Shown piece after piece: positions 1-64,000 of a DNA stretch of 64,000 bases. Numbering within the stretch: the stretch's first letter is position 1; the number at the start of each line of letters is the position of its first letter. Source of the DNA: an uncultured Candidatus Saccharibacteria bacterium (lineage in GTDB: Bacteria > Patescibacteriota > Minisyncoccia > Phycocordibacterales > WO2-35-19); assembly GCA_964548205.1 (NCBI GenBank), contig CAZJPJ010000004.1, positions 21,577 to 85,576 of the forward strand, read 5' to 3'. The translations under genes and the position numbers were made by a program. The notes beneath the pieces are model-generated. The model ran no database searches, was not told where the DNA came from, and was given only the letters and a program-made list of their open reading frames with translations.

Positions 1-876
1 CTCTCTTGCAGAGACGCTCGATTCGCTTTCACCCTTTATACCAGTTTCGCTATAAAGAATAGTCTTATAACGATTCACCCTTTCCTTTACCAGATCACTT
101 TCACCATTTGCGTATAATTTCGATTCTGGTTTTTCCTTAAGATAATCAGCTAGCTCAAAAATTGTGTCAGTAGTGTTTTTAGTGTTAAGGAATTTCTCTA
201 GATGAGCTTCATTTATACCAGTAATGATGCCTATATTTGGGCGAACAAGAAGGCAAAGTTCCTCTATGTCACCCTTATAATACTCCCCTAATTCAAAGAT
301 TAGAACTTCCTCGTCAAAATCTAGTGTGTGAATAAATTTAGATATACCGAGTGGAGTATTCTTGTTGTCTGGCGTGGCACTTACTTTAAACTTTTTCGAC
401 AATACAGTTTTGAGCATCTCTTTCATAGTAGTTTTACCAAAAGATCCAGCCACAGCTATTTTTAGAGCCTCATGTTTTTTTAATTTTCTATTAGCCACAC
501 CTATAATCCTTTTTTCAATCGGTTTTTGTAGAAAATTTATGCAAAAAACTAACGCTATCACAAAGATAACTAAGGCAATAGGCCAAAGAATAGCAAAGAC
601 AAAGATTATTAGAAATGTTCCGAAAGCTGATTCCGCAAAAAGAATATACTTAACAGAAATTGCTACATACAAAAGTGCAAAGACCCAAGACAGAAAGTAA
701 ATAACTTTTACTTTTGTAGTAAAGACAAGTGTTTTACGTTTTTCTACATCCCCAAAATTTTGTACTCTTTTATACCAAGTATAAAAATCAGATAATTTGT
801 ATTCGCTCGACTGCATCATATACACCAATGACCTTATGTACCGCAAACTATATTTTGATATCAATCTTTTTATCAT
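1..876 (-). CDS. murF: Mur ligase family protein, MurF-like (UDP-MurNAc-tripeptide--D-Ala-D-Ala ligase-like), 3' end off the window edge. N-terminal ~120 aa contain 2-3 predicted TM helices. Start ATG overlaps the upstream TGA (ATGA).
   Basis: Hand translation of the minus strand gives ...IAVAGSFGKTTMKEML... (Mur ligase P-loop), then TPDNKNTPLGISKF and IFELGEYYKGDIEELCLLVRPNIGIITGINEAHLEKF, which resemble the MurF central domain. A hydrophobic stretch FLSWVFALLYVAISVKYILF...ILWPIALVIFVIALVFCINFL lies upstream. Not in the ORF track because it runs off the edge. Confidence 0.55.
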   Translation of the reverse strand, partial: MIKRLISKYSLRYIRSLVYMMQSSEYKLSDFYTWYKRVQNFGDVEKRKTLVFTTKVKVIYFLSWVFALLYVAISVKYILFAESAFGTFLIIFVFAILWPIALVIFVIALVFCINFLQKPIEKRIIGVANRKLKKHEALKIAVAGSFGKTTMKEMLKTVLSKKFKVSATPDNKNTPLGISKFIHTLDFDEEVLIFELGEYYKGDIEELCLLVRPNIGIITGINEAHLEKFLNTKNTTDTIFELADYLKEKPESKLYANGESDLVKERVNRYKTILYSETGIKGESESSVSARE

Positions 877-1631
877 GGTCTTCTTATGAAATTGACGATT
901 ATATCTTTCACCTTATCCGCTTTCTCTATAAATGAGAAATGACCCGTACCGTCCAACTCCACAAGTTCAGAATTTTTTAGAAGCTTGTGAAGCCTCAAAC
1001 CTTGCTCAACGGGAGTCTCAAGATCATCCTTGCCCCAGATGAGTAAAGTGGGTGTATCTATTTTTTTTGCAAACTGACTCAAATCTTCATCTACCACAAC
1101 TTTGAATATATCTTTCATGTGCCCTGAGTTTATATATCCACTACCGAGCAGCTTATAAAATCTTCTTTTCAATCTGTCTTTGATCAAACTCAAAAAAGGC
1201 AGACTAAATACAAGATCACCAATTTTAGCTAGAGTCATAAATATAAATTTACGCATACCCGCAGTTTTCAAACCAGCAGCAGATATAAGTACAAGTTTTT
1301 CTGCATCTAGAACACCGCTTCCTACACCTTTCAAAATAATACGACCACCAAATGAATGTCCCAATAAGACCTGTGGGGATACCGATATTTTTTCTTGAAA
1401 TTTCTTTACAAAATTTACATAATCAGCTACCGACCAAGTCTCTTTGGGTCTATCACTCCCACCAAAGCCAGGTAGATCCAGACGTACAACCCGATACTCA
1501 TGTGAAAGAAAACCTGATATATCTGCAAAATCACCGGATTCTCTCCACCATCCATGCAAAAGTAGAGCCACTTTCTGATTTGACCCCTCTTCAAAATATT
1601 GAGTTTTTATACCATCAACTATTGTTTGCAT
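873..1631 (-). CDS. alpha/beta-fold hydrolase
   Basis: LLLHGWW near the N-terminus and the GHSFGG nucleophile elbow (GxSxG); length typical of the fold. Confidence 0.7.
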   Translation of the reverse strand: MQTIVDGIKTQYFEEGSNQKVALLLHGWWRESGDFADISGFLSHEYRVVRLDLPGFGGSDRPKETWSVADYVNFVKKFQEKISVSPQVLLGHSFGGRIILKGVGSGVLDAEKLVLISAAGLKTAGMRKFIFMTLAKIGDLVFSLPFLSLIKDRLKRRFYKLLGSGYINSGHMKDIFKVVVDEDLSQFAKKIDTPTLLIWGKDDLETPVEQGLRLHKLLKNSELVELDGTGHFSFIEKADKVKDIIVNFIRRP

Positions 1632-3342
1632 CGTTTACCAAGTATTCTCTTGTATTTCTAGCCATAAAGTCAATAACCTGCCTCATTACAGAAGTGGCTC
1701 CAACTAGGTTTTTTACTGGCCCTTTCTCCATAACCAAAGCGAAGGCATACTTAGGATTTTCATAGGGAAAGAAGCCTACTACCCAAGAATTTACAAACTG
1801 CTTCTTTGCACCGAGTTCTGCTGTACCAGTCTTAGCTGCGATAGCCACATCTTTGGTATTTAGACCTATGGCCGTAGAGTCAGTGACTGCCATACGCATA
1901 CCCTCACGTGCAATCTGAAAATGTTCGCTATCCCCTTCTATCTTTTCATTACTCTGAAGAACAGTTGACGTAGATGTAAACACGAGTGAAGGAGTGACGA
2001 GATGCCCACCATTTGCCAAGGCAGCCACAGCTCGGACAGCTTGTATAGGGGTTATTTGGGTTCCATATTGTCCAATAGATGTATTGTATGTATCACCTAT
2101 CCTCCACTCTTCTCCGTCAAATGTTTTAGCTTTCCATTCTGGATCAGGTATTACGCCGATAGCTTCGCTCCCAAAACCAAAACCGGTATCTCTAGCAAAA
2201 CCGAACTTCTCAAGATATTTTTTTATGTTGGCGACACCAAGACCTTTTTGGCTACCAAAGCCCCCACCAATCTGGTAGAAATATACGTCTGAAGATACAG
2301 CAATAGCCCTTCTCATATCTGTCGCACCATGAGCCTTCCAGTCCTTAAATATAGTGGGGTTGTCGGGATTATAAGGATTTGGTATCACTAAGCGACCGGT
2401 GCTTACGATCTCTCTTTCAGGAGTTATCACACCTTCCTCTAAAGCTGCAAAAGCGAGGAATGGCTTCACGATAGAGCCAGGTGTATAAAGACCATTATTT
2501 ATCCTCTCAAGAAAAGGATTGTCAGGATTTGAAAGATAAGAATTTATAACACCAACATCCGTACCGTCAGTCATCACTTGCGGATTATATTCTGGATAAC
2601 TCGTCATTGCTATTAATTCACCTGAATATATGTCCATTATGGCGCCAGTGCCACCCTTAAAATCAACTTTCTCTGCAAGATTTCTTATTTGTTTGAACAT
2701 TTCGTTTTGAATACGAGAATCAATCGAAAGAAATAAATCTTGGCCAGGTATAGGCTTTTCAACAACATTCTCAGATATAATATCCCCATTTACTGATACT
2801 TCTGAGAGTTTACTGCCGTTATACCCAGCAATAGCATCGTTCATATATAGTTCTACACCATCTTTTGGATCATAAGCTGCATTTATAAAGTAACCATTTG
2901 CATCCAAAGCGGGATTCTTCACAAACCCTAGCAATAAACCGAAGCCCTCTTCGTCAATGTACTTCCTTTGGGGAAATAATAGATCGGTAGATGTAGAAAA
3001 ATTATAAATCAGCTTTTCACCATTCCTACTATAAACTGTACCTCGAGGGGCTATTAGTAAACTTTTTTTCAAACTATTGTTGATACTACGTTCTCTAAAC
3101 ATATCTCCGTCTACTATCTGCAATGAATACAATTTTGTAGTAAAAACAAACAGTGTAATAACAATAAGGATTGTAGTGAAAATATATGAATACCTACTGA
3201 TTGGTCTTTCCAATCGACCCTCCATCTGATATTTATCAAAATCTGGTAAATTCCTAGAATCCAAAAAAACTTCGTCCGGATATATCTCCGACTTCGATTT
3301 TGAACTAATACGCCTGAGTGTACGTTTTAAACTTCCGAACAT
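1615..3342 (-). CDS. mrdA: penicillin-binding protein 2 (peptidoglycan D,D-transpeptidase), elongasome-associated
   Basis: N-terminal TM. SxxK (GSIVKPF) and KTG (AKTGTAE) motifs. Sits directly downstream of mreBCD. Confidence 0.85.
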   Translation of the reverse strand: MFGSLKRTLRRISSKSKSEIYPDEVFLDSRNLPDFDKYQMEGRLERPISRYSYIFTTILIVITLFVFTTKLYSLQIVDGDMFRERSINNSLKKSLLIAPRGTVYSRNGEKLIYNFSTSTDLLFPQRKYIDEEGFGLLLGFVKNPALDANGYFINAAYDPKDGVELYMNDAIAGYNGSKLSEVSVNGDIISENVVEKPIPGQDLFLSIDSRIQNEMFKQIRNLAEKVDFKGGTGAIMDIYSGELIAMTSYPEYNPQVMTDGTDVGVINSYLSNPDNPFLERINNGLYTPGSIVKPFLAFAALEEGVITPEREIVSTGRLVIPNPYNPDNPTIFKDWKAHGATDMRRAIAVSSDVYFYQIGGGFGSQKGLGVANIKKYLEKFGFARDTGFGFGSEAIGVIPDPEWKAKTFDGEEWRIGDTYNTSIGQYGTQITPIQAVRAVAALANGGHLVTPSLVFTSTSTVLQSNEKIEGDSEHFQIAREGMRMAVTDSTAIGLNTKDVAIAAKTGTAELGAKKQFVNSWVVGFFPYENPKYAFALVMEKGPVKNLVGATSVMRQVIDFMARNTREYLVNDANNS

Positions 3343-3351
3343 AAGATGATT

Positions 3352-3624
3352 TTACAATATTTTTCTCCATTCGACCCTATCCGAAAGTAAATTTACCAAA
3401 AAAAATACCACTAGAGACAGGATTGAAAAAGTATAGTTAAATACAAAACCGTCTCCTGTATAAAATAGTACATCACCAACAGCCCCCCAAAAAAATATCT
3501 CGATCGGGTTTCTAACCAATATCGGATAAATTATCATCGATATAATAAGAAACCACCAACCAAAAACAGTGCTTAAAACTAACATCAGAAGAGAAGAAAC
3601 GAATCTTAGAAAAACCTTATCCAT
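3352..3624 (-). CDS. mreD: rod shape-determining protein MreD-like small membrane protein
   Basis: 90 aa, entirely hydrophobic, positioned between mreC and the PBP2 gene. Confidence 0.5.
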   Translation of the reverse strand: MDKVFLRFVSSLLMLVLSTVFGWWFLIISMIIYPILVRNPIEIFFWGAVGDVLFYTGDGFVFNYTFSILSLVVFFLVNLLSDRVEWRKIL

Positions 3625-4427
3625 CAGTTTGAATTATCAATGACGTAGAGTGTATCCGTTTTCCTGATATCGAAAGGCAGGGACAACAATATTGTTTTAT
3701 TACCCAAACTATCAGCTTCTTTTATAGATCCTACAACTGCCAAAGTATAGTTGCCGATATAGTTCATGATTATTTTATCTCCGATATCAATATCAAAATC
3801 TTCTGGGACTACTGATTCAAAATTACCACTAGATATACCCTCAATATCCATGACTTCAAGCGTCCTTGATACATAACCGGTATGCTTGGTATTGTTATAA
3901 GAATTTATCTTCACAATAGATGTGTCAGTAAACACTTCAGTAATATATCCAAAAGCAGTATTTTCAGAAGCAAGAACCAACTGACCAACTTTAACACCAT
4001 CTGTTTCACCTATATTTATAATAACCGTGTCAAACAATGTCTGTGGAGATCGAGCTGTTACAGAAGCTCTTAAGAAAGAGCCCTTGATGTTGATACCCAG
4101 TTCATTTTTTAACTTACGACTTTCAAGGTACAGTGCGTCATAATCACTCTCTTTTAGTTTCAATTCAAAATTTTCTTCTTCTAAGTTTTTTATCCTATCT
4201 AAAAGCTCAGCTCTCGACGATAACCAAGTAGGAGTCAGGTCAATGTTTTGATACAATACCCTACCCCAAGAAAAATACTGTAAAAAAAATCTGGCTACAA
4301 CACTTCGAACCGAGCCGTTAGAAAATAAAAAAAATATCAGCAAAGCTGAAACAACTGATTTGTATAAAAATTTTGATTCTCTTCTTCTGTTATTATGTAA
4401 GCTCATTATCTTCGTTGAGTAACACAC
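3624..4427 (-). CDS. mreC: rod shape-determining protein MreC
   Basis: N-terminal TM, a coiled-coil segment (LEEENFELKLKESDYDALYLESRKLKNEL) and a beta-rich C-terminus; lies between mreB and mreD. Confidence 0.8.
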   Translation of the reverse strand: MCYSTKIMSLHNNRRRESKFLYKSVVSALLIFFLFSNGSVRSVVARFFLQYFSWGRVLYQNIDLTPTWLSSRAELLDRIKNLEEENFELKLKESDYDALYLESRKLKNELGINIKGSFLRASVTARSPQTLFDTVIINIGETDGVKVGQLVLASENTAFGYITEVFTDTSIVKINSYNNTKHTGYVSRTLEVMDIEGISSGNFESVVPEDFDIDIGDKIIMNYIGNYTLAVVGSIKEADSLGNKTILLSLPFDIRKTDTLYVIDNSN

Positions 4428-5475
4428 TCTTATACTTATCTAGATTCTCTAAAATAATACCCGTGCCCCTAACGACACAACTAAGTGGATTGTCTGCTAC
4501 ATAGACTGGTATTTTAGTTTCTTCGTGCAAAACATCTGCGATCCCTTTTATCAGCGCCCCACCACCAGCAAGATACAACCCTCTATGCATCACATCTGAC
4601 AAGATCTCTGGTGGAGTGACTTCAAGTACTTCCTTGGTTGCAATAACTAGCCGCTCGATTGAATTAGATATAGCATCTCTTACATCGACATCGGTCACAA
4701 CAACTTCCTTAGGCAAGCCACTTATTAGGTCCCTACCCCTTACTGCAATCTCTAGTGCTTCGTTACCAGGGATCAGTGCAGTTATGTTGGTCTTTATGAG
4801 TTCAGCCGTTTTTTCACCAATTACTATTTTAAACTCACTTCTTACATACGTAGCTATATCATTGTCCAGTTTGTCCCCTGCAATCTTTATGTTTTTAGAC
4901 CTTATAATACCCCCAGCAGATATGACAGCAATATCAGCAGTACCTCCTCCTATGTCTATAACCATATTGCCGATAGGTTCAAATATAGGCAGGTGCATAC
5001 CAACTGCTGCAGCTACAGGCTCTTCTATCAGATATACTTCACTTGCCCCTGCATTGCGAGTAGCATCTCGAACAGCCCGTGTCTCAACGTTTGTTATGCC
5101 AGATGGAACACCTACCACTACTCTAGGGCCCAAAATCCTACGAGATATGTTACCCACCTTATTCAACATATAGAAAATCATTTCTTCCGTAACCTCAAAA
5201 TCAGATATTACTCCATCGACAATAGGTCTTATAACTTCAATATGAGCCGGAGTTCTCCCAAGCATACTTCTGGCATCATTACCCACAGCTACAACCTGAT
5301 TAGTCTTGCGATTTATAGCGACAACAGAAGGCTCATTTATGACAATGCCTTTACCTTTTATGTAAACTAAAATATTGGCCGTACCGAGATCAATACCGAC
5401 ATCATTTTTCAGCAAGCTATGCCATTTTGATAATTTTTCAATAAATTTCATCGATTGATAGCATTTTAATTTCAC
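4393..5475 (-). CDS. mreB: rod shape-determining protein MreB (actin-like ATPase). The true start is probably downstream of the track start.
   Basis: VGIDLGTANILVY and DIGGGTADIAVIS phosphate-binding motifs. Confidence 0.9.
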   Translation of the reverse strand: MKLKCYQSMKFIEKLSKWHSLLKNDVGIDLGTANILVYIKGKGIVINEPSVVAINRKTNQVVAVGNDARSMLGRTPAHIEVIRPIVDGVISDFEVTEEMIFYMLNKVGNISRRILGPRVVVGVPSGITNVETRAVRDATRNAGASEVYLIEEPVAAAVGMHLPIFEPIGNMVIDIGGGTADIAVISAGGIIRSKNIKIAGDKLDNDIATYVRSEFKIVIGEKTAELIKTNITALIPGNEALEIAVRGRDLISGLPKEVVVTDVDVRDAISNSIERLVIATKEVLEVTPPEILSDVMHRGLYLAGGGALIKGIADVLHEETKIPVYVADNPLSCVVRGTGIILENLDKYKSVLLNEDNELT

Positions 5476-6673
5476 CTGTTTTTCTATTCTTTACTTCAAA
5501 CTTTCCAGATTCAATATTCTTTTCGCTCACTATGATTTGGTAAGGCATACCCAAGAGATCTGCATCTGCAAACTTTTCCCCAGCCCTTGCTTCTTTGTCA
5601 GCATAGAAACAATTGTTTTCTCCCAACTTCTTGTAAATCATTTCACTAACCTCCTTTACCTTACTGTTTTCTGAACTTATCTCTACAATATGATATCTAA
5701 ACGGAGCTACTTCTTCTGGCCAAGCCATACCTTTTTCATCTGAAAGCACTTCTACCAACACGCCCAAGAGTCTTGTTATACCAATACCGTAAGAACTTAG
5801 AAATACCGGCTTTCTTGCGCCATCTAGGTCTGTAAAGTAGAGCCCCAATTGCTCGCTTTTTTTTGTACCAAAATTAAATATGTTGCCGACTTCTGCTGCT
5901 TTTTTTTCTTCAAAATCAGCGCTAGTCTTTCCTAAAGACGCAAGAGTGTCAGTATTGAAAACCTCTTGATTTACTGCCTGTTTATTATCTTTAGATACAA
6001 AGATTACATCTTCGCCAGCATCAGTCAAAGTTTGAAATTCGTGACTAAACTTATCAGTAAAGGCGCCGCCAGAAGCACTTGTAACAAATGTGGACTCACC
6101 TATACCTATTCGCGCAAAAACTTTTCTGTATGAATCAATAACTCTGTTATAAAAATTATTATTCTCCTCTTCACTCTTTGCAAAGTAATACATATCTTTC
6201 ATCAAGAACTCTCTGCAACGCATGATGCCACTCTTTGCTCTAACTTCATTTCTAAGCTTATTCTGAAATTGGTGTACCGCGACAGGTAAATCGTTGTAGC
6301 TAGAGACATTGCCTTTCATTATCTCTGATATTGGTTCTTCATGTGACCAACCAAAACCCACCTCGCCACCAGCCTGCAAATTTGATTTAAACCAAACATC
6401 TACGTTTTTATCATCCCATCTATCTGTCTTTTGCCACAATTCTTTATTCTGCAACGTTGAGGCTAAAAGCTCTACAGAAGAAAGTAGCTGCATTTCTTCA
6501 TCGACTATTTTTTTTATCTTCTGCACCACCAAAAACCCCAGCGGCAATAAAGAATATACTCCGGCCATCTCTTTATGGATATAACCACCACGTATTAAGA
6601 GTATTGCGTTTTTAGATGACTCGTCACTCGGTGCCTCTCTTCTGGTCTTGGTAAAAAGCTCACTTTGTCTCAT
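5438..6673 (-). CDS. proS: prolyl-tRNA synthetase (short form without an editing insertion)
   Basis: N-terminus MRQSELFTKTRRE... matches class II ProRS; the C-terminal anticodon-binding region resembles ProRS. Confidence 0.85.
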   Translation of the reverse strand: MRQSELFTKTRREAPSDESSKNAILLIRGGYIHKEMAGVYSLLPLGFLVVQKIKKIVDEEMQLLSSVELLASTLQNKELWQKTDRWDDKNVDVWFKSNLQAGGEVGFGWSHEEPISEIMKGNVSSYNDLPVAVHQFQNKLRNEVRAKSGIMRCREFLMKDMYYFAKSEEENNNFYNRVIDSYRKVFARIGIGESTFVTSASGGAFTDKFSHEFQTLTDAGEDVIFVSKDNKQAVNQEVFNTDTLASLGKTSADFEEKKAAEVGNIFNFGTKKSEQLGLYFTDLDGARKPVFLSSYGIGITRLLGVLVEVLSDEKGMAWPEEVAPFRYHIVEISSENSKVKEVSEMIYKKLGENNCFYADKEARAGEKFADADLLGMPYQIIVSEKNIESGKFEVKNRKTGEIKMLSIDEIY

Positions 6674-6706
6674 ATGGAGACAATCATATCAAAAGAAGTA
6701 CCAATT

Positions 6707-7798
6707 TCAAAGGAGGTTTGATATATCTTTTGCTGTTACAACAACCATGAGAACGATCAGTATGATAAATCCGATCAAGTTTGCCATACTTGCAAAACGC
6801 GGATTAAGAGGAGATCCTTTTATTGATTCTACCAAAACAAATAGCAACCTGCCCCCATCGAGTGCTGGAAATGGTATGAGGTTTATAACTGCAAGATTTA
6901 TAGATATCAGAGCGGTAAATGTAAGAAGATAAACAAATCCAAGTCTCGACGCATCTCCGACCAAACCAACTATCCCTATAGGCCCTGTAATACCTGAAAG
7001 GTCTGTCTCTGATTTGAATACTGACAACACCAGATCAAGGAGTCCGGTAACTGTCATTTTGGTCAATCTGGTTGCAAGTTTTACACCTTCTAAAAGAGAT
7101 TGAAAGAAAGGCAATCTTACCGTGCCCACCGTATCCATACTTATACCTATAGCTTTTCTACCTGAAACAATACCTGATTGTGGAGTTACTTCGACAAACA
7201 TGCCGTCATCTCCACGAGCAATACTCAGCAAAATATCCCCCTCTGCGCTATTAATAAAATCACTTACACTTTGGCTATCAACTTCATCTATAACTCTAGA
7301 ATCAGAAATAGACAGTATCACGTCACCGCTCTTTATTTGTGCTTCCGATGCAGGGCTGTTTGGCATAACAGAAGTTATAGTTAGCTTAGGATTTTCTACT
7401 ACTGCACCAAAATCATTGTCACTTGTAGTCGGCATACCAGACATAAAGGCTAGTGCAAACAAGAAACAGGCAAATATGAAATTGAACAGTACTCCCGCCA
7501 CCAAAATCAGAGCCTGCGAAATCTTTGAGACCTCAGTAAAACTTTTACCTACCTTTGTTGATCCGTCTTCATCTTCTTCTGTATAATTTTCACCAAATAT
7601 TTTTACAAAACCACCAAACGGTACCCAGTTTAACGTAAAGATGGTTCCCCACTTTTTTGTTATAGTTAGAGCCCTAGGAGGATACCCAAAACCAAATTCA
7701 TCGACTCTTACACCTGCTTTTTTTGCAAACAAAAAATGCCCACACTCGTGTACAAGCACAAGAATTCCGAGTATTAATATAAAGATTATTATCGTCAT
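6707..7798 (-). CDS. rseP: RIP zinc metalloprotease RseP (site-2 protease) with a PDZ domain
   Basis: HECGHFLFAKKAG HExxH motif inside TM1, a central PDZ-like region, and multiple TMs. Confidence 0.85.
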   Translation of the reverse strand: MTIIIFILILGILVLVHECGHFLFAKKAGVRVDEFGFGYPPRALTITKKWGTIFTLNWVPFGGFVKIFGENYTEEDEDGSTKVGKSFTEVSKISQALILVAGVLFNFIFACFLFALAFMSGMPTTSDNDFGAVVENPKLTITSVMPNSPASEAQIKSGDVILSISDSRVIDEVDSQSVSDFINSAEGDILLSIARGDDGMFVEVTPQSGIVSGRKAIGISMDTVGTVRLPFFQSLLEGVKLATRLTKMTVTGLLDLVLSVFKSETDLSGITGPIGIVGLVGDASRLGFVYLLTFTALISINLAVINLIPFPALDGGRLLFVLVESIKGSPLNPRFASMANLIGFIILIVLMVVVTAKDISNLL

Positions 7799-8346
7799 TA
7801 TTGCTTTATTTCTTTCTCCTTCTTTAAGGCCATCTCATCTAGCCCCTTAGAAGTTTCATCAATTATTTTTTGCATTTCTTCCTTCAACCTAAACTTCATG
7901 TCTTCGCTTATCTCTCCAGACTTCTCATCATCTTGGATCTGACTCCATTCTTTGTCTCTTACATTTCTTAGAGAAATTTTTGATTCTTCTAGTTTCTTAC
8001 GAGTCAATTTTACAAACTCGTCTCTTCTCTCAGAAGTTAATTCTGGGAAAATTATCCTGACACCCTTTTCATACGGAGAAGAGCCAAGACCCAGGTTTGA
8101 GGTAGCTATAGCCCTTTCGATATCCTTTATGATACTGAGGTCATAAGGTTCTACTCTTATAGTTTTCGGATCTTCAAGGTTTATAGAGGCAAGCTCCTTG
8201 ATGGACATCTTAGACCCGTAAGCATCGACCATAATACTATCGAGCATAGCCGTAGCCGCTCTACCTGTACGTATAGCGGACAATTCTTTTTCAAAAAAAT
8301 CCTTTACTTCTTTTGTTTTGTTTTTAAGATTAGAGAAATCTTTCAT
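7798..8346 (-). CDS. frr: ribosome recycling factor
   Basis: RTGRAATAMLDSIMVDAYG... signature, 182 aa. Confidence 0.9.
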   Translation of the reverse strand: MKDFSNLKNKTKEVKDFFEKELSAIRTGRAATAMLDSIMVDAYGSKMSIKELASINLEDPKTIRVEPYDLSIIKDIERAIATSNLGLGSSPYEKGVRIIFPELTSERRDEFVKLTRKKLEESKISLRNVRDKEWSQIQDDEKSGEISEDMKFRLKEEMQKIIDETSKGLDEMALKKEKEIKQ

Positions 8347-8379
8347 CGGTATTTTTATTATTTTCCCATTCTAAATTAT

Positions 8380-9000
8380 TTATAGATAATAAGCCAGCCA
8401 CTCAAGAATCATCTTATGAGATACGCCTTTTTGTAGAGCGTACTTCAGTCCCAACATGATTTTCTCTAATTCTTTATAATTGCGATCTTTCTTTTCCTTG
8501 AAGTATAACTCAGCCTCTTCAATGAGATTTGGCAAGCTTTCTTTGTCTAGATTTTTCTTATCTCTTATTATCTCTAATCTAGATTTCATATCTTTGTCCC
8601 AGAAATCTGATTTGGTAGGAGCGGCCACAAGATCATGGGTTATCATCCTAGATCTAAGAGTTGGCAGTATAAATTTTTGGTTTTTTATGATGATATAGAG
8701 ATATGTCCACGACCTTATCTCTTCAACTTCTTTCAGCAAGGCATTCTGAGACTCTACAGTCATAGAACTTGTAACAATGACGCACACCTTCCTATCGCCT
8801 ACAGGTTTCAATTTTGCCCACTCTTCAAAAAAACGGGAGTCATCGATGCCAAAATTGACCACATCTATCACCAGAAAATCTGGATTACCGAGAACACTAT
8901 ATCCACTTGCCTCAAGTCTTGATTTTATTTGGCAAAAAGCCTCCTTTCCACCAAACACCAAGTTTGCTTGGTGCATTTTGTCTAAACTCTCAAAAAACAT
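8380..9000 (-). CDS. holB: DNA polymerase III delta-prime-like clamp-loader subunit, N-terminally short
   Basis: QNALLKEVEE ... ILPTLRSRM resembles the AxNALLKxLEEPP and SRC sensor motifs of delta-prime. No Walker A is present. Confidence 0.5.
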   Translation of the reverse strand: MFFESLDKMHQANLVFGGKEAFCQIKSRLEASGYSVLGNPDFLVIDVVNFGIDDSRFFEEWAKLKPVGDRKVCVIVTSSMTVESQNALLKEVEEIRSWTYLYIIIKNQKFILPTLRSRMITHDLVAAPTKSDFWDKDMKSRLEIIRDKKNLDKESLPNLIEEAELYFKEKKDRNYKELEKIMLGLKYALQKGVSHKMILEWLAYYL

Positions 9001-9003
9001 ATT

Positions 9004-10053
9004 TTATCTTTTTGATACAGAAGCTCTCTTATAAGCATCGAGGTGATCTAATGCAATTCCGGCACCTTTTACAACACAATACAGAGACTCATCAGCAAGT
9101 GCGGCTTTCACTCCTATCCTACGCAAAACCAACTCTGGAAAATTGCGAAGATTCGATGTTCCTCCAGTCATAATGATACCGTTATCTATAATATCGGCAG
9201 CCAATTCAGGTGGAGTATTTTCCAAAGCTTGCTTCATGGCTTGGATCATTTCTCTAAGTTCTTTAGTGATAGCTTTTACCACCTCGTTGGTTTTTAGTTC
9301 AATAATTTTCGGCAAGCCAGAGACTACATCCCTACCCTTCACATTCATCGACAATTCCTCAGATATTGGCAAAGCCGAACCTATCCCTATCTTTACTTCT
9401 TCGGCCATCTTGTCACCGATAAAGATATTGAATGTTTTCTTTACATAGTCGACTATGGCTTCATCTATCCTATTGCCCGCACATTTGACGCTAGTAGAAG
9501 CTACAATACCCCCAAGCGATATAACCGCGACATCTGTAGTACCACCACCTATATCCACAATCATATGACCTTGAGCTTCATATATTGGGATACCAGCTCC
9601 GATAGCGGCGAGAATCGGCTCCTTTACCACATAAGCATTTCTTGCTCCAGCCTTTATAGCAGCCTCAATCACAGCCCTCCTTTCAGTCGAAGTGATACCA
9701 GCTGGTACAGATATGAGAACTTCTGGTTTTATGAAATTCCACCTACCTAAAGCTTTATGAATATAATACTTCAACATAGCTTCTGTCACTTTATAATCCG
9801 CTATGACTCCATCTTTGAGAGGCCTATAAGCGGCAATAGCATCTGGGGTCCTACCAACCATCACTTTGGCATCGTTACCGACTGCCAATATCTTGTTATT
9901 GTCTAAAGATACAGCAACAACTGAAGGTTCGTTTAAAACTACACCACTTCCTGGTAAAAATACGAGAGTATTAGCTGTACCTAGATCTATACCGAGTTTT
10001 TTGGAGAAAAGAGACATAAAGGATAATATACAAGTTTTTTGCATCATCTTCAA
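9004..10053 (-). CDS. second MreB/Mbl-family actin-like protein (paralog)
   Basis: LGIDLGTANTLVF and DIGGGTTDVAVIS motifs; 349 aa. Confidence 0.8.
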   Translation of the reverse strand: MKMMQKTCILSFMSLFSKKLGIDLGTANTLVFLPGSGVVLNEPSVVAVSLDNNKILAVGNDAKVMVGRTPDAIAAYRPLKDGVIADYKVTEAMLKYYIHKALGRWNFIKPEVLISVPAGITSTERRAVIEAAIKAGARNAYVVKEPILAAIGAGIPIYEAQGHMIVDIGGGTTDVAVISLGGIVASTSVKCAGNRIDEAIVDYVKKTFNIFIGDKMAEEVKIGIGSALPISEELSMNVKGRDVVSGLPKIIELKTNEVVKAITKELREMIQAMKQALENTPPELAADIIDNGIIMTGGTSNLRNFPELVLRRIGVKAALADESLYCVVKGAGIALDHLDAYKRASVSKR

Positions 10054-10099
10054 CCCATTATTTCTTGCGTCTTAGAGCATTCTCTATTTTACTTATACT

Positions 10100-11983
10100 A
10101 TGTATCTTGTGAGCTGCACAATTTTGGAAAAAAATATCAAGAAAAATCTATCTTATTTTTCCAGTGAAAATTATGAGATTGGCTCCCTTATAAAAGTAAA
10201 AATAAGAAATAAAAACACTATTGGCCTAGTAACAGAGACCAAGAGTATTCTGGACGAAAAAATCGCCATTAGAAAGATGGGGTTCCCACTGAAAAAAGTA
10301 GTATCTAAGCATTATTCAGATTTCCTTTTAAAACCATTTTTGGAAAGCACGAGAGAAATCGCAAACTTTTACGCTACTACACAGGGAGCTGTTTTACGTC
10401 AGTTGATACCAGATTCCCTCCTCGAAAATCAAAATCTTATAAAGGTAGAGGGGGGGTTCAACATAACGGCTAATAATATAGAAAGAATTAATGTTTTGCA
10501 GGCGAATACAAACGAGCGCTACGATCATTATCGAACAATCATCCGTACTGAATTTGCAAAGAAACATTCAGTTTTTATATGTGTATCCAGAAATGACGAA
10601 GCAATCAAACTGAAAGAATTTCTTGGAAAAGGCATTGAAAAGTTTATAGCTACTCCAGAAACTTTTATGTCTAAAAAGGATATGAAAGCAGAGGTAATTA
10701 AGGCCGTGGACCGAAACCACCCTGTTCTAGTTATTGCCACAGGTTCTTGGCTTTTTTTACCGCGCACTGATTGGGGTTTGTTTATTATTGAGGGTGAGAA
10801 TTCGAATAATTGGTCAAGTTTTGGTAGTCCTTTTATAGATATGAGGGAGGTTACTAAATCAATATCAAAGCACTATGGCGCAACTCTTGTATTAGGAGAT
10901 AGCTTTCTTAGGATAGAGACCCTGTACCAATACAAGAACCAAAAATATGGCGAATTTGGATCTGTAAAATGGCGGCTCAGTCCAGAAGTTGATTGTCAGA
11001 TATTTGATAAGAGCGACGAAGTCAAGTTGAACAAGGACCCAAAAATATTGTCATCAATGATCCTAGAGAAAATCGAGCAAGCAATAAAAAGCAAGAAAAA
11101 TGTCTTCATATATTCTCCTCGCAAAGGTTTGGCCTCAAGCATTTTGTGTAGAGATTGTGGCCAAACCATAGAATGCAGCAACTGCAACTCTCCCATGGTC
11201 TTATACCGCCTCCATGATGAGAACATCTTTCGCTGTCATCAATGCGGAGAAAAGAGATCATCTAAGGAACTCTGCAAGATGTGTGGAGGTTGGAGACTGA
11301 TATCACTTGGTAGCGGCTCAGAAAAAATATCAGATGAAGTATCTAAGCATTTCAAAGACACATACGTATTTGAAATAAGTAAGGACAAAACTAAAACAAG
11401 CAAGCAAGTAAAAGATACTATCAGCAATTTTTTCCAAAAAAAAGGCAGTGTCTTGGTAGCCACAGAAATGGCACTTCCGTATATTTACAAACCAGTACCT
11501 CTTGTAGTAGCGGCTTCTCTTGCCCCATTATTTTCGATTCCAAACTTCAAAATTAACGAAAAGATATTCAAATTAGTGCTAGAGCTAAGAAATATGGCTA
11601 AGGATTTGTTCGTAGCCGAATCATATGGCAGCGACAAAGAACTTTTAGAAAAAGCTGTAAAAGGAGACGTTATGTCTTTTTATCAAGAAGAACTTAGCGA
11701 TAGAGAACTTTTGAATTATCCCCCATTTTCTATATTTATAAAAATAACTGTCAGAGGGACCAAAGAATTCGTAGAGAGAGAATCAGCTACTATCTTGGAT
11801 TTATTAGACAGTTATGATGTCACCACATTTCATTCGTTACATGAGAAAAAAGGACAGCCGTCAGCAATAAATATAGTAATAAAGCAAGATATCGAAAATT
11901 ATCCAGACATTGAACTTATAGCTATACTTAAAGATTTGCCCCTACATTTTGAGGTAAAAGTATCACCTGACAATCTGTTATAG
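10100..11983 (+). CDS. priA: primosomal protein N' (PriA) homolog with degenerate helicase/ATPase motifs
   Basis: N-terminal 3'-DNA-binding-like region. The zinc-binding Cys-rich region CRDCGQTIECSNCNSPMVLYRLHDENIFRCHQCGEKRSSKELCKMCGG is intact, and the C-terminal ...DRELLNYPPF fits PriA. Walker A is absent (YRTIIRTEF where GVTGSGKT is expected), DEEH is replaced by EGEN, and motif VI is lost. Confidence 0.7.
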   Translation: MYLVSCTILEKNIKKNLSYFSSENYEIGSLIKVKIRNKNTIGLVTETKSILDEKIAIRKMGFPLKKVVSKHYSDFLLKPFLESTREIANFYATTQGAVLRQLIPDSLLENQNLIKVEGGFNITANNIERINVLQANTNERYDHYRTIIRTEFAKKHSVFICVSRNDEAIKLKEFLGKGIEKFIATPETFMSKKDMKAEVIKAVDRNHPVLVIATGSWLFLPRTDWGLFIIEGENSNNWSSFGSPFIDMREVTKSISKHYGATLVLGDSFLRIETLYQYKNQKYGEFGSVKWRLSPEVDCQIFDKSDEVKLNKDPKILSSMILEKIEQAIKSKKNVFIYSPRKGLASSILCRDCGQTIECSNCNSPMVLYRLHDENIFRCHQCGEKRSSKELCKMCGGWRLISLGSGSEKISDEVSKHFKDTYVFEISKDKTKTSKQVKDTISNFFQKKGSVLVATEMALPYIYKPVPLVVAASLAPLFSIPNFKINEKIFKLVLELRNMAKDLFVAESYGSDKELLEKAVKGDVMSFYQEELSDRELLNYPPFSIFIKITVRGTKEFVERESATILDLLDSYDVTTFHSLHEKKGQPSAINIVIKQDIENYPDIELIAILKDLPLHFEVKVSPDNLL

Positions 11984-12032
11984 AGTTTATCCGGACCTAT
12001 CAACATTCAGGTCTTTATGCTAAATTCTAGCT

Positions 12033-12587
12033 ATGGAAAAAGATATTTTACAAAAGGATGATCCTATTCTTAGGTTGACAGCCAAGTCAGTAGAAGTGGA
12101 GGATATAACATCTAGAAAAATACAGACAATAATAAGACGAATGCAAAAAGCTCTCGAATCGCAAGACGATGGAGTTGCCATCGCTGCACCTCAAATAGGA
12201 GAATCTCTTAGGATTTTTGTAGTGTCAAAAAGAGTATTCGATATTCTGGAGGAAGAAAATAGGACAAACAATGAGGATGAAATAGGATCAAAAAACAACA
12301 AAGATATGGGTAAAACTAAGGATTTAGTCTTTATAAATCCAGTCATCATAAAACAATCAAAGAAAAAGATTATGCTTGAAGAGGGTTGTCTTTCTGTAAG
12401 ATGGTTATATGGATTGGTCCAAAGATCTGAAAAAACAACAGTTCGAGCTTATGATGAAATGGGTAAAATTTTTACTTTTGGGGGATCTGGCATCATGTCG
12501 CAGATTTTTCAACACGAGACGGATCACCTAGATGGCGTATTATTTATCGACAAAGCAAAAAATTTGAAAGATATACCACCAGAATAA
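12033..12587 (+). CDS. def: peptide deformylase
   Basis: EGCLSV and QHETDHLDG motifs. Confidence 0.9.
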   Translation: MEKDILQKDDPILRLTAKSVEVEDITSRKIQTIIRRMQKALESQDDGVAIAAPQIGESLRIFVVSKRVFDILEEENRTNNEDEIGSKNNKDMGKTKDLVFINPVIIKQSKKKIMLEEGCLSVRWLYGLVQRSEKTTVRAYDEMGKIFTFGGSGIMSQIFQHETDHLDGVLFIDKAKNLKDIPPE

Positions 12588-12591
12588 ATTC

Positions 12592-13470
12592 ATGTTAGAT
12601 ATCATCAATAAAAAAGAGAATTTTGTTTTTTTTGGATCATCAGAAATGTCTGTTTTTGTGCTTGATGAATTGAAAGCGCATGGTCTTGTACCAAAAATGA
12701 TAATCTCTACCCCAGATAAGCCTAAAGGAAGGAAGCTAGTGATGACTCCTTCGGTGGTGACAAATTGGGCTCTTGAGAACAACATAGAGGTATTGAGACC
12801 AGTCTCACTAAAAAATAACCAAGAAATAGTAGAGATTTTACAGAAAGGAAACTACCAGTATTTTTTGGTAGCATCTTATGGAAAACTCATACCAAGCACT
12901 ATATTTGATATCCCAGAAAAGAAAACTATCAATATACATCCTTCTTTGCTACCAAAATATAGAGGCGCTTCACCTGTACAAGCTCAAATACTTGAAGACG
13001 AGAAAGAAGTAGGAGTAAGTATAATGCTAATAGATGAGGAGATGGACCATGGACCACTATTAGCTCAGGAAAAAGTACAGATAGAAATGTGGCCATTAGG
13101 TAGAATCGAACTCGAAAAAATATTGGCAAAACGAGGAGCCTTACTTTTTCTACAGACCATTGAAAATTGGATTCTAGATAATGTAACACCACAAACACAA
13201 GATGAATCGAAAGTCATCCTTTGCAAGAAAATTATCAAAGAAGATGGCTTATTAAACATAAGTAATCTCGACTACAAACAATTCCTGAAAATTAAGGCTT
13301 TCGAAGGATGGCCCGGAACATTTTTTTTGTTTGATACTGGTGATAAAAAAATAAGAGTCATAGTAAAAGAAGCTCTTTGGAAAGACTGTGAGGTGGAAAT
13401 AACAAAAGTCCTACCTGAGGGTAAGACTTTGATGTTATATAAAGATTTCTTAAGAGGTTACAACAGATAG
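12592..13470 (+). CDS. fmt: methionyl-tRNA formyltransferase
   Basis: FFGSSE...TPDKPKGRK and NIHPSLLPKYRGASP motifs; the def-fmt pairing is classic. Confidence 0.9.
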   Translation: MLDIINKKENFVFFGSSEMSVFVLDELKAHGLVPKMIISTPDKPKGRKLVMTPSVVTNWALENNIEVLRPVSLKNNQEIVEILQKGNYQYFLVASYGKLIPSTIFDIPEKKTINIHPSLLPKYRGASPVQAQILEDEKEVGVSIMLIDEEMDHGPLLAQEKVQIEMWPLGRIELEKILAKRGALLFLQTIENWILDNVTPQTQDESKVILCKKIIKEDGLLNISNLDYKQFLKIKAFEGWPGTFFLFDTGDKKIRVIVKEALWKDCEVEITKVLPEGKTLMLYKDFLRGYNR

Positions 13471-13473
13471 CAT

Positions 13474-13761
13474 TTATTCGAGCTCTATTTCACTGCTTAC
13501 ACCTTCAGTATCAGCTAAATCTGCCGCATCAGTTGTATCAGAAACTTCGTCATTGGTTATAGTCGTATTTGTTTTATCTAGCTCTTTAAGACTCATAAAT
13601 GTGGCTGCTGTTTGGGTATAGGAAGCATCTAACTCCTCATACATACCGATACTTTTGTCATCTGAATAGGTGGTATACACGCTAGCCGTAATCAAAGCTG
13701 CGGCAAGCAAGACAATAGCTGATACTGTGTTGTTTACTTTTGGATCAAGATTATCGTTCAT
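13474..13761 (-). CDS. hypothetical membrane-anchored acidic protein
   Basis: One TM (VSAIVLLAAALITASVY) and an acidic tail; no family recognised. Confidence 0.3.
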   Translation of the reverse strand: MNDNLDPKVNNTVSAIVLLAAALITASVYTTYSDDKSIGMYEELDASYTQTAATFMSLKELDKTNTTITNDEVSDTTDAADLADTEGVSSEIELE

Positions 13762-13786
13762 TGGTAAATTCTTATATTATTAATAA

Positions 13787-14155
13787 CTACCTAAATTTTA
13801 TCATCTTTAGAATATTTTTCACCTTGGCTGCACCTGCTCTAAAAAGCTTCTCGCTTTTCTTTTTGTCTCGGGACAACTCCTTAGTTATCTCATCTTTGAC
13901 TTCGTCTATGGCGGCATAAAGGTCATCTTTCTCAACTGAGGCAAAGAAATCTTTACCACCTATATTTACCTTTATTTCTGCTCTAAAAATATCCCCCGAC
14001 TTATGATGATTGCTAGTCTTCCCCACTTCTACATTTGCAAGCAACTCTTCCTCCTCCTTTATATATTTATGAAGAGCCATAAGCTTCTTATCCACATATT
14101 CGCTAATAGCCTGAGTCAACTCTATGTTTAATGTTTTAAGATTAGTCTTTATCAT
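13787..14155 (-). CDS. hpf: ribosome hibernation-promoting factor / RaiA (YfiA) family
   Basis: MIKTNLKTLNIELTQAISEYV... and the overall pattern of the S30AE family; 122 aa. Confidence 0.75.
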   Translation of the reverse strand: MIKTNLKTLNIELTQAISEYVDKKLMALHKYIKEEEELLANVEVGKTSNHHKSGDIFRAEIKVNIGGKDFFASVEKDDLYAAIDEVKDEITKELSRDKKKSEKLFRAGAAKVKNILKMIKFR

Positions 14156-14178
14156 ACTACTATTCTACCACAAAATTA

Positions 14179-15033
14179 TTAGTCAAATATACTAACAAGG
14201 TACAAGTCGATGTTTCTCTGTTCTATGTCATAAAAATGCTCATTTTCTTCATGGAGCCTAGTTGCTAGGCCGACTCCTACAAATCTCCAGTGCCAAGGTT
14301 CAAACTGGTAATAGCCATTATCCTCTGGGTAGGACAATACAAAACCATACTTATAGGCATTTTGGTTCAACCAAGTATATGCATCTGTTTTATCAAATTT
14401 ATTGAAATCAGCACCAGTAGCCTTGGTCGTAAAATCTAGAGCTGTGCCTAGTTGGTGTTCAGAATACCCTTGGTCAGCACTGAATTTGTTGGCTCCGGTT
14501 CCGTAAACAACGGTATATCCGTTCTTCAACTGACTCTGGTCTCCAAAGGATCTGTAAGCTGAGATTACTTTTATGTCTACACCGCTACTCGAAGCAGCTT
14601 GCATCATTAGCTCAAAATACCTATAAACTTTTGAATGAAGCTTTAGATCTCTGGTTGGCTCGTAGAGCAAACCTTTGTCTATAGAGGTCAGAGAATCCGG
14701 TACATAGTGTTCATTGAGAAAGTAGACTTTGGAGTATTTCTGAAGTAATTCCTTATCAGTCTTAGACAGTTTGTCCAAAACTCCTACTGTGCTGGCTATC
14801 TCTTTTATTTGATTTTCAAACTCAGTGTTTCTAGATTTTTCATCATAAAGCAGAGATAGTATCCTTATGTTACTCTCTGACAAAGAGCTTACAATCTCAG
14901 GAGACTGATCGAACATAAATATTATTTCTTGATACAACCCTTTATAAACAAAATAAACATACCCCAAACCAGCAAAAGACAAAACTAAAAGTGCATAGAA
15001 GATGATCTTTTTTTTAGGTGAGCTATTTACCAT
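14179..15033 (-). CDS. D-alanyl-D-alanine carboxypeptidase, VanY/M15B family, membrane-anchored
   Basis: SEHQLGTALDF and ISAYRSFGDQ motifs of M15B peptidases; N-terminal TM. Confidence 0.7.
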   Translation of the reverse strand: MVNSSPKKKIIFYALLVLSFAGLGYVYFVYKGLYQEIIFMFDQSPEIVSSLSESNIRILSLLYDEKSRNTEFENQIKEIASTVGVLDKLSKTDKELLQKYSKVYFLNEHYVPDSLTSIDKGLLYEPTRDLKLHSKVYRYFELMMQAASSSGVDIKVISAYRSFGDQSQLKNGYTVVYGTGANKFSADQGYSEHQLGTALDFTTKATGADFNKFDKTDAYTWLNQNAYKYGFVLSYPEDNGYYQFEPWHWRFVGVGLATRLHEENEHFYDIEQRNIDLYLVSIFD

Positions 15034-15090
15034 GGCAAGATATTAGCATAAGAAATACAACCACAATAGAGCAAAGCTATAAATACCAAA

Positions 15091-15108
15091 CCCCGCACGA
15101 CGGCGGGG
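15091..15108 (-). terminator. intrinsic terminator hairpin for the 15117..15488 gene
   Basis: ccccgc-acgacg-gcgggg, a 6 bp GC stem, followed on the minus strand by a T-rich tract. Confidence 0.5.
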
Positions 15109-15116
15109 TAACACGA

Positions 15117-15488
15117 TCAGCGGGCGCTGATTTTGAGAGCCTTGAGAAATCTCAGGTCCTGTCTATCCAGAACGAGACCTGGCTCGTCGTCAGTTTCTGT
15201 ATGCATTACGATTTCTGCCCCATTTAAAATGATGGGGGCAATTGATTCGTTTGGCGTCAGATCGACGGTAAACGCCACGCCAGTCAAAGACGGGACAATC
15301 CCCATCTCCCTGATTTCCCGCATCACATTGGAGATCCTCGGGTCCTCAATAAACCCTTTTGCCATCTCCATGAATACATCATTGAGGCCTTGATCGAGAA
15401 CCTCAACTAATCCCCTCAACCGAGCAATAGCCTCGGGATTGTCTCTGAAAGGAAAACCTTCCCCTTCGAAGCTGAGATTATTTATCAT
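15117..15488 (-). CDS. hypothetical protein with GC-elevated coding sequence
   Basis: 123 aa. By eye the GC is about 48% against a mid-30s surround. No recognisable motifs. Confidence 0.4.
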   Translation of the reverse strand: MINNLSFEGEGFPFRDNPEAIARLRGLVEVLDQGLNDVFMEMAKGFIEDPRISNVMREIREMGIVPSLTGVAFTVDLTPNESIAPIILNGAEIVMHTETDDEPGLVLDRQDLRFLKALKISAR

Positions 15489-15539
15489 TCCAAGAAAATA
15501 ATAACATAGCTGTATAAAATAATCAAGTTTTAGGATATA

Positions 15540-15572
15540 CCAAAAGCGCCGCTTGCAAGCGCGCGCTTTTGG
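15540..15572. terminator. GC-rich near-perfect palindrome (ccaaaagcgc...gcgcttttgg) with A/T-run flanks, possibly a bidirectional terminator
   Basis: 10 bp perfect outer arms flanking an inner 12-nt palindrome. Confidence 0.4.
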
Positions 15573-15860
15573 AAACGGCTACAAATCGTAGAAGAGATGC
15601 GCCCCCTATTGTTTTATTTTTTATCTTGGACGATTTCGGGCTCATAACACCGAGGTCGATACACAAGATTTTGATATAGATTTAATCTATGGAGGCTCTC
15701 TTCAGACTTACCGTTGATTATATTTTCGCTTATCTAACAGAAATATCAATACCCCTCTGTGTCTAATTTTCTGGATTAACTGTGGAAAAAATGTTCAAAA
15801 GCCCCCTAAATCTGTGGGTAACTTTATACACAACAAAATGTCGTTCTTGTATATAAAAAC

Positions 15861-16604
15861 CTAGTACCAATCCCCTAGTACCACTTCTATATCAGGATTT
15901 GCATTATTTACTATCTCTTTAAACTTCTCTACATCGCTTAGTCCATCTTGACTACGATAATGGTATGGCCAGACCTGCTTTGGTTTGAACTCTAGCACTG
16001 CATCTGCCGCTTCTTCTACGGTCATGGTATAAGGCAGGTTCATAGGTATAAAGGCCACATCTATACTATCGAGCACTCTCATTTCTGGTGTACCGGAAGT
16101 GTCTCCGGCTATGTATACCCTGAAACCATCTTTTTCTACTACATAACCATTTCCTCTGCCCTTTGTATGATATGCGTCATCAGATTCTGGGATATTGTAC
16201 ATAGGTATCGCTGTTATTTTAAAGCCATCGAAGTCAATACTGTTGCCATTGCTTAAAACTTGAGATTTTATAACTACACTGTCTGGCAATTTTTCCTCTA
16301 ACACTTGGGGTACCACTAACAGTTCAGCGCTTTCAGCTACAGCTTCGAGCGTACTAGTACTAAAGTGGTCACCATGAATATCTGTAACAAGTACAATCCT
16401 TGCTGGTCCTTCTGCTGCAAATTTTTCTACACCCCCCACAGGATCTACATATATGTTTGTATCCCCCCAGTTCATGACAAAAGTAGCATGCTCTATAGGA
16501 TGGATATCAAAATTTTTTACCATAGCATCATTCTTGTCTCCCACCATAGACCCAATAAATATTAATACTAAAACCACCACTACCAACAAAATTAATTTTT
16601 TCAT
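15861..16604 (-). CDS. MBL-fold metallo-hydrolase, secreted or membrane-anchored
   Basis: VTDIHGDH (HxHxDH) motif; N-terminal signal/TM. Confidence 0.75.
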   Translation of the reverse strand: MKKLILLVVVVLVLIFIGSMVGDKNDAMVKNFDIHPIEHATFVMNWGDTNIYVDPVGGVEKFAAEGPARIVLVTDIHGDHFSTSTLEAVAESAELLVVPQVLEEKLPDSVVIKSQVLSNGNSIDFDGFKITAIPMYNIPESDDAYHTKGRGNGYVVEKDGFRVYIAGDTSGTPEMRVLDSIDVAFIPMNLPYTMTVEEAADAVLEFKPKQVWPYHYRSQDGLSDVEKFKEIVNNANPDIEVVLGDWY

Positions 16605-16643
16605 AACTATATATTAACACATTTATATAGTGACGTGACCGAG

Positions 16644-17096
16644 TCAAAATCTTGCGACTACTATGTAGAAGACAAGGAGCGCGAGACCTCCCCACCAACC
16701 TATATCAGAGAGTATCAAACTGACAATGATCTTTTTTTGCAAATACTGCGGCAGAAGTTCTGCTTGTCGTCCTTCTCGTTCTCGTGCAAGCAGAAAAGGA
16801 CTGACGTAAAAAGAAAGAAACAAACCGTTCAATATAAGTACGGTAGCGATAATGGCATGATACAGAGGTATGCCTGACAAAGACTCATGGCGATAAAATA
16901 TAAAGCCTCCGATTATAGCGAAAGTTGTACCAACCCATATTAGGGGCTTGGTTACCTTGTGAGTACGAATGGTTGCTTCGGTCCAATAAGAAGACTTGCG
17001 GCCCAAAAACCCGTGAACATCTATCACGGTGACAGCCCCAAGACCGATCACAAATCCAGCAATAAAGACAAACAAACCAATAAAATCTAAAATCAT
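16644..17096 (-). CDS. hypothetical polytopic membrane protein
   Basis: About 4 TM helices; no motif recognised. Confidence 0.4.
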   Translation of the reverse strand: MILDFIGLFVFIAGFVIGLGAVTVIDVHGFLGRKSSYWTEATIRTHKVTKPLIWVGTTFAIIGGFIFYRHESLSGIPLYHAIIATVLILNGLFLSFYVSPFLLAREREGRQAELLPQYLQKKIIVSLILSDIGWWGGLALLVFYIVVARF

Positions 17097-17495
17097 TTAT
17101 TTGAAACTTGTAATAAAGAAATATGCTATAGCACTGGTAAGCGCCGTAACTACCACTCCCCATAATATATCTACTACAGTCATAGAAATAGGCCACCGAT
17201 CTATAGTTGCATGGTTGGTCAGATCATAAGCAGCATATGCAGCAAGGCCCAAAAGAGCTCCTCGCCACAAAACCCCTACCCACGAACCAGATGAAATGCC
17301 CGGCAAAACAACCAACATAAGTATTACAAAAGCATAAAGGGGATAAAAAAAGGCTATCGGTAATATTTTTACTGATTTAGTAAAAAGAAACCCCATCTGC
17401 TCGGCATAAAAGTTTTTGGCAACTACCAAAATCCATATAGCATCGAGTACGATCATAGGTACAAGAGTTGCGATGTATGTGAGTAATAGATTCAT
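17097..17495 (-). CDS. hypothetical polytopic membrane protein
   Basis: 4 TM helices, 132 aa. Confidence 0.4.
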   Translation of the reverse strand: MNLLLTYIATLVPMIVLDAIWILVVAKNFYAEQMGFLFTKSVKILPIAFFYPLYAFVILMLVVLPGISSGSWVGVLWRGALLGLAAYAAYDLTNHATIDRWPISMTVVDILWGVVVTALTSAIAYFFITSFK

Positions 17496-17498
17496 AAG

Positions 17499-17906
17499 CT
17501 AATTATTTATATAAGTTATGGTCAACTGTAAGCAAGTAGCAAAAGTCACCCAAAGAAGATATGGGATATTGGCATAAACCACCCACCGAAGTGAAGCTGA
17601 TGAGTGCCATGCAGTATAAAGCGCCCAGACAAGAGTAATAAGAACAGCTAAAATATCGATAGAGGCTAGAAGGTTGTTTTTGAGGCCAAACTGTATCGGA
17701 GTAAAGGCAAAATTAAACACAAGATTGAGAGCAAACGGCAAAACTGTAATCAGTGGGATTTGTCTTGTAAAAGCTTTATAGAAAACTGTACCGAAGGATA
17801 TGGCGATAATAGCGTACAACAATGTCCATACCGGCCCAAAAACCCACGATGGCGGCGCCCAACTCGGCCTCAACAAAGCTTGATATGACTCATAGTTGTT
17901 TTCCAT
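17499..17906 (-). CDS. tspO: TspO/MBR family tryptophan-rich sensory protein
   Basis: LRPSWAPPSWVFGPVWTLLY motif and 5 TM helices. Confidence 0.7.
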   Translation of the reverse strand: MENNYESYQALLRPSWAPPSWVFGPVWTLLYAIIAISFGTVFYKAFTRQIPLITVLPFALNLVFNFAFTPIQFGLKNNLLASIDILAVLITLVWALYTAWHSSASLRWVVYANIPYLLWVTFATCLQLTITYINN

Positions 17907-17947
17907 ACCAAAATCATCTCATTTTTTGATAAAAAAAGAAAACTTTG

Positions 17948-18020
17948 CTCCGCGGGTAGGATTCGAACCTACGACCAACCCGTTAACAGCGGGCCGCTCT
18001 ACCAGCTGAGCTACCGCGGA
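17948..18020 (-). tRNA. tRNA-Asn (anticodon GTT)
   Basis: Minus-strand cloverleaf TCCGCGGTAGCTCAGCTGGTAGAGC...CTGTTAA...GGTTCGAATCC...CCGCGGAG. No encoded CCA. Confidence 0.85.
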
Positions 18021-18045
18021 ATAATGAATATTTAAAATAATTTTT

Positions 18046-18087
18046 CCCGCTCTACCATCCGCCAGCTGGCGGAGAGCTACCGCGGAA
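18046..18087 (-). repeat. partial copy of the tRNA-Asn 5' end (acceptor plus D-arm) with a 16-nt palindrome inserted in the D-loop, 25 nt upstream of the intact tRNA
   Basis: TCCGCGGTAGCTC [TCCGCCAGCTGGCGGA] TGGTAGAGCGGG compared with the tRNA's own positions 1-27. Confidence 0.6.
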
Positions 18088-18299
18088 TAAATTTTTTAAC
18101 GAACTCTCTGCCCCTAAAACTTTGCGATCACTTTTTCGATCTCTATAGGGCAACCCAAAAAGAATAGCAAAAAAAATAGTGGTAGTAAATATATCGCTAG
18201 CCGTCTTTCCCAAAGACTATATTTGTGGTACAATTCTTCCAGACAAAAGATCGGGTCGGCTGCTATCCCGACCTAACCAAGTTACCGGAAGGAGAGAAA

Positions 18300-18509
18300 G
18301 TGGAACATAAAAACAACGAGAGTATCGTGGAAATGATCAGGAAAGCATTCAAAAAAGATCCTGAATTCGCAGCGGCAGCAGCTCGAAGACATGAGACGTG
18401 GGAAACGATGACTGAGTTGATGCGTGAAGCATCGCAAAACTTGGTTGTACACGACCGGGTTTGTAGAGAAATTTGGTTACTCCGACGACAACTTGAATTG
18501 AGCCTTTAG
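18300..18509 (+). CDS. small hypothetical protein. A GTG start with a GGAAGGAGAG Shine-Dalgarno site is preferred over the track start.
   Basis: SD then GTG at about 18300; 69 aa; followed by a strong terminator. Confidence 0.35.
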   Translation: MEHKNNESIVEMIRKAFKKDPEFAAAAARRHETWETMTELMREASQNLVVHDRVCREIWLLRRQLELSL

Positions 18510-18538
18510 GAACCCTCACACCATTCGCATCCCCCCTA

Positions 18539-18561
18539 CCCCCGCGGCTTCGCCGCGGGGG
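18539..18561 (+). terminator. intrinsic terminator hairpin
   Basis: cccccgcgg-cttc-gccgcggggg, a perfect stem followed by a weak T-tract. Confidence 0.5.
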
Positions 18562-18605
18562 TACTCATTTTATAATTCGAAAAGACAGTTATCTAACATG
18601 CACAC

Positions 18606-19154
18606 CTAGCGCAAGCTAAGATCGTGAGCTTCTACTATTATAGCCCTTATTTCCTCCGGATTATCAGCGTGGTGGATGACTATGTCATCATGAGTTTTTG
18701 AGGCACCAGAGCCTGCAGTATGCACGTGTAGCGTGCCAAACTTGAAGAATGTGGCGATAAAGCCTTTTGTCTCTACTGTTATATCTTGTATCTGGTTGTA
18801 AGCACAGCTTGTGACGTGTCTATGGAAAAAGCCTTTCTGCTCTATATCTATAATTCTCTTGTTTGTAATAATCCATGTATCGAGATAATAGTCCGTCCAT
18901 TCTACAAAGAATACTATCCAAAGAAATAACAACCAAAGGGAGTAGGCAAAAGCGTAATGTCCACTGACAAAATTCCTTACACTTTCCACTATATCAGGGC
19001 GCAAAAAACTTGAAGTATCGCCGGAGAATACAAGTTTATACAAAGCTATAGGTAGAAGAGACATAGCAACAATACCAAGAGTAAATCCTATCATTACAAA
19101 CCAGTGTTTTCTGACCACTTTTACTATTTTCTCACCTTCTGAAAGTATAACCAT
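18606..19154 (-). CDS. membrane protein with a bacterial PH domain (bPH_2/YdbS-like, DUF304). The start is probably at MVILSEGEK rather than the track start.
   Basis: Two TMs followed by ...ITNKRIIDIEQKGFFHRHV...QIQDITVETKGFIATFFKFGTLHVHTAG, the bPH_2 pattern. Confidence 0.55.
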   Translation of the reverse strand: MVILSEGEKIVKVVRKHWFVMIGFTLGIVAMSLLPIALYKLVFSGDTSSFLRPDIVESVRNFVSGHYAFAYSLWLLFLWIVFFVEWTDYYLDTWIITNKRIIDIEQKGFFHRHVTSCAYNQIQDITVETKGFIATFFKFGTLHVHTAGSGASKTHDDIVIHHADNPEEIRAIIVEAHDLSLR

Positions 19155-19165
19155 GAAGATTTTTA

Positions 19166-19411
19166 TTAACTTATTGATTGAGAGGCCAAAAGCAATAGCA
19201 CTGCGGACACTATCAGAAAAACTACGGACAAGAGCAGGAATTTCCTTTCTCCCAACCCGTACTTTCGCCAATGATAGATCATAACTACAGAGACGACCAC
19301 AGTCATGATAGTAAAAAGAGCAAAAACCACCCACTCTAATTCCAAAAAAGTCATGCCAAGTATGATGTTAGAAAAAGTGGAGAGTATTTTATACGGTATA
19401 TCCACTGTCAT
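19166..19411 (-). CDS. small two-TM membrane protein (hypothetical)
   Basis: 81 aa and hydrophobic; fits the gap between dus and the bPH gene. Confidence 0.3.
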   Translation of the reverse strand: MTVDIPYKILSTFSNIILGMTFLELEWVVFALFTIMTVVVSVVMIYHWRKYGLGERKFLLLSVVFLIVSAVLLLLASQSIS

Positions 19412-19414
19412 ATT

Positions 19415-20581
19415 TTAGCACAAACCACTGAGAATTTTTTTGAAATTTATGAGTATAGCTATCGATTCTTCTGGTGTTTTAGAATCCATAAGCATAGAAA
19501 GGTGTTTGTTTTTCTCTTCATAAACTCTTGTATCGCCAATAGACGAGACGGCATTGTTGAGATAAGACTTGAAATGCTTTTTCATCACAGCAAAGGACTT
19601 AAATAGAGAAAGATTTTTATCGAACATTTTGATATGCTCTATTAGAGCATCGATCCTCTCTAGTGCAGAAGCATTTGTGGTGACAAAGAGAAAAGGGTCG
19701 CCAAATATGGCTCTACCTAGCATCACCCCGTCGCAACCTGTCTCATCGGCCAGTTGGTAGGCATGAGGCACGTCTCTCACATCACCATTGCCGAAGATGA
19801 GAGTATGATCTCCCCCACCCGCTTCGCTACGCTCAGCACCCTCCCCTTGATCAGGGGAAGGCCTTGGGACAGAAATGCTCTTCGAAGAGACTTGCGACCT
19901 GCCCGCCTTGCTACGCAAGGCATTGCAGGCGGTGCGCGAAAAATACTCATCCCTTATCTCCACTGCTCTCTTTATCCTCTCCCACCTAGCAGGCACCTTG
20001 GACATTTCTTTGCGTGTGCGAGCATGCAAAGTGATAACTGCTGGTTGTGCTTCTAGTAAAGTCGGGAGCCAGCTTTCGAGCTCATCTTTGTTGTATCCAA
20101 GACGGGTCTTTACTGATACAGGTATCTCACTCTTGCCGTATTTTTTTGCACCATCTCTCACTCCCTTTTTTGCCGCTTCGATCAGCTCACGAGCAAGAGA
20201 AGGGTTCTTGATAAGTGCCGCTCCAGCTCCCTGCTTTTCTACACTTTTGTCCGGACAGCCCATATTGATATCTACTCCATCGAACCCGAGCTCTACTGCA
20301 AGCCTTGCCGTCTTCTCCATATGCTCCGGCTTGCTTGTGAAAAATTGAGCCACTATCGGCCTCTCGATCTCGTTATATTCCAGACCTTTCATCAGTCTTT
20401 TCTTTCCTTCCTCTGGAGCAAGAGCCAATCCATCGGCACTGACAAATTCAGTCCATGTCACATGAGGAATGTCTGAATTTTTTGATATGACATATCTAAA
20501 TGCACTGTCAGTAACATCAGCCATAGGAGCCAAACACAAAATCGGCTTTTTTAGATCCGCCCAGAACCCCAGATTTACCAT
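19415..20581 (-). CDS. tRNA-dihydrouridine synthase (Dus family) with a roughly 40-aa GC-rich in-frame insertion
   Basis: LAPMADVTDSAFR ... GFDGVDINMGCP ... GCDGVMLGRAIFGDPFLF. The insertion SRTACNALRSKAGRSQVSSKSISVPRPSPDQGEGAERSEAGGG is encoded by a GC-rich segment that carries the palindromic repeat. Confidence 0.85.
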   Translation of the reverse strand: MVNLGFWADLKKPILCLAPMADVTDSAFRYVISKNSDIPHVTWTEFVSADGLALAPEEGKKRLMKGLEYNEIERPIVAQFFTSKPEHMEKTARLAVELGFDGVDINMGCPDKSVEKQGAGAALIKNPSLARELIEAAKKGVRDGAKKYGKSEIPVSVKTRLGYNKDELESWLPTLLEAQPAVITLHARTRKEMSKVPARWERIKRAVEIRDEYFSRTACNALRSKAGRSQVSSKSISVPRPSPDQGEGAERSEAGGGDHTLIFGNGDVRDVPHAYQLADETGCDGVMLGRAIFGDPFLFVTTNASALERIDALIEHIKMFDKNLSLFKSFAVMKKHFKSYLNNAVSSIGDTRVYEEKNKHLSMLMDSKTPEESIAILINFKKILSGLC

Positions 20582-20935
20582 TGAGAAAATATAGCATAAA
20601 AAACAGCGCTGGAGATGACAAAATCAGGAAGAAAAGTCACCTCCACTAAGCGCTGCGCGGCTCACACTATGCCCGCAACCGAAGTTAGGATGCGAGCCAC
20701 TGTATGGAAAATAGTAAATCATAAACACGCCAAAATAGCAACAAATAACGCGGGCGGCCTCTCCCAACGAGAAGGCCGCCCATTTTGATGTTAGAGAGCG
20801 ACCCGCCTACTTTGGCGAGTGTGCGGGTCTTCTCCCTAGAGTGACTATATTATACAAAATTTCTTATAAAAACAAAATCCCCATCTGCACAATCGCAGTG
20901 GGGACAACAGAAGAAAGAACAAAAGATCGGGCTTA

Positions 20936-20969
20936 CCCGCACACCCAGAAGACGATCTGGGTGTGCGGG
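20936..20969 (-). terminator. strong intrinsic terminator (14 bp perfect stem) downstream of a minus-strand sORF
   Basis: cccgcacacccaga-agacga-tctgggtgtgcggg, followed on the minus strand by a T-rich run. Confidence 0.55.
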
Positions 20970-21028
20970 CTGCCCTTCGCGGAGAGCGGCCGGCTAGCTG
21001 GTAGCTAGCCTGCCGCGCCGGCGCCCGG

Positions 21029-21211
21029 TCAGCCGGGGCACCGGTCCGGAGCGCCGATGCGCACGCGGCGGGCGGCGGCCTGGTACGGGCCGAAAAGAAT
21101 GGGGTGGATCCGAGTGGTCGCGGCGCCCGCGGTCTTGCGGGTGCGGCCGGCGAAAGAAAAAACTGTTATCGATGTACCCATGGTTTTTGCCATGGGCGGC
21201 GAATTGGGCAT
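21029..21211 (-). CDS. candidate small GC-rich ORF (60 aa) with a strong Shine-Dalgarno site; function unknown, may not be coding
   Basis: AAAGGAGGG, then 6 nt, then ATG. Product MPNSPPMAKTMGTSITVFSFAGRTRKTAGAATTRIHPILFGPYQAAARRVRIGAPDRCPG. Ends before the 20936 hairpin. Confidence 0.25.
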   Translation of the reverse strand: MPNSPPMAKTMGTSITVFSFAGRTRKTAGAATTRIHPILFGPYQAAARRVRIGAPDRCPG

Positions 21212-21360
21212 CTTCTGCCCTCCTTTCTTTTTGCGCCAGTACCTAAAACTGGCAATCATTTTTCAACTACCAACGAACGAAATTACCGTTATATCATAGC
21301 ACAACCATAGAAAGTGTCAAGGGTTTTACATGCTTTCCTGCATTTTGTCTAGCCCTTGTA

Positions 21361-21392
21361 CCAAAAAACGGCTTTACGAAGCCGTTTTTTGG
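21361..21392. terminator. bidirectional terminator-like hairpin (A-run, 12 bp stem, T-run)
   Basis: ccaaaaaacggc-tttacgaa-gccgttttttgg. Confidence 0.45.
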
Positions 21393-21539
21393 TAGTGCAA
21401 AAATATTTTGTAAAATTTTATATCAAAACAGAGGCAGTTTTGGTATGTATTTAGGCACAGTTTTTTATATAAAAAAGAAATCCGGGCGCCCTGGGTAGAG
21501 GGGCCCGGAATCGGGTTGTTCGGCGGTGCCTGGAGACTC

Positions 21540-21641
21540 CTAGGCGCCGTCGAAAGTGTTCGAGTCCACCGCGGCCTTCATGCCGACGATCTTCATGCCG
21601 GGAATCATCACTTCGTTGACTTCGCAATGATCGGTTCGCAT
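21540..21641 (-). CDS. candidate small ORF (33 aa) followed by a terminator hairpin; function unknown
   Basis: AGGAGA, then 12 nt, then ATG. Product MRTDHCEVNEVMIPGMKIVGMKAAVDSNTFDGA. The hairpin at 21481..21509 plus a T-run sits immediately downstream. Confidence 0.2.
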   Translation of the reverse strand: MRTDHCEVNEVMIPGMKIVGMKAAVDSNTFDGA

Positions 21642-22024
21642 GATTTGTTGGTTTCTCCTGTTGTTGAGGTGACACCCAGCCCCCGAGGGCTGGGTGAGAA
21701 CGGTGGTGCTGTTCTTTTTTTAGAATAGCAAATATAAAAAATCCTGCAAGTATTAAAACAAAAAGTGTGGATAAGTAAGAAAATAAAAAAGTATAAAAAG
21801 TTTTAGGCCCGTGCGCTCCCTCTTAGTGGATTACGCACGGGCCTCTGTTTGGACGCGCCAGGGTAAAGATCTTGCGCAGGTGGCGAACCATCTCTGGTTC
21901 TTTCTGGGGAAGGTGCTTCGAGGGCTTACTTCCTAAATTTATACCACCTGCTTTTATTTAATAAAATAATAAAAATAATATAGAAAAAGAAAATTTTGTC
22001 AACTACAAAAGTGTATAAAATTTA

Positions 22025-22064
22025 CCCCTCCCCTGATCAAGGGGAGGGGGTTGGGGGTGGGGTT
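22025..22064. repeat. GC-rich palindromic repeat element, copy A (CCCCTCCCCTGATCAAGGGGAGGGG plus a G-tract), lying just 3' of the ClpC-like gene and probably acting as its terminator
   Basis: Perfect 9 bp arms around TGATCAA. A near-identical copy lies at 29741..29784. Confidence 0.7.
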
Positions 22065-22065
22065 C

Positions 22066-24486
22066 CTAAAGTTCTTCGACCTTCACCTCAATTTTCCCTC
22101 CACTTTTCACTTCCCCACTGATTATCTTCTTTGCCACAGCGTCCTCGACGATAGTTTTGACGGCTCTATTTATAGAGCGAGCTCCAAACTTCGGATCGGC
22201 CCCCTTTTCTACAAGATAGCGAACAAGTTCATCTGTTATGACTAATTCTATCTCTTTACTTACGAGTTGCTCTTTCAGTTTTTCTAGCTCGAGCCTAGCG
22301 ATAGTAGCGAGGTTCTCGTTACCAAGTGGCTCGAACACAACCAGTCCATCGAAGCGGTTTAGAAGCTCTGGTTTAAATATTTTTTGTTCCACAATTTTAT
22401 TTATTATTTCATCTTTTTCTTCTGCCAAATTTTTACCCTCACTCTCCGCTTTCCATATAAGGTCACTGCCTGCGTTTGAAGTAGCTATGATGATGAGGTT
22501 ACGACAATTTACCTTATTACCAGAAGCATCGCTAAAAAATCCTTCATCCAGTATTTGTAAGAATAGATCATGGACTTCCCTAGAAGCCTTTTCAAATTCA
22601 TCAAGGAGCAATACTCCATACGGGTTATCTTTGACTTTGCTCGAGAGTATCCCAGGTTTACCATCAGAAAAGTTCCCTATAAGACGAGAGAGTGCATCAA
22701 AACCACTATATTCGGACATGTCTATTCTTACCATCTTGTCTTCGCTCCCAAAATACACTAGAGCCAAAGTCTTTGCAGTCTCTGTCTTACCTACACCGGT
22801 TGGGCCAAAGAAAAGGAAGGAGCCTATCGGTCTATTTGGATTGCCGAGTCCTGACCTTGCTCTCCGTACCGCGCTCGACACTGTATCTACGGCAAATTTC
22901 TGACCGACTACCCTCTCCCCAAGCAAAGATTCTAGTCTATTTATCTTCTCCATCTCTTCTTCTCCGACTTTACCGATCTTTATACCAGTCTTTTCTGACA
23001 CATAAGCCACCACATCTTCTTCTTTCAAAATCTGGCCTTTCACAAGCTTTGTACTCAATACCTCATCGAGAAGATCTAGAGCTTTTTCTGGCATCTCACC
23101 GGTAGTGATATGACGCACAGCAGAGAGCACTATCTGCTTTATCGCTCCGAAGCTAACCAATATCTTCTTACCATCCTCTATTGATCTTACTTTTTCTATT
23201 ATTACAGGCAGCGAAGAATCTTCATGCACTTCAACCGGAAGGACTCTTTCAAATTTTTCTGAAAGTTCTGCACTTGTCTCCAAAAAGAAATGGAAATCAG
23301 CCGATGTAGAATGAGCAACAATGTTCAGTGAAGACGAATTGAGATACGGAGAAAGTAGTGACGCTACATTTACACCGCTCTGTTTGGCGCTGACCAAAAA
23401 AGATGGTAAGTCTCTGATATATAGGATTATATTACCTGCATTTGATGCTTGAGTTAGGAGTTTCAATATTTCAGATTCTATGTCAGCTTTATTCTTAAAG
23501 GTTGCTAAAAGCGCAGACCAATCCAACTCTATGATTTCCTTATGTTCGATATTAGGCAACGCAATCCCAAGCCTTATCTTGCGCAAAAGCCTAGCTACAA
23601 TATCTCTAGAGACATCCTCGCTATTGCTTACTATTACTGCATTGGCCTCCTCACTCCTTTCTAAAATACCTTCGAGGATAGAGACTTCGTGTTCTCTGTA
23701 CCCATTTTCAAGATTGATAAGTGACAAATCTATAGTATTTCCAAAACTTCTGCCATATTTACCAAGCTCAAATGAAATACCGTAGCTCCAAGATTTACCG
23801 ATAGAGGGGATACTACCGAGCTTCTCCCTACCCCAAAACCTTTCTTCCCGTCTCTCTCGTTCTATCGATTCCGCTTCCATCAGAGCTGCTCCAAGAAATT
23901 CTTTTTTTCCTACATTGTGAGTATTCAAAAACTGAGCAAAGACTTTATCCAATTCATATACCGCACTAAGATAGCTGACAAGATCTGATTGTTCGTTTTC
24001 TGTATTGACTGAACCAGAAATGATAGGGGTACGCGCTCCGTCGACAAAACCTTGCCATTCATCCTTTTCGACACCACTTCTTTCAAGCACTCTTTTGCCA
24101 GTCTTACTTTCAAATATGCCCCTCGTTATATCTATCTCACTTGTGTGGTAAAGGATCTCAGATAGTGCAAAGTCGATCCGTCTATTTTCTTTGAGGTTGC
24201 GTTCTACCACTCTCGAATATATCCCTTCACCTTTCATAGAATGGTAGAAAAATTCTATAGAAGCGAAAATCAGATAGAAAAATACAAACAAGAAAAACAA
24301 TGCGTCAGCAAAACTAAAATCTAGGGGCAATACATCTATAGATGCAAACGACAATATGAAGGAGAAAAGTGCCAAAGTAGCCGAGAGCTTCCTAAAAACA
24401 GCCCGCAAAAAACGTGGCAAAAACCTGTCTATAGTTAGGACCAAGGCATGAGGTCTGCTTATTTCCTTTATTTTACTGAAAGTCAT
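22066..24486 (-). CDS. Clp/Hsp100-family AAA+ ATPase, ClpC-like, with an N-terminal transmembrane region and a degenerate first AAA domain
   Basis: D2 is intact: FFGPTGVGKTETAKTLA (Walker A), VLLLDEFEKA (Walker B), IIIATSN, LLNRFD. In D1, Walker A and B are replaced (SNSEDVSR and ILYIRD). The N-terminal 90 aa are hydrophobic. Confidence 0.75.
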   Translation of the reverse strand: MTFSKIKEISRPHALVLTIDRFLPRFLRAVFRKLSATLALFSFILSFASIDVLPLDFSFADALFFLFVFFYLIFASIEFFYHSMKGEGIYSRVVERNLKENRRIDFALSEILYHTSEIDITRGIFESKTGKRVLERSGVEKDEWQGFVDGARTPIISGSVNTENEQSDLVSYLSAVYELDKVFAQFLNTHNVGKKEFLGAALMEAESIERERREERFWGREKLGSIPSIGKSWSYGISFELGKYGRSFGNTIDLSLINLENGYREHEVSILEGILERSEEANAVIVSNSEDVSRDIVARLLRKIRLGIALPNIEHKEIIELDWSALLATFKNKADIESEILKLLTQASNAGNIILYIRDLPSFLVSAKQSGVNVASLLSPYLNSSSLNIVAHSTSADFHFFLETSAELSEKFERVLPVEVHEDSSLPVIIEKVRSIEDGKKILVSFGAIKQIVLSAVRHITTGEMPEKALDLLDEVLSTKLVKGQILKEEDVVAYVSEKTGIKIGKVGEEEMEKINRLESLLGERVVGQKFAVDTVSSAVRRARSGLGNPNRPIGSFLFFGPTGVGKTETAKTLALVYFGSEDKMVRIDMSEYSGFDALSRLIGNFSDGKPGILSSKVKDNPYGVLLLDEFEKASREVHDLFLQILDEGFFSDASGNKVNCRNLIIIATSNAGSDLIWKAESEGKNLAEEKDEIINKIVEQKIFKPELLNRFDGLVVFEPLGNENLATIARLELEKLKEQLVSKEIELVITDELVRYLVEKGADPKFGARSINRAVKTIVEDAVAKKIISGEVKSGGKIEVKVEEL

Positions 24487-24487
24487 C

Positions 24488-24883
24488 TTATATTAGAAAA
24501 AAGGTAAAAGATAAAATGGCACATCCAAGGAGCACTGCGGGCAGCAACAACCAAAGCATCATAACAAGTAGAAAAAGTAGTGAAATAACACCGTAAGACA
24601 AAACACCCACCAAGAGCACTACTACTCTGCTGACGAAACCGACTACTCTCATCAAAGAGTTGACTATGAAAGTTTCTACCAAATTCTCAAGATTGAAACC
24701 AGCAACGTAGGACTCGCCCATCCTCCTCCACAGGGCAAACAGTGTGTGAGTAAGCAAATTAAATGAAAAAAAATTCTTTATAAACCACAACACATTACCA
24801 AAAACACCGACAAGCTCTCCAAAACCCTGTAGATAGTGCCAATGCACATACGAGAAAAAAATATTCCTCTCAGCGTTTATCAT
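24488..24883 (-). CDS. hypothetical polytopic membrane protein, adjacent to and probably co-transcribed with the ClpC-like gene
   Basis: 131 aa, 3-4 TMs; a 1-nt gap separates it from the upstream gene. Confidence 0.4.
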   Translation of the reverse strand: MINAERNIFFSYVHWHYLQGFGELVGVFGNVLWFIKNFFSFNLLTHTLFALWRRMGESYVAGFNLENLVETFIVNSLMRVVGFVSRVVVLLVGVLSYGVISLLFLLVMMLWLLLPAVLLGCAILSFTFFLI

Positions 24884-24898
24884 TTTTATATTATAACA

Positions 24899-25702
24899 TT
24901 AGTTTTCTAGCTTGAAGAAAAGCTTGTTGCCAAAACGCGCATCGATATATTGAAATAGAGCATCTGCTTTTTTACTTTTCTGATCATCGTACAATAGAAA
25001 TATATTCTCCAATATCTCTTCCATTTTTTCTTCGTGCGGGTTTAGCAATATCTCACCTATAGAAGTAGTCATGGTAAATTTTTCACTAGACTCTGACCGA
25101 ATAGAACTGACGCTCAAACCTTTCTTCTCAAAAGCTTCTAAAGCCTTAAACATATTTTCCCTTACGCTCTGCTCTGCGATTTTTGCCCCCAAAAGCCCTC
25201 CTTCCACTTCTGTATAAAAAACAGTCATATTTTCTCTATCCTGACTCTCTAAGTTAGCCTGCTCTCTGTATTCAAATATAGTCCCCGACATATCTACCTC
25301 AAAACATTCTTCTTCGTTGCACCATAAAAATTTTGGGCTCTTTTCTTCTATCTTTACGCTCAGTTTGTATAGACCTGCTCTGCTTATATCTATCTTCTGT
25401 ATAGCCGTAAATTCTCCACGCATCTTATTCTCGAGAACATTGGTGCTGAGAAAAATGATATTTGCATTCGGAATGATCCTGTATTTATAACCACTAGTTA
25501 GTTCCAGTAACGCATTTTTTATGTCTCCCTCACTCAATGCAACTATACCTTCTACCTCCACTTCTCTGACTCTCAATGTATCAGAATAAGTAATAAAAAT
25601 TAGACATAACAACAAAATGGAGGCAACCAAAGCAAAAAAAACTAGCTTTTTTATTTTTTTGACCTTGGTCCTTTTTGAAATCTTGTATGAATACCCTTTC
25701 AT
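24899..25702 (-). CDS. ftsQ: cell division protein FtsQ/DivIB-like (POTRA domain)
   Basis: N-terminal TM followed by LRVREVEVEGIVALSEGDIKNALLELTSGYKYRII..., which is POTRA-like. Confidence 0.55.
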   Translation of the reverse strand: MKGYSYKISKRTKVKKIKKLVFFALVASILLLCLIFITYSDTLRVREVEVEGIVALSEGDIKNALLELTSGYKYRIIPNANIIFLSTNVLENKMRGEFTAIQKIDISRAGLYKLSVKIEEKSPKFLWCNEEECFEVDMSGTIFEYREQANLESQDRENMTVFYTEVEGGLLGAKIAEQSVRENMFKALEAFEKKGLSVSSIRSESSEKFTMTTSIGEILLNPHEEKMEEILENIFLLYDDQKSKKADALFQYIDARFGNKLFFKLEN

Positions 25703-26988
25703 TATTTGGATATCCGATCTTTACCACCCATATATGGTCGCAAAACTTCTGGTACGGTGATGCTGCCATCTTCGTTTTGATAGTTTTCGATAATAGCGAC
25801 AAGAGGCCTACCAGACAAAGCCGTATTATTGAGAGAGTGAGCAAACTTTAGCTTACCAGCTTGTCCTGAGCCAGCCGAAGGATCAGTGTCTTTATACCTA
25901 ATGTTTAGTCTACGAGTCTGGAAATCATGGAAGTATGAGGAGGAATGAGTTTCTCTATACTTACCTTCGCTTGGCATCCACACTTCTGTGTCATATTTTT
26001 TGACCTGACCTAACCCTAGGTCGCCAGTACAATTGACCACTATCCTATATGGCAACTTCAGAGCTTGCATGAGCTCTTCTGTATTTTGAGTTATCTCCTC
26101 ATGCAATTTTACCGACTCTTCATGACTTGCTTCGCAGAGTACCACTTGTTCGAACTTATAGAACTCATGTACTCGTATCAGGCCTTTTGTATCTTTGCCA
26201 TGTGCCCCAGCTTCCCTACGAAAACAAGGAGAGAAGGCGATAATTTTTTTGGGCAGATCTTTTTTGTCCAAAACTTCGTCCATGTAGTAGCCCATAGTAG
26301 CCACTTCGCCAGTACCAGAAAGATAGTCGCCGTCTTGAGTTTTATAAAGATCTTCTTCACCCTGAGGAATATAGCCGGTACCTAAGAAAACCTCTCTTTT
26401 GACCAGAGAAGGTACTATCATAGGGACAAAATTTTTCTTACGAAAGAAATCGTTGGTAAACTGCCAAAGAGCAAATTGCAACTGTGCCGCCGCATTTTTC
26501 AAGAAATAACCTCTGAAGCCTGCCACCTTGCTACCACGCTCGAAATCGACAAGATCTAGTGCAAGCATCAGATCGGTATGGCTCTTGGGTGCAAAAGTGA
26601 ACTTTGTTGGTTCACCTATCTTCTTCACTTCTACATTCTCACTATCATCCTTGCCTTCTGGTACAGACATATCGGGGACATTTGGTACAGCTATCATGAG
26701 CTTTTGCCACTCTACCATCACCTCTCTCATTTCTTCTTCCAGCTTTTGTATTTCTTCTTTTAGAGGCTGCATCTCACTTATGAGCCGAGCTTTCTCTTCC
26801 GGAGTAGAGTTGGGTATAGCTTCGCTTGCTTTGTTTTGTTTGGCCCTCTTTTCTTCAAGACTTTGACCTACGGTTTTCCTTTTGTCATCCAAGGCAATCA
26901 GAGCATCGAGATCTAGCTCAACAAATTTCTTGCGAGCCGCTTCTTTGATCACATCACTATTTTCTCTTATGAATTTGATATCAAGCAT
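25702..26988 (-). CDS. serS: seryl-tRNA synthetase
   Basis: N-terminus MLDIKFIRENSDVIKEAARKK plus the class II core motifs. Confidence 0.9.
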   Translation of the reverse strand: MLDIKFIRENSDVIKEAARKKFVELDLDALIALDDKRKTVGQSLEEKRAKQNKASEAIPNSTPEEKARLISEMQPLKEEIQKLEEEMREVMVEWQKLMIAVPNVPDMSVPEGKDDSENVEVKKIGEPTKFTFAPKSHTDLMLALDLVDFERGSKVAGFRGYFLKNAAAQLQFALWQFTNDFFRKKNFVPMIVPSLVKREVFLGTGYIPQGEEDLYKTQDGDYLSGTGEVATMGYYMDEVLDKKDLPKKIIAFSPCFRREAGAHGKDTKGLIRVHEFYKFEQVVLCEASHEESVKLHEEITQNTEELMQALKLPYRIVVNCTGDLGLGQVKKYDTEVWMPSEGKYRETHSSSYFHDFQTRRLNIRYKDTDPSAGSGQAGKLKFAHSLNNTALSGRPLVAIIENYQNEDGSITVPEVLRPYMGGKDRISK

Positions 26989-27093
26989 AGGATTGAATTA
27001 TGAAGCTTGAATCATGAATCATGCATAATTCTTAATTCATACTTCGTGATTCATATGATAGCAGATGATACAATATATTAAAACTCAAGCCAA

Positions 27094-28050
27094 ATGACAT
27101 ACACAATCCAAAAAATGTTGCCCACGGATTGGCCCCCTCTGCTTCAAGCAATCAACGACCCGCCTAAAAAACTTTTTTATGCAGGCAGAATACCTGATTA
27201 TGAGAGAAAATTTTTGTGCGTTGTGGGTAGTAGAAAATATACAAACTACGGTAAAGAAGCTGTCACTTCGATCATCTCCGACTTGCAGGGGTATCCAGTG
27301 ACAATAGTTTCTGGTCTTGCTTATGGTATCGACGCTCTAGCACACCGTAGCGCTATGAAGTTTGGCTTGCCCACGATCGCCGTACCGGGGTCGGGACTTT
27401 CAAGAGAAGTCTTACACCCTAGTGCTCATGCCGGCTTAGCAGAAGAGATAGTGGCAAGCGGTGGGACTCTACTTTCAGAATACGATAGCGATTTCAAAGC
27501 TACCCAATGGAGCTTCCCTCTGCGCAATCGGATCATGGCCGGCATGTCTGTCGCCACCCTCATTATAGAAGCAGAAGAAAAGAGCGGCACCATGATTACA
27601 GCCAAATTGACTACCGAATACAACCGCGATTTGCTCGCCATACCCGGCAGCATTTTCTCACCATCTTCAGACGGACCAAATATGTTTATACGTCTTGGGG
27701 CTACTCTAGTAAGAAATGGGGGTGATGTATTAGAAGCTTTGGGGATAGGAAGGATGAAGTTCAAAGTAGAAAGCGAAAAGTCAGAAAATAAAAATGGATC
27801 ACAAATTTCAGAAAGAAAAGAAGTTGGAGAAGAACACTTGGATAAATATTTGAAAGAAAAGTATCAGGACTGCGGAGAAAACGAGCTAGTACTAATAAAA
27901 ATATTGATAAAAGAAAACAAGCCCCGCGACGAACTCGTTCGTCGCGGGGCCGACTCCGGCCTCTCCATCTCCGACATCCAAACTTCTCTCACCCTCCTCG
28001 AACTCAAAGGCCATATCGAAGAAAAACTCGGAGAAGTAAGGCTTATATAG
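27094..28050 (+). CDS. dprA: DNA processing protein DprA (Smf)
   Basis: VVGSRKYTNYGKEA...VSGLAYGIDALAHRSA...FPLRNRIMAGMS...EAEEKSGTMITA. The C-terminal wHTH-like tail contains an in-frame 30-nt perfect palindrome. Confidence 0.85.
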   Translation: MTYTIQKMLPTDWPPLLQAINDPPKKLFYAGRIPDYERKFLCVVGSRKYTNYGKEAVTSIISDLQGYPVTIVSGLAYGIDALAHRSAMKFGLPTIAVPGSGLSREVLHPSAHAGLAEEIVASGGTLLSEYDSDFKATQWSFPLRNRIMAGMSVATLIIEAEEKSGTMITAKLTTEYNRDLLAIPGSIFSPSSDGPNMFIRLGATLVRNGGDVLEALGIGRMKFKVESEKSENKNGSQISERKEVGEEHLDKYLKEKYQDCGENELVLIKILIKENKPRDELVRRGADSGLSISDIQTSLTLLELKGHIEEKLGEVRLI

Positions 28051-28108
28051 CCCAAAATACCCCCCACCCATTTACTTTTTGAAAATAAGTGCTAGTGTTG
28101 CAGGCAGC

Positions 28109-28225
28109 ATGGGAATCATTCTCTTTATTGTCATAGCGCTATCAATAGCGCTGTGGAATTTTAAAAGGGCGGTAAAAAGGGGGATACTAGACCCCTTCAA
28201 TCCGCCGAATCCAAATGAGGACTAG
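28109..28225 (+). CDS. candidate 38-aa single-TM peptide; weak
   Basis: MGIILFIVIALSIALWNFKRAVKRGILDPFNPPNPNED. No clear Shine-Dalgarno site. Followed by the terminator at 28238. Confidence 0.15.
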   Translation: MGIILFIVIALSIALWNFKRAVKRGILDPFNPPNPNED

Positions 28226-28237
28226 AAAAACCCCGAT

Positions 28238-28272
28238 CCCCGACCGTCACAAGTCGGGGGTTGCTTTTTTAT
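28238..28272 (+). terminator. intrinsic terminator
   Basis: ccccgac-cgtcacaa-gtcgggg followed by ttgctttttta. Confidence 0.55.
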
Positions 28273-28280
28273 ACAGAGTG

Positions 28281-28289
28281 TGATATAAT
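28281..28289 (+). promoter_or_regulatory. extended -10 promoter element (TGaTATAAT)
   Basis: tgatataat lies 26 nt upstream of the ATG at 28315. Confidence 0.4.
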
Positions 28290-28314
28290 CAAAAATGGAA
28301 AGGAAACCTCAATC

Positions 28315-28869
28315 ATGAACCTGTGGAAACATTTTGCTGATTGGTGGCTTGCGCCAAAGAAGCAAGCTGCCAAGCTTCTTCCTGAGCTAATTGAGTTGCG
28401 CGAACAACTCAATAAAGCAATCAATCGCCCCCCCCTTGACGCAATCGTTTCGTTTTTTGATATCGTGTCGATGTGGCACGATCGCATCGATGAGGTGGAC
28501 AACCTCATCTCAAGCTTGGAGAAGGTCAACTATGGCCAACACACCAAGTTGATCCAAAATTTAATGGGACTAAGAAAACACTTTGAGGACGCTGGCCGGA
28601 GTAGGTACGGATGGAATAGGACCACAAGGGGCCAGACAGTCACCGAAGACACCGTCTTTCTGGGCAACATTTTCGGACTGTGGACTTTTCCAGTACGTCA
28701 CTGGAAATCAACCAGGAACCAAGCGCGGGACATCGGTACATTTGCGGGATTCACGGGAATGAGGGAAATGAACGCCTACGACGTAGTGTGTTGCCAGGCA
28801 ACCAGATTCATTACCCCTCACGCGATCGGTATCCGTAGAGCCATAAGCTGGCTCGAAAACAATCTGTAA
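28315..28869 (+). CDS. hypothetical protein with GC-elevated sequence. The start is taken at MNLWKHF because the -10 element lies inside the longer track ORF.
   Basis: 185 aa, about 50% GC by eye, no motifs recognised; GGAAAGG Shine-Dalgarno site. Confidence 0.4.
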   Translation: MNLWKHFADWWLAPKKQAAKLLPELIELREQLNKAINRPPLDAIVSFFDIVSMWHDRIDEVDNLISSLEKVNYGQHTKLIQNLMGLRKHFEDAGRSRYGWNRTTRGQTVTEDTVFLGNIFGLWTFPVRHWKSTRNQARDIGTFAGFTGMREMNAYDVVCCQATRFITPHAIGIRRAISWLENNL

Positions 28870-29234
28870 AACCGATTCCGCCCCACCTTGAGCAATGCCA
28901 ACCAGCAGAGCTCAAGGCGGGGCTTTTCGTATTATAAATTTTCCACAAAACAAATCTAAACACCGATCACGAAGTGCCACAAAGTATTCGTGTCCCCATT
29001 ATTTTGCTACGATCGTAGTAAAATAATGTAGCCAAGTGTAAAGAATTCAAGATGTTCAGATATCAAAGGCGCCCTTTGGGATGGTTTGTCTATATCTTTT
29101 TTTATAATAAAATTAATAAGGAGGTCCAACATGGACCATGGCTAAAAGGTTAAATCAAAAGGGGAATAACCCCCAACTTTGCCCCGCCACTCACTTGTAC
29201 GATGAGAGGCGGTTTTTGTATACAAAATCAGAAT

Positions 29235-29264
29235 TTGACAATATATAGGCGACTATGCTATAAT
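29235..29264 (+). promoter_or_regulatory. consensus sigma70-type promoter (TTGACA, 18-nt spacer, TATAAT)
   Basis: ttgaca-atatataggcgactatgc-tataat. Confidence 0.55.
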
Positions 29265-29283
29265 GCAGTTTAGGAGGCACACC

Positions 29284-29397
29284 ATGAACGATGATCCGTT
29301 TGTGATTGTGTTAGTTCTAGGAGGCTTCCTTTGTCTTATCGTCGCAAGACGACAAATAAAGGAAGTCAGAAAAATTTTTGGAGGAAAGAAAAAATGA
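29284..29397 (+). CDS. 37-aa single-TM small protein, translationally coupled (ATGA) to the downstream Flp-like gene
   Basis: AGGAGG, 6 nt, ATG. Product MNDDPFVIVLVLGGFLCLIVARRQIKEVRKIFGGKKK. Confidence 0.4.
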   Translation: MNDDPFVIVLVLGGFLCLIVARRQIKEVRKIFGGKKK

Positions 29398-29633
29398 GGA
29401 GAAAAAATGCTGCCCGGAGGGGTAGCAACTTGTTGGAGTACGCGGTGGTGGTGGGATTCGGAATTGTGGCCATCTATATGGCCTTCCGCGAGCCGATCAA
29501 GCTCGCAGTCCTAAACCTCATCAATGCGCGCGTAACTGCGTGCATTGCAAGCAACCCCACAGACAATACATGGCGGGAGCAATGCCACAAAGATGGCATG
29601 AATTGGAGGAGGATAATCGTAGACAGGTTGTAA
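29394..29633 (+). CDS. Flp/Fap-family pilin-like protein (type IVb / Tad pilin-like prepilin)
   Basis: MRRKNAARRG|SNLLEYAVVVGFGIVAIYMAF fits the Flp G-x4-EY processing motif and hydrophobic core; 79 aa. Confidence 0.55.
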   Translation: MRRKNAARRGSNLLEYAVVVGFGIVAIYMAFREPIKLAVLNLINARVTACIASNPTDNTWREQCHKDGMNWRRIIVDRL

Positions 29634-29678
29634 AATGCTATTGCTATAATACTCTCTCTCCTTCTCCCCTAACACCCC

Positions 29679-29716
29679 CGCGGCGCAAGCAGTTTAGCGC
29701 CGCGTGGTATTTTTTT
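29679..29716 (+). terminator. intrinsic terminator
   Basis: ccgcggcgc-aagcagttta-gcgccgcg followed by tggtattttttt. Confidence 0.6.
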
Positions 29717-29740
29717 AATTAAGTAATTTCAATTTCTCTT

Positions 29741-29784
29741 CCCCCCTCTCCTGATCAAGGGGAGGGGTTGGGGGGTGGGGTTTT
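29741..29784. repeat. GC-rich palindromic repeat element, copy B
   Basis: ccccctctcctgatcaaggggaggggttggggggtggggtttt; near-identical to copy A at 22025. Confidence 0.7.
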
Positions 29785-29821
29785 GCATTTTCTGCCCTTA
29801 TTCTTTATCCTGTAATAAATA
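29780..29821 (+). repeat. left copy of a roughly 42 bp direct repeat flanking the mazF-like cassette
   Basis: gttttgcattttctgcccttattctttatcctgtaataaata matches 30354..30396 at 38 of 42 positions. Confidence 0.6.
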
Positions 29822-29846
29822 CAGTACAGGGTTGCTATAATATTTT

Positions 29847-30233
29847 ATGAAAAAAGATTTTAAAGATTGGCACAAAGAAAAAAGTTGCTTGCAGGAAGAT
29901 AAGGTTCGTCCATTTTTTCATGAGAGAGAAGTTTGGTTTGCCTCTGTTGGTTTAAATATTGGTTTTGAACAAGACGGTAGAGGGGATAGATTCTTGAGAC
30001 CAGTTATTATTTTAAAGAAATTTAACAATGAAGTACTCTGGTGTATACCACTTACAAAAAATCAGAAGAAAGGGAAATATTATCTTCAATTTAGACTTGG
30101 AGATGAAACCAGCACAGCCATACTCTCTCAGATTCGCCTGATAGATTCAAAAAGATTGCAGTACAAAATCGGAAACCTTGAAGTAGATGACTTTAGTGAA
30201 CTAAAAAAGAAAATCACCCAAATTCTTGGATGA
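29847..30233 (+). CDS. PemK/MazF-family endoribonuclease toxin-like protein, solitary (no adjacent antitoxin ORF)
   Basis: EVWFASVGLNIGFEQDGRGDRFLRPVIILKK...LWCIPLTKNQKK...AILSQIRLIDSKRLQYKIGNL matches the MazF/PemK fold pattern. TATAAT lies 14 nt upstream. Confidence 0.55.
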   Translation: MKKDFKDWHKEKSCLQEDKVRPFFHEREVWFASVGLNIGFEQDGRGDRFLRPVIILKKFNNEVLWCIPLTKNQKKGKYYLQFRLGDETSTAILSQIRLIDSKRLQYKIGNLEVDDFSELKKKITQILG

Positions 30234-30353
30234 TTTTCTTTTTTACCCTCTTGCGAGGGAGGGCCGAAGCCATTTGTACCCGTATTTTAGCAAATTGGTA
30301 ATTTTTGCGCAAGCGTCAGTGGTAATTGCTAAAATTAAGCGAGCAAGATTATA

Positions 30354-30396
30354 GTTTTGCATTTTATCCCCTTATTCTTTATTCTTTAATAAATAT
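30354..30396 (+). repeat. right copy of the roughly 42 bp direct repeat; abuts the topA start codon
   Basis: gttttgcattttatccccttattctttattctttaataaata. Confidence 0.6.
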
Positions 30397-32628
30397 ATGA
30401 AATTGTTAATAGTAGAAAGCCCAGCCAAAGCAAAAACAATAAATAAATACTTAGGAAGCGACTACAAAGTGGTGGCTTCTATTGGACACATCAGAGATTT
30501 ACCAAAAAGCAACAAGAAGGCCATCGATATCGAGGGTGGCTTCATCCCCCACTACGAAGTGAGTAAAGGAAAAGAGAAGGTGGTAAGCGAAATAAAAGAG
30601 TTGGCCAAAAAAGCAGATGAGGTCCTGCTAGCCACCGACCCCGACAGAGAAGGAGAGGCCATAGCTTGGCATATTGCTGAAATCATCGCAGATGATTTCA
30701 GCAAGTCAAAAGCTAAAAGCCAAAAGCAAAAAGCTATCAAAAGAGTGACTTATCATGAGATTACAGAAGAAGCTATCAAAGAGGCTCTGAAACACCCTCG
30801 CAATATCGACGAAAATTTGAAAGAAGCTCAAGAAGCCAGAAGAGTGTTGGACAGACTCGTAGGTTACGACCTCTCAGGACTTATATGGAAAAAAGTCCGA
30901 TATGGGCTTTCGGCCGGAAGAGTACAATCCCCTGCTCTAAGAATATTAATGGAACGCGAGCGGGAGATACGAGCATTCAAACCAGAAACTTTTTATGTAC
31001 TGAGTGTAGACCTAGAGACAAAAGCCAAAGAAAGGATCACTGCTTTTTGCGAAGTAGAACCAAGAGACAAGGCTGAAGCAGACAGGATATATGAAGTAGC
31101 AAGCACCAAAGATTGGACAGTAGTAGACATAAGCGAGACAGAAGTAAAACGTAGTCCTCGCCCACCATTTACAACCTCCACTCTGCAACAAGCGGCTTCT
31201 ACTCGGTTAGGTTTTTCTCCCAAACGCACTATGATGGCGGCCCAAAAACTTTATGAAGCAGGCCACATCACCTACATGCGTACCGACAGCACCTCTCTTG
31301 CAGCCGTAGCTATGAATCAGATAAAGAGTGTAGTAAACAAAAAATTTGGCAGCGAGCACTATAGTGCTAGGCAGTTCAAAACCAAATCAAAGAACGCCCA
31401 AGAAGCCCATGAAGCCATAAGGCCAACTCATTTTGAAAGAGAAGCTCTAGGCACCACAGACGATCAGAAAAAACTCTACAACCTCATCTGGCAACGAACC
31501 GTATCTAGTCAGATGAAAGAAGCTCTGACTATGCGTACCAAGATAACTGCGCAACCGAAAACTGTGGGGAGCGCAGCAAAATCTGTCCCAGATTTTGCTG
31601 CGCATGGCTCGCGCATAGTCTACGATGGCTGGTTGCTTGCAGACCCAAGAGCCAAAAGCGAAGATGTTATATTGCCAAAAATGACAACAAACGACCCCCT
31701 TTCACTAGTAGATATCAAATCAGAAGAAAAACAAACAGAACCGCCAAACCGCTACAGCGAGGCCGGCTTGATCAAAGAACTTGAGAAGCGTGGCATAGGC
31801 AGACCAAGCACCTACGCTTCTATCATCAACACCATCATAGAACGCGGCTACACAGAAAAAGATGGCAAAACTTTGAAACCTACAGACATAGGAGACATAG
31901 TCTCTACTTTTCTTGAAGATAACTTTACTGATTATATAAGCGACACCTTTACAGCAGAGATGGAAGATAAGCTCGACGATATTGCAGAAGGTAAAAGAGA
32001 ATACCTAAAGACCCTCAAAGAATTTTACGGACCATTTATAAAAGAAGTAAAATCGAAAGAAAAAATAGAAAAGATAAACAACCTCGGCGAAGCCGATCAT
32101 AAATGGAAGTGCCCGAAGTGCAACAGTAATATGGTTATAAAAATAGGCAGAGGTGGCAAGTTTATGTCTTGTGATAGATTCCCAGAATGCGAAGGTATGA
32201 GAAGTATAGACGGTGAAGAAGTCAAAGAAGCTGAGAGCATAGGCAACGACCCAACCACAGGACTTCCTGTGTTTGTTAAGGATGGGAGATTTGGGCCATA
32301 TGTCCAAATAGGAGAAAATGTTAAAAGTGAAAAGTCGAAAGCGAAAAGTCAAAAACCAAAGAGAGCAAGTATACCTAAAGACAAAGATCCTAATACAGTA
32401 TCTCTAGAAGAAGCTCTGCACTATCTCTCTCTGCCTAGAGAATTAGGAGCCCACCCAGACACAGGAGAGATGATAAGTGCGAATATAGGCAGATTTGGCC
32501 CATACATAGTCCACCAAAAAGATTTTCGTTCACTCAAAGAAGATGATGTATATACTATAAGTTTAGATCGGGCTCTAGAAATACTGAAAGAACCAAAAAA
32601 AGTAGGAAGAAGAGGAAAAAAGAAGTAA
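30397..32628 (+). CDS. topA: DNA topoisomerase I
   Basis: MKLLIVESPAKAKTINKYLG Toprim start; C-terminal zinc ribbons (CPKCNSNMV...CDRFPEC). Confidence 0.9.
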   Translation: MKLLIVESPAKAKTINKYLGSDYKVVASIGHIRDLPKSNKKAIDIEGGFIPHYEVSKGKEKVVSEIKELAKKADEVLLATDPDREGEAIAWHIAEIIADDFSKSKAKSQKQKAIKRVTYHEITEEAIKEALKHPRNIDENLKEAQEARRVLDRLVGYDLSGLIWKKVRYGLSAGRVQSPALRILMEREREIRAFKPETFYVLSVDLETKAKERITAFCEVEPRDKAEADRIYEVASTKDWTVVDISETEVKRSPRPPFTTSTLQQAASTRLGFSPKRTMMAAQKLYEAGHITYMRTDSTSLAAVAMNQIKSVVNKKFGSEHYSARQFKTKSKNAQEAHEAIRPTHFEREALGTTDDQKKLYNLIWQRTVSSQMKEALTMRTKITAQPKTVGSAAKSVPDFAAHGSRIVYDGWLLADPRAKSEDVILPKMTTNDPLSLVDIKSEEKQTEPPNRYSEAGLIKELEKRGIGRPSTYASIINTIIERGYTEKDGKTLKPTDIGDIVSTFLEDNFTDYISDTFTAEMEDKLDDIAEGKREYLKTLKEFYGPFIKEVKSKEKIEKINNLGEADHKWKCPKCNSNMVIKIGRGGKFMSCDRFPECEGMRSIDGEEVKEAESIGNDPTTGLPVFVKDGRFGPYVQIGENVKSEKSKAKSQKPKRASIPKDKDPNTVSLEEALHYLSLPRELGAHPDTGEMISANIGRFGPYIVHQKDFRSLKEDDVYTISLDRALEILKEPKKVGRRGKKK

Positions 32629-32637
32629 GATAGGTAC

Positions 32638-34143
32638 ATGGCCGAGGTCAAAGACACAAATATATCTATAGACGAAATATGGAAAGCCACAGCTCTTTCA
32701 GAGAAAGATAAAAAGCTAGTAGAGAAAGCGTACAACTTCGCAAAAGAAGCACACAAAAACCTGACCAGACACAGCGGAGAGCCATATTTCAACCACTTAT
32801 TCGCTACTGCAAAATACCTTGCCGAACTTGGCTTAGATGGCGAAAGTATAGCTGCCGGATTTTTGCATGACACGATCGAAGACGTAGGTGTAGATAAAGA
32901 GACTATAAAGAAGGAATTCGGTGATGAGGTCCTATTCATAATAGAAGGTGTGACCAAACTTGGCCATGTGCGTTATCATGGATCAGATAGACACAACGAA
33001 TCATTGAGGAAACTTTTCGTAGCAGTATCGCAAGACATGCGCGTAATACTAGTAAAACTTTGTGACAGGTTGCACAATATGGAAACACTCGAGTTCGTAC
33101 CGAAAGAAAAACAGCTTCGCATAGCCAAAGAAACACTAGAAATATATGTACCTATCGCCTACAGACTCGGTATACGAAAGCTATCTAGGCGCCTCGAAGA
33201 TTTAGCTTTTCCGTATGTCTTCCCCCAAGAATCGAGTGAAATAAAAAAGCTTATAAAAGAGAAATTTGATTCCAGAGAAGAGTCACTTGATAAATTCAGA
33301 AAATCTCTAAGCAAAGAACTGGCAAAGTCAAGCCTAAGGGATTTTAAAACTGAGTATAGAGTCAAAGGCAAATATAGCCTTTATAAGAAATACCTAAAAT
33401 ATAAAAAGGAAATAGATAAGATATTTGATATCGCTGCCGTAAGGATACTGCTCCCGAAAGTTGAAGATTGTTATAAGGTACTTGGCATAATACACTCGAA
33501 CTTCCAACCTATGCCCGGACGTATCAAAGACTTTATCGCCTTCCCAAAGACAAATGGCTATAGAGGCATACATACTACTGTCTTTACGGGTGACGGAAGC
33601 TGCATAGAAGTACAAATAAAAACTTATGACATGCATAATGAGTCAGAGTATGGTATTGCCTCTCATATGAACTACAAGACTGGAAAATCTGGGACACTTA
33701 GTCAAAGCTTAGAGTGGATAAAAAGTATACTGCCCCAAAGCTATTTCAAGAAAAATGAAGATCGAAAGGAGTATAAAGGTATACCAGACTGGATAAAGGA
33801 CTTGGTCGAATATCAGAGTAATTTTGAAGACAGCGACAGTGTCATAAGTGACATAAAAAGTGATTTCCTAAATGAGCAGATTTTCGTATTTACACCTAAA
33901 GGTGACGTAGTGGACCTCCCAAAAGGAAGCTGTGCTATCGACTTTGCATATGCCATACACTCTGATATTGGCGACCATATATCAGGAGCTATTATAAACG
34001 GCAAAATGTCAGGTATTGATACTCCACTTTCCAGTGGAGACATCGTAGATATCCAAACAAGCAAAAATTCTAAACCCAAGCGCAAATGGCTTGAATTTGT
34101 AAAGACAACACTTGCAAAAAGAAGTATAAGAAACCAAATTTAG
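32638..34143 (+). CDS. rel: RelA/SpoT-homolog (p)ppGpp synthetase/hydrolase (HD, synthetase and TGS domains; no ACT domain)
   Basis: HD motif FLHDTIEDV; synthetase core ...FQPMPGRIKDFIAFPKTNGYRGIHTTV; TGS IFVFTPKGDVVDLPKGS. Confidence 0.85.
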   Translation: MAEVKDTNISIDEIWKATALSEKDKKLVEKAYNFAKEAHKNLTRHSGEPYFNHLFATAKYLAELGLDGESIAAGFLHDTIEDVGVDKETIKKEFGDEVLFIIEGVTKLGHVRYHGSDRHNESLRKLFVAVSQDMRVILVKLCDRLHNMETLEFVPKEKQLRIAKETLEIYVPIAYRLGIRKLSRRLEDLAFPYVFPQESSEIKKLIKEKFDSREESLDKFRKSLSKELAKSSLRDFKTEYRVKGKYSLYKKYLKYKKEIDKIFDIAAVRILLPKVEDCYKVLGIIHSNFQPMPGRIKDFIAFPKTNGYRGIHTTVFTGDGSCIEVQIKTYDMHNESEYGIASHMNYKTGKSGTLSQSLEWIKSILPQSYFKKNEDRKEYKGIPDWIKDLVEYQSNFEDSDSVISDIKSDFLNEQIFVFTPKGDVVDLPKGSCAIDFAYAIHSDIGDHISGAIINGKMSGIDTPLSSGDIVDIQTSKNSKPKRKWLEFVKTTLAKRSIRNQI

Positions 34144-34158
34144 GCCAAATACTTATAC

Positions 34159-35253
34159 CTAAATACTAAAATTTTTTATTGAGTATAGATCTTCCTCTTC
34201 TTTGGCCACTTCTTCAATAGTTGGTATAGGCGTATCTTCGGCTTTTTTTATCTCATCTTGGGATCTATCATCTATAAGCTCCTCTTCTAACCCATCATTT
34301 TCAACTGATACCTTTCCTGAAGACTCTTCAGTGCCTGACACTTCCCCATCAAAAGAAATTTTTTCTACACTGCTTATATCTTTTGCAAACGGCTGCAGCG
34401 CTCCCTTCTTGCCACTTTCTACGATTGCAAGCAAAGCTTCGAGATCATCATAAGAGAAAAAATCTAGAATCATTCTTCCACCCTCTTCTCGCTTTTCAAT
34501 GCGAACACGTGTACCGAGACTATCTTCAAATTTCTCTTCTAAATCTGTCACTTCCGGATCGATATCTGATTTGAACCTTCTGACTTTATCTATAGCTATA
34601 CGCCTTGCAGCAGTCTCTGCATCGCGCACGTTCATTTTGCGTAGAATGATGTCTTTGAAAAGTACAAGCTGTTCTTCTGCTCTATCGGCAAGCATCAGGA
34701 GTGGTCGAGTATGACCTTCATTGATCTTGCCCTCTGATAGTGCATCTAACATTTCATTTGGCAGTTCTAGTATGCGCATAGTGTTGCTCACATATACCCT
34801 ACTCTTCCCGACCTTCTGAGCGATCTGGTTGTGCTTAAAACCAAAATCATCAGCAAGCTTTTTGAAAGCTCTGGCTCGTTCTACAGGATTGAGGTCCTCT
34901 CTTTGGACATTTTCTATGATAGCCAACTCGAGCTTCAAGAGTTCATCGTCCTTCTTCTCTTCTTCACCAATTCTTATAAGGACTGGTACTTGCGAAAGAC
35001 CAGCCAACTTTGATGCCCGTAGCCTTCTTTCGCCAGCAATAAGTTCGTACTCTACGACCAAACCATCTTCCCGCACTATTTCTTTCCTAGTAACTACCAA
35101 AGCCTGTAGTACTCCGTACTGTTTTATCGAATCAGAAAGCGCCTGCAAAGCTACTGGGTCAAACTCTCGACGAGGTTGATATGGGTTTGGCTTTATTTTA
35201 TCGACATCCACCCAGAAAATAGAGTTCTGATAAAAACTTGATTGACTATGCAT
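34159..35253 (-). CDS. parB: ParB/Spo0J-family partition protein with a long acidic C-terminal tail; no parA adjacent
   Basis: LIAGERRLRASKLAGL ParB box and an HTH region; 364 aa. Confidence 0.8.
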   Translation of the reverse strand: MHSQSSFYQNSIFWVDVDKIKPNPYQPRREFDPVALQALSDSIKQYGVLQALVVTRKEIVREDGLVVEYELIAGERRLRASKLAGLSQVPVLIRIGEEEKKDDELLKLELAIIENVQREDLNPVERARAFKKLADDFGFKHNQIAQKVGKSRVYVSNTMRILELPNEMLDALSEGKINEGHTRPLLMLADRAEEQLVLFKDIILRKMNVRDAETAARRIAIDKVRRFKSDIDPEVTDLEEKFEDSLGTRVRIEKREEGGRMILDFFSYDDLEALLAIVESGKKGALQPFAKDISSVEKISFDGEVSGTEESSGKVSVENDGLEEELIDDRSQDEIKKAEDTPIPTIEEVAKEEEDLYSIKNFSI

Positions 35254-35351
35254 GATAGACTAAATATTATCACAAAAACCTCTCTAATTTTTGATTTTAG
35301 TGGATATATAGAGTATATTTCTAAGTATAAAACACACAGGTGTTTTCAGTG

Positions 35352-35420
35352 CCGGAGTGGATCAAAAGCAAACTGCTTTGCTTTTGATCCGAAGCTTGCG
35401 TAGGTGGCCGACACTCCGGC
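35352..35420 (+). repeat. tRNA-Leu 5'-end copy (tgccggagtgg) plus a palindromic hairpin plus the complementary 3' arm (cactccggca), forming a tRNA-like minihelix in the -35 region of the tRNA-Leu gene
   Basis: 11 nt identical to the tRNA 5' end. Internal hairpin atcaaaagcaaactgctttgcttttgat. The terminal segment ccgacactccggca is complementary to the start. Confidence 0.5.
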
Positions 35421-35455
35421 ATGTATAATGAAAAAGCTACGCATGTTTTCATAAT

Positions 35456-35539
35456 GCCGGAGTGGCGGAATGGCAGACGCGCACGACTCAAAATCGTGTC
35501 TCGCAAGGGGTGTGGGTTCAAGTCCCACCTCCGGCACCA
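35456..35539 (+). tRNA. tRNA-Leu (anticodon CAA), class II, CCA encoded
   Basis: GCCGGAGTGGCGGAATGGCAGACGCGCACGACTCAAAATCGTG...GGGTTCAAGTCCCACCTCCGGCACCA; TATAAT at 35424. Confidence 0.85.
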
Positions 35540-35616
35540 GATTGAGCATAGCGAAAGCTGTGTTTTTATTGTAAACAAAAAAAGATCGCCCCCGCCGGAC
35601 GATCCTTGAAGCTGAT

Positions 35617-36126
35617 TTAGTCTGTTTTATTTTTGAAAAAATCCTCAATATGGGGCTTGGCTTGTTTCCATATTTCTGCCCATTCATAAATCCTTAACCT
35701 CGGTTCCGTACTCTCAATCGATGGAGAGTACTTCCAAATCGCAACCCCATATCTCCAAAGAACCACCTTCGTGACTCCGTCAATCCGAAAAATACGGTCC
35801 TTCATCTCCAAAGCTGGGTTTGATAAATAGTCGATGGGCTTGTCCCACACGCAAACCAAAATAAATTGATTCTGTTTGGCCTCAAGTCTTTCATCGAGAT
35901 CAGTAACTTCGTGCGCGGTAGCGTAGGCGGTATACTTGACCTCGCCGAAAGCCTCTTGTTCGGCTCGAAATCCATCTACGCGGGGAAACCACTTTTCTGA
36001 GGCTCTCCCTGACGTGATCGATTTGAGTCCAATACCCGCAAGGATACATAGTGCTCCGATGGCTACACTGTACCACCGATGCCAGATTACTTGTGTCGAC
36101 CTACGTCGACGAGACTTTTTTTCCAT
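35617..36126 (-). CDS. hypothetical membrane-anchored protein, GC-elevated
   Basis: 169 aa, one N-terminal TM, strong GGAGGTG Shine-Dalgarno site; no family recognised. Confidence 0.4.
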   Translation of the reverse strand: MEKKSRRRRSTQVIWHRWYSVAIGALCILAGIGLKSITSGRASEKWFPRVDGFRAEQEAFGEVKYTAYATAHEVTDLDERLEAKQNQFILVCVWDKPIDYLSNPALEMKDRIFRIDGVTKVVLWRYGVAIWKYSPSIESTEPRLRIYEWAEIWKQAKPHIEDFFKNKTD

Positions 36127-36191
36127 GACACCTCCAAAGATCTTGATATGTCAAAGGGAGGCCTTCTGTTTTGACGACCCCCCCCATTCGC

Positions 36192-36242
36192 TTATCCCAG
36201 CCAATAGCCGAGGATAAGCAGTCCTGCAAACAGGAATCTCAT
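36192..36242 (-). CDS. 16-aa upstream small ORF (MRFLFAGLLILGYWLG) with a perfect Shine-Dalgarno site, followed by a C9/G9 homopolymer; candidate leader peptide
   Basis: AGGAGG, 6 nt, ATG; lies 65 nt upstream of the 35617..36126 gene. Confidence 0.3.
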   Translation of the reverse strand: MRFLFAGLLILGYWLG

Positions 36243-36332
36243 AGCGTACCTCCTACCTACAATAATACACAAAATCATAATTATGTCAAACCAAGAGTGT
36301 GAATAAGAGCAGAAATATGTTAATACTTATGT

Positions 36333-37379
36333 GTGAAAAATAAAGGAGGTAAAACAAATAATATAGGAGAAAAGATAAAAGTGCTAGTGATACTTGGCCC
36401 CACAGCGAGTGGCAAGAGCGACTTGGCTGTATCTTTGGCGCGCAAATATGGCGGCGAAGTGGTAAGTGCAGATTCTAGACAGGTGTACAAAGGGTTAGAC
36501 ATTGGCACGGGGAAAATAACAAAAAGAGAAATGCAAGGTGTGCCCCACCATCTGCTTGATGTAGCTTCGCCAAAGCGACAATTTTCTGCTCACGACTTTG
36601 TAGAGCTTGCACAAAAAGCTATTGAAGACATACACGCGCGAGGTAAATTGCCCATCATCTGCGGTGGTACAGGGTTTTATATTAGTGCCCTACTTGGAGA
36701 GACAAAACTTTCTGACGTGCCGATGAATAAAAACCTCCGCAAAGAGCTGGAGAAAAAATCTGCACGAGAGTTGTTTGAGATTCTTCAAAATCTTGATGCA
36801 AAGAGAAGTAAAACAATCGATAAGTATAATCCGCACAGGCTGATAAGAGCAATAGAAATAGCCAAAGCTTCTGCAAAACATAAGCAAGCATCAAGTCCTA
36901 AAAAACAAGTTCCAAACAAATATGAGGTATGCAAAATAGGAGTTGCACCAATGAAAAAAATATCCCACCCCCCTACCCCCTCCCTTACCTTAAGGAAGGG
37001 GGCGAAGAGAGAGAGTTATATCATTGATCAAACAGAATTAAAAAGAAAAATAAATGAGCGTATAGATCGATGGTTCAAACTTGGACTAATAAATGAGGTG
37101 AAAAATCTTCACAAGAAAAGGATTTCGTGGAAACGAATGTCAGATATAGGCTTAGAATACAGGCTAGTTGCACAATACTTGCAAAAGAAACTAACAAAAG
37201 ATCAACTTACAGAAAGAATGCGGCTTGAAACTTGGCACTACGCCAAACGCCAGATGACGTGGTTCAAGAGACCTGTCCACCACGCTTCGCGAAGCGATGC
37301 ATGCGGAGATAGACAAATACATTGGTTCAAACCTGACCAAGTTACAAAGATCCAAAAGCTAGTTTCAAAATTTATTTAG
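36333..37379 (+). CDS. miaA: tRNA dimethylallyltransferase
   Basis: VLVILGPTASGKSDLAVSLA...VVSADSRQVYKGLDIGTGKIT. Contains an in-frame GC-rich insertion (ISHPPTPSLTLRKGAKRES). Confidence 0.85.
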   Translation: MKNKGGKTNNIGEKIKVLVILGPTASGKSDLAVSLARKYGGEVVSADSRQVYKGLDIGTGKITKREMQGVPHHLLDVASPKRQFSAHDFVELAQKAIEDIHARGKLPIICGGTGFYISALLGETKLSDVPMNKNLRKELEKKSARELFEILQNLDAKRSKTIDKYNPHRLIRAIEIAKASAKHKQASSPKKQVPNKYEVCKIGVAPMKKISHPPTPSLTLRKGAKRESYIIDQTELKRKINERIDRWFKLGLINEVKNLHKKRISWKRMSDIGLEYRLVAQYLQKKLTKDQLTERMRLETWHYAKRQMTWFKRPVHHASRSDACGDRQIHWFKPDQVTKIQKLVSKFI

Positions 37380-37451
37380 CGGGTCCAGCAGGACTCGAAC
37401 CTGCAACCTCGGTTTTGGAGACCGATGTTTTACCATTGAAACTATAGACCC
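37380..37451 (-). tRNA. tRNA-Trp (anticodon CCA)
   Basis: GGGTCTATAGTTTCAATGGTAAAACATCGGTCTCCAAAACCGAGGTTGCAGGTTCGAGTCCTGCTGGACCCG. Confidence 0.85.
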
Positions 37452-37717
37452 TAAAAATCTAGCCTGTAAATATCCTTGTGATGGCCGATGTATAGGAATG
37501 TTACAACATCTCCGGAAAAATGAAAAATGATACGGTAGGCTCTATCTACCCTAAAACTCCAAATATTCAACTGCTTTGGAGAAAGTTTCTCAGTATTAAG
37601 AGAAGGATAAAACATATTAGCCCGAAACACAGCCTCCTGTTTCTGAGCTTTTCGTTGAATTACAGGTGTTAATTGTTCATACATACGAATAAATTTTCGT
37701 GTATAAACAATCTGCAT
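37451..37717 (-). CDS. RelE/ParE-family toxin (type II TA)
   Basis: 88 aa; ...LRVDRAYRIIFHFSGDVVTFLYIGHHKDIYR resembles the C-terminal motif of the RelE/ParE fold. Confidence 0.6.
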   Translation of the reverse strand: MQIVYTRKFIRMYEQLTPVIQRKAQKQEAVFRANMFYPSLNTEKLSPKQLNIWSFRVDRAYRIIFHFSGDVVTFLYIGHHKDIYRLDF

Positions 37718-37723
37718 TTTGTT

Positions 37724-37918
37724 TTAGATGTACTTTAGACTTTTAGCTTTGACTACCCTACCCTCCTTCATATCAGCAAGTGACTCTTTCATATCTTTGA
37801 CAAATTTGGGTTCAAACATATCCAAAGAACCTGCAATTCTCTCAAGAGCGTTCAGATCAACGGAAATATTGTATTTCTTTGACTTATGATTTTTTGTTGT
37901 AATTATCATCAAATTCAT
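37724..37918 (-). CDS. cognate antitoxin (small, upstream of the toxin)
   Basis: 64 aa; position and size fit a RelB/Phd-type antitoxin; a 6-nt gap separates it from the toxin. Confidence 0.45.
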   Translation of the reverse strand: MNLMIITTKNHKSKKYNISVDLNALERIAGSLDMFEPKFVKDMKESLADMKEGRVVKAKSLKYI

Positions 37919-37937
37919 AAGTTTATTATAGCATATA

Positions 37938-38093
37938 TTACTTCTTACTTTCCTTGAAAACGACCCTCTTTCGGAGCTTTTTGGAATATTTTTTGAGCTC
38001 GATTTTACGCTCTACTTTTTTCTTGTTTTTGCGTGTCCAATACACCTCCCCAGTAGTTTTGTGCACTAGTTTTATCAGTTGATCTTGAGACAT
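37938..38093 (-). CDS. rpmG: 50S ribosomal protein bL33
   Basis: Hand translation gives MSQDQLIKLVHKTTGEVYWTRKNKKKVERKIELKKYSKKLRKRVVFKESKK, which resembles the E. coli L33 pattern IKLV..TG..Y.T.KNKR...KLELKK.....R.V.YKE.K. At 51 aa it is below the track cutoff. Confidence 0.8.
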   Translation of the reverse strand: MSQDQLIKLVHKTTGEVYWTRKNKKKVERKIELKKYSKKLRKRVVFKESKK

Positions 38094-38109
38094 AGGCTTC
38101 AATATAACA

Positions 38110-38949
38110 CTATTTTAATAGCTGTGCAAACCCTCCCATAAGCTCTTCGGTAACTCTCCCAATAGCCCCACCCCCCACTACAGAATCATCTATTTTGACT
38201 ATCGGCACTATATCTTTGAATGAAGAAGTTATAAAGACCTCATCCGCCTCATAGAGCTCCTTGGTATAAACCCTTCTTTCTTCTACCTTATATTTATCCT
38301 TGGCAAGATCGAGTACGACCTTGCGAGTGATGCCATAAAGCACCTCGTCCGATGGAGTGATGATAGTATTATCCTTGACCATAAAAATGTTACTAGTTGC
38401 ACACTCATACACTTCCCCATCTTTGGTATAGAGCACTTCTACTGCACCCTCTTGTTTTCTATGGTCCTGCAAACTCACACCTCTGATATAGTTTGTAGTT
38501 TTATATTCTGGAAATTCTCTCAAAAAATCTACGGTTATAAGCGCAGCCCCATTTTCATAATAATTTTTGGGTAAAGATACAAACTTCTCGACAATGATAT
38601 AAAAAGTAGGATTTGCAAACTCATACTCTATACCTGCAATGGTCCGCCCGCCGGTTAGGATCAACCTTACATTGCCGCGATTACAAACATCACCCACACA
38701 ACCATTTTTGATTGCAAGTTCTTCTATCTTTTTTTCTACTACTTCTGGAGCATACGGAATGTTGAGATTGAGAAACCTTGCCCCACTCACAAACCTATTC
38801 CAGTGATCTTCAAAGTGAAAAACTTTGCCATTTATGACCGCAAGCCCGTCATATATGCCATACCCTCTCAAAAGCCCTATGTCTTCAATTCCGATCTTAG
38901 CCTCTTTAAGCGGCATTATCTCTCCGTTTAGAAAACAATATTCCATCAT
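38110..38949 (-). CDS. dat: class IV PLP aminotransferase, probably D-amino-acid aminotransferase
   Basis: Fold-type IV pattern (GLLRGYGIYDG... ; ...EVFITSS). Overlaps the murD stop by 4 nt. Confidence 0.65.
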   Translation of the reverse strand: MMEYCFLNGEIMPLKEAKIGIEDIGLLRGYGIYDGLAVINGKVFHFEDHWNRFVSGARFLNLNIPYAPEVVEKKIEELAIKNGCVGDVCNRGNVRLILTGGRTIAGIEYEFANPTFYIIVEKFVSLPKNYYENGAALITVDFLREFPEYKTTNYIRGVSLQDHRKQEGAVEVLYTKDGEVYECATSNIFMVKDNTIITPSDEVLYGITRKVVLDLAKDKYKVEERRVYTKELYEADEVFITSSFKDIVPIVKIDDSVVGGGAIGRVTEELMGGFAQLLK

Positions 38950-40301
38950 TTTTGTTTTATACTATCTACTAATAAATTAAACTTCTCTCCCCGATCAAAT
39001 TCATTTTTAAATTTTTCAAAACTCTTGGCCCCCGGTGAAAAGATGATAGCGGTTTTTTTGTTATCAGTTGATTTTGTAAGATCCAAAGCTCTTTTAAAGC
39101 ATTCGTCCAACGAACCATACTCTTGATAACTCTGATAAGAGAGAGCGTTCTTGAGTTTTTCTGTAGCACTACCAGATATAAGTATAAGATTTTCTCTATC
39201 TATCCTTTTATTTATGGCTTCTGCTAAAGGTTTTAGTTCGAGCTCCTTATCGGTACCACCAGCTATGAGTACAGTCCTTTCGCTACCAAACCTTTCTATA
39301 GCAGCAACAGTTGCTTCAGGAGAAGTAGCAGCAGAATCGTTGTATATCTTCAAATTTGCATCAGAATATACAAGCTCCTGTCTAAATTTTATCTGGGGCA
39401 AAGTTTCTACAGCTTTCCTTATATCTGTGTTTATAACTCCAGCAAGAAGTGCGGCTTCAGTAGCAAATAACAGATTGGTGGTATTGTGCAGCCCCCACTT
39501 TTCTTCAAATCTTTTTAGAAAAGCATCGTCATAAACATCAGGATGATTTATATACAAAACTTGTCTGCCATGCCTCAAATCTGAAAAGTATTTTGACCAT
39601 TGTTGATTGTAATCAAGAATAAGAACGTGATCACTAGATTGGCCCAAGAAAATATTTGCTTTTATTCTTGCATAATTTTCGATATTTTTGTGCCGGTTCA
39701 GATGATCAGGATAAATATTGGTGATAATAGCAACAATAGGATCAAAGTTATATTTGTCCACCAGCTCCAAATGATACGAAGGCACTTCTAGGACTACTAT
39801 GCTTTCTTCGTTTATCGAATCTAATGCCTGAAGAAACGGATTTTCTGGATTGTTACCAAGTAAAAAAGTATTTGGAAACTTACTCTTTATAAGATGGTAG
39901 GTCCATGCTGATGTTGTAGTCTTACCTCTCGTCCCTGTAATTGCAACTACTTTCTTACTTTTGCAATATTTATAAAAGAGAGTCAGCTCATTTTCTATCA
40001 ACTTACCTTTTGCTCTTGCCAGCTCTACGTACTTATTATCACTCGGTACATCAGGGTTAATGACAATTATATCGTTATTCAAAAAGTCCAACTCATCATG
40101 CCTACCAAGTTTATAATGTATACGATCTTCAAATTCTTTGAGTTTTTCAATAGAAGAGTTCAGAGCTTCAGCATCCTTCAAGTCTGTGATAGTCAGAAAT
40201 ACTCCTTGATTCAAAAGCCATCTTGCAGTAGCCACTCCGCCACCCAAGATGCCCAAACCCATAAGTAAAACTCTTTTTTCTCTTAGAATCATTTTAGACA
40301 C
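38946..40301 (-). CDS. murD: UDP-N-acetylmuramoylalanine--D-glutamate ligase
   Basis: N-terminal Rossmann region GLGILGGGVA; VVAITGTRGKTTTSAWTYHLI P-loop; C-terminal GGTDKELE. Confidence 0.85.
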   Translation of the reverse strand: MSKMILREKRVLLMGLGILGGGVATARWLLNQGVFLTITDLKDAEALNSSIEKLKEFEDRIHYKLGRHDELDFLNNDIIVINPDVPSDNKYVELARAKGKLIENELTLFYKYCKSKKVVAITGTRGKTTTSAWTYHLIKSKFPNTFLLGNNPENPFLQALDSINEESIVVLEVPSYHLELVDKYNFDPIVAIITNIYPDHLNRHKNIENYARIKANIFLGQSSDHVLILDYNQQWSKYFSDLRHGRQVLYINHPDVYDDAFLKRFEEKWGLHNTTNLLFATEAALLAGVINTDIRKAVETLPQIKFRQELVYSDANLKIYNDSAATSPEATVAAIERFGSERTVLIAGGTDKELELKPLAEAINKRIDRENLILISGSATEKLKNALSYQSYQEYGSLDECFKRALDLTKSTDNKKTAIIFSPGAKSFEKFKNEFDRGEKFNLLVDSIKQK

Positions 40302-41826
40302 TTGTTATTTTCTCGATACTTGCACCGATACTATTGAGCCTATCGACCACATCTTCATAACCACGAGTGATGGAGTAGACATTTCTCAACACAGACGTCC
40401 CACTTGCGGCAAGCATTGCTATAAGGATAATCATCGCAGGTCGCAAGGCTGGAGGACATACCACCTGAGCCCCCTTTAATAGGGTTGGACCGTTTACAAA
40501 AGCTCGGTGGGGATCGACTAGAGTAATGCTGGCTCCCAACTTATTTAGCTCAGTAAAGTGTATAGCCCTATCTTCCCACATCCAGTCGTGTATAAGAGTG
40601 CGACCTTGTGCTTGTGTGGCAATAGGTACAAAAAACGGTAGGTTGTCAGAGTTTAATCCCGGATATGGCAAAGCGTGCAATTTATCATGCGGAGCACTGA
40701 GCTTGGATGGCAAGACAGTTATATCTACGAGCTTAGTGTGACCATTCTTTGCAAGATATGATTTTGATATCAAAAATTTTTGACCCATCTTTTCCAATTT
40801 CAAGACCTCAAGCTGTAGGAAATCTATCGGGCATCTTTTTACTACAAGCCTTGAATTTGTGGTTATAGCAGCAGAAAGAAACATCATAGACTCTATCGGG
40901 TCTTCACTATTTTCATACTCCACATTCTGATTGATCTCCTTTAGCCCCGTCACCTGAAGAGTGGTAGTGCCTATGCCTTCTATCTTCACACCCAACTTCT
41001 GCAGGAAAAAGCAAACCTCCTGCACTTGATAATTCGGGGGTGCAAAACTTATCTTGGTAGTACCCTCAATCAAAGAAGCCAGCATTATGGCATTTTCGGC
41101 GGCAGTATCGCTCGATTCGTAAAGTACTATCTCGTTAGCCTTCAGCTTTTTTGTAGTTATTTCATATTTACCATCCAGACTTTTTATATTCACCCCCAAA
41201 TCTTCGAAGGCAAATTTATGAGCGGCAATAGTTCTCTCTCCCATCTTGCAACCACCTGTATGAAGCATAGGAAAATTCCCAAGATTGTGCACAAAAGCAG
41301 GTATGAGCATCAGACTAGAACGGACACTAGCTACTGATTTGTGCATCAGTCCAGTTTTCTCAAATGTTTTTGGAGGCACGATCTCCAGCGTATGGAGATC
41401 GAGCCAGCGAGTCTTTACTCCCAAATTGCTAAATATCTCTAACATTCTGTTTACCTCTTCGATGCGCGGCATACCTCTAAGAGTAGTAACCCCTTTGTTT
41501 AAAAGCGCAGCACAAAGAAGCCCCATAGCACCATTTTTAGATGGATTTGTGGTAATAGAACCTTTGAGTTTCTTACCACCATGCACCTTAAAATCTACGG
41601 TATCAGAAAGTGAGACGATCTTGTGATCTAGAGCATCGCTGATACGCATCAACTCCTGAGCAGTAAGATTCTGACCACCACGCTCTATCCTAGCAATAGC
41701 ACTTTGGGAAGTGTTCAATCGTTTGGCTAGATCTCCTTGGGTAAGAAGCCTCTTTTCCCTCAACTTTTTGATAAAAGCTCCTATTGCCTTCTGACTCTGA
41801 TCGGTAATGTTTTGCACATTTTTCAT
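40294..41826 (-). CDS. murA: fusion of an N-terminal XRE-family HTH domain to UDP-N-acetylglucosamine 1-carboxyvinyltransferase (MurA)
   Basis: Residues 15-75: LTQGDLAKRLNTSQSAIARIERGGQNLTAQELMRISDAL, a Cro/C1 HTH. From about residue 85 the MurA features begin: KNGAMGLLCAALL...; the Cys/Asp loop ...HTGGCKMGERTIAA; C-terminal ...RGYEDVVDRLNSIGASIEKI. Confidence 0.8.
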   Translation of the reverse strand: MKNVQNITDQSQKAIGAFIKKLREKRLLTQGDLAKRLNTSQSAIARIERGGQNLTAQELMRISDALDHKIVSLSDTVDFKVHGGKKLKGSITTNPSKNGAMGLLCAALLNKGVTTLRGMPRIEEVNRMLEIFSNLGVKTRWLDLHTLEIVPPKTFEKTGLMHKSVASVRSSLMLIPAFVHNLGNFPMLHTGGCKMGERTIAAHKFAFEDLGVNIKSLDGKYEITTKKLKANEIVLYESSDTAAENAIMLASLIEGTTKISFAPPNYQVQEVCFFLQKLGVKIEGIGTTTLQVTGLKEINQNVEYENSEDPIESMMFLSAAITTNSRLVVKRCPIDFLQLEVLKLEKMGQKFLISKSYLAKNGHTKLVDITVLPSKLSAPHDKLHALPYPGLNSDNLPFFVPIATQAQGRTLIHDWMWEDRAIHFTELNKLGASITLVDPHRAFVNGPTLLKGAQVVCPPALRPAMIILIAMLAASGTSVLRNVYSITRGYEDVVDRLNSIGASIEKITSV

Positions 41827-41855
41827 GGTATAAAATATATCATATGTGATATATT

Positions 41856-42851
41856 GTGTGTATGACTATTGTGGAAAAAGATGCTTTTATACCAAACTCT
41901 ATGAGCTTAGAATCGCGAGCCAGACTGCTTGTCCGAGCCAAAAGCCGGGCGGACATAGTAGAAGCTTGTGAGCTTTCTGATCGCGAGAAGTTACCTCTCT
42001 TGGCTATAGGAGGCGGCACCAATGTCATACTTGGTCCTAAGATCGAAGCTCTTGTGCTACTTATGGAAAATATGGGGGTGGAGATAGGCCCCATATCTAC
42101 AGTGCAAGCAGGGGAAGATTGGGACAGCTTCGTAGCCAAAGCAGTCGGAGTAGGACTCTCTGGTATAGAAAGTCTTAGCGCTATACCAGGAAGCACTGGA
42201 GCGGCACCTGTCCAAAATATCGGGGCTTATGGTTCGGAGATAAAAGATATTCTCATATCGGTAGAGGCTTATGATAGAGAGAAAACAGAGTTTGTAGAAA
42301 TAAACAACAAAGATTGCGGTTTTGGATATAGGGAAAGTGTTTTCAAAAGAGAGCCGAATAAATTTGTCATTGCATCGATAAAGTTAAAACTAAACACTAA
42401 CAAACCAAAAGTGCCGGAATACAAAGATGCTATAAAATATTTCGCAGACAGAAACATCACCTCCCCTACTCTGCAAGAAATACGAGAAGCTATAATAGAG
42501 ATACGGAGCAACAAACTACCTGACCCAAAAGAAATACCGAACTGCGGTTCTTTTTTCAAAAACCCGATTTTAGATCTTCCATCACTTGATAAACTGAAGA
42601 CCGTTTTGCCTGCAATACCTACATTCCCTTTCGGAGACTCATACAAAGTACCAGCAGGACACCTCATAGAACAAGCGGGTTTTAAGGGTAAAGAGATAGG
42701 TAAAATAAAAGTTTATGAACACAACGCACTAGTGCTTACAAATCCAAACAATGGATCCTACCAAGATATTTTAAGCGCGAAGGAGACCATAGAAAAAGAT
42801 GTTTTGGAAAAATTCGGCATTAAATTAGAACCAGAAGTAAATTTTGTATAA
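41856..42851 (+). CDS. murB: UDP-N-acetylenolpyruvoylglucosamine reductase
   Basis: FAD-binding LLAIGGGTNVILGPK...GIESLSAIPGSTGAAPVQNIGAYG. Confidence 0.85.
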   Translation: MCMTIVEKDAFIPNSMSLESRARLLVRAKSRADIVEACELSDREKLPLLAIGGGTNVILGPKIEALVLLMENMGVEIGPISTVQAGEDWDSFVAKAVGVGLSGIESLSAIPGSTGAAPVQNIGAYGSEIKDILISVEAYDREKTEFVEINNKDCGFGYRESVFKREPNKFVIASIKLKLNTNKPKVPEYKDAIKYFADRNITSPTLQEIREAIIEIRSNKLPDPKEIPNCGSFFKNPILDLPSLDKLKTVLPAIPTFPFGDSYKVPAGHLIEQAGFKGKEIGKIKVYEHNALVLTNPNNGSYQDILSAKETIEKDVLEKFGIKLEPEVNFV

Positions 42852-44220
42852 TTTATACATGAATATTTTTGATAAAAAAAAATATCATTTTATAGGCATA
42901 GGGGGGATCGGCATATCGGCTATTGCCAGAATGCTTGTCTTGCAAGGCAAAAAAGTAAGCGGGAGTGACAGTGCAAAATCAGAGATAACGGATGATCTAG
43001 AAAAGATCGGGGTAAAAATATACATAGGGCAAAGAGCGGAAAACATTGCACCTGATACGGAAGTGGTTATCTATACTATCGCAATACCAGATACCAACCC
43101 AGAGATGCGAGAAGCTATGAAGAAAGCGGGTGGAGCAAAATCAGCAACGGAGCGAACATCCGCAGTGCAACGAGGACAAGAGAGCGAAATAGCTACTTTC
43201 GCTTCACCCAATTTATTATGTCTTTCTTACCCCGAAGCACTTGGTGAGCTTTCTAGGCAAAAATACACCATAGCCATATCAGGTACCCACGGCAAGACCA
43301 CAACCACTGCCATGATCGCCCACATTATGGAAAAGGCAGGACTCGACCCAACTGTCATCATAGGTTCAAAGATGCTCAGTGGTGACGGAGATAGTGCACA
43401 AACTAACTTTCATGCAGGTAAGAGCAAGTACTTGGTAGCCGAAGCTTGCGAATACCGCCGTTCATTCCTCAATCTTTCCCCTACAATACTTGTGATAACA
43501 AACATCGAACCTGACCACCTTGATTACTACAAAGATTTCGATGATATAAAGAGCGCCTTTGAAGAACTAAAAGCAAAAGTACCAGAAAACGGGTTTGTAG
43601 TAGATGAAAATGAATACAGCAAGATCACACAAACATTCCCTCTCCCCATGGCCGGTGAGCACAATATGAAAAATGCTCGAGCTGCCATATGTGCTGTCAG
43701 TAAAATAGGAGTAAGTGTCGAAAAAGCTATCAAATATCTTCAGGACTTTAGAGGCACTTGGCGCAGACTCGAATATAAGGGTAGTATCTCAAATAAAGAC
43801 GGAGAGCAAAACAGTATGATATTTTATGACGACTACGCCCACCACCCTACTGCCATAGAAGCTACGCTCAGAGCTCTTAGAGAAAAGTACCCAGATCACA
43901 CACTCATAGCAGTATTTGAACCTCATCAACAGAAACGGACTAAAGATTTTTTTGATCAGTTTGTCACTTCCCTCTCACTTGCCGACCTTGCCTTCATCGC
44001 CCCAATATACATGGCCCGCGAAGAAAAGGACCCAAGCATCTCAAACACTATTCTCGCAGATACTATAAACAAAAATATCCCTGCCAAACCAATCGCTAAT
44101 GTAGATGAACTTAAAGCATACTTGGATCGTATCGATAATTCCAAGCCTATCTGCGTGGCTATGATGGGAGCTGGTGATATTTATAAGTACACCCAAGCTC
44201 TTTTATCAAAAACCTCATAA
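42844..44220 (+). CDS. murC: UDP-N-acetylmuramate--L-alanine ligase
   Basis: GIGGIGISAIARML; IAISGTHGKTTTTAMIAHIM; DHLDYY. Confidence 0.85.
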   Translation: MYNLYMNIFDKKKYHFIGIGGIGISAIARMLVLQGKKVSGSDSAKSEITDDLEKIGVKIYIGQRAENIAPDTEVVIYTIAIPDTNPEMREAMKKAGGAKSATERTSAVQRGQESEIATFASPNLLCLSYPEALGELSRQKYTIAISGTHGKTTTTAMIAHIMEKAGLDPTVIIGSKMLSGDGDSAQTNFHAGKSKYLVAEACEYRRSFLNLSPTILVITNIEPDHLDYYKDFDDIKSAFEELKAKVPENGFVVDENEYSKITQTFPLPMAGEHNMKNARAAICAVSKIGVSVEKAIKYLQDFRGTWRRLEYKGSISNKDGEQNSMIFYDDYAHHPTAIEATLRALREKYPDHTLIAVFEPHQQKRTKDFFDQFVTSLSLADLAFIAPIYMAREEKDPSISNTILADTINKNIPAKPIANVDELKAYLDRIDNSKPICVAMMGAGDIYKYTQALLSKTS

Positions 44221-44453
44221 CGATCACAGCTCGCTGGCGAAGCACAGCGAGCTGGTTGGGGCGATCATTCATCGCCTGAATTATTTGGACTGCCATGGCC
44301 AATAGCTGCAAATAGCAGTCCGAAAAATACAACAAAAATAGCGATCAGTGGCATCCATCGCATATGTATAGACCCCTTCTTGGACGCGAGTTTCTTGTTC
44401 TAACCTAAATTTAACACGACTAACAAAACTAGGCATTGTGGATAGGTTTGAAC

Positions 44454-44483
44454 TTGACAAGGTGCTATATACTATGCTATAAT
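44454..44483 (+). promoter_or_regulatory. consensus sigma70-type promoter (TTGACA, 18-nt spacer, TATAAT)
   Basis: ttgaca-aggtgctatatactatgc-tataat, about 25 nt upstream of the 44510 ATG. Confidence 0.5.
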
Positions 44484-44509
44484 ATAGGTATTATTCCTAT
44501 ATTGGAAAT

Positions 44510-44971
44510 ATGAGTAAAATATCAAAAATAGCTTTAATAACAGGCCTCTCTACCCTTTTCGCCCTCAGCGCTAGTGCACAGACAATAGTAAGGGCAGAGG
44601 CTAGTACTCCCGATAGTATAAAAGTAGGCAAAGAGCAGACAGTAAACTGGAGTAGCGAGCATTTTCCAAAAGGAGCCTTCGTGCATATCAACCTTATAGA
44701 AAAAGTATCTGACTCCCCCAACACTTACGAGCTTGTAAGGAGACTTGCAGAATATAGCGTAAATGATGGCAATGAGACATGGGTGCCAGAAAGAGTAGAT
44801 ATGGGCAAGGAACTTTATATCGAAGTCACTTGTGCCGGAGCCACTAGATTCCCAGACGGATGTTCTTCTGCATTGCCTACAAGTAAGTTTGCAGTAGAGA
44901 GCAGTTTCGGCAGCAATCTTGCAAATATCTACACTGCATTTGTAGAATTCTTGGGTAGCGTGCTCAAATAA
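44510..44971 (+). CDS. hypothetical secreted protein (Sec signal peptide)
   Basis: MSKISKIALITGLSTLFALSASAQ signal; 153 aa. Confidence 0.5.
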   Translation: MSKISKIALITGLSTLFALSASAQTIVRAEASTPDSIKVGKEQTVNWSSEHFPKGAFVHINLIEKVSDSPNTYELVRRLAEYSVNDGNETWVPERVDMGKELYIEVTCAGATRFPDGCSSALPTSKFAVESSFGSNLANIYTAFVEFLGSVLK

Positions 44972-44989
44972 ATAAAGAAAAAATAAAAG

Positions 44990-45019
44990 CAAAAAACGAG
45001 CCTCAGTCTCGTTTTTTGG
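44990..45019 (+). terminator. intrinsic terminator
   Basis: aaaaaacgag-cctcagt-ctcgttttttgg. Confidence 0.55.
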
Positions 45020-45038
45020 TAAAACTGAACCCCCAAGC

Positions 45039-45341
45039 TCATCTGTAAAGACGCCAGGCCACCACCTGATGTTGCGGGAACACAGAATTGGGCAAACACC
45101 CATACGGTTCTATCGGATATAACCACACCAGTTCTGAGTGACCGAAGCCAATTGTTGCAAATGAGAACATGCCATTTCGCAACAAAATACAAAAAGTGCG
45201 CGCTCGGATACTGTGCTCCGGCAACTCAGGCAGCGGTCTAGTATTAAAACTCAAACGGCGCTCCCGCACAAACCGACTCATTCTTAGCCCGAGAGACCAG
45301 AATCGACTTTCTAGTTCCACTATTTCAACTTGTGTGCTCAT
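45039..45341 (-). CDS. hypothetical protein (100 aa), GC-elevated, unrecognised
   Basis: AGAGGTGA Shine-Dalgarno site then ATG; no motifs recognised. Confidence 0.3.
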   Translation of the reverse strand: MSTQVEIVELESRFWSLGLRMSRFVRERRLSFNTRPLPELPEHSIRARTFCILLRNGMFSFATIGFGHSELVWLYPIEPYGCLPNSVFPQHQVVAWRLYR

Positions 45342-45462
45342 AGATCACCTCTGCAACAAAACTAACATTTAAGGCCTGAATTTCCAAGTATCCTTATTAC
45401 AATAATATCAATATCCAGACTACTTTTATTTAATGATTTTTATGATAAAATCTGCATTATCG

Positions 45463-45511
45463 CGTCGGTGGTAGAGCTTGCCCCGCCACGGCGGGGTGAA
45501 GTCAATTACAA
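45463..45511 (+). repeat. tRNA-Tyr 5' fragment (positions 1-27) with a 25-nt GC hairpin inserted in the D-loop, immediately upstream of the GIY-YIG gene
   Basis: gcgtcggtggtagag [cttgccccgccacggcggggtgaag] tcaattacaa compared with the intact tRNA's gcgtcggtggtagagtggtcaattacaa. Confidence 0.65.
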
Positions 45512-45512
45512 T

Positions 45513-45755
45513 ATGTGGTATGTATATATTCTCAAAAGCTTGAAGGATGAAAAATACTATATAGGTTGTACAGATAATTTAGAGAGAAGAATTGATCAAC
45601 ACAACAGAGGAGAAAATTCATCGACTAGATTCCGGAGACCTTTTGAGTTAATCTATACAGAAACATACGCGAATAGCAGTATTGCTTATTCGAGAGAAAA
45701 GAAAATAAAAAGATACAAAGGTGGAAATACCTTTAGGAAATTGATAAGTAAATAA
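45513..45755 (+). CDS. GIY-YIG nuclease family protein (small, UPF0213/YhbQ-like)
   Basis: MWYVYILKSLKDEKYYIGCTDNLERRIDQHNRG, the GIY-YIG motif. The ATG at 45513 is preferred; the track ORF starts from an upstream GTG that lies inside the tRNA fragment. Confidence 0.7.
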   Translation: MWYVYILKSLKDEKYYIGCTDNLERRIDQHNRGENSSTRFRRPFELIYTETYANSSIAYSREKKIKRYKGGNTFRKLISK

Positions 45756-45756
45756 T

Positions 45757-45840
45757 GCGTCGGTGGTAGAGTGGTCAATTACAACAGACTGTAAATCTGT
45801 CGGCCTTAGGCCTACGCAGGTTCGAATCCTGCCCGGCGCA
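45757..45840 (+). tRNA. tRNA-Tyr (anticodon GTA), class II long variable arm
   Basis: GCGTCGGTGGTAGAGTGGTCAATTACAACAGACTGTAAATCTGTCGGCCTTAGGCCTACGCAGGTTCGAATCCTGCCCGGCGCA. Confidence 0.85.
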
Positions 45841-46037
45841 CAGCGCAAAACAAAACAAAAACAGGATAAATGCCTGTTTTTGTTTTCGTGCCTATGCACG
45901 AGGGAGGATTCGAAAGCCGGAGGGCACGGAGCGAAGCGAAGTCCGAACTTAGCAAAGTTCGGGCCCGAGGTGGGGTCGCGGAAAATTATTTTTGACGAAA
46001 AATAATTTATCTGTGACCGAATCCTGCCCGGCGCACA
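45823..46037 (+). mobile_element. att-like structure: a 20-nt direct repeat of the tRNA-Tyr 3' end (cgaatcctgcccggcgcaca) bounding a roughly 175 bp hairpin-rich segment; remnant of an element integrated at the tRNA 3' end
   Basis: Identical 20-mers at 45823..45842 and 46018..46037; internal palindromes (acaaaaacagg...cctgtttttgt and aaaattattttt-gacg-aaaaataatttt). Confidence 0.55.
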
Positions 46038-46089
46038 ATATCAAACTTTCCGATTTTTATATTACCCCTACTAGATGGTATGCGGTGAA

Positions 46090-46257
46090 TTATTCTTCTT
46101 CAGCTTCAGAAGCTGCCTCGTCGGCTTCTCGTTGAGCTTCGCTAGCGGCTTCTTTGCGATCATCCGCAACGTTCTGTCTATGGCCTGCATGACGATACTT
46201 CTGTGCTTTTTTAGTTCTTCTATCTGCTTCGTCTTCATATTTATTTTTATTTGCCAT
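46090..46257 (-). CDS. candidate 55-aa small charged protein (MANKNKYEDEADRRTKKAQKYRHAGHRQNVADDRKEAASEAQREADEAASEAEEE)
   Basis: Hand-translated; weak Shine-Dalgarno site; overlapped by two longer, less plausible track ORFs. Confidence 0.3.
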   Translation of the reverse strand: MANKNKYEDEADRRTKKAQKYRHAGHRQNVADDRKEAASEAQREADEAASEAEEE

Positions 46258-46352
46258 GATTGTTTTGTTATTTGTAACAATAAAACCATCACGGATATTT
46301 TAAACCGCAGACCATGAATAAATCGTGAAATAGAAGTAATATAGATTGGGAT

Positions 46353-49040
46353 CTAAATATTGACTTTCGTATCCAATATACTAGCTTCTATTATAGAACC
46401 ACGTCTACCTTTCTTGATATCAAAAATAAGCTCTCCACCTTTTTCAGAAACAGTTATCGAACCACCTTTCAAGACTTTCTTCGATATGATGTAAGAAGCG
46501 ATAGGATTGAGTATCTTATTTTGGATAAGGCGCTTGAGTGGTCTTGCACCATATTGTGGGTTGTAGCCTTCGTTTGCAAGGTAAACAAGAGCGCTATCTT
46601 CTACTTTGATGCTTATTTCTTTCTCTTCCAACCTCTTAGCCACCAGCTCGATCTGGATCTTTACGATATCTGCCACCGCTTCTTTACTTAGAATATCGAA
46701 GAGGATGATATCATCGATACGATTGAGAAATTCTGGCCTAAAGTGATCCTTGAGAGCCGCAAGCACCTTGTCTTTTACTGCCCCATAGTCTCCATCTTTC
46801 TTCTCCCCATCGGCAAATCCAATCTTTTCCATCCTATCAATGTATTGAGCACCTATGTTTGAAGTCATGATGATGATGGTATTTTTGAAGTTGACTGTCC
46901 TACCTTTCGAATCTGTCAGACGACCATTGTCTAGCACTTGGAGCAGTAAGTTGAAAACTTCCGGATGAGCTTTTTCTATTTCATCAAAAAGGACGATTGA
47001 ATACGGTCTATGACGGACCATGTCAGTAAGACTGCCACCTTCTTCATACCCTACGTATCCTGGAGGAGCCCCGATCAATTTTGATATGGCATGGCGCTCC
47101 ATGTATTCGGACATATCGATACGAAGCAAGGCCTTCTCATCGTTAAACATAAAGTCAGCCAAAGCTTTAGTAAGCTCTGTCTTACCTACTCCAGTAGGCC
47201 CAAGAAAAATGAACGAGCCAATAGGCTTGTTTGGGTCGCTTATACCAGCCCGAGAACGCTTGATAGTATCGCTGATCTTTTGGACAGCTTCGTCTTGACC
47301 AATGATTCTTGATTTGAGCTCTTCTTCCATCCTTCCGAGTTTCTCGGCTTCTTCTTCGAGCATACGAGTCACTGGTATACCAGTCCACCTAGAGACCACA
47401 CTCGCTATATCTGTTTCGGTAATTTCTTCTCTCAAAATTCTTCTGGAACTCTGAAGTTTCTTGAGCTTCTTCATACTCAGGTCGAGATTCTTCTCAAGAT
47501 TTGGAATAGTGCCATAACGTATTTCCGCCGCTTTCGATAAATCAACTACAGCCTCAGCAGACTCTGCATCAAGCCTAGCTTGCTCTAGCTTCTTCTTGGT
47601 ATCTTTTATCTCTGTCACTGTTTCCTTCTCGTTTTTCCACTTGAGATCTATCTCTCTTATTTTTTCTTGCAGATCAGCGATCTCTTGGTCGACTTGAACC
47701 AGACGGTCTTTGGCTTTGTTGTTTTTGGTCGATTCATTTTTCAAGGCCTCACGTTCTATCTCGAGCTTCACAATCTTAGAATTGGTCTCTTGCAAAACTG
47801 GAGGCATATTCTCAAGAGAGATCTTGAGCTCAGAAGCGGCTTCGTCGATAAGATCGACTGCTTTGTCCGGAAGGAACCTATCTGTGATATATCGAGTGCT
47901 TAAGTTTACCGCCGCTTTGATGGCATCATCAGTGATACGCACGCCATGATAGAGCTCATACTTTTCTTTGAGACCTCTTAAAATAGTTGTGGCGTCTTCT
48001 ACGTTTGGTTCTGAGACATAGACTGGTTGGAAGCGCCGAGTCAGAGCTGGGTCTTTCTCGATATGCTTCTGATATTCTTTGATGGTGGTAGCCCCTATGG
48101 CTCGAAGCTCGCCTCTAGCGAGAGGGGGTTTGAGCATATTGGATGCGTCGAGCGAGCCTTCTGCACTGCCAGCTCCGACGATAGTGTGTATCTCATCTAT
48201 AAAGAGGATTATTTTGCCGTTTGATTTTTCGACTTCTTTTATTATATTTTTTAGTCTTTCTTCAAATTCTCCTCTGTATTTGGTACCCGCCACAAGCAAA
48301 CCTACGTCTAAGGACACCAGCTCTTTGTCTTTTAGCGACTCCGGCACATTACCAGAAACTATCCGCATAGCCAAGCCCTCGGCAATAGCAGTCTTACCTA
48401 CACCCGCTTCTCCGATCAATATCGGGTTGTTCTTAGTGCGACGCGAAAGTATTTGGATAATTCTTGATATTTCTATGTCTCTACCAATAACTGGATCAAG
48501 CTTGTTCTCTTTGGCAAGCTTGGTAAGAGAACGAGTATACTTGACTAGAGTTTTAGCCTTGCCTTCACCGCCACTTGCACCTATACGACCTTGTTTTATC
48601 TCCTGTATTACGTACATCACTTTTTCCTTTTCGATCTTAAACTTGGCAAGCATATCTTTGGCTGGACCTGGCACATCGAGGCAAGCTATGAACAGATGCT
48701 CAGTAGAAACAAACTCATCTCCCATAGAGCTTGCCACCTTGGAAGAATGTTCAATGATGTGAGCTAGTTCGGGAGTAATGTATATCTGATAAGAAGGAGT
48801 CAGAGTGCCCCCACCTGGTTCGCCTTCTATGACTTCAAGAAGAGAATCGGTTAGTAGAATATGGTCCACTTCCAGAGTATCGAGTACCGAGATAACCATG
48901 CTCTCTTCCTGCAATATGAGAGCAGTAAGAAGGTGGAGAGGGCCTACGTGGTTACTACCACGTTCAATAACCAGTTCGTGAGACTTCCTGATGACTTCCT
49001 TAGCTTTGGTCGTAAAACGATTGAATGGAATCATAAGCAA
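46353..49040 (-). CDS. clpB: ATP-dependent chaperone ClpB (both AAA domains intact, coiled-coil M-domain)
   Basis: ILIGEAGVGKTAIAEGLA and ILFIDEIH (D1); IFLGPTGVGKTELTKALA and VLFDEIEKAH (D2); long coiled-coil between them. Confidence 0.9.
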   Translation of the reverse strand: MLMIPFNRFTTKAKEVIRKSHELVIERGSNHVGPLHLLTALILQEESMVISVLDTLEVDHILLTDSLLEVIEGEPGGGTLTPSYQIYITPELAHIIEHSSKVASSMGDEFVSTEHLFIACLDVPGPAKDMLAKFKIEKEKVMYVIQEIKQGRIGASGGEGKAKTLVKYTRSLTKLAKENKLDPVIGRDIEISRIIQILSRRTKNNPILIGEAGVGKTAIAEGLAMRIVSGNVPESLKDKELVSLDVGLLVAGTKYRGEFEERLKNIIKEVEKSNGKIILFIDEIHTIVGAGSAEGSLDASNMLKPPLARGELRAIGATTIKEYQKHIEKDPALTRRFQPVYVSEPNVEDATTILRGLKEKYELYHGVRITDDAIKAAVNLSTRYITDRFLPDKAVDLIDEAASELKISLENMPPVLQETNSKIVKLEIEREALKNESTKNNKAKDRLVQVDQEIADLQEKIREIDLKWKNEKETVTEIKDTKKKLEQARLDAESAEAVVDLSKAAEIRYGTIPNLEKNLDLSMKKLKKLQSSRRILREEITETDIASVVSRWTGIPVTRMLEEEAEKLGRMEEELKSRIIGQDEAVQKISDTIKRSRAGISDPNKPIGSFIFLGPTGVGKTELTKALADFMFNDEKALLRIDMSEYMERHAISKLIGAPPGYVGYEEGGSLTDMVRHRPYSIVLFDEIEKAHPEVFNLLLQVLDNGRLTDSKGRTVNFKNTIIIMTSNIGAQYIDRMEKIGFADGEKKDGDYGAVKDKVLAALKDHFRPEFLNRIDDIILFDILSKEAVADIVKIQIELVAKRLEEKEISIKVEDSALVYLANEGYNPQYGARPLKRLIQNKILNPIASYIISKKVLKGGSITVSEKGGELIFDIKKGRRGSIIEASILDTKVNI

Positions 49041-49057
49041 TATTATACACCAAAATC

Positions 49058-49930
49058 CTATTTATTCAAATCTGAAATAGCTCTATTTATAGAATTTTTT
49101 AGTGCGTTTATAGGAAAATAAGAAATAGCAGCACTGTTGCTGTCTTCTATCTCTATCCCGACAAGATCTGCCGAAAGATTCAGTACTGGGCTACCGGTCA
49201 TAGCTCTTGAAGATCTAATGTCTGTATCTACGGCTGTCAGTTTGTCTGCCTTCTTTACGAGTTCTGCTACTCTCCCGACTGTAACCGCATTGCTTTCTTT
49301 TCCTGAGACAGCTATAAGAGTCTGCCCAAGACGCAAAATGTCTGAATCGCCAAGCTTAGCTGGAACGAATATTCTCTTTTCTGTAAGCGGGATACCAGGC
49401 TTCATAAACACAAAACCACTCTCTTTGTCTTCGAACACCTTCGAAACACTGTACTCAGAACCGTCTGGGTATTCGATTTGATATTTCTGGTTCACTGAGT
49501 AAGTGTCTTGACCAAAAGTGACAATACCATCGCTTGAAACAATTACACCTATACTTACCACTATTTCACTGCCATCAAACCCAACTGTTTTAACCCTAGC
49601 AATAGATTTTGTATTTTTTTCTATGGATTCAAGTATCAGATCTTCTTCACTTACCACATTGGTCACTTCTTTGATCACCTCTCCAGAATTATTTTCATTT
49701 CCCCCGTCTACAGTAGCCACCTTTTCTATAGTTCTTTCTACCACCCTGTTGATAGTTTGAGTCACAGCGATAGGAGCTTCCTGGAGAAGAGTAGATGTGA
49801 TGATACCTGTAGCAATAGAAGTGACAAAGCTCACTAGTAAAGTGAGAAGAATAAGTTGTTGTTTGTTTAGATCTTCCATCCCATAATGAAATAGTTTATA
49901 TAAATATTTTACCAAAAAAACCAAAAGCAA
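49058..49930 (-). CDS. membrane-anchored trypsin-like (S1 family) protease-domain protein, divergent
   Basis: N-terminal TM; C-terminal ...DTDIRSSRAMTGSPVLNLSADLVGIEI resembles the TDAAINPGNSGGPL region of the chymotrypsin fold, but the GNSGG motif is degenerate. Confidence 0.45.
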   Translation of the reverse strand: MLLVFLVKYLYKLFHYGMEDLNKQQLILLTLLVSFVTSIATGIITSTLLQEAPIAVTQTINRVVERTIEKVATVDGGNENNSGEVIKEVTNVVSEEDLILESIEKNTKSIARVKTVGFDGSEIVVSIGVIVSSDGIVTFGQDTYSVNQKYQIEYPDGSEYSVSKVFEDKESGFVFMKPGIPLTEKRIFVPAKLGDSDILRLGQTLIAVSGKESNAVTVGRVAELVKKADKLTAVDTDIRSSRAMTGSPVLNLSADLVGIEIEDSNSAAISYFPINALKNSINRAISDLNK

Positions 49931-49935
49931 GAAAG

Positions 49936-51165
49936 CTATTTCAAAACTTTTTTGAGAGCAACTATAAGTTTGTCTATATCTGTTTTTTTTGTATCCCTAC
50001 CAAATGTAAAACGCAAAGAAGAAGTAGAGCATTCAGGCTTACCCAGAGCTTCGATAACATAAGAGCCATTTTCGAAAGAGAGGGAGTGACAAGCGCTAGC
50101 AGCAGAAACCGCAAACCCTAGCGTGTCCAGCTTGATGACTACAAACTCAGAATCAAATCCTATAAACCCATTTTCTTGAGACTCTGGCGAGGCGAAGCAG
50201 ATATTTACATTGTTTGGCAACCTTGCTTCCTTACTACCATTGAGTGAAGAGTTGGGAAAAGTAGAAAGTATTTTGTCGATACAATAATCTCTGATCTTCA
50301 TCAATCTTTCCGACTCCTTCTCTCGCATATTACTTGCCAGCCTGAACGCCTCGGCAAATCCGATTGCACCAATGACATTTTCAGTACCACTGCGCAAACC
50401 GTTTTGTTGTCCTCCACCATAAAAAATGGGGTCAACTTCTACAGAATTCCTGACCACGAGCACGCCGACACCTCGCGGCCCATACATCTTGATGCCATCA
50501 AGAATAAGTATGTCTGCCCCAAGTCGTTCTATAGATACATCTTCATAACAAGCTGACTGGCTAGCATCGACCAACAAATATGTATTGTGGGGTAAGTATT
50601 TTGTATTCTGCGATTTTATGGCAGAACAAATTTTGCGAATAGGCTGCAATGTCCCTATCTCATTGTTTGTATGCATGACACAGACAAGTACGGTATTTTC
50701 TTTTAATTCTCTTGCTACAGATTCTGGGTTTATTAGCCCCTCTTCGTCTGGGGAAACAAAACTCACCTCCACTTTACACCGCCTCAAAAGAGCCCTAATC
50801 ACCTCTATTACCGCTGGGTGTTCTATGGTAGAGCATATGATGTGAGGTAGCTTTTCGATTTTCAAATCTTTAAATCTTTCGATAGATCTCTCTACCACGC
50901 CTTGGATAGCTATATTCAGAGCTTCTGTGCCGCCACTTGTAAAATATATTTCACTCTTCTTGCAATGCAAAATCTTAGCTACTTCTATTTTTGCATTATC
51001 AAAAGCCTCTTTAGCCTTCTCGCCTTCAGCATGCAAAGATGAAGGGTTGGCCCAAGCAAAATTGTCGGCATTTTTCATAGCCTTAAGCACCCTCTTGTCT
51101 ATAGGGGTAGTGGCAGCGTGGTCAAAATAGATCCGTGCATTCCTCCCTTTGGTTACTTCTTTCAT
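49936..51165 (-). CDS. cysteine desulfurase (class V aminotransferase, NifS/IscS-like)
   Basis: PLP-fold pattern; ...SAASACHS near the C-terminus; 409 aa. Confidence 0.8.
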   Translation of the reverse strand: MKEVTKGRNARIYFDHAATTPIDKRVLKAMKNADNFAWANPSSLHAEGEKAKEAFDNAKIEVAKILHCKKSEIYFTSGGTEALNIAIQGVVERSIERFKDLKIEKLPHIICSTIEHPAVIEVIRALLRRCKVEVSFVSPDEEGLINPESVARELKENTVLVCVMHTNNEIGTLQPIRKICSAIKSQNTKYLPHNTYLLVDASQSACYEDVSIERLGADILILDGIKMYGPRGVGVLVVRNSVEVDPIFYGGGQQNGLRSGTENVIGAIGFAEAFRLASNMREKESERLMKIRDYCIDKILSTFPNSSLNGSKEARLPNNVNICFASPESQENGFIGFDSEFVVIKLDTLGFAVSAASACHSLSFENGSYVIEALGKPECSTSSLRFTFGRDTKKTDIDKLIVALKKVLK

Positions 51166-51241
51166 AAAATATTTTTACATTATTTTTTGCAAAATGACAA
51201 TAAAAGGGTTAGAATGCTCTCACTTTTTGTAATACTAGAAA

Positions 51242-52723
51242 ATGACTAACAACAATGAAAACAACACAAAGAGACCTCCGGTAGTAGTAGTGATGGGGCA
51301 CATCGATCATGGCAAATCAACACTGCTAGATTTTATACGCAAATCTAAAATAGTAGAACGTGAGGCAGGAGGAATAACCCAACACGTAGGCGCATACGAA
51401 GTGGAAGTAGGTAATGATAAGTCAAAGATAACTTTTCTCGATACTCCAGGCCACGAAGCCTTTTGTTCGATCAGAGAACATGGTTCAAAAACTGCTGATA
51501 TAGCCGTACTCGTAGTCTCTGCAGAAGATGGGGTAAAACCCCAAACCATAGAAGCCCTAAAGTGCATCACTACCGAAAACTTGCCATACATAGTAGCGAT
51601 AAACAAGATCGACAAACCAAACGCAAACGTAGAGAAGATAAAACAAGAACTTGCAGAAAAGGAAGTGTATCTAGAGGGTTGGGGCGGCCATGTACCAGTA
51701 GTGGCTATATCAGCAAAGACAGGACAAAATGTAGACGAACTTCTAGAGCTTATATTGCTCCAAGCAGAACTTTTGGAGCTAAAATCGGACTCTAGTTCAA
51801 CTGCAAGCGGTTTCGTCGTAGAGAGCAACATGGATAGCAAGACAGGTATAAGAGCAACACTAATCGTAAAAGATGGCACCCTACTAAAACAGACATTCTT
51901 AGCAACCCCGAACGCTTGGACAGTAGTACGAATGATCGAATCGAGTGAAAAGAAAATACTAGACAATGCAATAGCTTCGACCCCAATCATCATAACAGGC
52001 TGGAGCGAAGTGCCCATGGTTGGCTCTACGTTCAAAGCTTATGAAAGCAAAGATAAAGCAATAGAAGCGGCAAGCTGTATGGCCAAAGATAGCAAGGAAA
52101 CAGAGGAAGTTGCTTTGGATTTTGTTGTGACAAATCTTATAGTGCGCGCAGATACTCATGGCAGCATGGAAGCTATAAAGCATGAACTAGAAAAGCTCAA
52201 CTCTGAATTTATAGAAAAGAAGGTTATAGCACGCATCGTGGCCTCAGGTATCGGGGCAATAACAGAAAGTGATGTAAAGAACGCATCTAGCAGCAAATCT
52301 ATTGTCATAGGGTTCAATGTAAAACAAGACAAAAATGCAGCCGCTATATCTCTCAGAGACAATGTAGAAATACTAGATTTCAATATCATATACGAGCTTA
52401 CTGATGCTATAAAAAACAAAATGCAACAGATAGTACCCTCTACAGAAGAAGATATGATCATAGGCAGAGCCACTGTACTGAAAAAATTTAGCCAGACAAA
52501 AGACAAACAGGTCTTGGGCTGCAAGATAGAATCAGGAGAGGCCAAAAAGGGATCTAGCTTGAAAGTCTTGAGAAGAGACACAGAAATCGGTGTCGGCAAA
52601 ATAAAGGAGCTTCAAAGCAAGAAAGAAAAAGTGGGTAAAGTAAGTGAAGGTGAAGAATGCGGCATGCTTGTAGAATCAAAGACTGAAATACTCTTAGGTG
52701 ACACACTTACAATATTCAACTAG
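51242..52723 (+). CDS. infB: translation initiation factor IF-2 (short form lacking the N-terminal extension)
   Basis: VVVVMGHIDHGKSTLLD (G1), DTPGHEAF (G3), NKID (G4). Confidence 0.9.
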   Translation: MTNNNENNTKRPPVVVVMGHIDHGKSTLLDFIRKSKIVEREAGGITQHVGAYEVEVGNDKSKITFLDTPGHEAFCSIREHGSKTADIAVLVVSAEDGVKPQTIEALKCITTENLPYIVAINKIDKPNANVEKIKQELAEKEVYLEGWGGHVPVVAISAKTGQNVDELLELILLQAELLELKSDSSSTASGFVVESNMDSKTGIRATLIVKDGTLLKQTFLATPNAWTVVRMIESSEKKILDNAIASTPIIITGWSEVPMVGSTFKAYESKDKAIEAASCMAKDSKETEEVALDFVVTNLIVRADTHGSMEAIKHELEKLNSEFIEKKVIARIVASGIGAITESDVKNASSSKSIVIGFNVKQDKNAAAISLRDNVEILDFNIIYELTDAIKNKMQQIVPSTEEDMIIGRATVLKKFSQTKDKQVLGCKIESGEAKKGSSLKVLRRDTEIGVGKIKELQSKKEKVGKVSEGEECGMLVESKTEILLGDTLTIFN

Positions 52724-52805
52724 TGCCCGAGGTGGGGGTCGAACCCACATCCCTTTCGAGACACGATTTTAAGTCGTGCGCGTATACCGATTCCGCCACT
52801 CGGGC
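52724..52805 (-). tRNA. tRNA-Leu (anticodon TAA)
   Basis: GCCCGAGTGGCGGAATCGGTATACGCGCACGACTTAAAATCGTG...GGGTTCGACCCCCACCTCGGGCA. Confidence 0.8.
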
Positions 52806-52876
52806 ATCCGCCTACACTTCGCACAAGCGAAGCGCTGAACTTTTATAGTCGCTCCCTGCTCCTTAAAAATTCAAGG

Positions 52877-52948
52877 AGGCCTAGGGCGGAATCGAACCGC
52901 CGTATAAGGGTTTTGCAGACCCTTGCCTTACCACTTGGCGACTAGGCC
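52877..52948 (-). tRNA. tRNA-Cys (anticodon GCA)
   Basis: GGCCTAGTCGCCAAGTGGTAAGGCAAGGGTCTGCAAAACCCTTATACGGCGGTTCGATTCCGCCCTAGGCCT. Confidence 0.8.
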
Positions 52949-52980
52949 GTGTCGCAATATTAACATATTGACCTATTTTA

Positions 52981-53296
52981 GTCCGCTCAGAGGGAATCGG
53001 TCACGAGTTCCTTCGCCAAGCTCAGGACTCTCGACCCCAGCTCGCCCGTCTCGCTTTGCTCGACATGGCTCCGCTTTTCGATTCCTCACGCAAGCAAAGC
53101 AGTTTGCTTGCTTTCGCGTCCAAACCGCTTCGCAACTTGTCCGCTCAGAGGGAATCGGTCACGAGTTCCTTCGCCAAGCTCAGGACTCTCGACCCCAGCT
53201 CGCCCGTCTCGCTTTGCTCGACATGGCTCCGCTTTTCGATTCCTCACGCAAGCAAAGCAGTTTGCTTGCTTTCGCGTCCAAACCGCTTCGCAACTT
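52981..53296. repeat. two tandem 158 bp repeat units, each beginning (in plus-strand view) with a 19-nt copy of the tRNA-Lys 3' end
   Basis: Units at 52981..53138 and 53139..53296 are essentially identical. Each starts gtccgctcagagggaatcg, the 3' end of tRNA-Lys. Each contains the hairpin gcaagcaaagcagtttgcttgc. Confidence 0.75.
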
Positions 53297-53297
53297 G

Positions 53298-53370
53298 TCC
53301 GCTCAGAGGGAATCGAACCCCCGACCATCTCCTTAAGAGGGAGCTGCTCTACCAGCTGAGCTATGAGCGG
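53298..53370 (-). tRNA. tRNA-Lys (anticodon CTT); the acceptor stem begins C1:G72
   Basis: CCGCTCATAGCTCAGCTGGTAGAGCAGCTCCCTCTTAAGGAGATGGTCGGGGGTTCGATTCCCTCTGAGCGGA. Confidence 0.75.
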
Positions 53371-53415
53371 ATACTCTTTATATTTTTATCATAAAATTTC
53401 TTTGATAGAAATTTG

Positions 53416-53496
53416 TGCTGAGGAGAGGACTTGCACCTCCACGCCTTGCGGCACTAGTTCCTAAGACTAGCGTGTCTTCTATTTCACCACCTCAGC
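53416..53496 (-). tRNA. tRNA-Leu (anticodon TAG), class II; atypical D-loop (no GG) and a T-loop TGCAAGT (G55)
   Basis: GCTGAGGTGGTGAAATAGAAGACACGCTAGTCTTAGGAACTAGTGCCGCAAGGCGTGGAGGTGCAAGTCCTCTCCTCAGCA. Confidence 0.55.
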
Positions 53497-53936
53497 AATC
53501 AATACTTCTAAAACTCTTCAAAACAACTTTCTCCTTCCTTTTGATGTAAGGTAAAGTATGGCTATTATACACTGATTTTATTATTTTTAAAGTATCAGAT
53601 TTACAAAATTGTAGGGCAGACACACTTTGTAATTTATGCTTATAAATCGAGCCTCCTGTGCACGAAAACTTTTGTTTAATTTTCTTATGCATCCAAATTA
53701 GAAAATTTGGACTCGCTGAATACAACCGGAGTTTCAGTTGCCATTGTACACTTTTTATTTTTACTAAGACTTATAGCGTATACCATCTATTACATAATAC
53801 ACGAGAATTATTTGATAATAAACATAGTCAGCATGAAATATTGGGGAATCATTTATACCCACAAAATATACCAAAAATAAGGTCATTTTGAGATGTAAAC
53901 AACTGGTGTTTACATACTGAAATCGAGAGGTAGAAT

Positions 53937-54308
53937 GTGGATATGAGTATGAATATGGAATCAGCTTATGAGGCGGGAGAATTTGATGGGCATGCAAGTG
54001 AAGCCGTAGAAACTGAAGCACGGCAAGAATACCATGAAGGTCATTCTGAGTATGTAGTTTTTGAATCAGAGGAGAAAAAAGAAGAAGCAAAAAAACTGCT
54101 TGATGAGCACCACCAGACTGATGGCAGGCTGACTTATTTTCTTAGATACGAAGACAACGAAAACCAAAACTGCCTTCAAATAATATTTTCTAAAACATCA
54201 CAAGACCAATGGAGAGATCTAAAGGATTTTTTCAAAGAACACGGTCTCAGGATTGAAGACAAAGACATTCACACCGTGGACCCTAAAGGCAACGAGACAC
54301 ACCACTAA
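53937..54308 (+). CDS. hypothetical acidic protein (123 aa)
   Basis: GAGAGG Shine-Dalgarno site; His/Glu-rich N-terminus; followed by a 17 bp-stem terminator. Confidence 0.4.
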   Translation: MDMSMNMESAYEAGEFDGHASEAVETEARQEYHEGHSEYVVFESEEKKEEAKKLLDEHHQTDGRLTYFLRYEDNENQNCLQIIFSKTSQDQWRDLKDFFKEHGLRIEDKDIHTVDPKGNETHH

Positions 54309-54312
54309 ACAA

Positions 54313-54353
54313 GCCCACAAAAAAACACTCTTTCGGAGCGTTTTTTTGTGGGC
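54313..54353 (+). terminator. strong intrinsic terminator (17 bp stem with one mismatch)
   Basis: gcccacaaaaaaacactc-tttcg-gagcgtttttttgtgggc. Confidence 0.6.
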
Positions 54354-54444
54354 CATATTTTCATAAGCCGAATTCTGTTTTGATTGCAACAATTTATCTG
54401 GACTTAATATTACTATTAAGTTCTTGCGGCACTCCCCATGAGGT

Positions 54445-54800
54445 AATTTCGCAAAAGCTCACTATCTCACGGGGCACGGCCTTGCACAGAAGTAAGGATT
54501 TTGCCGTTTCAGCTTGGCATTGCTACCAAGACGTTCCGATCGCTTGGAACCCCTATTCTTTCGAAATCGGGCGTTTCTGTTCGCACCTCTTCCAATTTTG
54601 CCCACCGAAAGTGGTCGCAAAATTGAGAATCCGCCGAAGCTTTAGTGAAGGCGGAGACATTGTCTCAACTTTGTATTCACTTTCAGTGAACAAAACCAGA
54701 GACGGGTGTTACCCGCTACCCTGCTGCATATGAGGTGGCAAGATCTTGCGAGCTCCACCTCATATGCCTGTGTTCGGACTTTCCTCCACGTGAGATAACT
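54445..54800 (-). ncRNA. rnpB: RNase P RNA (bacterial type, reduced); antisense to track ORF 54380..54733
   Basis: The minus strand reads ...GGAGGAAAGUCCGAACACAGG... (P4 5' strand), ...CAGGGUAGCGGGUAACACCCG..., ...GAACAGAAACGCCCGAUU... (P4 3' strand-like). P1 pairing UAUCUCACGUGG/CCGUGAGAUAG spans about 54463..54797. The segment is GC-rich in an AT-rich context. Ends are approximate. Confidence 0.7.
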
Positions 54801-55041
54801 GCAAACTATCCTTCAACCGGGATTTTATATACCGTCTGCCCCAAGCAGTTTTAAGATACTTTTCTCTTTTTAGAGAATCTCTGCTACTTGAACAGGCTTC
54901 ATAATATACAAGTCTCCATGGCCCGCGGTTTTTTGTAGCAATAGACTTATTGTCGTTATGTTCTTTAAGTCTTCGCTTCAGATCAGAAGTATATCCGATA
55001 TAAAACTGCTTTGGGCCTTTGATTATGTATACGTAGTGCAT
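54760..55041 (-). CDS. GIY-YIG nuclease family protein (UPF0213/YhbQ-like), paralog 2; its 3' end overlaps the predicted 5' end of rnpB
   Basis: MHYVYIIKGPKQFYIGYTSDLKRRLKEHN. Confidence 0.65.
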   Translation of the reverse strand: MHYVYIIKGPKQFYIGYTSDLKRRLKEHNDNKSIATKNRGPWRLVYYEACSSSRDSLKREKYLKTAWGRRYIKSRLKDSLQLSHVEESPNTGI

Positions 55042-55177
55042 AATTTACAATTATCTCACGTGGCTGTTGCACGAAATATGGCCTGAAATATAGGTTATCA
55101 CACATTTCCCCAAAATTCAACATTTTGCTTGCATTTTCTATCATAATATGCTATAATAAAAGTAGGAGGTGGTCATA

Positions 55178-55579
55178 ATGAAGATCACATTATTGCTCGT
55201 TTTCACGCTGGTCGCGGTGACCAGCTCCACTTTGCTGGCCCAAGGCCGGCAGGCCGGCTCGGTGGCCATCGCCGAGCACATCAGTTCAAACCTTGTGCTC
55301 GACTCAGTGAAGTGCCTGGAGCGAGCAACAAATAACAATATTAGGGCTGGAGAGAAAAATCCGGCCGAAAAGGCATCCAAGTTTTGTCAAACCTCAGTCA
55401 ACGCTGAAGTTAAGAGGAGTACGGGGGTTGCCAACGAGGCCGCAGACGCCACAAAGGCATCGGCCCCTCGGGGAGTAGTTCTTCCCGGGGGAATAGGACT
55501 TGGTTGGGGGGGTTACTACGGGGGAGGAGGCTTCATCCTCCGCAGGCCGATCGGTCGGCGGCAGATAGTCCGGCGGTAA
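55178..55579 (+). CDS. secreted hypothetical protein with a Gly/aromatic-rich C-terminal tail (GGIGLGWGGYYGGGGFILRRPIGRRQIVRR); GC-elevated
   Basis: AGGAGGTG Shine-Dalgarno site, 6 nt, ATG; Sec signal MKITLLLVFTLVAVTSSTLLAQG. Confidence 0.5.
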   Translation: MKITLLLVFTLVAVTSSTLLAQGRQAGSVAIAEHISSNLVLDSVKCLERATNNNIRAGEKNPAEKASKFCQTSVNAEVKRSTGVANEAADATKASAPRGVVLPGGIGLGWGGYYGGGGFILRRPIGRRQIVRR

Positions 55580-55588
55580 GACCGCCAA

Positions 55589-55630
55589 TCCCGTCGAGAT
55601 GCACACAGCACCTCGACGGGATTTTTATTT
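55589..55630 (+). terminator. intrinsic terminator
   Basis: atcccgtcgag-atgcacacagcacc-tcgacgggat followed by ttttattt. Confidence 0.55.
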
Positions 55631-55639
55631 ACAAAAACC

Positions 55640-55668
55640 TTGCATTTTCCACCCTTTTGTGATATAAT
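55640..55668 (+). promoter_or_regulatory. sigma70-type promoter (TTGCAT, 17-nt spacer, TGtGATATAAT extended -10)
   Basis: ttgcat-tttccacccttttgtga-tataat. Confidence 0.5.
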
Positions 55669-55715
55669 AGAGGGTGGAAGTAGATCTTCTACAAATCTAT
55701 TTAGAGGCAACGAAA

Positions 55716-56852
55716 ATGACGGAAAAGAATGAAGAAAAGATCCAAGAAAAAGGGGTGGGTGGCCCCAACCCCCCACCGGAATACCAGTGGATAGTTACGG
55801 TCCCCCAAGAGTGGTTCAGACTGGTTCTTAGGGGAGAGGACCTTGACTCAATTATCCACGGAGCGCGTGGATACAGAGTCAACGAGGAATTGGAATTTGA
55901 AAAAATCCCACCGGGATTTGAAGACGCTTACGACCTATCACCTAGACACCTCTTCCGCCAAGTAACTGGGCGGGAATTCGTCGGGATTCCCAAGCTCAAG
56001 AGGACCGGTATATACGGAAAAAAATTCCGTTGGGCCGCGTTTTTTCCAAGAACCGAAGGAGGTGGTGAGAACGGTAAACCGGTATACACGCCGGGCTGGC
56101 ACGACCAAGAAATCGTGCGGGCATTTCCTCTCGTATCGAGTTACCCTCTAACCTTTACAAATATCGACGTACAAGGTCGAGAGGTGACAACTGGCGACCC
56201 GTCGATCGTCCAGATCGCGATGACGGTCATCATCCGAGTCAGGATGCTAAGGCCACGGATCGCACTGATGCAAAATACCGACTGGCTCGGAAACGGCGTG
56301 TCCCCCTATCTCCAAGGTCGCATTGGTGACTATATGAGGACTGGAGGAGATGACACAAATATTATGTCCTATGACCGTGTCATACGTCGTGATAGATTGA
56401 ACGGTAGAGGAAGTCGGTTTCGCAACACCTTTCTCGGCACGTTGATCAATGGCGGAAAGCAAGTCGAGCGAAGCAGTTTGAGACTCTCCTTACTTGCACA
56501 GTATGGAGTGGACCTCATCGACGTGCAAGTCGTCGATGTGCAAACGAACGAAGAGTTCGAGAAGAAGCTGAGAGCACTAGCCGACGCCGATATCGATGCC
56601 GCAATCATCGAGCGGCAGGCAAGAGCCGAAGCCCAGAAGCGAAAGCTTCAGGCTGAGGCCGAGGGAGAGTATATTCGCCAAACATCAGCCGCCATTCAGG
56701 ACAGACTCCGCCGGTTGATGGAAAGCATGGGAGGAGACGCGGCTAGCGTAAGGGCGATCGAATATGCCTATGCCCTGCGCGACTCCAAACTCACCACCCT
56801 TGCCGGGGCCGGCGTCAGCCTCGTCGTAGGCCCAGACGGCACCATCCGCTAG
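55716..56852 (+). CDS. SPFH/Band-7-domain protein with a roughly 160-aa N-terminal extension and no predicted TM; GC-elevated
   Basis: ...YGVDLIDVQVVDVQTNEEFEKKLRALADADIDAAIIERQARAEAQKRKLQAEAEGEY... then ...VRAIEYAYALRDSKLTTL...VVGPDG, which fits the SPFH core plus the coiled-coil pattern of HflK/C, stomatin and flotillin. Confidence 0.55.
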   Translation: MTEKNEEKIQEKGVGGPNPPPEYQWIVTVPQEWFRLVLRGEDLDSIIHGARGYRVNEELEFEKIPPGFEDAYDLSPRHLFRQVTGREFVGIPKLKRTGIYGKKFRWAAFFPRTEGGGENGKPVYTPGWHDQEIVRAFPLVSSYPLTFTNIDVQGREVTTGDPSIVQIAMTVIIRVRMLRPRIALMQNTDWLGNGVSPYLQGRIGDYMRTGGDDTNIMSYDRVIRRDRLNGRGSRFRNTFLGTLINGGKQVERSSLRLSLLAQYGVDLIDVQVVDVQTNEEFEKKLRALADADIDAAIIERQARAEAQKRKLQAEAEGEYIRQTSAAIQDRLRRLMESMGGDAASVRAIEYAYALRDSKLTTLAGAGVSLVVGPDGTIR

Positions 56853-56994
56853 ACCCAAGCCCTGTTTAGGGCAAACCAACCCCCAAATGCATCGCTTTCA
56901 AGGCATAGCGTGAGGGGGTTGCTTTTTTATACGAAATGTGCTATAATATAAATAGGTCTGTGTACAATAACAATTGCATAAGGAGACGAAGGAA

Positions 56995-58227
56995 ATGAAC
57001 GCAATAAATAGTGGAAATGGCCGCTTGATTAGCGGCCAGACGATGGCCCAGTCTTTCTGGGCCCAGTTCTGGGCCTGGATCAAGTATAGTTGGGCGACAA
57101 GTGGGTGGTGGAAAAAAATCACCCTCGTCCTGCGGGCAATCTGGGCACTCCTGGTCGCAGGAGTACGGTTTCGGATCTTATCAGCAGGGCTCGCCGGATT
57201 GGCCGCTTTGGCCATCATCCTCGGGGTAGCATACTGGTTCGTGATGGGTGGTTACAAGTGGTTATTTAGCTCCACTATGTGGATGCTGTTTGCCACTGCC
57301 ATCTTCATCGGCCTATGGTGGCACCTTCGGAAGTACAAGGATGAGGATTTCGTAAAAATTGCGGGGGGAAAGTTCGTAGCCAAACCCCTGCGGTCAGCTC
57401 CGTTATGGGCAATCGCTGTCATCTGGGCAATCTGGGTCGCCGTTCAGGCGATAATTCTGGGTTGGCAAGGTGTGGTCGCGATCTACAAGCTCGCCGCAGA
57501 CTGGTTCTTCAACTTTTCTGGGGGGCTCGCTCTCTGGAAAGTCGCTCTGGGTTTACTCCTGCTAGCCGGCATTGTGTGGGTAATAAGCATACTCGTCCGG
57601 TGGGCAAGAAAGTCTAGAGAGGAGAACGACAAAACCTTTGGACTCGGCTCGGCCCTCGTAGTCGGCATGGTGGCAGTAGCAATACTGAACACCATACTGT
57701 TTCTCGAAGCGTATCTATGGATCGCTTTCGCAGAGAACCACACGGCTGGGTTCCTGGGAACCAACCTCTCTCTCTGGCTTGCTGTAAGCGCATGGCTGGT
57801 CAGAGACAAGGAGGGCAACCGCCCCGCTTGGTCTGCCAATGCTTCAAATATCCTATTTGCTCTCGCTTTAATCGGCGTCAGCATAGCGGGATGGGAGGCA
57901 TTCCGGCAAATCGAGGAACCGATTACTTACGAGGCGGTTCCTGGAGGGGTACTGGCAAAGGTTCTTGCTCCAATCGACGATTGGAGTAAAAACCTATCCG
58001 TCCGAGGAAACAAGTTCAACCTTGAAACCGTCCCCGGACGGAAGTTCAAGGTGAAATTCCTCGGATACGAGGTTAAGGACGGGAGAAGGATTCCTTTGGT
58101 CAAAGTTTTCGTGGTCAACGACAATGACCACGATTTCGAGACTGATGGAGTGATTCAAGAAATACTTGTTCAATCACTCGATGGGAGACCGATGAGAGTT
58201 CCAGTCGAGATGATGTCGCGGCGATAA
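56995..58227 (+). CDS. Trp-rich polytopic membrane protein (about 8 TM) with a roughly 110-aa C-terminal soluble domain; GC-elevated; function unknown
   Basis: AAGGAGA Shine-Dalgarno site; TATAAT at 56943; TM helices rich in W (WAQFWAWIKYSW..., LWAIAVIWAIWVAV...). Confidence 0.45.
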   Translation: MNAINSGNGRLISGQTMAQSFWAQFWAWIKYSWATSGWWKKITLVLRAIWALLVAGVRFRILSAGLAGLAALAIILGVAYWFVMGGYKWLFSSTMWMLFATAIFIGLWWHLRKYKDEDFVKIAGGKFVAKPLRSAPLWAIAVIWAIWVAVQAIILGWQGVVAIYKLAADWFFNFSGGLALWKVALGLLLLAGIVWVISILVRWARKSREENDKTFGLGSALVVGMVAVAILNTILFLEAYLWIAFAENHTAGFLGTNLSLWLAVSAWLVRDKEGNRPAWSANASNILFALALIGVSIAGWEAFRQIEEPITYEAVPGGVLAKVLAPIDDWSKNLSVRGNKFNLETVPGRKFKVKFLGYEVKDGRRIPLVKVFVVNDNDHDFETDGVIQEILVQSLDGRPMRVPVEMMSRR

Positions 58228-58300
58228 ATTTCCACCCTTCTCCTTATGCACACCCCCGCTTGGTTTCGGCCATGCGGGGGTGATTTTTTATAAAGCTTTT

Positions 58301-58564
58301 TTACAACCCCAAAAGCCCAGAGTAAGTGATACCAAAAGTAGAGAGCACGAGGCGCAATATGCCATAGACGCTAAACATCACAAACATCCCCACAATTCCA
58401 TAGAACACTGTGCTCTTTTTTTTCTCCAAGTCTCCCCCGTCTGCCCCCCATATAAGCCTTACTACACCCCAGAAGAAGACTACAGTAGCTATAGCGAAGC
58501 CGAAGACTATCACTGGATTGATGATATAAGTGGCTATCTTACCGAGCAAAATTTTTATTGGCAT
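58301..58564 (-). CDS. small two-TM protein, paralog 1 of a VirB2/TrbC-like array (no signal peptide)
   Basis: ...VFGFAIATVVFFWGVVRLIWGADGGDLEKKKSTVFYGIVGMFVMFSVYGIL... Confidence 0.5.
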   Translation of the reverse strand: MPIKILLGKIATYIINPVIVFGFAIATVVFFWGVVRLIWGADGGDLEKKKSTVFYGIVGMFVMFSVYGILRLVLSTFGITYSGLLGL

Positions 58565-58639
58565 TGGCTAAATAATAGCACAACCCCGACACTATTTTGT
58601 GTGTCGGGGTTGTGCAAAAGACAATTATTTCTTTTCTTA

Positions 58640-59002
58640 TTACCCTTGTGGGACAAGATCAGTAGGACTGAAGCCAGGACCAGTACCAGTATCTATATCG
58701 AGAGAGCTACTTAGGAAGTTTACCAAGCCCCAGACAGCTGCCATGACGAAGAGGGCTACTACACCCCAGATCATAGTCTTCTTTGCCTTCTCCTTGTCGT
58801 GCTCACCACCAAAGATGTATAGAGCCAAACCCCAGAAGAAGAAGAGCATAGCAAGAGCAAATACTATAGGGATGAGGATGTTGATGATATCACCTACAGA
58901 TGATGCCAGAGTCTTTATGTTGTCGAGTTGCTGTGCTCCTGCTACCAACGGTAGAGAGAACATAGAAGCAACCAAAGCTATTTTCTTCATTTTTATAAAC
59001 AT
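58640..59002 (-). CDS. secreted two-TM small protein, paralog 2 (VirB2/TrbC pilin-like topology)
   Basis: Signal MKKIALVASMFSLPLVAGAQQ; ...IPIVFALAMLFFFWGLALYIFGGEHDKEKAKKTMIWGVVALFVMAAVWGLV. Confidence 0.55.
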   Translation of the reverse strand: MFIKMKKIALVASMFSLPLVAGAQQLDNIKTLASSVGDIINILIPIVFALAMLFFFWGLALYIFGGEHDKEKAKKTMIWGVVALFVMAAVWGLVNFLSSSLDIDTGTGPGFSPTDLVPQG

Positions 59003-59105
59003 TAATTATTAAACGACCGTTTTAATATATCACAATTATACCCAATTTGCAAAAACACGCGCAACTCTGTAATCCACAGCAGACATTTTTTGAATCAAAA
59101 ACTAA

Positions 59106-59546
59106 TTAAATATCGCCCAACAATAATGGCGTCTCTCCCCCACCACTTGAAGCACTTCCATCCAGATTTATATTTGGCACAGTTTGATAATTACCCACAT
59201 CTCTAATACCAAATTCTCGTCTCAAGAAAAATACCAGACCCCAAACTGAAGACATTACGAAGAGTGCTACAACTCCCCATACCATTATCCTCTTACCATC
59301 ATCTTTACCTTCACCTTCAGAGCGAATGTACTTTGCAACACCCCAGAAGAAGAAGAGCATAGCAGCCGCAAAAGCAAGGGGCACCAATATATTTGAAACT
59401 AGAGATAGAGCATTGGTAAAAAATCTATCCGTGCCGCCTAGAGGTTCTGAAGTCAACACCTGAGCATTGGCAACTGTAAAAGTCAGACAATACAGCGTTA
59501 TCAATAGAATCTTATTTACACTTTTCTTCATTTTGTTTTCAAACAA
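59106..59546 (-). CDS. secreted two-TM small protein, paralog 3
   Basis: Signal ...LTFTVANAQ; ...VPLAFAAAMLFFFWGVAKYIRSEGEGKDDGKRIMVWGVVALFVMSSVWGLVFF. Confidence 0.55.
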   Translation of the reverse strand: MFENKMKKSVNKILLITLYCLTFTVANAQVLTSEPLGGTDRFFTNALSLVSNILVPLAFAAAMLFFFWGVAKYIRSEGEGKDDGKRIMVWGVVALFVMSSVWGLVFFLRREFGIRDVGNYQTVPNINLDGSASSGGGETPLLLGDI

Positions 59547-59552
59547 TTTAAC

Positions 59553-59831
59553 TTATAAGCTATTGCCTTGGATACTGATCGTATCCTTTTGCGGCAATTG
59601 AAATTCTTTTTGTATAAACTCTATTATACCCCATATAGAGAAAACTACGAATATCCCTAGGAGTCCCCACATCATCACCCTCCTACCCTCTTCTGCTGCC
59701 CTATCTCCCCCAGCGTCTTTGCGGATATACTTGGCAATGCCCCAGAAAAAGTAAAGTAGGCACAAAGCAAAGGCAAGAGGCACCATAGTACCTGTTATGA
59801 TCGACGTTGCTCTTTGGACAAGTTCTACCAT
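59553..59831 (-). CDS. two-TM small protein, paralog 4 (start taken at MVELV so that it abuts paralog 5)
   Basis: ...MVPLAFALCLLYFFWGIAKYIRKDAGGDRAAEEGRRVMMWGLLGIFVVFSIWGII. Confidence 0.5.
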   Translation of the reverse strand: MVELVQRATSIITGTMVPLAFALCLLYFFWGIAKYIRKDAGGDRAAEEGRRVMMWGLLGIFVVFSIWGIIEFIQKEFQLPQKDTISIQGNSL

Positions 59832-59835
59832 ATTG

Positions 59836-60114
59836 TTATTTAATGAATATTTGAGGTATGCCCAGAGTATCACCAAAACCAAACTCCTTTCTTATAAATA
59901 TCAGAATACCCCATATAGAGAACATTATAAAGATACCGATAACTCCCCATATTATGATATTTTTGCTCTTGGCTAGCTCATTCTCATTGCCCGCACTCCT
60001 TATAAACCTTCCGACTCCAAAAACAAAAGATACAAAGGCTAGTGCTGCAAGGAAAGGTACCAATACCAAGGCCATATCTGTAAATTTTTCCAATACTTGT
60101 GTCAGATTGTCCAT
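59836..60114 (-). CDS. two-TM small protein, paralog 5
   Basis: ...LVPFLAALAFVSFVFGVGRFIRSAGNENELAKSKNIIIWGVIGIFIMFSIWGILIF. Confidence 0.5.
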   Translation of the reverse strand: MDNLTQVLEKFTDMALVLVPFLAALAFVSFVFGVGRFIRSAGNENELAKSKNIIIWGVIGIFIMFSIWGILIFIRKEFGFGDTLGIPQIFIK

Positions 60115-60134
60115 TTTGTATCTATATTTTCAAA

Positions 60135-60548
60135 TTAACCTCCAAGCTGTTTTACGGTGCCCCCTATGGCATTGGCGATGACCCAAGCCCCTAGCAATAT
60201 AGCGGCTCCCACCACTCCGTACAAAAGAGCCTGGTGAGCCTTGGCTATCTTGCTCTCATTTCCACCTGCGGTCACATACAAAAAGCCAGCGTAGATGATC
60301 ATAATAACTGCGATAACAGCCCCTATTGGCAATATGATCTCGTTGATTATGAGCCTAAGGAAACTATCTACATCTTTCACATCCCCTTTCAGAGGATTTT
60401 GGATGTCTATACTATAGCTAACAGGTGGCTCCGAGTTATTACCACTTATGTCTGCAAACAAAGCAAGGGGGGCTATCATGCCGATGATTATCATTATAGT
60501 CACTATAGCTATAAATATTTTTTTGTAAGTATCTTTTACCTTTAGCAT
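60135..60548 (-). CDS. secreted two-TM small protein, paralog 6; the closest match to the VirB2/TrbC pilin pattern
   Basis: Signal/anchor; ...ILPIGAVIAVIMIIYAGFLYVTAGGNESKIAKAHQALLYGVVGAAILLGAWVIANAIGG. Confidence 0.55.
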   Translation of the reverse strand: MLKVKDTYKKIFIAIVTIMIIIGMIAPLALFADISGNNSEPPVSYSIDIQNPLKGDVKDVDSFLRLIINEIILPIGAVIAVIMIIYAGFLYVTAGGNESKIAKAHQALLYGVVGAAILLGAWVIANAIGGTVKQLGG

Positions 60549-60549
60549 G

Positions 60550-60981
60550 TTATTTGTTTAGTTGTACAGCATCGTTTATATCTGGCCTAAAGATAGCTCG
60601 CGATATGGTGCCGACTATAAGCCAAGCTGCTAGCATGATAACAAACCCGATAAAAACTTTCTTGAACAACTCTTTGGCTTCAGAACGCCTATCAGAGACT
60701 CCAGTAGTCATAAGTATAAAACCAGCATAAGCAAAAGCCCCCGCCGCTATAGGTACTGATATTTTCACAAGGTATCCCAATATCTTGTTTACCAGAGTGA
60801 CAAGCTTCTCCAAACTGCATTCATCTCCCGGCAAGCCACTGCAGACTACAAAACCTCTGTTTTCATCCCTATCATTCTGAGCATTTGCGACTGTGGGTAA
60901 AAGGTTCAGTGCAAAAATAAACAGACACAGCAGAGCCATCAGACTTTTGAATTTATAACTTTGTACTTTCAAACTTTTCAC
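60550..60981 (-). CDS. secreted two-TM small protein, paralog 7
   Basis: Signal ...LLPTVANAQ; ...ISVPIAAGAFAYAGFILMTTGVSDRRSEAKELFKKVFIGFVIMLAAWLIVG. Confidence 0.55.
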   Translation of the reverse strand: MKSLKVQSYKFKSLMALLCLFIFALNLLPTVANAQNDRDENRGFVVCSGLPGDECSLEKLVTLVNKILGYLVKISVPIAAGAFAYAGFILMTTGVSDRRSEAKELFKKVFIGFVIMLAAWLIVGTISRAIFRPDINDAVQLNK

Positions 60982-61004
60982 TTTATTTTATGTTGTTTCG
61001 GTTA

Positions 61005-62300
61005 TCATTTACCCAAAAGCAGTACGTCGATTTCTCTGTTTGCTCTAGAAAGAGCGTCCCCAATTCTCGAACGACCGCTGGTTATCGACTCTACCATGGA
61101 CTTAAAGACTGCGTTTGTCTCTAGTGGTTCTGGATCGAGCCAACCTCTCGCCATGATAGCACTTTCATAAAAGATAACCTTATATGCATCCGTCTGCCTT
61201 TCTGCAAGCAAGTCTCGCCTTACCGGTGGAAGATTCATCATGGTACTAATAACCTCAGCGCTTTCTCCCAATGCTAAAGCGTTTGCTACAGTGAAAGCTG
61301 CGTTTGGATTTTTGGATGTTTTGGTTATTGCAAAACCATAAAAATCACCAAAAGTGACATTTTCACCATTTTCTCTAGGCACTGGTATCTTGGTTACATC
61401 GAAGTTTAGGTTTGGGTTCTTTATATTTATACTAGAAAGCTCACTTGCGGGACCGAAATACATAGCCAAGTCACCACCCAAGAAATATGTCAGGGAATCT
61501 GGCAATGACCTATTCCAAGAATAAGAACTTTTGGCTGGATTACCAAACTCTGTATAGAAGTTGAGAGCAGATTCTGCAGGCAATATAGGCTTGTTCGATG
61601 GGTTTAGAGTCCATGCACTTTTGGGCTCACTGCCTAGCCAATAGACTATAGGGGTACTGGCTTGCATGGCCAGAGTAGCGATTATGTCCTTTGCGTGGCG
61701 TATGTTTGAAAATTCCCCCATAGAGACAGCACTACGTTGGATATTTAGAGCCCCGTCCTTTATAGAAATCTGTGAAGAAAGACCATAAAACTGATCCCAA
61801 TATTTGGGTGGCAATGTCACCTGAACATCGTTAAAAATAGACCTGTTCCAATACATGACAAGCGGATCTACGACCACAGGTAGAGCCATAGCTCCATCTG
61901 GAAACATAAATATCTCAGCTCCTTCTATGAAAGCATCTTTGTATTGCCTCTGTGTAAACACGTCATAAGGTAGCGGCAATATTTTGTTTGAATGTTTGAG
62001 TAGTTTGGAGCTAGGGAGCAAAATAAGATCAGGGCCATCACCTGAAGCTAGTGCTTCAATAAAACTTTGGTCAAACTCATCGCTGGATCGATATTTGTAT
62101 TCGATCTTTATGTTTGATTTGCTGTTGGAAGAAAAGGGGCTCGACTCTACTATGGTGTACCAATCGCTCTGAGGTATGCTGCCCCAGACTGATACTACTA
62201 CCTCTTGGCCAGACGAACCTTTGTATGCAGAGAAAACAATAACCCCACCTATGATAAACAAACCAAAGACGGCCGTAAGGATGATCTGAAATTTTGACAT
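61005..62300 (-). CDS. extracellular solute-binding protein (ABC transporter SBP family 1-like), N-terminally anchored
   Basis: N-terminal TM then a roughly 400-aa alpha/beta domain with aromatic-rich ligand-pocket-like segments; weak family assignment. Confidence 0.5.
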   Translation of the reverse strand: MSKFQIILTAVFGLFIIGGVIVFSAYKGSSGQEVVVSVWGSIPQSDWYTIVESSPFSSNSKSNIKIEYKYRSSDEFDQSFIEALASGDGPDLILLPSSKLLKHSNKILPLPYDVFTQRQYKDAFIEGAEIFMFPDGAMALPVVVDPLVMYWNRSIFNDVQVTLPPKYWDQFYGLSSQISIKDGALNIQRSAVSMGEFSNIRHAKDIIATLAMQASTPIVYWLGSEPKSAWTLNPSNKPILPAESALNFYTEFGNPAKSSYSWNRSLPDSLTYFLGGDLAMYFGPASELSSINIKNPNLNFDVTKIPVPRENGENVTFGDFYGFAITKTSKNPNAAFTVANALALGESAEVISTMMNLPPVRRDLLAERQTDAYKVIFYESAIMARGWLDPEPLETNAVFKSMVESITSGRSRIGDALSRANREIDVLLLGK

Positions 62301-62360
62301 AACAAAATTATACTAGAGCAATTTTTTATTGCCCACAAAAACAGTGGATTCAAATGTTAT

Positions 62361-64000
62361 TTAGAAACACACAAGAGAAGCGAGAGAATCCCCATCTCTC
62401 AGCTTCATGATCCGTACACCCTGAGTAGACCTGCCGAGAGTTGGAACTTCAGATAGCTCGAGACGTATAACTTGGCTTTTCTTAGACATAGCCACCAACT
62501 CTGACTCTTCTTCGGTAACAACACTTGAAGCCATTATTTTGCCAGTCTTTGAAGTAACACTTGAGGTCTTTATACCAGAACCTCCTCTGTTTTGGATCTT
62601 ATACTCTTCTATGAGAGTTTTCTTGCCGTAGCCGTTTGCACCCACAACAAGCAATGCGGAGGCCTTTTCTTGACCTTTCGGCACCCTATGAGCACCGATA
62701 ATCTTGTCTCCTTTATCAAGCTTCATAAGTTTGACACCCCCCGCTTGCCTGCCCATCTCTCGGGCATCACTTTCCTTAAATCTGATAGATTGACCGTTCT
62801 GAGTTACTAGTATGCAAGAATCTGCTTTCGATACTTGAAATACTGACACTAGTTTGTCATCTTCGTGCAGCTTTACCGCTATGATGCCGCTAGAGCGCAC
62901 ATCATGGAAACTTGAGGCAGAAACCCTCTTGCCCACACCGTGTTCTGTAACCATAAAGAGAGACAAATCAGCGTTTGCCTTTGAATCTTTTGATACAGGC
63001 AATATGGAAGTAACCTTTTCTCCTTCTGAAAGTGAGATAAAGTTCATAATAGACTTACCACGGGTAGCACGCCTGCCTTCTGGGATATCGTACATCTTTA
63101 TCTGATAAGCCTTACCTTTGTCGGTAAAGAACAAAAGATCTGCGTGGGTGCTAGCTGTCAAAAACTGTGTGACAAAATCTTCTTCTTTAGTATCTAGATC
63201 TACCACTCCTACGCCACCACGTCTTTGCTTTTTGTATTCGTCTGGATGTGTTCTTTTGACGTAGCCACCAGCAGTAAGAATAAGCGTACTTTCTTCGTCT
63301 GGTATCAGATCTTCTACATTGATGACTTTGACCCCACCCTTAATAACCTTTGTTCTGCGGTCATCTCCATACTTTTCTGCAATATCTGAAAGCTCTTTCT
63401 TGATGATAGTCATCATCTTTTTGGCACTTGCAAGTATCGACTCTAGTTCCTTTATCAATTCTTGGATGGCTTTCAGTTCGTCTTCTATCTTCTTTCTTTC
63501 AAGACCGGCAAGCTTCTGCAATCTCATCTCTAGAATAGCGTTTGCCTGTATCAGAGAAAACTTAAACTCTTTCATCAGATTCTCTCTGGCTGTATTTACG
63601 TCTTTACTCTTCTTTATCAGAGCTATTATTTTGTCTATGTGGTCAAGCGCTTTCTTCAATCCAAGCAAGATATGCTCTCTAGCCTGAGCTTCTCTAAGAT
63701 CAAACTCGGTTCTACGTTTTACTACCACCTTCCTGTGCTTGATGAATTCATCTATGACACCTTTGAGAGACAGAGTCTGAGGGACATTGTCTACCAGTGC
63801 TACAAGATTTACATGGAAAGTCTCTTCAAGCTGAGTGTGCTTGTAGATATAATTCAAAACCTTCTGAGGATGGCTGCCTGATTTTAGGTCTATCACCACT
63901 CTTATATCTTTGGTTGATTCGTCCCTGATACCTTTTATACCTTCAAGTTTTTTATCCCTTACAAGGTCAGCTATACGCTCTATCAGAGTAGATTTGTTTA
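62361..64000 (-). CDS. gyrA: DNA gyrase subunit A, C-terminal portion; the gene continues past the window end
   Basis: ...HILLGLKKALDHIDKIIALIKKS..., coiled-coil tower, and repeated beta-pinwheel blades (GyrA-box-like QNRGGSGIK). The track ORF begins at an internal Met; the frame stays open to position 64000. Confidence 0.85.
   Translation of the reverse strand, partial: NKSTLIERIADLVRDKKLEGIKGIRDESTKDIRVVIDLKSGSHPQKVLNYIYKHTQLEETFHVNLVALVDNVPQTLSLKGVIDEFIKHRKVVVKRRTEFDLREAQAREHILLGLKKALDHIDKIIALIKKSKDVNTARENLMKEFKFSLIQANAILEMRLQKLAGLERKKIEDELKAIQELIKELESILASAKKMMTIIKKELSDIAEKYGDDRRTKVIKGGVKVINVEDLIPDEESTLILTAGGYVKRTHPDEYKKQRRGGVGVVDLDTKEEDFVTQFLTASTHADLLFFTDKGKAYQIKMYDIPEGRRATRGKSIMNFISLSEGEKVTSILPVSKDSKANADLSLFMVTEHGVGKRVSASSFHDVRSSGIIAVKLHEDDKLVSVFQVSKADSCILVTQNGQSIRFKESDAREMGRQAGGVKLMKLDKGDKIIGAHRVPKGQEKASALLVVGANGYGKKTLIEEYKIQNRGGSGIKTSSVTSKTGKIMASSVVTEEESELVAMSKKSQVIRLELSEVPTLGRSTQGVRIMKLRDGDSLASLVCF

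Follow-up and report, generated by a model that had tools for sequence, protein, structure and literature searches.

A row of predicted promoter, hairpin and terminator units between a ClpC-like gene and dus, one of which keeps its position but not its peptide among relatives

Positions 20582-22065 of the DNA analyzed here (a stretch of 64 kb, hereafter the window) raise the question of what, if anything, is encoded by a long interval between two protein-coding genes in which AT-rich spacers alternate with strongly GC-rich blocks. Patescibacteria have very small genomes with few known regulators or non-coding RNAs, and the literature searched on small RNAs and RNA motifs of Patescibacteria or Parcubacteria contained nothing relevant. 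As stated in the preliminary description of this DNA, the interval is the longest non-coding stretch of the window; it forms a gap of 1484 nt when ORFs of 110 aa or more are counted, the next-longest gaps being ~1.2 kb with tRNA genes inside them, and its flanking genes are the two named there:

22066-24486, minus strand: ClpB/ClpC-like AAA+ gene, the upstream flank (Pfam AAA_2, ClpB_D2-small and AAA_lid_9)
19415-20581, minus strand: dus (tRNA-dihydrouridine synthase), the downstream flank (Pfam Dus, E=2.7e-51)

The wider neighborhood encodes HPF, VanY, an MBL-fold protein, DUF2177, TspO, bPH, Dus, the ClpC-like protein, SerRS, and DprA, together with a few small ORFs without a Pfam match. The GC content of the interval (hereafter the island) ranges from 25-40% in the spacers to 76-78% in the richest block (20950-21150), compared with 41% for the whole window. 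A single perfect DnaA box is present (21766-21774) with no cluster around it, the window as a whole has about as many DnaA boxes as expected, and GC skew tracks the direction of the genes with no switch that would mark oriC. TIGR-Tas arrays were considered and rejected, as nothing in the island repeats as a periodic tandem array and no Tas gene came to notice in the neighborhood.

The island is exceptionally rich in hairpins, as had been claimed: perfect hairpins of 9 bp or more number 23 in the 64 kb window, and 5 of these fall within the island, against a mean of 0.055 (~0.06) and a maximum of 1 in dinucleotide shuffles. The four hairpins previously singled out as long, GC-rich, and perfectly paired differ in how well they fit that description. 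The one at 20936-20969 has a perfect 14-bp stem, and that at 21361-21392 is likewise perfect (16 bp, 21359-21394) but AT-rich (38% GC), whereas the stem at 21481-21509 is imperfect and bulged, and the one at 21805-21842 has a stem of 10 bp closed by an 18-nt loop. Four minus-strand segments give fold z-scores of -4.9 to -6.2, each folding far better than its shuffles, with the sense strand no better than the antisense; as folding is equal on both strands, the hairpins alone establish neither RNA-level function nor strand. Promoter-like sites are enriched as well, at six against 1.8 expected, and the two that score 11/12 both lie on the minus strand; this strand also has at least five terminators, and the region contains internal promoters. 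Read on the minus strand, the sequence resolves into a predicted row of four or five short units lying between the ClpC-like stop codon and the putatively leaderless dus promoter, and each unit would be transcribed independently from a sigma-70-type promoter through a hairpin-forming GC-rich body to an intrinsic terminator.

Unit A, at the center of the row (about 21394 to 20870), has the following predicted features:

21359-21394, minus strand: perfect 16-bp, AT-rich (38% GC) bidirectional terminator, inside the profile match 21407-21291
21342-21348, minus strand: ACAAAAT box, invariant in 7 of 7 aligned sequences
21293-21320, minus strand: conserved promoter TTGACA-N16-(TG)TATGAT, its spacer conserved too, scoring 11/12
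21218-21226, minus strand: Shine-Dalgarno sequence AAAGGAGGG, 7 nt before the ATG of sORF60 (from sequence)
21029-21211, minus strand: sORF60, the 60-codon ORF of unit A, with no homologue found
20986-21046, minus strand: GC-rich palindromic core directly after the sORF60 stop, with the CCGGGCGCCGGCGCGGCAGGCTAG motif and the hairpin 20986-21016
20936-20969, minus strand: perfect 14-bp GC-rich hairpin with a T-rich tail, the first unit A terminator (from fold and hairpin list)
20879-20903, minus strand: second unit A terminator hairpin CCCCACTGCGATTGTGCAGATGGGG, then a T-run (from sequence and fold)

The promoter block is laid out as ACAAAAT-N31-TTGACA...TGTGCTATACT, in which the ACAAAAT box might serve as an operator or UP element, and the promoter is followed by a leader of about 50-80 nt. 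The stop codon of sORF60 (TGA) lies in the loop of a second hairpin within 20986-21046. The order of elements in unit A is ClpC terminator, ACAAAAT box, promoter, leader, Shine-Dalgarno sequence and start codon, short ORF, GC-rich palindromic CGCCGGCG motif at the stop codon or directly beyond it, and one or two terminators.

Unit A appears to be this genome's copy of a unit that occupies the same position in Zambryskibacteria-like Paceibacterota. A counterpart is present between ClpC and dus in seven distinct relative spacers, from genomes whose ClpC is about 55% identical, so that eight distinct unit A sequences in all, the window copy included, were compared. The gene order SerRS, 267-aa gene, 131-aa gene, ClpC-like gene, spacer, and dus is found at six loci (L096, L097, L099, L100, L104, and L105). 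Unit A ends in a terminator 20-60 nt upstream of dus at L096, L097, L099, L100, and L104, an extra unit sits between unit A and dus in L105, and in L047 a sigma-factor gene and ~3.4 kb of other genes come after unit A. Among the relatives, the ClpC-dus interval varies from about 30 nt to 3.9 kb and differs in content; L103 has no unit A, a truncated ClpC gene adjoins dus in L048/L049, and unit A is dispensable.

The counterpart of the 21359-21394 hairpin in the relatives is the ClpC terminator (AATGGCT..AAGCCATTT), and it is covered by the pairwise blastn matches between unit A and the relatives (E=3e-8 to 1e-2). A profile built only from six relatives finds window positions 21407-21291 on the minus strand at E=2.9e-16, the next match (E=0.0024) being the same palindromic terminator on the opposite strand. 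The 64 kb window has a single copy of the 28-nt promoter motif, as does each of the nine relative loci carrying unit A (L047 to L105), with zero matches at 0-3 substitutions in roughly 95 other loci; viral contigs searched for this motif and for the palindromic repeat described below gave no match. The alignment between the window and L100 continues across the leader and takes in the ORF's first 19 nt, and a Shine-Dalgarno sequence, a start codon, and an ORF of at least 12 codons are present in all eight units, compared with 2-5% of shuffles for each. The unit bodies have a GC content of 49-60% in 8/8 units, and the CGCCGGCG motif is found 3-9 nt past the stop codon in six of the eight; the GC motif is part of the ORF in L105 and L099 and follows the stop codon in the remaining units. 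For example, a 41-nt stretch of the GC core in the window is 73% identical to L105 5670-5710, where these bases lie within the ORF. The profile of the 5' part gives a single copy of unit A in the window. The unit 2 promoter was rejected as a copy of the unit A promoter, since its edit distance of 7-8 from the relatives' promoters is equalled by random sites, and a profile of the 3' terminator was discarded as a means of finding copies because it matches terminators generically without discrimination.

The products of these conserved signals differ from one unit to the next. The eight unit A peptides measure 13, 19, 32, 37, 37, 40, 41, and 60 aa, have no alignable sequence and shift in frame among relatives; between L100 and L105, a pair with 85% identity in ClpC, the indels in unit A are not multiples of three. 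The preliminary description would have been refuted if neither the small ORFs nor the structure were conserved in any relative, which is not the case. The middle third of the island has a counterpart in the seven relative spacers, and the conservation extends to the promoter and the translation-start signals but not to the product. These comparisons are made over considerable distances, as the closest matches in the collections reach 64% identity for Dus and 55% for ClpC, with about 90 full-length ClpC relatives at 50-55%. Genome and metagenome scans with ClpC gave relatives of at most 39% identity, the collections searched contained no close relative for nucleotide alignment, and P0134, the L097 orthologue of ClpC, has no relative in the viral contigs scanned.

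The remainder of the island consists of the following predicted features, of which unit 4 lies between unit A and dus and the others between the ClpC stop codon and unit A:

22025-22065, minus strand: copy of a palindromic repeat, AACCCCACCCCCAACCCCCTCCCCTTGATCAGGGGAGGGG, GC-rich and called as a terminator (from repeat search)
21843-22002, minus strand: unit 1 (orphan), with the promoter TTGACA-16-TATTAT at 21975-22002, scoring 11/12 (fold z-score -4.9)
21805-21842, minus strand: unit 1 terminator, 10-bp GC stem with an 18-nt loop (from sequence and fold)
21703-21752, minus strand: unit 2 promoter TTGCAG-N17-TGcTATTCT with the first transcribed bases (predicted), from a match to L097
21673-21696, minus strand: perfect 10-bp GC hairpin in the unit 2 leader (from fold and hairpin list)
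21540-21641, minus strand: sORF33, the 33-codon ORF of unit 2, with GGAG 13 nt before the ATG
21481-21509, minus strand: unit 2 terminator, an imperfect, bulged GC stem, then TTTCTTTTTTAT (from sequence and fold)
20656-20853, minus strand: unit 4 (orphan), with the TG-extended -10 TATAAT at 20848-20853 (fold z-score -5.9)

The body of unit 1 is roughly 130 nt long and has the closing stem GCAGGTGG..CCACCTGC, and unit 4 contains a hairpin (20792-20838), a terminator-like hairpin (20752-20781), and one more stem-loop; neither unit has a counterpart at any relative locus, and both could be non-functional. The unit 2 promoter is 78% identical over 50 nt (E=2e-4) to L097 9322-9371, a site upstream of a gene with a DPBB_1 domain, and a profile of three DPBB leaders also ranks it first, but at E=0.75, so that the link is mainly one pairwise match. 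The promoter and leader of unit 2 may have been borrowed or orphaned, being of the type that precedes a DPBB-domain gene in a relative, and here would drive only a 33-codon ORF; the unit 2 terminator matches the relatives' terminator profile weakly (E=0.022). The palindromic repeat appears to act as the ClpC terminator in this genome. It has three copies in the window (22025-22065, 19838 inside dus, and 29743) against none in shuffles, and further copies occur in the relatives' loci. The palindromic repeat and units 1 and 2 would be lineage additions between the ClpC stop and the former ClpC terminator, and unit 4 would be another, placed between unit A and dus.

Since the expression signals, the GC-rich composition, and the hairpins of unit A are kept while the peptide is not, we infer that it is a small RNA gene, possibly translated as well, and that selection would act on the RNA, or on its being expressed at all, rather than on the peptide. 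The island as a whole is, with moderate probability, a lineage-specific small RNA or mini-ORF locus in a variable spacer, with unit A as its core and the other units added in the lineage; the stacked terminators would insulate dus by keeping the strong unit A promoter from reading into it. Dual-function small RNAs such as SgrS/SgrT, RNAIII/hld, and SR1/SR1P offer a known parallel. Like these, unit A is short, has its own predicted promoter and intrinsic terminator with a Shine-Dalgarno-led mini-ORF in a structured RNA, and keeps its RNA features while the peptide evolves fast or is dispensable. Unlike them, unit A is known from sequence alone and has no conserved seed region, and its body cannot be aligned between genomes. 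RNAalifold returned 0 pairs for the eight unit A sequences, so that neither a consensus secondary structure nor covariation emerged from them, and at E<=5 six relative loci gave nothing for unit A in Rfam beyond sub-threshold small RNA matches. A unit that keeps its position, promoter, and start signal while its product drifts is a candidate for lineage-specific regulation at the RNA level, and it also presents a defined target for metatranscriptomics, with one predicted transcription start, one terminator, and one mini-ORF.

A more specific version of the small RNA reading, which we consider unlikely as it stands, is that unit A is an undescribed, clade-wide regulatory RNA of Zambryskibacteria-like Paceibacterota in which the loading of ribosomes and termination beside the GC palindrome, and not the peptide, are the functional event. 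Its promoter would probably be regulated through the ACAAAAT box and the conserved spacer, and would drive a reading frame of the Shine-Dalgarno-led kind, of which there are few in this genome, where initiation is otherwise largely leaderless or without such sequences. Unit A would then act as a ribosome-dependent RNA switch or sensor, and the ClpC-dus spacer would be a site at which promoter-hairpin modules accumulate.

A small protein that evolves fast, or a leader ORF with a regulatory role, would likewise account for the conserved Shine-Dalgarno sequence and start codon. Both ORFs named in the preliminary description, of 60 aa (21029-21211) and 33 aa (21540-21641), are present on the minus strand with hairpins and a T-run after each, and a cluster of small-protein or RiPP-precursor genes had been among the candidates put forward there. 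If the small ORFs were real genes for fast-evolving small proteins, such as bacteriocin-like peptides or RiPP precursors, the hairpins would merely be their terminators. Such an account gains from the start signals seen in 8/8 copies of unit A even though Shine-Dalgarno sequences are rare in the genome, from the coding-like GC periodicity of sORF33 (0.53/0.35/0.79 at codon positions 1/2/3), and from other Shine-Dalgarno-led small ORFs in the window (e.g., 29284-29633). The island is also like RiPP and bacteriocin precursor clusters in having several small Shine-Dalgarno-led ORFs on one strand, each with a terminator. A Flp-pilin assignment for the 79-aa ORF at 29394-29633 was rejected for want of Pfam support. 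The peptides themselves argue against real small-protein genes, as neither sORF60 nor sORF33 has a credible homologue. For sORF60, no word-sharing homologue was found among 5.8 billion proteins, no exact gene call is on record, and no relative was found in viral contigs. The single match of sORF33 among 1.8 billion representatives (E=1.4e-7) is a tandem-repeat, eukaryote-like protein of 519 aa and was rejected as repeat-driven, and a degenerate-codon scan for MIPGMKIVGM (sORF33) in metagenome and viral contigs gave nothing. Similarly, Pfam searches with ten island ORFs from both strands gave nothing beyond a chance match at E=0.21. The peptides at the unit A position vary in length, sequence, and frame and, unlike those of RiPP or bacteriocin clusters, contain no conserved leader or core, and no radical-SAM, YcaO, LanM-type, or transporter gene, nor any other modification, export, or immunity gene, was found nearby (within about 8 kb for the first four). 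That the small ORFs are real small-protein genes is quite improbable.

The leader-ORF alternative treats unit A as a cis-acting leader of dus, in which a uORF and a terminator form an attenuator and translation of the ORF up to the GC hairpin sets read-through. Transcription attenuators with leader peptides (trpL, hisL, and pheL type) are the known model, and unit A is like them in that its ORF stops before a GC-rich hairpin (3-9 nt before it in 6/8 units), a terminator comes next, and dus lies directly downstream in most relatives, 20-60 nt beyond the terminator at the five loci mentioned above; the retention of the promoter and not of the product would also suit such a leader. Unlike such attenuators, unit A has no run of regulatory codons, and its peptides share neither a recurring regulatory codon nor a common codon bias. 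It is also separated from dus by the sigma-factor gene and other genes in L047, by another unit in L105, and by three further terminators and unit 4 in the window. The signals immediately before dus weigh against attenuation as well:

20604-20655, minus strand: terminator hairpin adjoining the dus promoter, at the position of the relatives' unit terminator (from sequence, fold and alignment)
20582-20603, minus strand: T-run and dus promoter TTTTTTATGCTATATT, with the -10 TATATT at 20588-20593 and TGc before it

The dus gene of the window has no Shine-Dalgarno sequence, and its TG-extended -10 ends exactly 6 nt before the ATG. The same arrangement (TGnTAnnAT ending 6 nt before the ATG) is found in 6/7 dus-adjacent spacers, the exception being L096 with a weaker TATAAC lacking the TG, and a TTTTTTATGYTARRAT block ends 6 nt before the dus ATG in L097, L099, L100, L104, and L105. 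The dus mRNA thus appears to be leaderless and would begin at its own ATG, so that an RNA reading through from unit A would carry this AUG internally without a Shine-Dalgarno sequence. Taken together with the displaced copies, a dus attenuator is distinctly improbable.

Loss of genes and insertions in a rearrangement-prone spacer could also leave orphaned promoters, leaders, and terminators, and most or all of the island would then be non-functional debris. The wide range in length and contents of the ClpC-dus interval is consistent with this, as are the resemblance of the unit 2 promoter to that of a DPBB-domain gene absent from the window and the lack of counterparts for units 1 and 4, together with the unalignable bodies. 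The debris reading is quite plausible if it is confined to units 1, 2, and 4. Extended to most or all of the island, it seems hardly probable; neutral debris in a genome at 41% GC should drift toward AT, yet the unit A bodies remain at 49-60% GC in eight lineages, and the promoter block, Shine-Dalgarno sequence, and start codon of unit A are kept at about 55% ClpC identity when the flanking spacer is not. In addition, no protein-coding remnant was detected in the island, including by tblastn with DPBB, PAP2, sigma-factor, and the other cargo proteins of L047. If the island were debris nonetheless, GC-rich hairpin islands in AT-rich genomes could not be assumed to be structured RNAs.

A graveyard of the repeated palindrome, which had also been suggested, or other mobile or foreign GC-rich DNA gained horizontally is a highly improbable origin for the island. 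A GC content far above the genome average, the GC3 of 0.79 in sORF33, and the palindrome copy at 22025-22065, with others at 19838 and 29743, might be taken to indicate such an origin, and this 40-nt element is like REP/BIME sequences in being a GC-rich palindrome that has several copies in the window and others in related genomes, lies at gene ends, and doubles as a putative terminator. Unlike a REP/BIME array, the palindrome covers only about 40 of the 1484 nt as a single copy, every other hairpin in the island is unique, and self-comparison of the island shows no further repeats. Phage records gave no blastn match to the island, plasmid records gave one chance-level match of 45 nt, and the most GC-rich block is part of the vertically conserved unit A. 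The copy at 19838 is tolerated in-frame inside dus, unlike typical REP elements.

A single large structured ncRNA, or a divergent tmRNA, SRP RNA, 6S RNA, or RNase P RNA, can be virtually dismissed despite the abundance of stable structure, as internal promoters and at least five terminators split the region, no consensus structure was obtained, ARAGORN found no tmRNA, and, in agreement with the failure to recognize these RNAs by eye in the preliminary description, no Rfam family reached its gathering score within 20582-22065 (the whole window yielded 8 tRNA matches only), with nothing credible in the island at E<=10, where the best match scored 29 bits against a threshold of 46 and was centered on the AT-rich terminator, or in the six relative loci at E<=5.

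The promoter arrangement seen at dus extends to other genes of the window. A leaderless-type -10 precedes 12 of 42 window genes, and a Shine-Dalgarno sequence is found for 2/42 of the larger window genes, which suggests that many mRNAs of this genome begin at the ATG and that Shine-Dalgarno sequences are seldom used. Frequent leaderless starts and rare Shine-Dalgarno sequences would bear on gene calling and on the interpretation of small ORFs in these organisms.

The intergenic island at 20582-22065 (1484 nt) is the longest stretch of the window lacking an ORF of at least 110 aa, and tRNA genes sit in the only other gaps of similar size. It lies between two minus-strand genes, dus (19415-20581), encoding a Dus-family tRNA-dihydrouridine synthase (Pfam E=2.7e-51), and a ClpB/ClpC-like AAA+ gene (22066-24486) with AAA_2, ClpB_D2-small, and AAA_lid_9 domains. 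Spacers of 25-40% GC alternate with blocks of up to 76-78% in a window of 41% GC, and of 23 perfect hairpins of 9 bp or more in the window the island carries five, where dinucleotide shuffles of the island give a mean of 0.055 and a maximum of one; fold z-scores of four minus-strand segments range from -4.9 to -6.2. The 1.5 kb ORF-poor hairpin island reported in the preliminary description is therefore real and beyond chance, and its two small ORFs, of 60 and 33 codons (sORF60 and sORF33), were confirmed in place with their Shine-Dalgarno (SD) sequences. The hairpins required some correction: that at 21359-21394 is AT-rich rather than GC-rich, with a perfect stem of 16 bp, the supposedly perfect stem at 21481-21509 is imperfect, and the hairpin at 21805-21842 has a 10-bp stem and an 18-nt loop. 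An origin of replication was rejected, as there is a single perfect DnaA box (21766-21774) with no cluster and the GC skew tracks gene orientation.

The hairpins are followed by T-runs on the minus strand and not on the plus strand, which splits the region into a string of short same-strand units and led to the rejection of the island as a single RNA.

Predicted features of the island from the ClpC stop codon to dus
22025-22065, minus strand: GC-rich palindromic repeat of 40 nt, called as the ClpC terminator
21975-22002, minus strand: unit 1 promoter, TTGACA-16-TATTAT (score 11/12)
21805-21842, minus strand: terminator hairpin after the unit 1 body of ~130 nt (from sequence and fold)
Within 21703-21752, minus strand: unit 2 promoter, TTGCAG-N17-TGcTATTCT
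21673-21696, minus strand: unit 2 GC hairpin (10 bp), then GGAG and the 33-codon ORF
21481-21509, minus strand: unit 2 terminator with T-run, 3' of the 33-codon ORF
21359-21394: bidirectional terminator between units 2 and A, a perfect AT-rich hairpin
21293-21320, minus strand: promoter of unit A (unit 3 of the row), TTGACA-16-(TG)TATGAT (score 11/12)
Next, minus strand: unit A leader of ~80 nt with a hairpin, then AAAGGAGGG, the 60-codon ORF, and a GC-rich palindromic block
20936-20969 and 20879-20903, minus strand: two unit A terminator hairpins
Last stem-loop 20604-20655, minus strand: unit 4, a TG-extended TATAAT and three stem-loops, the last followed by TTTTTT, with the dus ATG next

The best-supported reading of this sequence is that the island would be a mosaic, in which a clade-conserved small transcription unit (unit A) is flanked on both sides by lineage-specific promoter-hairpin-terminator modules and a repeated palindrome (22025-22065) caps the row. 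The best matches to Dus share 59-64% identity and those to the ClpC-like protein 50-55%, and many carry the label Candidatus Zambryskibacteria or Paceibacterota; no close relative was found in the collections searched, and genome and metagenome scans with ClpC gave identities of at most 39%. In contigs encoding ClpC or Dus orthologues (loci L047 to L105), the order SerRS, ~267-aa gene, ~131-aa gene, ClpC-like gene, spacer, dus is kept, and where the ClpC gene is full-length the spacer is never trivial, with lengths of about 120 nt (L103), 328 nt (L100-L102), 333 nt (L097/L098), 358 nt (L099), 433 nt (L096), 505 nt (L104), 725 nt (L105), 1484 nt (window), and 3.9 kb (L047, with sigma-factor and two-component genes inside). 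In one further lineage (L048 747-2000, L049 1742-2992), the ClpC-like gene retains just 417 N-terminal aa, at 38% identity to residues 1-414 of the window ClpC, 30 nt separate it from dus, and both the AAA+ half and unit A are missing. On the other side of dus, before the bPH gene, an 81-aa hydrophobic-rich ORF (19166-19411, minus strand) has a 76-aa counterpart in the equivalent place in L048 (31% identity, E=1.5e-5) and is a conserved small gene overlapping the longer ORF call of the bPH gene. A group I intron match (60 bits, E=8.5e-13) at L104 8085-8424 is incomplete, as the locus ends within it.

All seven distinct relative spacers of at least 328 nt start alike after the ClpC stop codon, with a terminator hairpin (AATGGCT..TAAGCCATTT), an invariant ACAAAAT, and ~30 nt later the promoter motif TTGACA-N3-TTT-N-T-N-G-N-TGTG-N-TAT-NN-T. 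The 64 kb window has exactly one copy of this 28-nt motif (0.04 expected), on the minus strand at 21293-21320; every relative locus with the unit also has a single copy, and roughly 95 other loci have none at 0-3 substitutions. A profile built from six relatives alone matches window 21407-21291 (minus strand) over its full length (E=2.9e-16), pairwise blastn of the unit A 5' part gives E=3e-8 to 1e-2, and the alignment with L100 spans the leader and extends 19 nt into the ORF (ATGCCCAATTCGCCGCCCA vs ATGACCTATTCCCCGCCCA). Given this conservation, the AT-rich hairpin at 21359-21394 is the former ClpC terminator, and units 1 and 2 with the palindromic repeat (~670 nt) would have been inserted between it and ClpC.

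Downstream of the promoter, an AAGGAG-like SD, a start codon 5-9 nt on, and an ORF of 12 codons or more occur in all eight units, a combination seen in 2-5% of shuffles of each unit sequence. GC content of the bodies is 49-60% across all lineages, a strong terminator closes every copy, and a GC-rich motif with CGCCGGCG lies 3-9 nt past the stop codon in six units and within the ORF in two; the window block CCGGGCGCCGGCGCGGCAGGCTAG, after the stop, is 73% identical over 41 nt to CCCGGCGCCGACGCGGCCGGCTAG, which is coding in L105. The peptides themselves measure 13, 19, 32, 37, 37, 40, 41, and 60 residues with no alignable sequence found among the eight, and between L100 and L105, a pair with 85% ClpC identity, the indels have lengths not divisible by three and the start codon position is shifted. 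A fast-evolving small protein, to which the translation signals point and from which these indels point away, is an unlikely reading. That regulatory DNA, translation start, GC-richness, and terminators are kept in unit A around a freely drifting peptide argues for selection on the RNA or on its expression. No consensus RNA structure was derived, because the bodies do not align; they fold no better in sense than in antisense, and an Rfam scan of the relatives' units returned nothing. The closest analogy to unit A is a small RNA carrying a short translated ORF, and the locus is probably an unclassified small RNA or mini-ORF gene that is specific to its lineage and lies in a variable spacer between genes, with the unusual property that promoter and start signals are conserved and the product is not.

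Unit A might instead serve as an attenuator of dus, directly upstream of which it lies in several relatives. In L097, L099, L100, L104, L105, and the window, the T-run of a unit terminator passes directly into TTTTTTATGYTARRAT, whose last six bases, with TGn before them, fit a -10 hexamer and stop exactly 6 nt 5' of the dus ATG, with no SD upstream of dus; L096 has a weaker TATAAC without TG at unchanged spacing. Similarly, TAnnnT ends 5-6 nt before the start codon in 12 of the 42 larger window genes (10 at exactly 6 nt, seven of the 12 with TGn), against a background of 8% for any of four offsets, and an SD motif is present in only two of the 42 (example starts surveyed: 12033, 13787(-), 14179(-), 15861(-), 19415(-), 24488(-), 29847, 61005(-)). 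This suggests that leaderless mRNAs are widespread and SD sequences little used for translation in this organism. Since dus, like many genes in the window, probably makes a leaderless mRNA, and the stacked terminators upstream would insulate it, the attenuator reading loses support and is quite improbable.

Debris in a variable spacer is an equally doubtful account of the whole island, and a more probable one for units 1, 2, and 4 taken alone. No relative locus and no other part of the window matches unit 1 or unit 4; the GC content of sORF33 varies with codon position as in coding sequence (0.53/0.35/0.79), but it has no credible homologue. In L105, too, one more promoter-body-terminator unit separates unit A from dus, so expansion of the ClpC-dus spacer is not unique to the window genome. 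Unit 2 may reuse a promoter type found upstream of a gene elsewhere: 50 nt covering its promoter and the start of its transcribed sequence (21703-21752) match L097 9322-9371, upstream of a DPBB_1-domain gene, at 78% identity (E=2e-4), and aligning them with the leaders of the DPBB genes in L096, L097, and L099 gives a common TTCTC..AGC block and a AACAACAGGAG SD block. A profile from the three leaders ranks the unit 2 site first in the window at E=0.75, which makes the link a lead and not a result, and no DPBB-domain gene or remnant was found in the window. The common 5' leader of the three DPBB_1 genes (L096 7520-7745(-), L097 9318-9455, L099 9736-9870(-)), laid out as AGTAGAAGCAC..AAAGAGAAGG-variable hairpin-GCAGATTTCTCCCTTAGCTT..ACAGGAG, has no counterpart in Rfam and could be a cis-regulatory RNA motif.

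A palindrome graveyard or foreign DNA is very improbable. One large or known RNA is scarcely credible: Rfam gives no match inside the island at gathering score, its best matches at E<=10 are far under threshold and centred on the AT-rich terminator, and ARAGORN finds no tmRNA. Each of the three candidates of the preliminary description (a novel or large ncRNA, a small-protein or RiPP cluster, a palindrome graveyard) is at best partly right.

Copies of the GC-rich palindromic element, of the form CCCCTCYCC-loop-GGRGAGGGG plus a C-rich flank, lie in the window at 19838-19862 (degenerate, inside dus), 22025-22065, 29743-29783, and 36964-37001, and in related Paceibacterota at L096 5923-5961 and L103 6276-6391 (inside their dus genes) and L097 139-207. 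In at least four lineages the element lies in-frame within the same variable Dus loop, directly after the conserved RAVEIR(D/N) motif, and encodes ..PSPDQGEG.. or ..PSPLQGEG.., which helps explain Dus lengths of 309-458 aa. The second-longest gene-poor gap, 28870-29846, has a layout like that of the island, with a promoter (TTGACA..TGcTATAAT), strong SDs (AAGGAGG at 29118, AGGAGG at 29272), a hydrophobic 37-aa sORF (29284-29397) overlapping a 79-aa ORF (29394-29633), a terminator formed by a GC hairpin (about 29677-29706), and one more copy of the palindrome; its ORFs have no Pfam match, and a Flp-type pilin was rejected as unsupported. Between tRNA-Cys and tRNA-Lys, two ~105-nt blocks of ~60% GC each (52988-53092 and 53146-53250), rejected as tRNAs by ARAGORN and Rfam, both have the same hairpin, GCAAGCAAAGCAGTTTGCTTGC, 3' of them, a pattern suggestive of tandem duplication. 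Finally, the segment at about 55000-58300 is 51-53% GC, against 41% overall, and may have been horizontally acquired; its ORFs begin with GTG or TTG, and one has an SPFH/Band 7 domain, the others having no Pfam match.

Follow-up and report, generated by a model that had tools for sequence, protein, structure and literature searches.

A MazF-like toxin gene and a predicted convergent small RNA form a compact cassette between duplicated promoter copies ahead of topA

The locus lies in a 64-kb stretch of DNA, referred to here in its entirety as the window. Ahead of an intact topA, a repeat search recovered the two direct repeats described in the initial annotation, each 42 nt long, identical at 38 of 42 positions (90%) and 574 nt apart from start to start. 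The right copy had been drawn one base too far: it ends at 30395, leaving a T at position 30396 ahead of the topA ATG, which begins at 30397. When the whole 64 kb was scanned with a degenerate 42-mer tolerating up to three mismatches, just these two copies were found, with 0 expected from 100 shuffles. The DNA between them measures 532 bp (29822–30353) and holds the toxin gene as its sole ORF. Furthermore, an independent Logan assembly (L001) matched the window as an identical substring across 28999–35500, and the repeat/toxin/topA arrangement is therefore reproduced.

The features of the locus are collected in Table 1. The left repeat is a duplicate of the topA core promoter and its short leader, now facing the toxin gene; the leader is very short because the topA ATG sits 11 nt past the −10. 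An extended −10 in the left flank of the insert stands 5 nt ahead of the toxin ATG, and TTGCTATAAT is a generic promoter motif met again across the lineage; the upstream regions of toxin homologues are otherwise not conserved. The right flank had no significant match among the other loci.

Table 1 Features between the upstream terminator and topA, in window coordinates
Feature	Position	Strand	Basis or remark
Terminator-like hairpin GCGGCGC/GCGCCGC with T-run	29680..29716	+	Sequence; ends upstream small-ORF unit
G-rich palindromic repeat element, CCCCTCTCC-TGATCAA-GGGGAGGGG then TTGGGGGGTGGG	29743..29779	+	Three copies in window
Left 42-nt repeat: −35 TTGCAT (29783-29788), 17-nt spacer, −10 TATCCT (29806-29811), short leader	29780..29821	+	
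Left flank of insert, 25 nt; extended −10 TGcTATAAT (29833-29841)	29822..29846	+	Sequence
MazF/PemK-family endoribonuclease-type toxin, 128 aa, extra N-terminal helix	29847..30233	+	Pfam, AF2, Foldseek
Bidirectional terminator, 20-bp inverted repeat over toxin stop codon, A-run/T-run at sides	30202..30245	.	95% complementary; folds
Predicted small RNA, about 75 nt	30203..30279	-	Covariance model, covariation, fold
Putative small-RNA promoter: −35 TTGCGC (30312-30307), 17-nt spacer, TG-extended −10 TAAAAT (30289-30284)	30284..30312	-	
Right flank of insert, 41 nt, holds TTGCTAAAAT on + strand	30313..30353	.	Sequence
Right 42-nt repeat, topA promoter in use: −35 TTGCAT (30357-30362), −10 TATTCT (30380-30385)	30354..30395	+	
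topA, DNA topoisomerase I, 743 aa, intact; Toprim, Topoisom_bac, Zn_ribbon_Top1	30397..32628	+	

The single gene flanked by the repeats had been assigned a MazF/PemK fold, with a search against PemK_toxin (PF02452) named as the check, and both the search and structural comparison uphold the assignment. The Pfam model matched residues 42–127 with an E-value of 1.2e-10 and 42 bits, against a curated cut-off of 23.1 bits. An AF2 model of the 128-aa protein reached a pLDDT of 84.4, and in a Foldseek comparison with the PDB its top 50 matches were all MazF, EndoA or MoxT structures (TM 0.60–0.80, probability 1.00), the best being the MazF proteins of S. aureus and B. subtilis (TM 0.65–0.77). Moreover, the catalytic residues of B. 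subtilis MazF, R25 and T48, have R51 and T70 as their aligned counterparts; in the toxin family R51 is invariant, T70 is at least 90% conserved, and mean column identity is 70%. In sequence the toxin is remote from the solved MazFs (phmmer E about 0.15), scoring 18 bits with the NCBIfam MazF equivalog model, which has a cut-off of 120. Its homologues fall into 1286 clusters, in which the source-named members all come from Patescibacteria/Parcubacteria groups or unclassified 'bacterium' MAGs, nearly all being from Patescibacteria. Homologues were also found on plasmids and prophages of Campylobacterota; IMG/VR viral contigs contained none, and PADLOC returned no defence family matching the toxin. 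The protein is presumably toxic, and both endoribonuclease activity and growth inhibition are predicted for it.

Consistent with the initial annotation, no antitoxin ORF accompanies the gene: neither side of it carries a conserved small ORF, in the window or at 80 homologous loci. Two minus-strand small ORFs (30243–30362 and 30214–30312) were rejected as antitoxin genes, as both span the promoter of the predicted RNA and the hairpin stems there vary in length between loci by non-multiples of three. The description of the toxin as solitary, in contrast, had missed a neighbour. The suggested search for an unannotated small antitoxin or antisense RNA identified a conserved, predicted convergent RNA gene directly 3′ of the toxin, and sequence past the toxin stop codon is likewise conserved at all loci retaining downstream DNA. 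From its 5′ end, the predicted RNA comprises (G)UACAAAU, P1 GGC[UUCG]GCC (30262–30271), CU, P2 CCCUC[GCAA]GAGGG (30246–30259), a terminator hairpin and a U-run. P1 and the 5′ leader are both invariant. For P2, 20 distinct stems were counted, all of them fully complementary, and the loop is of GNRA type in 63 of 67 sequences. The RNA is single-copy except at one locus (L109), which has two tandem P2-P1 modules. Because the toxin and RNA transcripts would have a common bidirectional terminator, they would be complementary to each other for about 40 nt at their 3′ ends, with roughly the last 40 nt of the predicted RNA lying antisense to the 3′-terminal part of the toxin mRNA.

The minus-strand promoter follows the pattern TTGACA / 16–17 nt / TG-TATACT across loci. 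In the window, the −35 agrees with the consensus at four of six positions, and 12 nt separate the −10 from P1. Of 76 loci, 45 have a perfect TTGACA as the −35 and 47 have the TG extension; the spacing between −10 and P1 measures 12 nt at 51 of them and 13 nt at 10. A subset of the cassettes also has a DnaA box 5′ of this promoter. Explicit hairpin parsing and covariance-model alignment were used in place of MAFFT and RNAalifold, which, because the stems differ in length, recovered P1 only. The covariance model, R1, matched the window at 30196–30280 on the minus strand (40.5 bits, E 9e-11) as well as every toxin locus with downstream DNA, always antisense to the toxin; the sole toxin locus without a match, L114, is cut at a contig end. 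Double changes were observed at 16 of the 19 base pairs, including nine of nine in helix 3, and 98.5% of alignment cells were paired compared with 77% in shuffles and 47–60% in slid controls, all in an alignment that had itself been made to fit the structure of the model, with helix 3 overlapping coding sequence. On 992 kb of toxin-free topA loci R1 gave one weak match (L016), which was dismissed as an ordinary terminator. At gathering thresholds, Rfam reported 8 tRNAs only across the whole window and no family for the downstream element; a permissive scan of 29600–30500 (E up to 10) gave best matches at chance level (E 0.12–7), far under the gathering scores.

Since the RNA gene is present wherever metagenomic toxin loci retain downstream DNA, the mobile unit consists of the toxin together with the RNA gene. 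We propose that the RNA is the antitoxin. Its 3′ end would pair with the toxin mRNA in an antisense, type I-like manner, or its invariant 5′ domain would bind the toxin directly, in a type III-like manner, and the two modes might be combined. Pairing between the 5′ domain and the translation-initiation region of the toxin showed no excess (−19.8 kcal/mol versus −18.5 for shuffles), and a pure antisense model therefore leaves the conservation of this domain unexplained; the invariant P1 and leader are, as sequence features, compatible with protein binding by the RNA.

Alternatively, the toxin may be genuinely alone, its protein antitoxin encoded elsewhere or absent, while the RNA does another job, such as controlling read-through into the downstream essential gene. 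We regard this as unlikely, even though a solitary MazF under trans control is documented: MazF-mx of Myxococcus xanthus is a MazF homologue without an adjacent mazE, for which control in trans by the protein MrpC has been reported (PMC4803016, PMC2701414). Also in favour of a lone toxin, the view of the genome spans 64 kb only, and a Nitratiruptor homologue of the toxin is followed by an RHH-like ORF, so that the family may also include ordinary type II systems. The cassette resembles MazF-mx in having no adjacent mazE and differs in that a predicted, cis-encoded RNA travels with the gene. Co-occurrence of toxin and RNA is strict, and the pair moves as a unit among many genomic contexts, in every one of which the recipient genome would have to supply an antitoxin in trans; the invariance of P1 and of the leader 5′ to it suggests that the RNA has a specific partner.

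We also considered whether the downstream element could be a plus-strand feature, namely a terminator with 3′-UTR stabiliser hairpins or an insulator, with no antisense RNA gene and the toxin controlled otherwise. The hairpins do fold on both strands, with an MFE of −33.4 kcal/mol (z −6.3) as minus-strand RNA and −29.0 kcal/mol (z −5.0) as plus-strand RNA, and helices 1 and 2 pair nearly equally on either. Helix 3, however, is 97.9% paired as minus-strand RNA against 90.2% as plus-strand RNA, with 48 G.U pairs on the minus strand and 5 on the plus strand, and this asymmetry favours the minus strand. Moreover, the loops are GNRA and UUCG on the minus strand only, reading UUNC and CGAA on the plus strand; only the minus strand has a near-consensus sigma-70 promoter, placed at a constant distance; and the conserved block lies beyond the T-run of the toxin's own terminator, so that little of it would be contained in the toxin mRNA. 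A plus-strand element thus appears rather improbable, and transcription of the minus-strand RNA is what these sequence features predict.

The order dprA-topA-relA is kept in 80 related species, and the check for an empty site upstream of topA found the toxin between dprA and topA in none of them; with TopA identities of 61–75% to the relatives fetched, this comparison is at the species rather than the strain level. In the closest relatives (L005, L008, L021, L024, L015, L018, L010 and L007), a motif resembling the 42-nt repeat stands as a single copy immediately ahead of the topA ATG, in agreement with the proposal that the duplicated segment is the promoter-proximal sequence of topA. In several of the nearest species (L004, L024, L011, L005 and L002) the G-rich element is found immediately 5′ of the topA promoter, whereas here it abuts the left copy only, indicating that the left copy kept the ancestral upstream context. 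Together, the single-copy motif and the absence of the toxin from all 80 relatives indicate that the 532 bp were inserted with duplication of a 42-bp target, as originally suggested.

Homologous cassettes reside between different housekeeping genes (gap-rpiB, atpG-atpD, mreB, pheS, lepA and GH57), and some of these, too, are flanked by duplications. Flanking direct repeats scoring above 20 were detected at nine of 52 non-redundant single-cassette loci (about 1 in 6), compared with 0 in shuffled and reverse-complement controls. These duplications range from 25 to 97 nt and cover the start of the housekeeping gene that follows the cassette, reproducing the topA-like pattern with different duplicated sequences. 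At L162, a cassette is bordered by repeats of pheS 5′ coding sequence that are 97 nt long and 97% identical, and at L082 the repeat includes the rpiB ATG and 14 codons. Tandem copies, all of one gene family, were observed at L130, L144, L100 and L162.

The very high conservation of the family and the mostly co-directional placement of the cassette among housekeeping genes could instead befit a domesticated, non-toxic Paceibacteria RNase, acting for example in RNA processing, with the RNA as its substrate or cofactor and the varied locations due to genome shuffling. The empty site in 80 relatives, the target duplications, the tandem copies and the homologues on Campylobacterota plasmids and prophages are, on the contrary, hallmarks of a selfish mobile module, and we give domestication only a small chance of being correct. 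That no insertion occurred, the 42-nt repeat being an older tandem promoter duplication or the toxin being ancestral here and lost elsewhere, is highly implausible: exact look-ups of TopA and DprA for a strain-level relative returned the same contig or nothing and so gave no strain-level empty site, but the repeat-like motif is single-copy wherever recognisable in the closest relatives, 0 of 80 relatives carry the toxin at the topA site, the G-rich element adjoins the left copy only, and unrelated loci repeat the pattern with other sequences.

We therefore favour, with moderate confidence, the reading that the 532 bp represent a compact mobile cassette of Patescibacteria, composed of a MazF toxin and a convergent RNA as its missing antitoxin and inserted with a 42-bp duplication. 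The cassette would have landed immediately 5′ of the topA start codon, duplicating the 42-bp core promoter and leader of topA. Owing to this duplication, topA would retain its promoter in the right copy, and the toxin would sit behind the left copy as a second promoter, besides its own extended −10.

How the cassette inserts is less readily accounted for by known element classes. Like insertion sequences, MITEs and integron cassettes, it is small, occupies many sites, sometimes in tandem, and is bordered by direct repeats of its target. Unlike them, it carries no transposase or integrase gene and, besides the terminator, no inverted repeats in the insert, hence no terminal inverted repeats; its conserved 3′ element consists of a predicted promoter and tetraloop hairpins rather than an attC core, its flanks are duplicated target, and its tandem copies belong to one gene family. 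Its target duplications are long and variable (25–97 nt) where theirs are fixed and short, a spread that fits no known transposition chemistry, and an integron or insertion-sequence reading was discarded on these grounds. Microhomology at the junctions was likewise set aside as a clue to mechanism, given that only 'ATA' is common to both. Our guess is template switching or illegitimate recombination; ahead of essential genes, only insertion events that bear a duplication would survive.

Compared with the type II systems MazEF and PemIK (Kid-Kis), the toxin is alike in its PemK_toxin match, its MazF fold and its catalytic Arg and Thr. It differs in an additional helix at the N terminus, about 27 aa long, in which W8 and K12 are invariant, and in having no adjacent, co-transcribed gene for a protein antitoxin, MazE/PemI-like or other, either in the window or at the 80 loci. 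Type I systems with convergent, 3′-overlapping antisense RNAs include txpA/RatA and bsrG/SR4 of B. subtilis, in which the toxins are small membrane peptides. As predicted, the cassette would share with these pairs convergent genes, own promoters and a common terminator, with about 40 nt of perfect complementarity between the toxin mRNA and the RNA; in contrast, its toxin is a 128-aa enzyme of RNase fold, and its RNA is most conserved outside the overlap, where it is not complementary to the toxin mRNA, and has no match to an Rfam antitoxin. In type III systems (ToxIN, CptIN and TenpIN), the antitoxins are tandem-repeat arrays upstream of the toxin on the same strand, which the toxin processes. 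Similar here are the Kid/MazF-like RNase class and a structured RNA that could bind the toxin, along with the two tandem P2-P1 modules of L109. That single locus apart, the cassette RNA is single-copy, and it lies downstream on the opposite strand, convergent with a toxin of the PemK family rather than ToxN/AbiQ.

A possible precedent for pairing such a toxin with an RNA comes from Campylobacter. The pVir plasmid of C. jejuni strain 81-176 encodes a solitary full-length homologue of the toxin (WP_011117588.1), including the N-terminal region (hhalign probability 98.7%, E 3.6e-16), which is the only toxin-like gene annotated on the plasmid and is followed after its stop codon by two hairpins. 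As summarised in PMC7826846 and PMC10470494, a type I pair of an sRNA, cjrA, and a protein, cjpT, has been described on C. jejuni pVir (Shen et al. 2016, Mol Microbiol 101:909). CjpT is a candidate for the toxin homologue. The pVir homologue and the toxin of the window are only about 30% identical, and R1 gave no score on the Campylobacter region downstream of the homologue. The cjrA RNA is reportedly 33 nt long, and the cassette RNA, at about 75 nt, would be much longer.

More broadly, the cassette could exemplify a minimal selfish element of CPR bacteria, widespread and so far undescribed, in which a MazF toxin is coupled to a convergent RNA antitoxin of hybrid type I/type III character, and which, having no recombinase of its own, inserts at promoters or first codons of essential genes with long, variable duplications that keep the host gene intact and give the toxin its promoter. 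We advance this generalisation tentatively and consider it doubtful in its full extent. In the largest toxin-antitoxin families, over half of the toxin homologues have been reported to lack a partner gene (PMC2701414), and our results suggest that one large MazF subfamily has as its partner an RNA invisible to gene callers. That RNA constitutes a well-defined motif with strong covariation and no Rfam match. Control by an RNA antitoxin would thereby reach a bona fide MazF-fold enzyme, and may tie to the one reported Campylobacter case. Furthermore, the tendency of the cassette to settle at the start of essential genes (topA, pheS, rpiB and atpD), with long, variable duplications, represents an unusual insertion signature which, if general, would offer ultra-small bacteria, whose genomes are tightly packed, a new way to gain genes and capture promoters.

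A repeat search of the window returned a two-copy direct repeat, R42, whose 42-nt copies are identical at 38 of 42 positions and lie 574 nt apart; a degenerate search allowing up to three mismatches recovered only these two copies in the 64 kb and none in 100 shuffles. A single substantial open reading frame (ORF), of 128 aa, lies between them, and the right copy stops one base short of the topA start codon. The initial annotation, which had described direct repeats around one toxin-type gene before topA, was thus accurate in its reading of the sequence. More than one assembly shows this arrangement: L001, the same locus in a separate Logan assembly (run SRR15237813), is an identical substring of the window. 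We regard the anatomy of the locus as described here as very probably correct. The G-rich hairpin to the left of the cassette belongs to a palindromic element, CCCCTC(T/C)CCTGATCAAGGGGAGGGG followed by TTGGGGGGTGGGG, that has three copies in the window and similar elements upstream of topA promoters in relatives; it resembles a terminator element of the dispersed, REP/MITE-like kind.

Coordinates of the features discussed (positions in the window unless another sequence is named)
Feature	Location	Strand	Remark
Region identical to L001	28999-35500		
Terminator-like hairpin, T-run	29680-29716		upstream of left R42 copy
G-rich hairpin	29743-29767		upstream of left R42 copy
G-rich palindromic element, copy 1	29743-29779	+	left of toxin cassette
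G-rich palindromic element, copy 2	22027-22062	+	after stop codon of ClpB-like gene
G-rich palindromic element, copy 3	19838-19860	-	degenerate; within Dus ORF, read as ...PSPDQGEG...
R42, left copy	29780-29821		
R42, right copy	30354-30395		
Inserted segment	29822-30353		532 bp
Duplicated topA promoter	29783-29811		predicted to serve toxin
Toxin's own TGcTATAAT	29833-29841		predicted; 5 nt from ATG
Toxin gene	29847-30233	+	
R1 match (RNA element)	30196-30280	-	40.5 bits, E 9e-11
RNA promoter	30312-30284	-	TTGCGC, 17 nt, TG-TAAAAT
topA ATG	30397		
dprA-topA spacer region with ORFs	28051-29640		
Spacer ORF, 202 aa	28261-28869		no Pfam match
Spacer ORF, 44 aa	29263-29397		no Pfam match
Spacer ORF, 79 aa	29394-29633		no Pfam match
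TTGACA-18-TATAAT promoter	29235-29264		perfect
ORF-poor segment	20600-22000		
G+C-rich segment	55000-58300		
SPFH/Band-7 gene	55674-56852		
417-aa ORF	56974-58227		unknown
Tandem toxin-RNA cassettes before pheS	L162 2239-3640		GCA_016181845.1, JACOYO010000007.1
RNA with tandem hairpin modules	L109 2887-3013		
Toxin homologue, C. jejuni pVir	NC_005012.1 30630-31034 (L168/L169)		solitary
Toxin homologues	KF751793-7		CJIE4 prophages / Helicobacter plasmids among Campylobacterota carriers
Toxin homologue, Nitratiruptor plasmid	NZ_AP023062.1 24558-25218 (L166)		RHH-like 62-aa ORF follows

The Pfam PemK_toxin profile (PF02452) scored the ORF at 42 bits (E 1.2e-10), against a curated cut-off of 23.1, in line with the MazF/PemK fold that had been proposed for it. 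Characterised MazFs are distant, with a phmmer E of about 0.15 against PDB sequences and 18 bits on the NCBIfam MazF equivalog (cut-off 120), and a PADLOC search gave no match. For an AlphaFold2 model that drew on 49 homologues (pLDDT 84.4), the top 50 Foldseek matches were the MazFs of S. aureus, B. subtilis, M. tuberculosis and E. coli (TM 0.60-0.80, probability 1.00). Across the aligned family R51-P52 never varies and P68-L69-T70 is conserved; in a profile alignment, R51 and T70 fall on the catalytic R25 and T48 of the B. subtilis MazF. The family further carries an extra N-terminal helix (residues 6-17, with W8 and K12 invariant). Judged by profile, modelled fold and catalytic residues together, the protein is a PemK/MazF family member. 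Its family comprises 1286 clusters at E <=1e-3, typically of 128-130 aa; the best 120 of these share 62-79% identity with the query, self-match aside, and their named sources are Parcubacteria/Patescibacteria groups or unclassified 'bacterium' MAGs.

The initial annotation had called this toxin gene solitary, which holds in that no protein antitoxin adjoins it, but comparison of its downstream DNA brought out a conserved convergent element, opposite the toxin and directly downstream, that travels with it. When the DNA 3′ of the toxin stop codon was lined up for the window and 80 metagenomic loci with toxin homologues 53-77% identical, a conserved block followed the stop codon in every locus retaining downstream sequence. 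Read on the strand opposite the toxin, this block is organised like a small RNA gene, and very likely is one. Its putative promoter combines a -35 box that is exactly TTGACA in 45 of 76 loci, a 16-17-nt spacer and a TATACT/TATAAT -10 box with a TG extension in 47 of the 76; 51 loci have 12 nt between the end of the -10 box and the first hairpin, P1, and 10 have 13 nt. The predicted transcript contains a short (U)ACAAAU leader, an essentially invariant P1, GGC[UUCG]GCC, and, after a CU linker, a second hairpin, P2, which has 20 different stems of 4-9 bp, all fully complementary, and a GNRA loop in 63 of 67 distinct sequences (GCAA 32, GAAA 24, GUAA 7). The third hairpin, a terminator, is longer; it extends across the stop codon of the toxin gene and has a U-run after it.

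A covariance model of this element, R1, trained on 18 sequences, matched beside every toxin copy with downstream sequence, always antisense to the toxin, and gave one weak match, merely a terminator, in 992 kb of toxin-free topA loci. In the R1-guided alignment of 68 distinct sequences, standard pairs fill 98.5% of pair cells (77% when shuffled, 47-60% with partners slid) and two-sided changes occur in 16 of 19 pairs, namely every P2 pair (7) and every terminator pair (9); these figures lean towards structure, as the alignment was fitted to it, and a model-free raw stem list agrees. The gene is placed on the minus strand because its promoter lies there, because the loops read GNRA and UUCG on that strand only, and because the terminator helix has 48 G.U pairs as minus strand against 5 as plus (97.9% versus 90.2% paired). 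The window RNA folds into precisely the three hairpins (-33.4 kcal/mol, z -6.3), and Rfam 15 families gave no match to the element. A conserved small ORF in its place was ruled out by the variable stem lengths. One related locus, L109, encodes an RNA with two tandem P2-P1 hairpin modules instead of one, recalling type III antitoxin repeats. A DnaA-box-like 9-mer (TTATCCACA, at most one mismatch) lies just upstream of the RNA -35 in 16 of 66 distinct cassettes (L106, L128, L133, L161 and 12 others; about 1.6 expected by chance), mostly at a fixed spot 53-55 nt upstream of P1; it is absent from the window and suggests that the RNA promoter in a subset of cassettes may be under DnaA-dependent control.

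The history of the topA site was read from a TopA search with one genome per species, which gave 80 loci (61-75% identity) from Zambryskibacteria-like and other Paceibacteria MAGs. These loci keep dprA-topA-relA synteny, and none has a toxin homologue between dprA and topA; L070 alone has a 38% homologue, beyond dprA on the other side. In the closest relatives an R42-like motif is single-copy just upstream of the topA ATG (AGTTTTGCATTTTATTTAATTTTTCTTTATTCTG in L005 and GTTTTTGCAATTTTTGGTTTTATTCTTTATTCTT in L021; similar in L008, L024, L015, L018, L010 and L007). It reads TTGCAT/TTGCTT, a 17-nt spacer, TATTCT and a very short leader, and is by these signals the topA promoter. Directly upstream of that promoter, five relatives (L004, L024, L011, L005 and L002) have a G-rich hairpin and then GGGGTGAGGT, and the same element in the window adjoins the left R42 copy only, which gives hairpin, R42, topA as the ancestral order. 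The comparison supports an insertion that placed the segment immediately ahead of the start codon of topA and duplicated 42 bp of target, the route that the initial annotation had proposed. The dprA-topA spacer measures 2.35 kb in the window, and its length in relatives ranges from about 50 nt to 3.6 kb. It further contains lineage-specific ORFs, the 79-aa one with an N-terminus (NLLEYAVVVGFGIVAI) reminiscent of Flp-type pilins, and appears to be an insertion hot spot.

Elsewhere in the window, a stretch of about 1.4 kb (G+C 0.47-0.48 against about 0.40) has no ORF of at least 90 aa and several GC-rich hairpins; its best Rfam match (E 0.0085) was far below gathering score, and it could be unrecognised non-coding RNA or decayed genes. 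A second segment, with G+C up to 0.49-0.54 over an SPFH/Band-7 gene and an ORF beyond it, may be horizontally acquired.

Across the family, sequence upstream of the toxin ATG showed no family-wide conservation and right-hand conservation stops just past the RNA -35, so the unit is the toxin plus the predicted RNA gene, about 475 bp. Its neighbours vary by locus (gap-cassette-rpiB, atpG-cassette-atpD, mreB-cassette, GH57-cassette, the lepA region, pheS), no partner ORF recurs beside toxin homologues, and cassettes stand in tandem in L130 and L144 (three each) and in L100 and L162 (two each). Nine of the 52 non-redundant single-cassette loci whose flanks were long enough had a direct repeat scoring above 20 between the upstream flank and the DNA past the RNA gene, against none in composition-preserving shuffles and reverse-complement controls. 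These repeats, all different in sequence (63 nt in L136, 53 in L158, 55 in L082, 39 in L125, 42 in the window), usually extend over the downstream gene's promoter or its initial codons; the copy upstream of the cassette in L082 includes the rpiB ATG and 14 codons. In L162 a cassette lies inside the pheS frame, flanked by a 97-nt repeat of pheS codons (97% identical), and a 43-aa PheS N-terminal fragment remains upstream of it, between the tandem pair. That trapped fragment has another promoter and other first codons, and a second repeat of 44 nt (75%), with promoter and ATG, brackets the whole pair, evidence of a nested or recombinational history. By this comparison the window exemplifies how the family habitually behaves: the cassette enters at the 5′ end of a housekeeping gene, which the accompanying duplication leaves whole. 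A toxin subgroup (L083-L095) has a conserved leader, TGCTATACTTTCCGCCATGAAACC(T/A)GACGAAC, about 35 nt upstream of the toxin ATG; it is not found in the window and holds a mini-ORF, MKPDEHE*, overlapping the toxin start codon, which may encode a leader peptide or act as a translational coupling device.

In the proposed working of the locus, the toxin would be transcribed from the duplicated topA promoter and its own -10 element; topA is left with the promoter in the right-hand copy. No recombinase gene lies in the cassette, and the duplications, at 25-97 nt, match none of the standard transposases. Our tentative preference, with low confidence, is for template switching during replication or for illegitimate recombination, after which selection would spare only those events that duplicate an essential gene's 5′ end; the sole support for this in the window is a 3-nt junction microhomology. 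Toxin and RNA element are strictly co-inherited across loci retaining downstream sequence, and the shared bidirectional terminator would render the two predicted transcripts complementary over about 40 nt. Convergent, 3′-overlapping toxin/RNA layouts are known from type I systems of B. subtilis, and the predicted RNA shares that layout; the chance that it is the antitoxin seems to us evenly balanced. Since its best-conserved part (leader, P1 and P2) lies outside the overlap and has no excess complementarity to the toxin 5′ region, we consider direct, type III-like recognition of that domain by the toxin no less likely, and the two modes may act together.

Among known systems, the cassette is neither an IS nor an integron cassette. 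The locus is not of type II, since it lacks a neighbouring protein antitoxin gene, and it departs from the type III layout, in which the RNA consists of upstream tandem repeats; with its predicted RNA it appears similar in layout to type I. Solitary MazF genes are already known, for example MazF-mx (PMC4803016). What is new is a conserved predicted RNA motif, without Rfam match, that accompanies a large subfamily of MazF in Patescibacteria, and evidence that the toxin-RNA unit is mobile and enters essential genes at their 5′ ends, where the target duplications are long and vary in length.

Distant full-length toxin homologues (27-43% identity) occur on Campylobacterota plasmids and prophages. 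As an RHH-like ORF follows the Nitratiruptor homologue, the type of partner may vary in the wider family. No toxin-like gene other than the homologue is annotated on pVir of C. jejuni 81-176; this homologue aligns over its full length, including the N-terminal region (hhalign probability 98.7%), and two hairpins follow its stop codon. Passages in PMC7826846 and PMC10470494, after Shen et al. 2016, describe a validated type I pair on pVir, the sRNA cjrA and the protein CjpT. CjpT may be the pVir homologue, which would link the family to the cjrA/cjpT system. If it is, one experimental precedent exists for RNA control in this MazF subfamily, to which the CPR cassette would be a distant, structurally different relative.

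Follow-up and report, generated by a model that had tools for sequence, protein, structure and literature searches.

Trigger enzymes with an attached DNA-binding domain, a concept set out by Commichau and Stulke, include the biotin ligase/repressor BirA, NadR, PutA and the archaeal RbkR (PMC5397151). A related architecture is found in the BzdR subfamily, whose members possess an N-terminal XRE-type helix-turn-helix (HTH), a linker and a shikimate-kinase-like effector domain; BzdR has been put forward as a case in which an enzyme recruited a DNA-binding domain (PMC3602430). Here, we analyze HTH-MurA, a protein in which an XRE/Cro-C1 HTH is joined to MurA and whose gene lies in a window of 64,000 nucleotides (the window being the whole stretch of DNA that was analyzed). 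MurA carries out the first committed step of peptidoglycan synthesis. Its known control is post-translational, through UDP-MurNAc feedback and, in Firmicutes, proteolysis, and, to our knowledge, little is understood of how the cytoplasmic steps of peptidoglycan synthesis are controlled at the level of transcription. Patescibacteria have very few transcription factors and are hard to culture. Tight binding of UDP-MurNAc by canonical MurA is named in the titles of PDB entries 3swd, 3su9 and 8d84. We found no description of HTH-MurA or of its palindrome in the literature; one GenBank record labels HTH-MurA 'with a repressor domain'.

An earlier, sequence-only reading of the window had claimed a continuous fusion of an HTH to full-length MurA, encoded at the head of murD-dat and overlapping murD by 8 nt. 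The fusion is borne out by a single open reading frame and by the Pfam and NCBIfam matches, and is confirmed as one HTH-MurA protein of 510 aa, to which the database protein P0001 is a 100% match. The extent of the overlap is correct, and murD and then dat follow on the same strand (Table 1). Upstream and divergent lie murB and murC, which are probably co-transcribed, since murC overlaps the murB end. In 30 of 76 related loci the gene upstream of HTH-murA, and divergent from it, is murB. A ParE-like toxin gene is present at 37451..37717, 2.6 kb from HTH-murA, where it is paired with its own small partner. No cognate toxin gene adjoins HTH-murA, whose neighbours are murD and murB. As no toxin partner adjoins it and its C-terminal partner is an essential biosynthetic enzyme, HTH-MurA is not an antitoxin.

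Table 1. Features of the HTH-murA locus, in window coordinates
Feature	Position	Strand	Remarks
Class IV aminotransferase, dat-like (D-amino-acid supply)	38110..38949	-	Pfam Aminotran_4; overlaps murD end
murD	38946..40301	-	8-nt overlap with murA end
HTH-MurA gene	40294..41826	-	Uninterrupted 510-aa ORF; ATG start; stop codon within coordinates
MurA catalytic domain, aa 79-507	40306..41592	-	NCBIfam NF006873
Linker, aa 68-78 'HKIVSLSDTVD'	41593..41625	-	pLDDT < 50 at aa 71-73
XRE/Cro-C1 HTH domain, aa 19-67	41626..41772	-	Pfam HTH_3, 47.1 bits
murA promoter	41834..41862	-	-35 TACACA 41862-41857; 17-nt spacer; TG 41842-41841; -10 TATATT 41839-41834
Predicted operator, 18-bp palindrome TATATCATATGTGATATA	41836..41853	.	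Comparative conservation
Mirror-image extended -10 of murB-murC	41847..41855	+	TG 41847-41848; TATATT 41850-41855; read from sequence
murB	41856..42851	+	Likely start ATG 41862; Pfam FAD_binding_4 and MurB_C; divergent from murA
murC	42844..44220	+	Pfam Mur_ligase, Mur_ligase_M and Mur_ligase_C; overlaps murB end

The N-terminal domain belongs to the DNA-binding HTH class. Its HTH_3 score exceeds the Pfam gathering cutoff of 23 (E 2.4e-12), HTH_31 is matched with 37.9 bits (cutoff 27), and the Pfam families matched, HTH_3, HTH_31 and HTH_19, are DNA-binding families; the NCBIfam model PRK08154 also matches the HTH, and the Pfam search gave no match of the window protein to a RodZ-type model. 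Profile matches among solved structures are to HipB, HigA, controller (C) proteins, SinR and the 434 repressor, and the nearest solved relatives are dimeric DNA-binding repressors. An AF2 model depicts the region as a helical bundle (helices at aa 2-25, 30-36, 41-48 and 56-65; pLDDT 81-90), in which a turn separates helix 2 from helix 3; the latter is the recognition helix, which reads 'TSQSAIARIE' and is followed by 'GGQN'. Residues R23, Q30, T39, Q41, S42, A45, R46, E48, G50, Q52 and N53 are invariant in 46 homologues, and Q30, Q41, S42 and R46 we take, by mapping onto the 434 repressor, to be base-contact positions. In the model the HTH is folded as a module of its own, attached by a linker of low confidence that looks like a flexible tether; a conserved 'HKIVSL' strand follows helix 4. 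Among the structure alignment and Foldseek matches, no solved structure covering aa 1-78 was found.

The remainder of the protein is a complete MurA. The EPSP_synthase family (PF00275) aligns at aa 82-497 over profile positions 2-417 of 417 (171.5 bits), and the MurA subfamily model NF006873 scores 317.4 bits against a cutoff of 297; the equivalog model TIGR01072 gives 307.7 bits, below its cutoff of 392.7. The fold is modelled with a pLDDT of 87, and its Foldseek TM-scores, taken relative to some 40 solved MurA chains, are 0.86-0.90. Invariant in the 46 homologues are Lys97, Cys193, Arg198, Asp394 and Arg488, which we take to be the equivalents of Lys22, Cys115, Arg120, Asp305 and Arg397 of E. 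coli MurA (E. coli numbering). In an alignment to PDB 5ujs they fall on its corresponding residues. With its catalytic residues intact, the window protein is predicted to be an active UDP-GlcNAc enolpyruvyl transferase. An internal start that would give free MurA was considered and rejected: there is no ATG near aa 76-80 ('TVDFK'), and the only GTG (V81) is not conserved, homologues having I or V at that position.

The fusion is widely kept. When the 120 best protein clusters at 90% identity were taken as the homologue set, at least 115 of them were found to be about 505 aa long with both Pfam domains, and the HTH is in frame in 78 of 80 GTDB species-representative loci (Patescibacteria/Paceibacteria, 60-75% identity), so that related genomes do carry the same fusion. 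Mean pairwise identity is 62% for the HTH region, 56% for the linker and 70% for MurA. The fusion is also present in the Actinomycetota Nocardioides, Kribbella, Nonomuraea and Arsenicicoccus, where the homologues are located outside mur clusters; a canonical murA is likely also present in these large genomes, and a spare MurA is unlikely in the small genomes of the window's relatives. Hundreds of independent assemblies share the fusion, which excludes a stop or frameshift separating a small regulator from murA, or any other assembly artefact. Three actinobacterial genomes seemed to have a conserved -1 frameshift, but this was downgraded, since 54 of 64 relatives are contiguous at the same C-run. 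No split intermediate, with HTH and MurA unfused, was found among the related loci, and an HTH-only search of 1.84 billion cluster representatives gave no evidence that fusion of this HTH to enzymes is a general habit; nearly all of the single-HTH matches inspected were HTH-MurA fragments, alongside multi-HTH repeat proteins. In the P0132 and P0194 lineages the MurA catalytic Cys loop is gone and the recognition helix is intact, which indicates that the HTH is selected independently of catalysis, and in the Zambryskibacteria lineage L021 (P0087, P0091, P0103) the HTH has been lost from MurA.

The intergenic region 41827..41855, where the sequence-only reading had suggested that a palindromic operator might lie, contains a predicted site. 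A perfect palindrome, TATATCAYATRTGATATA, whose inverted arms reach 41834-41842 and 41847-41855, is located in the 35 bp between murA and murB, where it overlaps each of the two extended -10 boxes. Its 18-bp core is the sole match in the window when up to 3 mismatches are allowed (0.14 expected by chance), and its score with a position weight matrix (PWM) is 35.8 bits, the next best in the window being 8.3. The murA promoter has 9 of 12 consensus matches and the TG extension. Because the murA ATG lies only 7 nt downstream of the -10 TATATT, its mRNA would be leaderless or nearly so; the murB ATG is located 6 nt downstream of the mirror -10, and both mRNAs appear, from these positions, to be leaderless or near-leaderless.

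In 76 of 78 loci HTH-murA is preceded by the same palindrome, and in 25 loci the gap to the murA ATG is exactly 8 nt. A PWM scan of about 600 kb of related loci returned 96 matches at or above 14 bits, versus 0.5 in shuffled sequence; about 71 of these are at murA, 10 at murC and 2-3 at murD/dat, and almost no non-mur genes carry the palindrome. In other genomes, where murC or murD/dat forms a separate unit, each is preceded by its own copy, and a weaker copy lies between murA and dat in loci L012 and L015. The actinobacterial HTH-MurA genes, from genomes of 68-71% GC, are preceded, at 12-13 nt from the ATG, by palindromes resembling TATCTCATATGTGAGATA, and none of these loci has a further PWM match. 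A general promoter motif of the genome was ruled out by the single site in 64 kb and by the restriction of sites in related loci to mur genes. This distribution, before murA and at murC and murD/dat, supports the earlier suggestion that the fused HTH may autoregulate the Mur operon.

The palindrome is also associated with HTH genes that have no connection to MurA. About 125 exact palindromes were found in a metagenome sample; for about 50 of these an HTH of the HTH-MurA class is encoded no more than 520 bp away, the palindrome invariably preceding the HTH gene. These genes include Gp49-toxin/XRE-antitoxin operons and solo HigA-like genes, and the recognition helix of the encoded proteins is 'T(K/S)QSN(I/V)ARIE.G.QN'. 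At these loci the spacer and the -10 of a TTGACA-17-TATAAT promoter are taken up by the palindrome, the classic position for the operator of an autorepressor. The remaining 75 or so palindromes have no such HTH nearby, which counts against the association, although they may be chance AT-rich matches. Most likely, the HTH and its predicted operator were captured from a HigA/HipB-like antitoxin module, an origin that fits the earlier proposal that the gene of an upstream regulator became permanently fused. An HTH/predicted-operator pair common with toxin-antitoxin modules points to a route, the capture of an antitoxin promoter-operator-HTH cassette, by which a housekeeping enzyme could gain regulation.

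We propose, with a probability of roughly 0.7, that HTH-MurA is bifunctional, being both an enzyme and, in the manner of a trigger enzyme, a dimeric autorepressor that acts at the palindrome on a small Mur regulon. Autoregulation is the simplest reading because the HTH gene lies directly downstream of its cognate palindrome. The XRE-type HTH would be flexibly tethered at the N-terminus of the MurA enzyme, and two HTH domains, in a dimer or in two molecules side by side, would read the half-sites of TATATCA-YATR-TGATATA. MurA is usually a monomer, which counts against the dimer model. In this genome the palindrome lies over the TG-extended -10 boxes of both back-to-back promoters, and its occupancy should therefore act in both directions: RNA polymerase would be blocked, and murA-murD-dat and murB-murC would be repressed rather than activated. 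The abundance of MurA would in this way exert negative feedback on the cytoplasmic Mur pathway.

The palindrome might, alternatively, be no more than a bidirectional TG-extended -10 serving two leaderless transcripts, its symmetry unread by any protein and the HTH otherwise employed or idle. Each half together with two flanking bases gives TRTGATATAWT, which is close to the extended -10 consensus; in the window, as in the 30 loci noted above, the mirror half serves the divergent murB; and the HTH-less L021 still has the palindrome before both murA and murD. Part of the conservation of the palindrome does reflect promoter constraint, since its right half is a near-perfect TRTGnTATAAT extended -10. 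Operator and promoter were distinguished by comparing the last T of the -10 hexamer (position 20 on the mirror side) with the presence of a divergent gene. On the murA side 45 of 61 loci have this T; on the mirror side 22 of 33 loci with a divergent gene have it but only 7 of 28 without one, which is background level (Fisher p = 0.0019 and 2e-5), whereas the mirror half-site itself is about 97% conserved in those 28 loci, whose upstream gene is co-directional. On this asymmetry, bidirectional -10 boxes alone were rejected as the explanation of the palindrome. In the toxin-antitoxin loci, moreover, the left half lies in the -35/-10 spacer, unconstrained by promoters; the motif is absent from all other promoters of the window; and the palindrome co-occurs with the HTH subtype in unrelated contexts and in GC-rich Actinomycetota. 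We therefore consider a promoter-only palindrome improbable. A separately encoded XRE protein, such as a HigA-like antitoxin, might also be the main occupant, with the HTH of MurA a minor competitor or a means of targeting MurA to that protein or to the nucleoid. Elsewhere, identical palindromes do adjoin genes for antitoxins and solo HTH proteins that share this recognition helix, and L021 retains its sites without a fused HTH. Yet no stand-alone HTH of this class occurs in the window, within about 4 kb of murA in the 80 genome loci, or within 4 kb of the L021 sites, and the site accompanies the fused gene in two phyla, so we give a separate occupant little credence.

Two further explanations assign the domains other roles. 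The HTH could be a protein-protein interaction or localization module that tethers MurA to a cell-wall synthesis complex; the XRE-type HTH of RodZ, which binds MreB, provides a precedent, and the post-translational nature of known MurA regulation is in keeping with it. One article (PMC9804626) discusses RodZ together with MurA. This explanation gives the cognate palindrome no role, and the Pfam matches to DNA-binding families rather than to RodZ, together with the invariance of the putative base-contact positions, make it very improbable in our judgement. The MurA domain could instead be mainly the ligand sensor of a transcription factor, as in BzdR, with another enzyme supplying MurA activity. 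Such a role would suit the P0132 and P0194 relatives without the Cys loop and the actinobacterial homologues, which lie outside mur clusters in genomes large enough for a likely canonical murA. For the window protein it is highly unlikely: the five catalytic residues are invariant in it and its relatives, the gene heads murD-dat opposite murB-murC, the cutoff of the NCBIfam MurA subfamily is passed, and a second MurA would be unexpected in such small genomes.

If autorepression by HTH-MurA is correct, it would place the first committed step of peptidoglycan synthesis under direct and minimal feedback, through an 18-bp operator on the murA, murB, murC and murD promoters, and in HTH-MurA cell-wall synthesis would have its first assigned regulator of the trigger-enzyme type. 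By analogy with trigger enzymes, one can speculate that the ligand state of MurA (UDP-GlcNAc, PEP or tightly bound UDP-MurNAc) modulates DNA binding. A fuller version, possible and on balance doubtful, is a metabolite-gated trigger enzyme in which the open/closed or UDP-MurNAc-locked state of MurA would set the pairing of the HTH domains on the palindrome, so that flux through this first step might directly set transcription of the whole cytoplasmic Mur pathway, in this genome from one 22-bp bidirectional leaderless promoter-operator, on a cassette captured from a toxin-antitoxin system. The occurrence of the fusion in culturable Actinomycetota makes the prediction directly testable.

HTH-MurA shares features with each of the systems to which it can be compared. 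In its fold (TM-score about 0.89), its Cys loop and its Lys, Arg and Asp residues, it resembles canonical MurA of E. coli and Enterobacter cloacae (PDB 1uae, 1naw, 3swd), which differs in having no DNA-binding domain and in being regulated by feedback binding and proteolysis rather than by self-encoded transcriptional control. HigA/HipB-type antitoxins (PDB 6af3, 4z5h, 2wiu; TIGR03070) are the best sequence relatives of its HTH, and the metagenomic Gp49-toxin/HTH-antitoxin operons have an identical palindrome over the promoter and a near-identical recognition helix. These antitoxins autorepress through a palindromic operator, as is predicted for HTH-MurA; HTH-MurA differs in having no adjacent toxin partner and in its C-terminal part, an essential biosynthetic enzyme. 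Like BzdR, it runs from an XRE HTH through a linker to an enzyme-derived C-terminal domain and is a predicted repressor of a catabolic or biosynthetic operon, but the enzyme-like domain of BzdR is non-catalytic and only binds inducer, whereas HTH-MurA keeps all of the MurA catalytic residues; a likeness in lost catalysis is limited to the distant relatives P0132 and P0194. Most of the trigger enzymes named above use a winged HTH or a ribbon-helix-helix rather than an XRE/Cro-C1 domain and serve vitamin, cofactor or amino-acid metabolism rather than peptidoglycan precursor synthesis, and control of DNA binding by ligand or catalytic state, which operates in BirA, NadR, PutA and RbkR, is speculative for HTH-MurA. 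It nevertheless resembles trigger enzymes in combining intact catalytic residues and a DNA-binding domain in one polypeptide, and in having a predicted operator that overlaps promoters in its own pathway, that of its own gene among them.

HTH-MurA is encoded by a single uninterrupted open reading frame that joins an XRE-type helix-turn-helix (HTH) to a MurA domain, and no ATG is present where a free-standing MurA would start. The protein does not reach the stricter NCBIfam equivalog threshold (TIGR01072), and in alignment its MurA part retains the equivalents of Lys22, Cys115, Arg120, Asp305 and Arg397. About 40 solved MurA structures superpose on this part with TM-scores of 0.86-0.90 relative to the target; none of the solved structures matched covers aa 1-78, where an AlphaFold model (pLDDT 87) places a four-helix N-terminal module and then, at aa 71-73, a linker modelled with low confidence. 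On the criteria that sequence and structure comparison can address, HTH-MurA appears to be a MurA.

The sequence-only reading had claimed a continuous fusion and called for a check against related genomes, and the comparison bears the claim out. At least 115 of the 120 closest protein clusters (90%-identity clusters, 63-79% identical to HTH-MurA) are ~505 aa long and contain both domains. When one genome per GTDB species was scanned, a relative was found in 367 genomes, and the HTH is in frame in 78 of the 80 best loci (60-75% identity; labelled Zambryski-, Jorgensen-, Yanofsky-, Nomura-, Uhrbacteria or Paceibacterota). Judged by these homologues, the fusion is real. The HTH region is nearly as conserved as MurA (mean pairwise identity 62% vs 70%), with R23, Q30, T39, Q41, S42, A45, R46, E48, G50, Q52 and N53 invariant among homologues; Q30, Q41, S42 and R46 we take to be base-contacting positions by mapping to 434 repressor. 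The architecture itself is already present in databases: it is common in Actinomycetota (Nocardioides, Kribbella, Aeromicrobium, Nonomuraea, Arsenicicoccus), and one GenBank record is titled 'UDP-N-acetylglucosamine 1-carboxyvinyltransferase with a repressor domain'; we found no paper describing it. In three actinobacterial assemblies (two contigs of ~3.8 Mb, one of ~10 Mb) the reading frame of the homologue breaks at one shared codon position (between DYSP and SEDPIEAM), where a C-run is 1 nt short; a -1 shift restores the full protein. Of the 64 relatives whose sequence extends to this position, 54 have an unbroken frame and 10 a shifted one; homopolymer sequencing error or recurrent pseudogenization is more likely here than programmed recoding.

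Coordinates of features in the window and in related genome or metagenome loci (L handles)
Feature	Location	Details
HTH-MurA gene	window 40294..41826 (-)	510 aa; murA ATG 41826
HTH_3 (XRE/Cro-C1 helix-turn-helix)	aa 19-67	Pfam, 47.1 bits vs cutoff 23
EPSP-synthase/MurA fold	aa 82-497	Pfam
MurA subfamily model NF006873	aa 79-507	NCBIfam, 317 bits vs cutoff 297
Perfect inverted repeat	window 41834-41855	AATATATCA-N4-TGATATATT
18-bp core	window 41836..41853	TATATCAYATRTGATATA
murB start, likely	window 41862	ATG
murB start, mechanical ORF call	window 41856	GTG
tRNA-Trp	window 37379-37451	
ParE/HigB-like toxin and upstream partner	window 37451-37918 (-)	88 aa, PF24732; partner 64 aa
rpmG (L33)	window 37938-38102	
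GIY-YIG nuclease-domain ORF, stand-alone	window 45468-45755 (+)	95 aa
tRNA-Tyr	window 45757-45841	
Palindromes before murA and murD	L021 3966-3983 and 5322-5339	MHWS01000002, Zambryskibacteria
Palindrome variant	L017 5540-5557	TATCTCATATGTGATATG, 22.5 bits
Peptidase_C39_2-like gene	L017 5569-6153	
Small conserved ORF, ~83 aa	L005 513-767; L011 2806-3057; L034 2592-2879	...AGSLV.I......WRKA..WP..V.....HVVLKD.T
Lengthened palindromes	L061, L075, L054, L045, L052, L074, L051, L040, L047	just upstream of HTH-murA; 4-10 extra complementary bases
Gp49 (PF05973) HigB-like toxin + XRE antitoxin operons	L107 5232-5917; L168, L170, L171, L190, L193, L137, L153, L150	identical 18-bp palindrome on promoter
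Actinobacterial palindromes		CATCTCATATGTGAGATA Nonomuraea; TATCTCATATCTGAGATA CP025581; TATCTCATATGTGAGTTA Arsenicicoccus
C-run split of HTH-MurA homologue	L202 ~4900-4960; L203 ~4900-4960; L081 ~5900-5960	

HTH-murA overlaps murD by 8 nt, and murD is followed by a class IV aminotransferase gene (dat), both as previously read from the sequence. The murB and murC genes are divergent from HTH-murA, leaving a gap of only 35 bp between the murA ATG and the likely murB ATG. The palindromic operator candidate that was to be sought in this gap is present as a perfect inverted repeat, whose core is the sole match in the 64-kb window with up to three mismatches allowed. The palindrome lies immediately upstream of HTH-murA in 76 of the 78 related loci with upstream sequence (80 aligned), as an exact match in 52 of the 76, and 25 loci have exactly 8 nt between palindrome and ATG. 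When the palindromes upstream of HTH-murA in related loci were turned into a weight matrix, it gave 96 matches of at least 14 bits in ~600 kb, vs 0.5 in shuffled sequence. These lie at murA (~71), 3-9 nt before murC (10) and before murD/dat (2-3), a few more being ambiguous in placement; thus, split Mur transcription units each keep their own palindrome. In the window, one copy between murA-murD-dat and murB-murC serves both sides.

Several local observations accompany this arrangement. The GTG called as the murB start is only 2 nt past the palindrome, and the ATG, 6 nt past the mirror -10, better matches the spacing in homologues. In L017, the gene that directly follows HTH-murA is Peptidase_C39_2-like and has a palindrome variant 11 nt upstream; it could be an extra regulon member in that genome. 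In several Zambryskibacteria-like loci, a small conserved ORF is divergent from murC and has the murC palindrome in common with it. Where palindromes are lengthened, the extra bases are not conserved between loci and a T-run often follows if the upstream gene points the same way; the hairpin may then also act on that gene as a weak, AT-rich terminator. In the window, a ParE/HigB-like toxin pair sits directly downstream of dat, between rpmG and tRNA-Trp, with no palindrome copy at the pair, and a GIY-YIG ORF abuts tRNA-Tyr.

The exact palindrome occurs in at least 120 loci in public metagenomes. Membership of the HTH class was decided with an HMM of the MurA HTH. Among the matches listed, ~50 of ~125 sites have such an HTH within 520 bp; the palindrome is always upstream of that HTH gene, and the rest of these loci contained no further member of the class. 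About 27 of these HTH-linked sites belong to HTH-MurA genes, including some on contigs of 54-56% GC. The remainder belong to operons of a Gp49/HigB-like toxin then an XRE antitoxin, or to solo HigA-like genes, whose HTHs have 29-50% identity with the MurA HTH and the same pattern in the recognition helix, T(S/K/T)QS(A/N)(I/V)ARIE.G.QN. The ~75 listed palindromes with no HTH nearby may be chance AT-rich matches. In the toxin-antitoxin operons, which have a TTGACA-17-TATAAT promoter, the palindrome occupies its spacer and its -10, where an antitoxin's autorepressor operator classically lies. In the Gp49 operons, 17 nt separate the TTGACA box from the -10, the toxin ATG lies inside the palindrome (ATGATATA encodes M-I-Y...), and the antitoxin recognition helix is nearly identical to that of HTH-MurA. 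Actinobacterial genomes with a GC content of 68-71% have a palindrome 12-13 nt before the ATG of the HTH-MurA gene, each the only matrix match in its own 9-11 kb locus. This co-occurrence in metagenomes and actinobacteria indicates that HTH subtype and palindrome travel together across gene contexts and phyla. No other HTH of this class is encoded nearby in the window or the 80 genome loci. Among solved structures, the HTH is most closely related to dimeric repressors: HipB, HigA, restriction-modification controller proteins, SinR and 434 repressor.

The palindromic element is certainly a promoter. Each half, taken with the two bases next to it, has the sequence TRTGATATAWT, which is close to the consensus of a TG-extended -10. 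For murA, a promoter scan returned TACACA-17-TATATT with TG present upstream of the -10, and the ATG lies 7 nt beyond this hexamer; on the murB side, 6 nt separate the end of the mirror box from the ATG. Because of this spacing, the murA and murB mRNAs are probably leaderless or nearly so. Promoter and operator roles were compared at position 20, the last T of the -10 hexamer. It is T on the murA side in 45 of 61 loci, and on the mirror side in 22 of 33 loci with a divergent gene but in only 7 of 28 (background) with a co-directional upstream gene (Fisher p = 0.0019 and 2e-5). Despite this loss, the mirror half-site is ~97% conserved in those 28 loci, with 10 of 252 positions mismatched; the symmetry thus persists even without a promoter to serve, as would be expected for a site bound by a two-fold symmetric protein. 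A pure-operator reading is weakened by a Zambryskibacteria sub-lineage (L021) in which the palindrome persists 9 nt ahead of murA, with a weaker copy in front of murD and no stand-alone HTH of this class within 4 kb; this retention fits a promoter role of the element or a recent deletion. MurA in this sub-lineage (proteins P0087, P0091, P0103) starts MIKADSVDFK, the HTH having been lost by a clean deletion of about aa 2-73.

We propose that two HTH domains of HTH-MurA bind the palindrome and occlude the overlapping -10 boxes. HTH-MurA would thereby repress the operon that encodes it and also murB-murC, the divergent operon; the predicted outcome is that MurA abundance feeds back negatively on the cytoplasmic Mur pathway. 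What the comparisons show directly is the architecture, how far it is conserved, the specificity of the site and its association with this HTH subtype; DNA binding, the sign of regulation, dimerization and leaderless starts are inferred. MurA is normally monomeric, which counts against a dimer-based mechanism. More speculatively, the ligand state of the MurA domain might tune DNA binding, as in BirA, NadR, PutA and RbkR (PMC5397151); tight locking of UDP-MurNAc by MurA is documented in PDB entries.

In two distant HTH-MurA-like proteins, P0132 (515 aa) and P0194 (517 aa), the recognition helix is intact (TSQSAIARIESGxQNLT) and the catalytic Cys loop (GGCKMGERT) is degenerate, which shows that the HTH is selected independently of catalysis; they may be pure regulators with a MurA-like sensor domain. 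Their loss of the Cys loop has a parallel in BzdR, which evolved from a fusion of a shikimate kinase with an XRE HTH (PMC3602430). An antitoxin role for HTH-MurA was rejected, as the defining adjacent toxin is absent. The conserved predicted operator, the Mur regulon and the operator common to toxin-antitoxin modules are apparently undescribed. In its proposed function HTH-MurA is like trigger enzymes and BzdR-type regulators, and by descent its HTH belongs with the HigA/HipB-type antitoxins.
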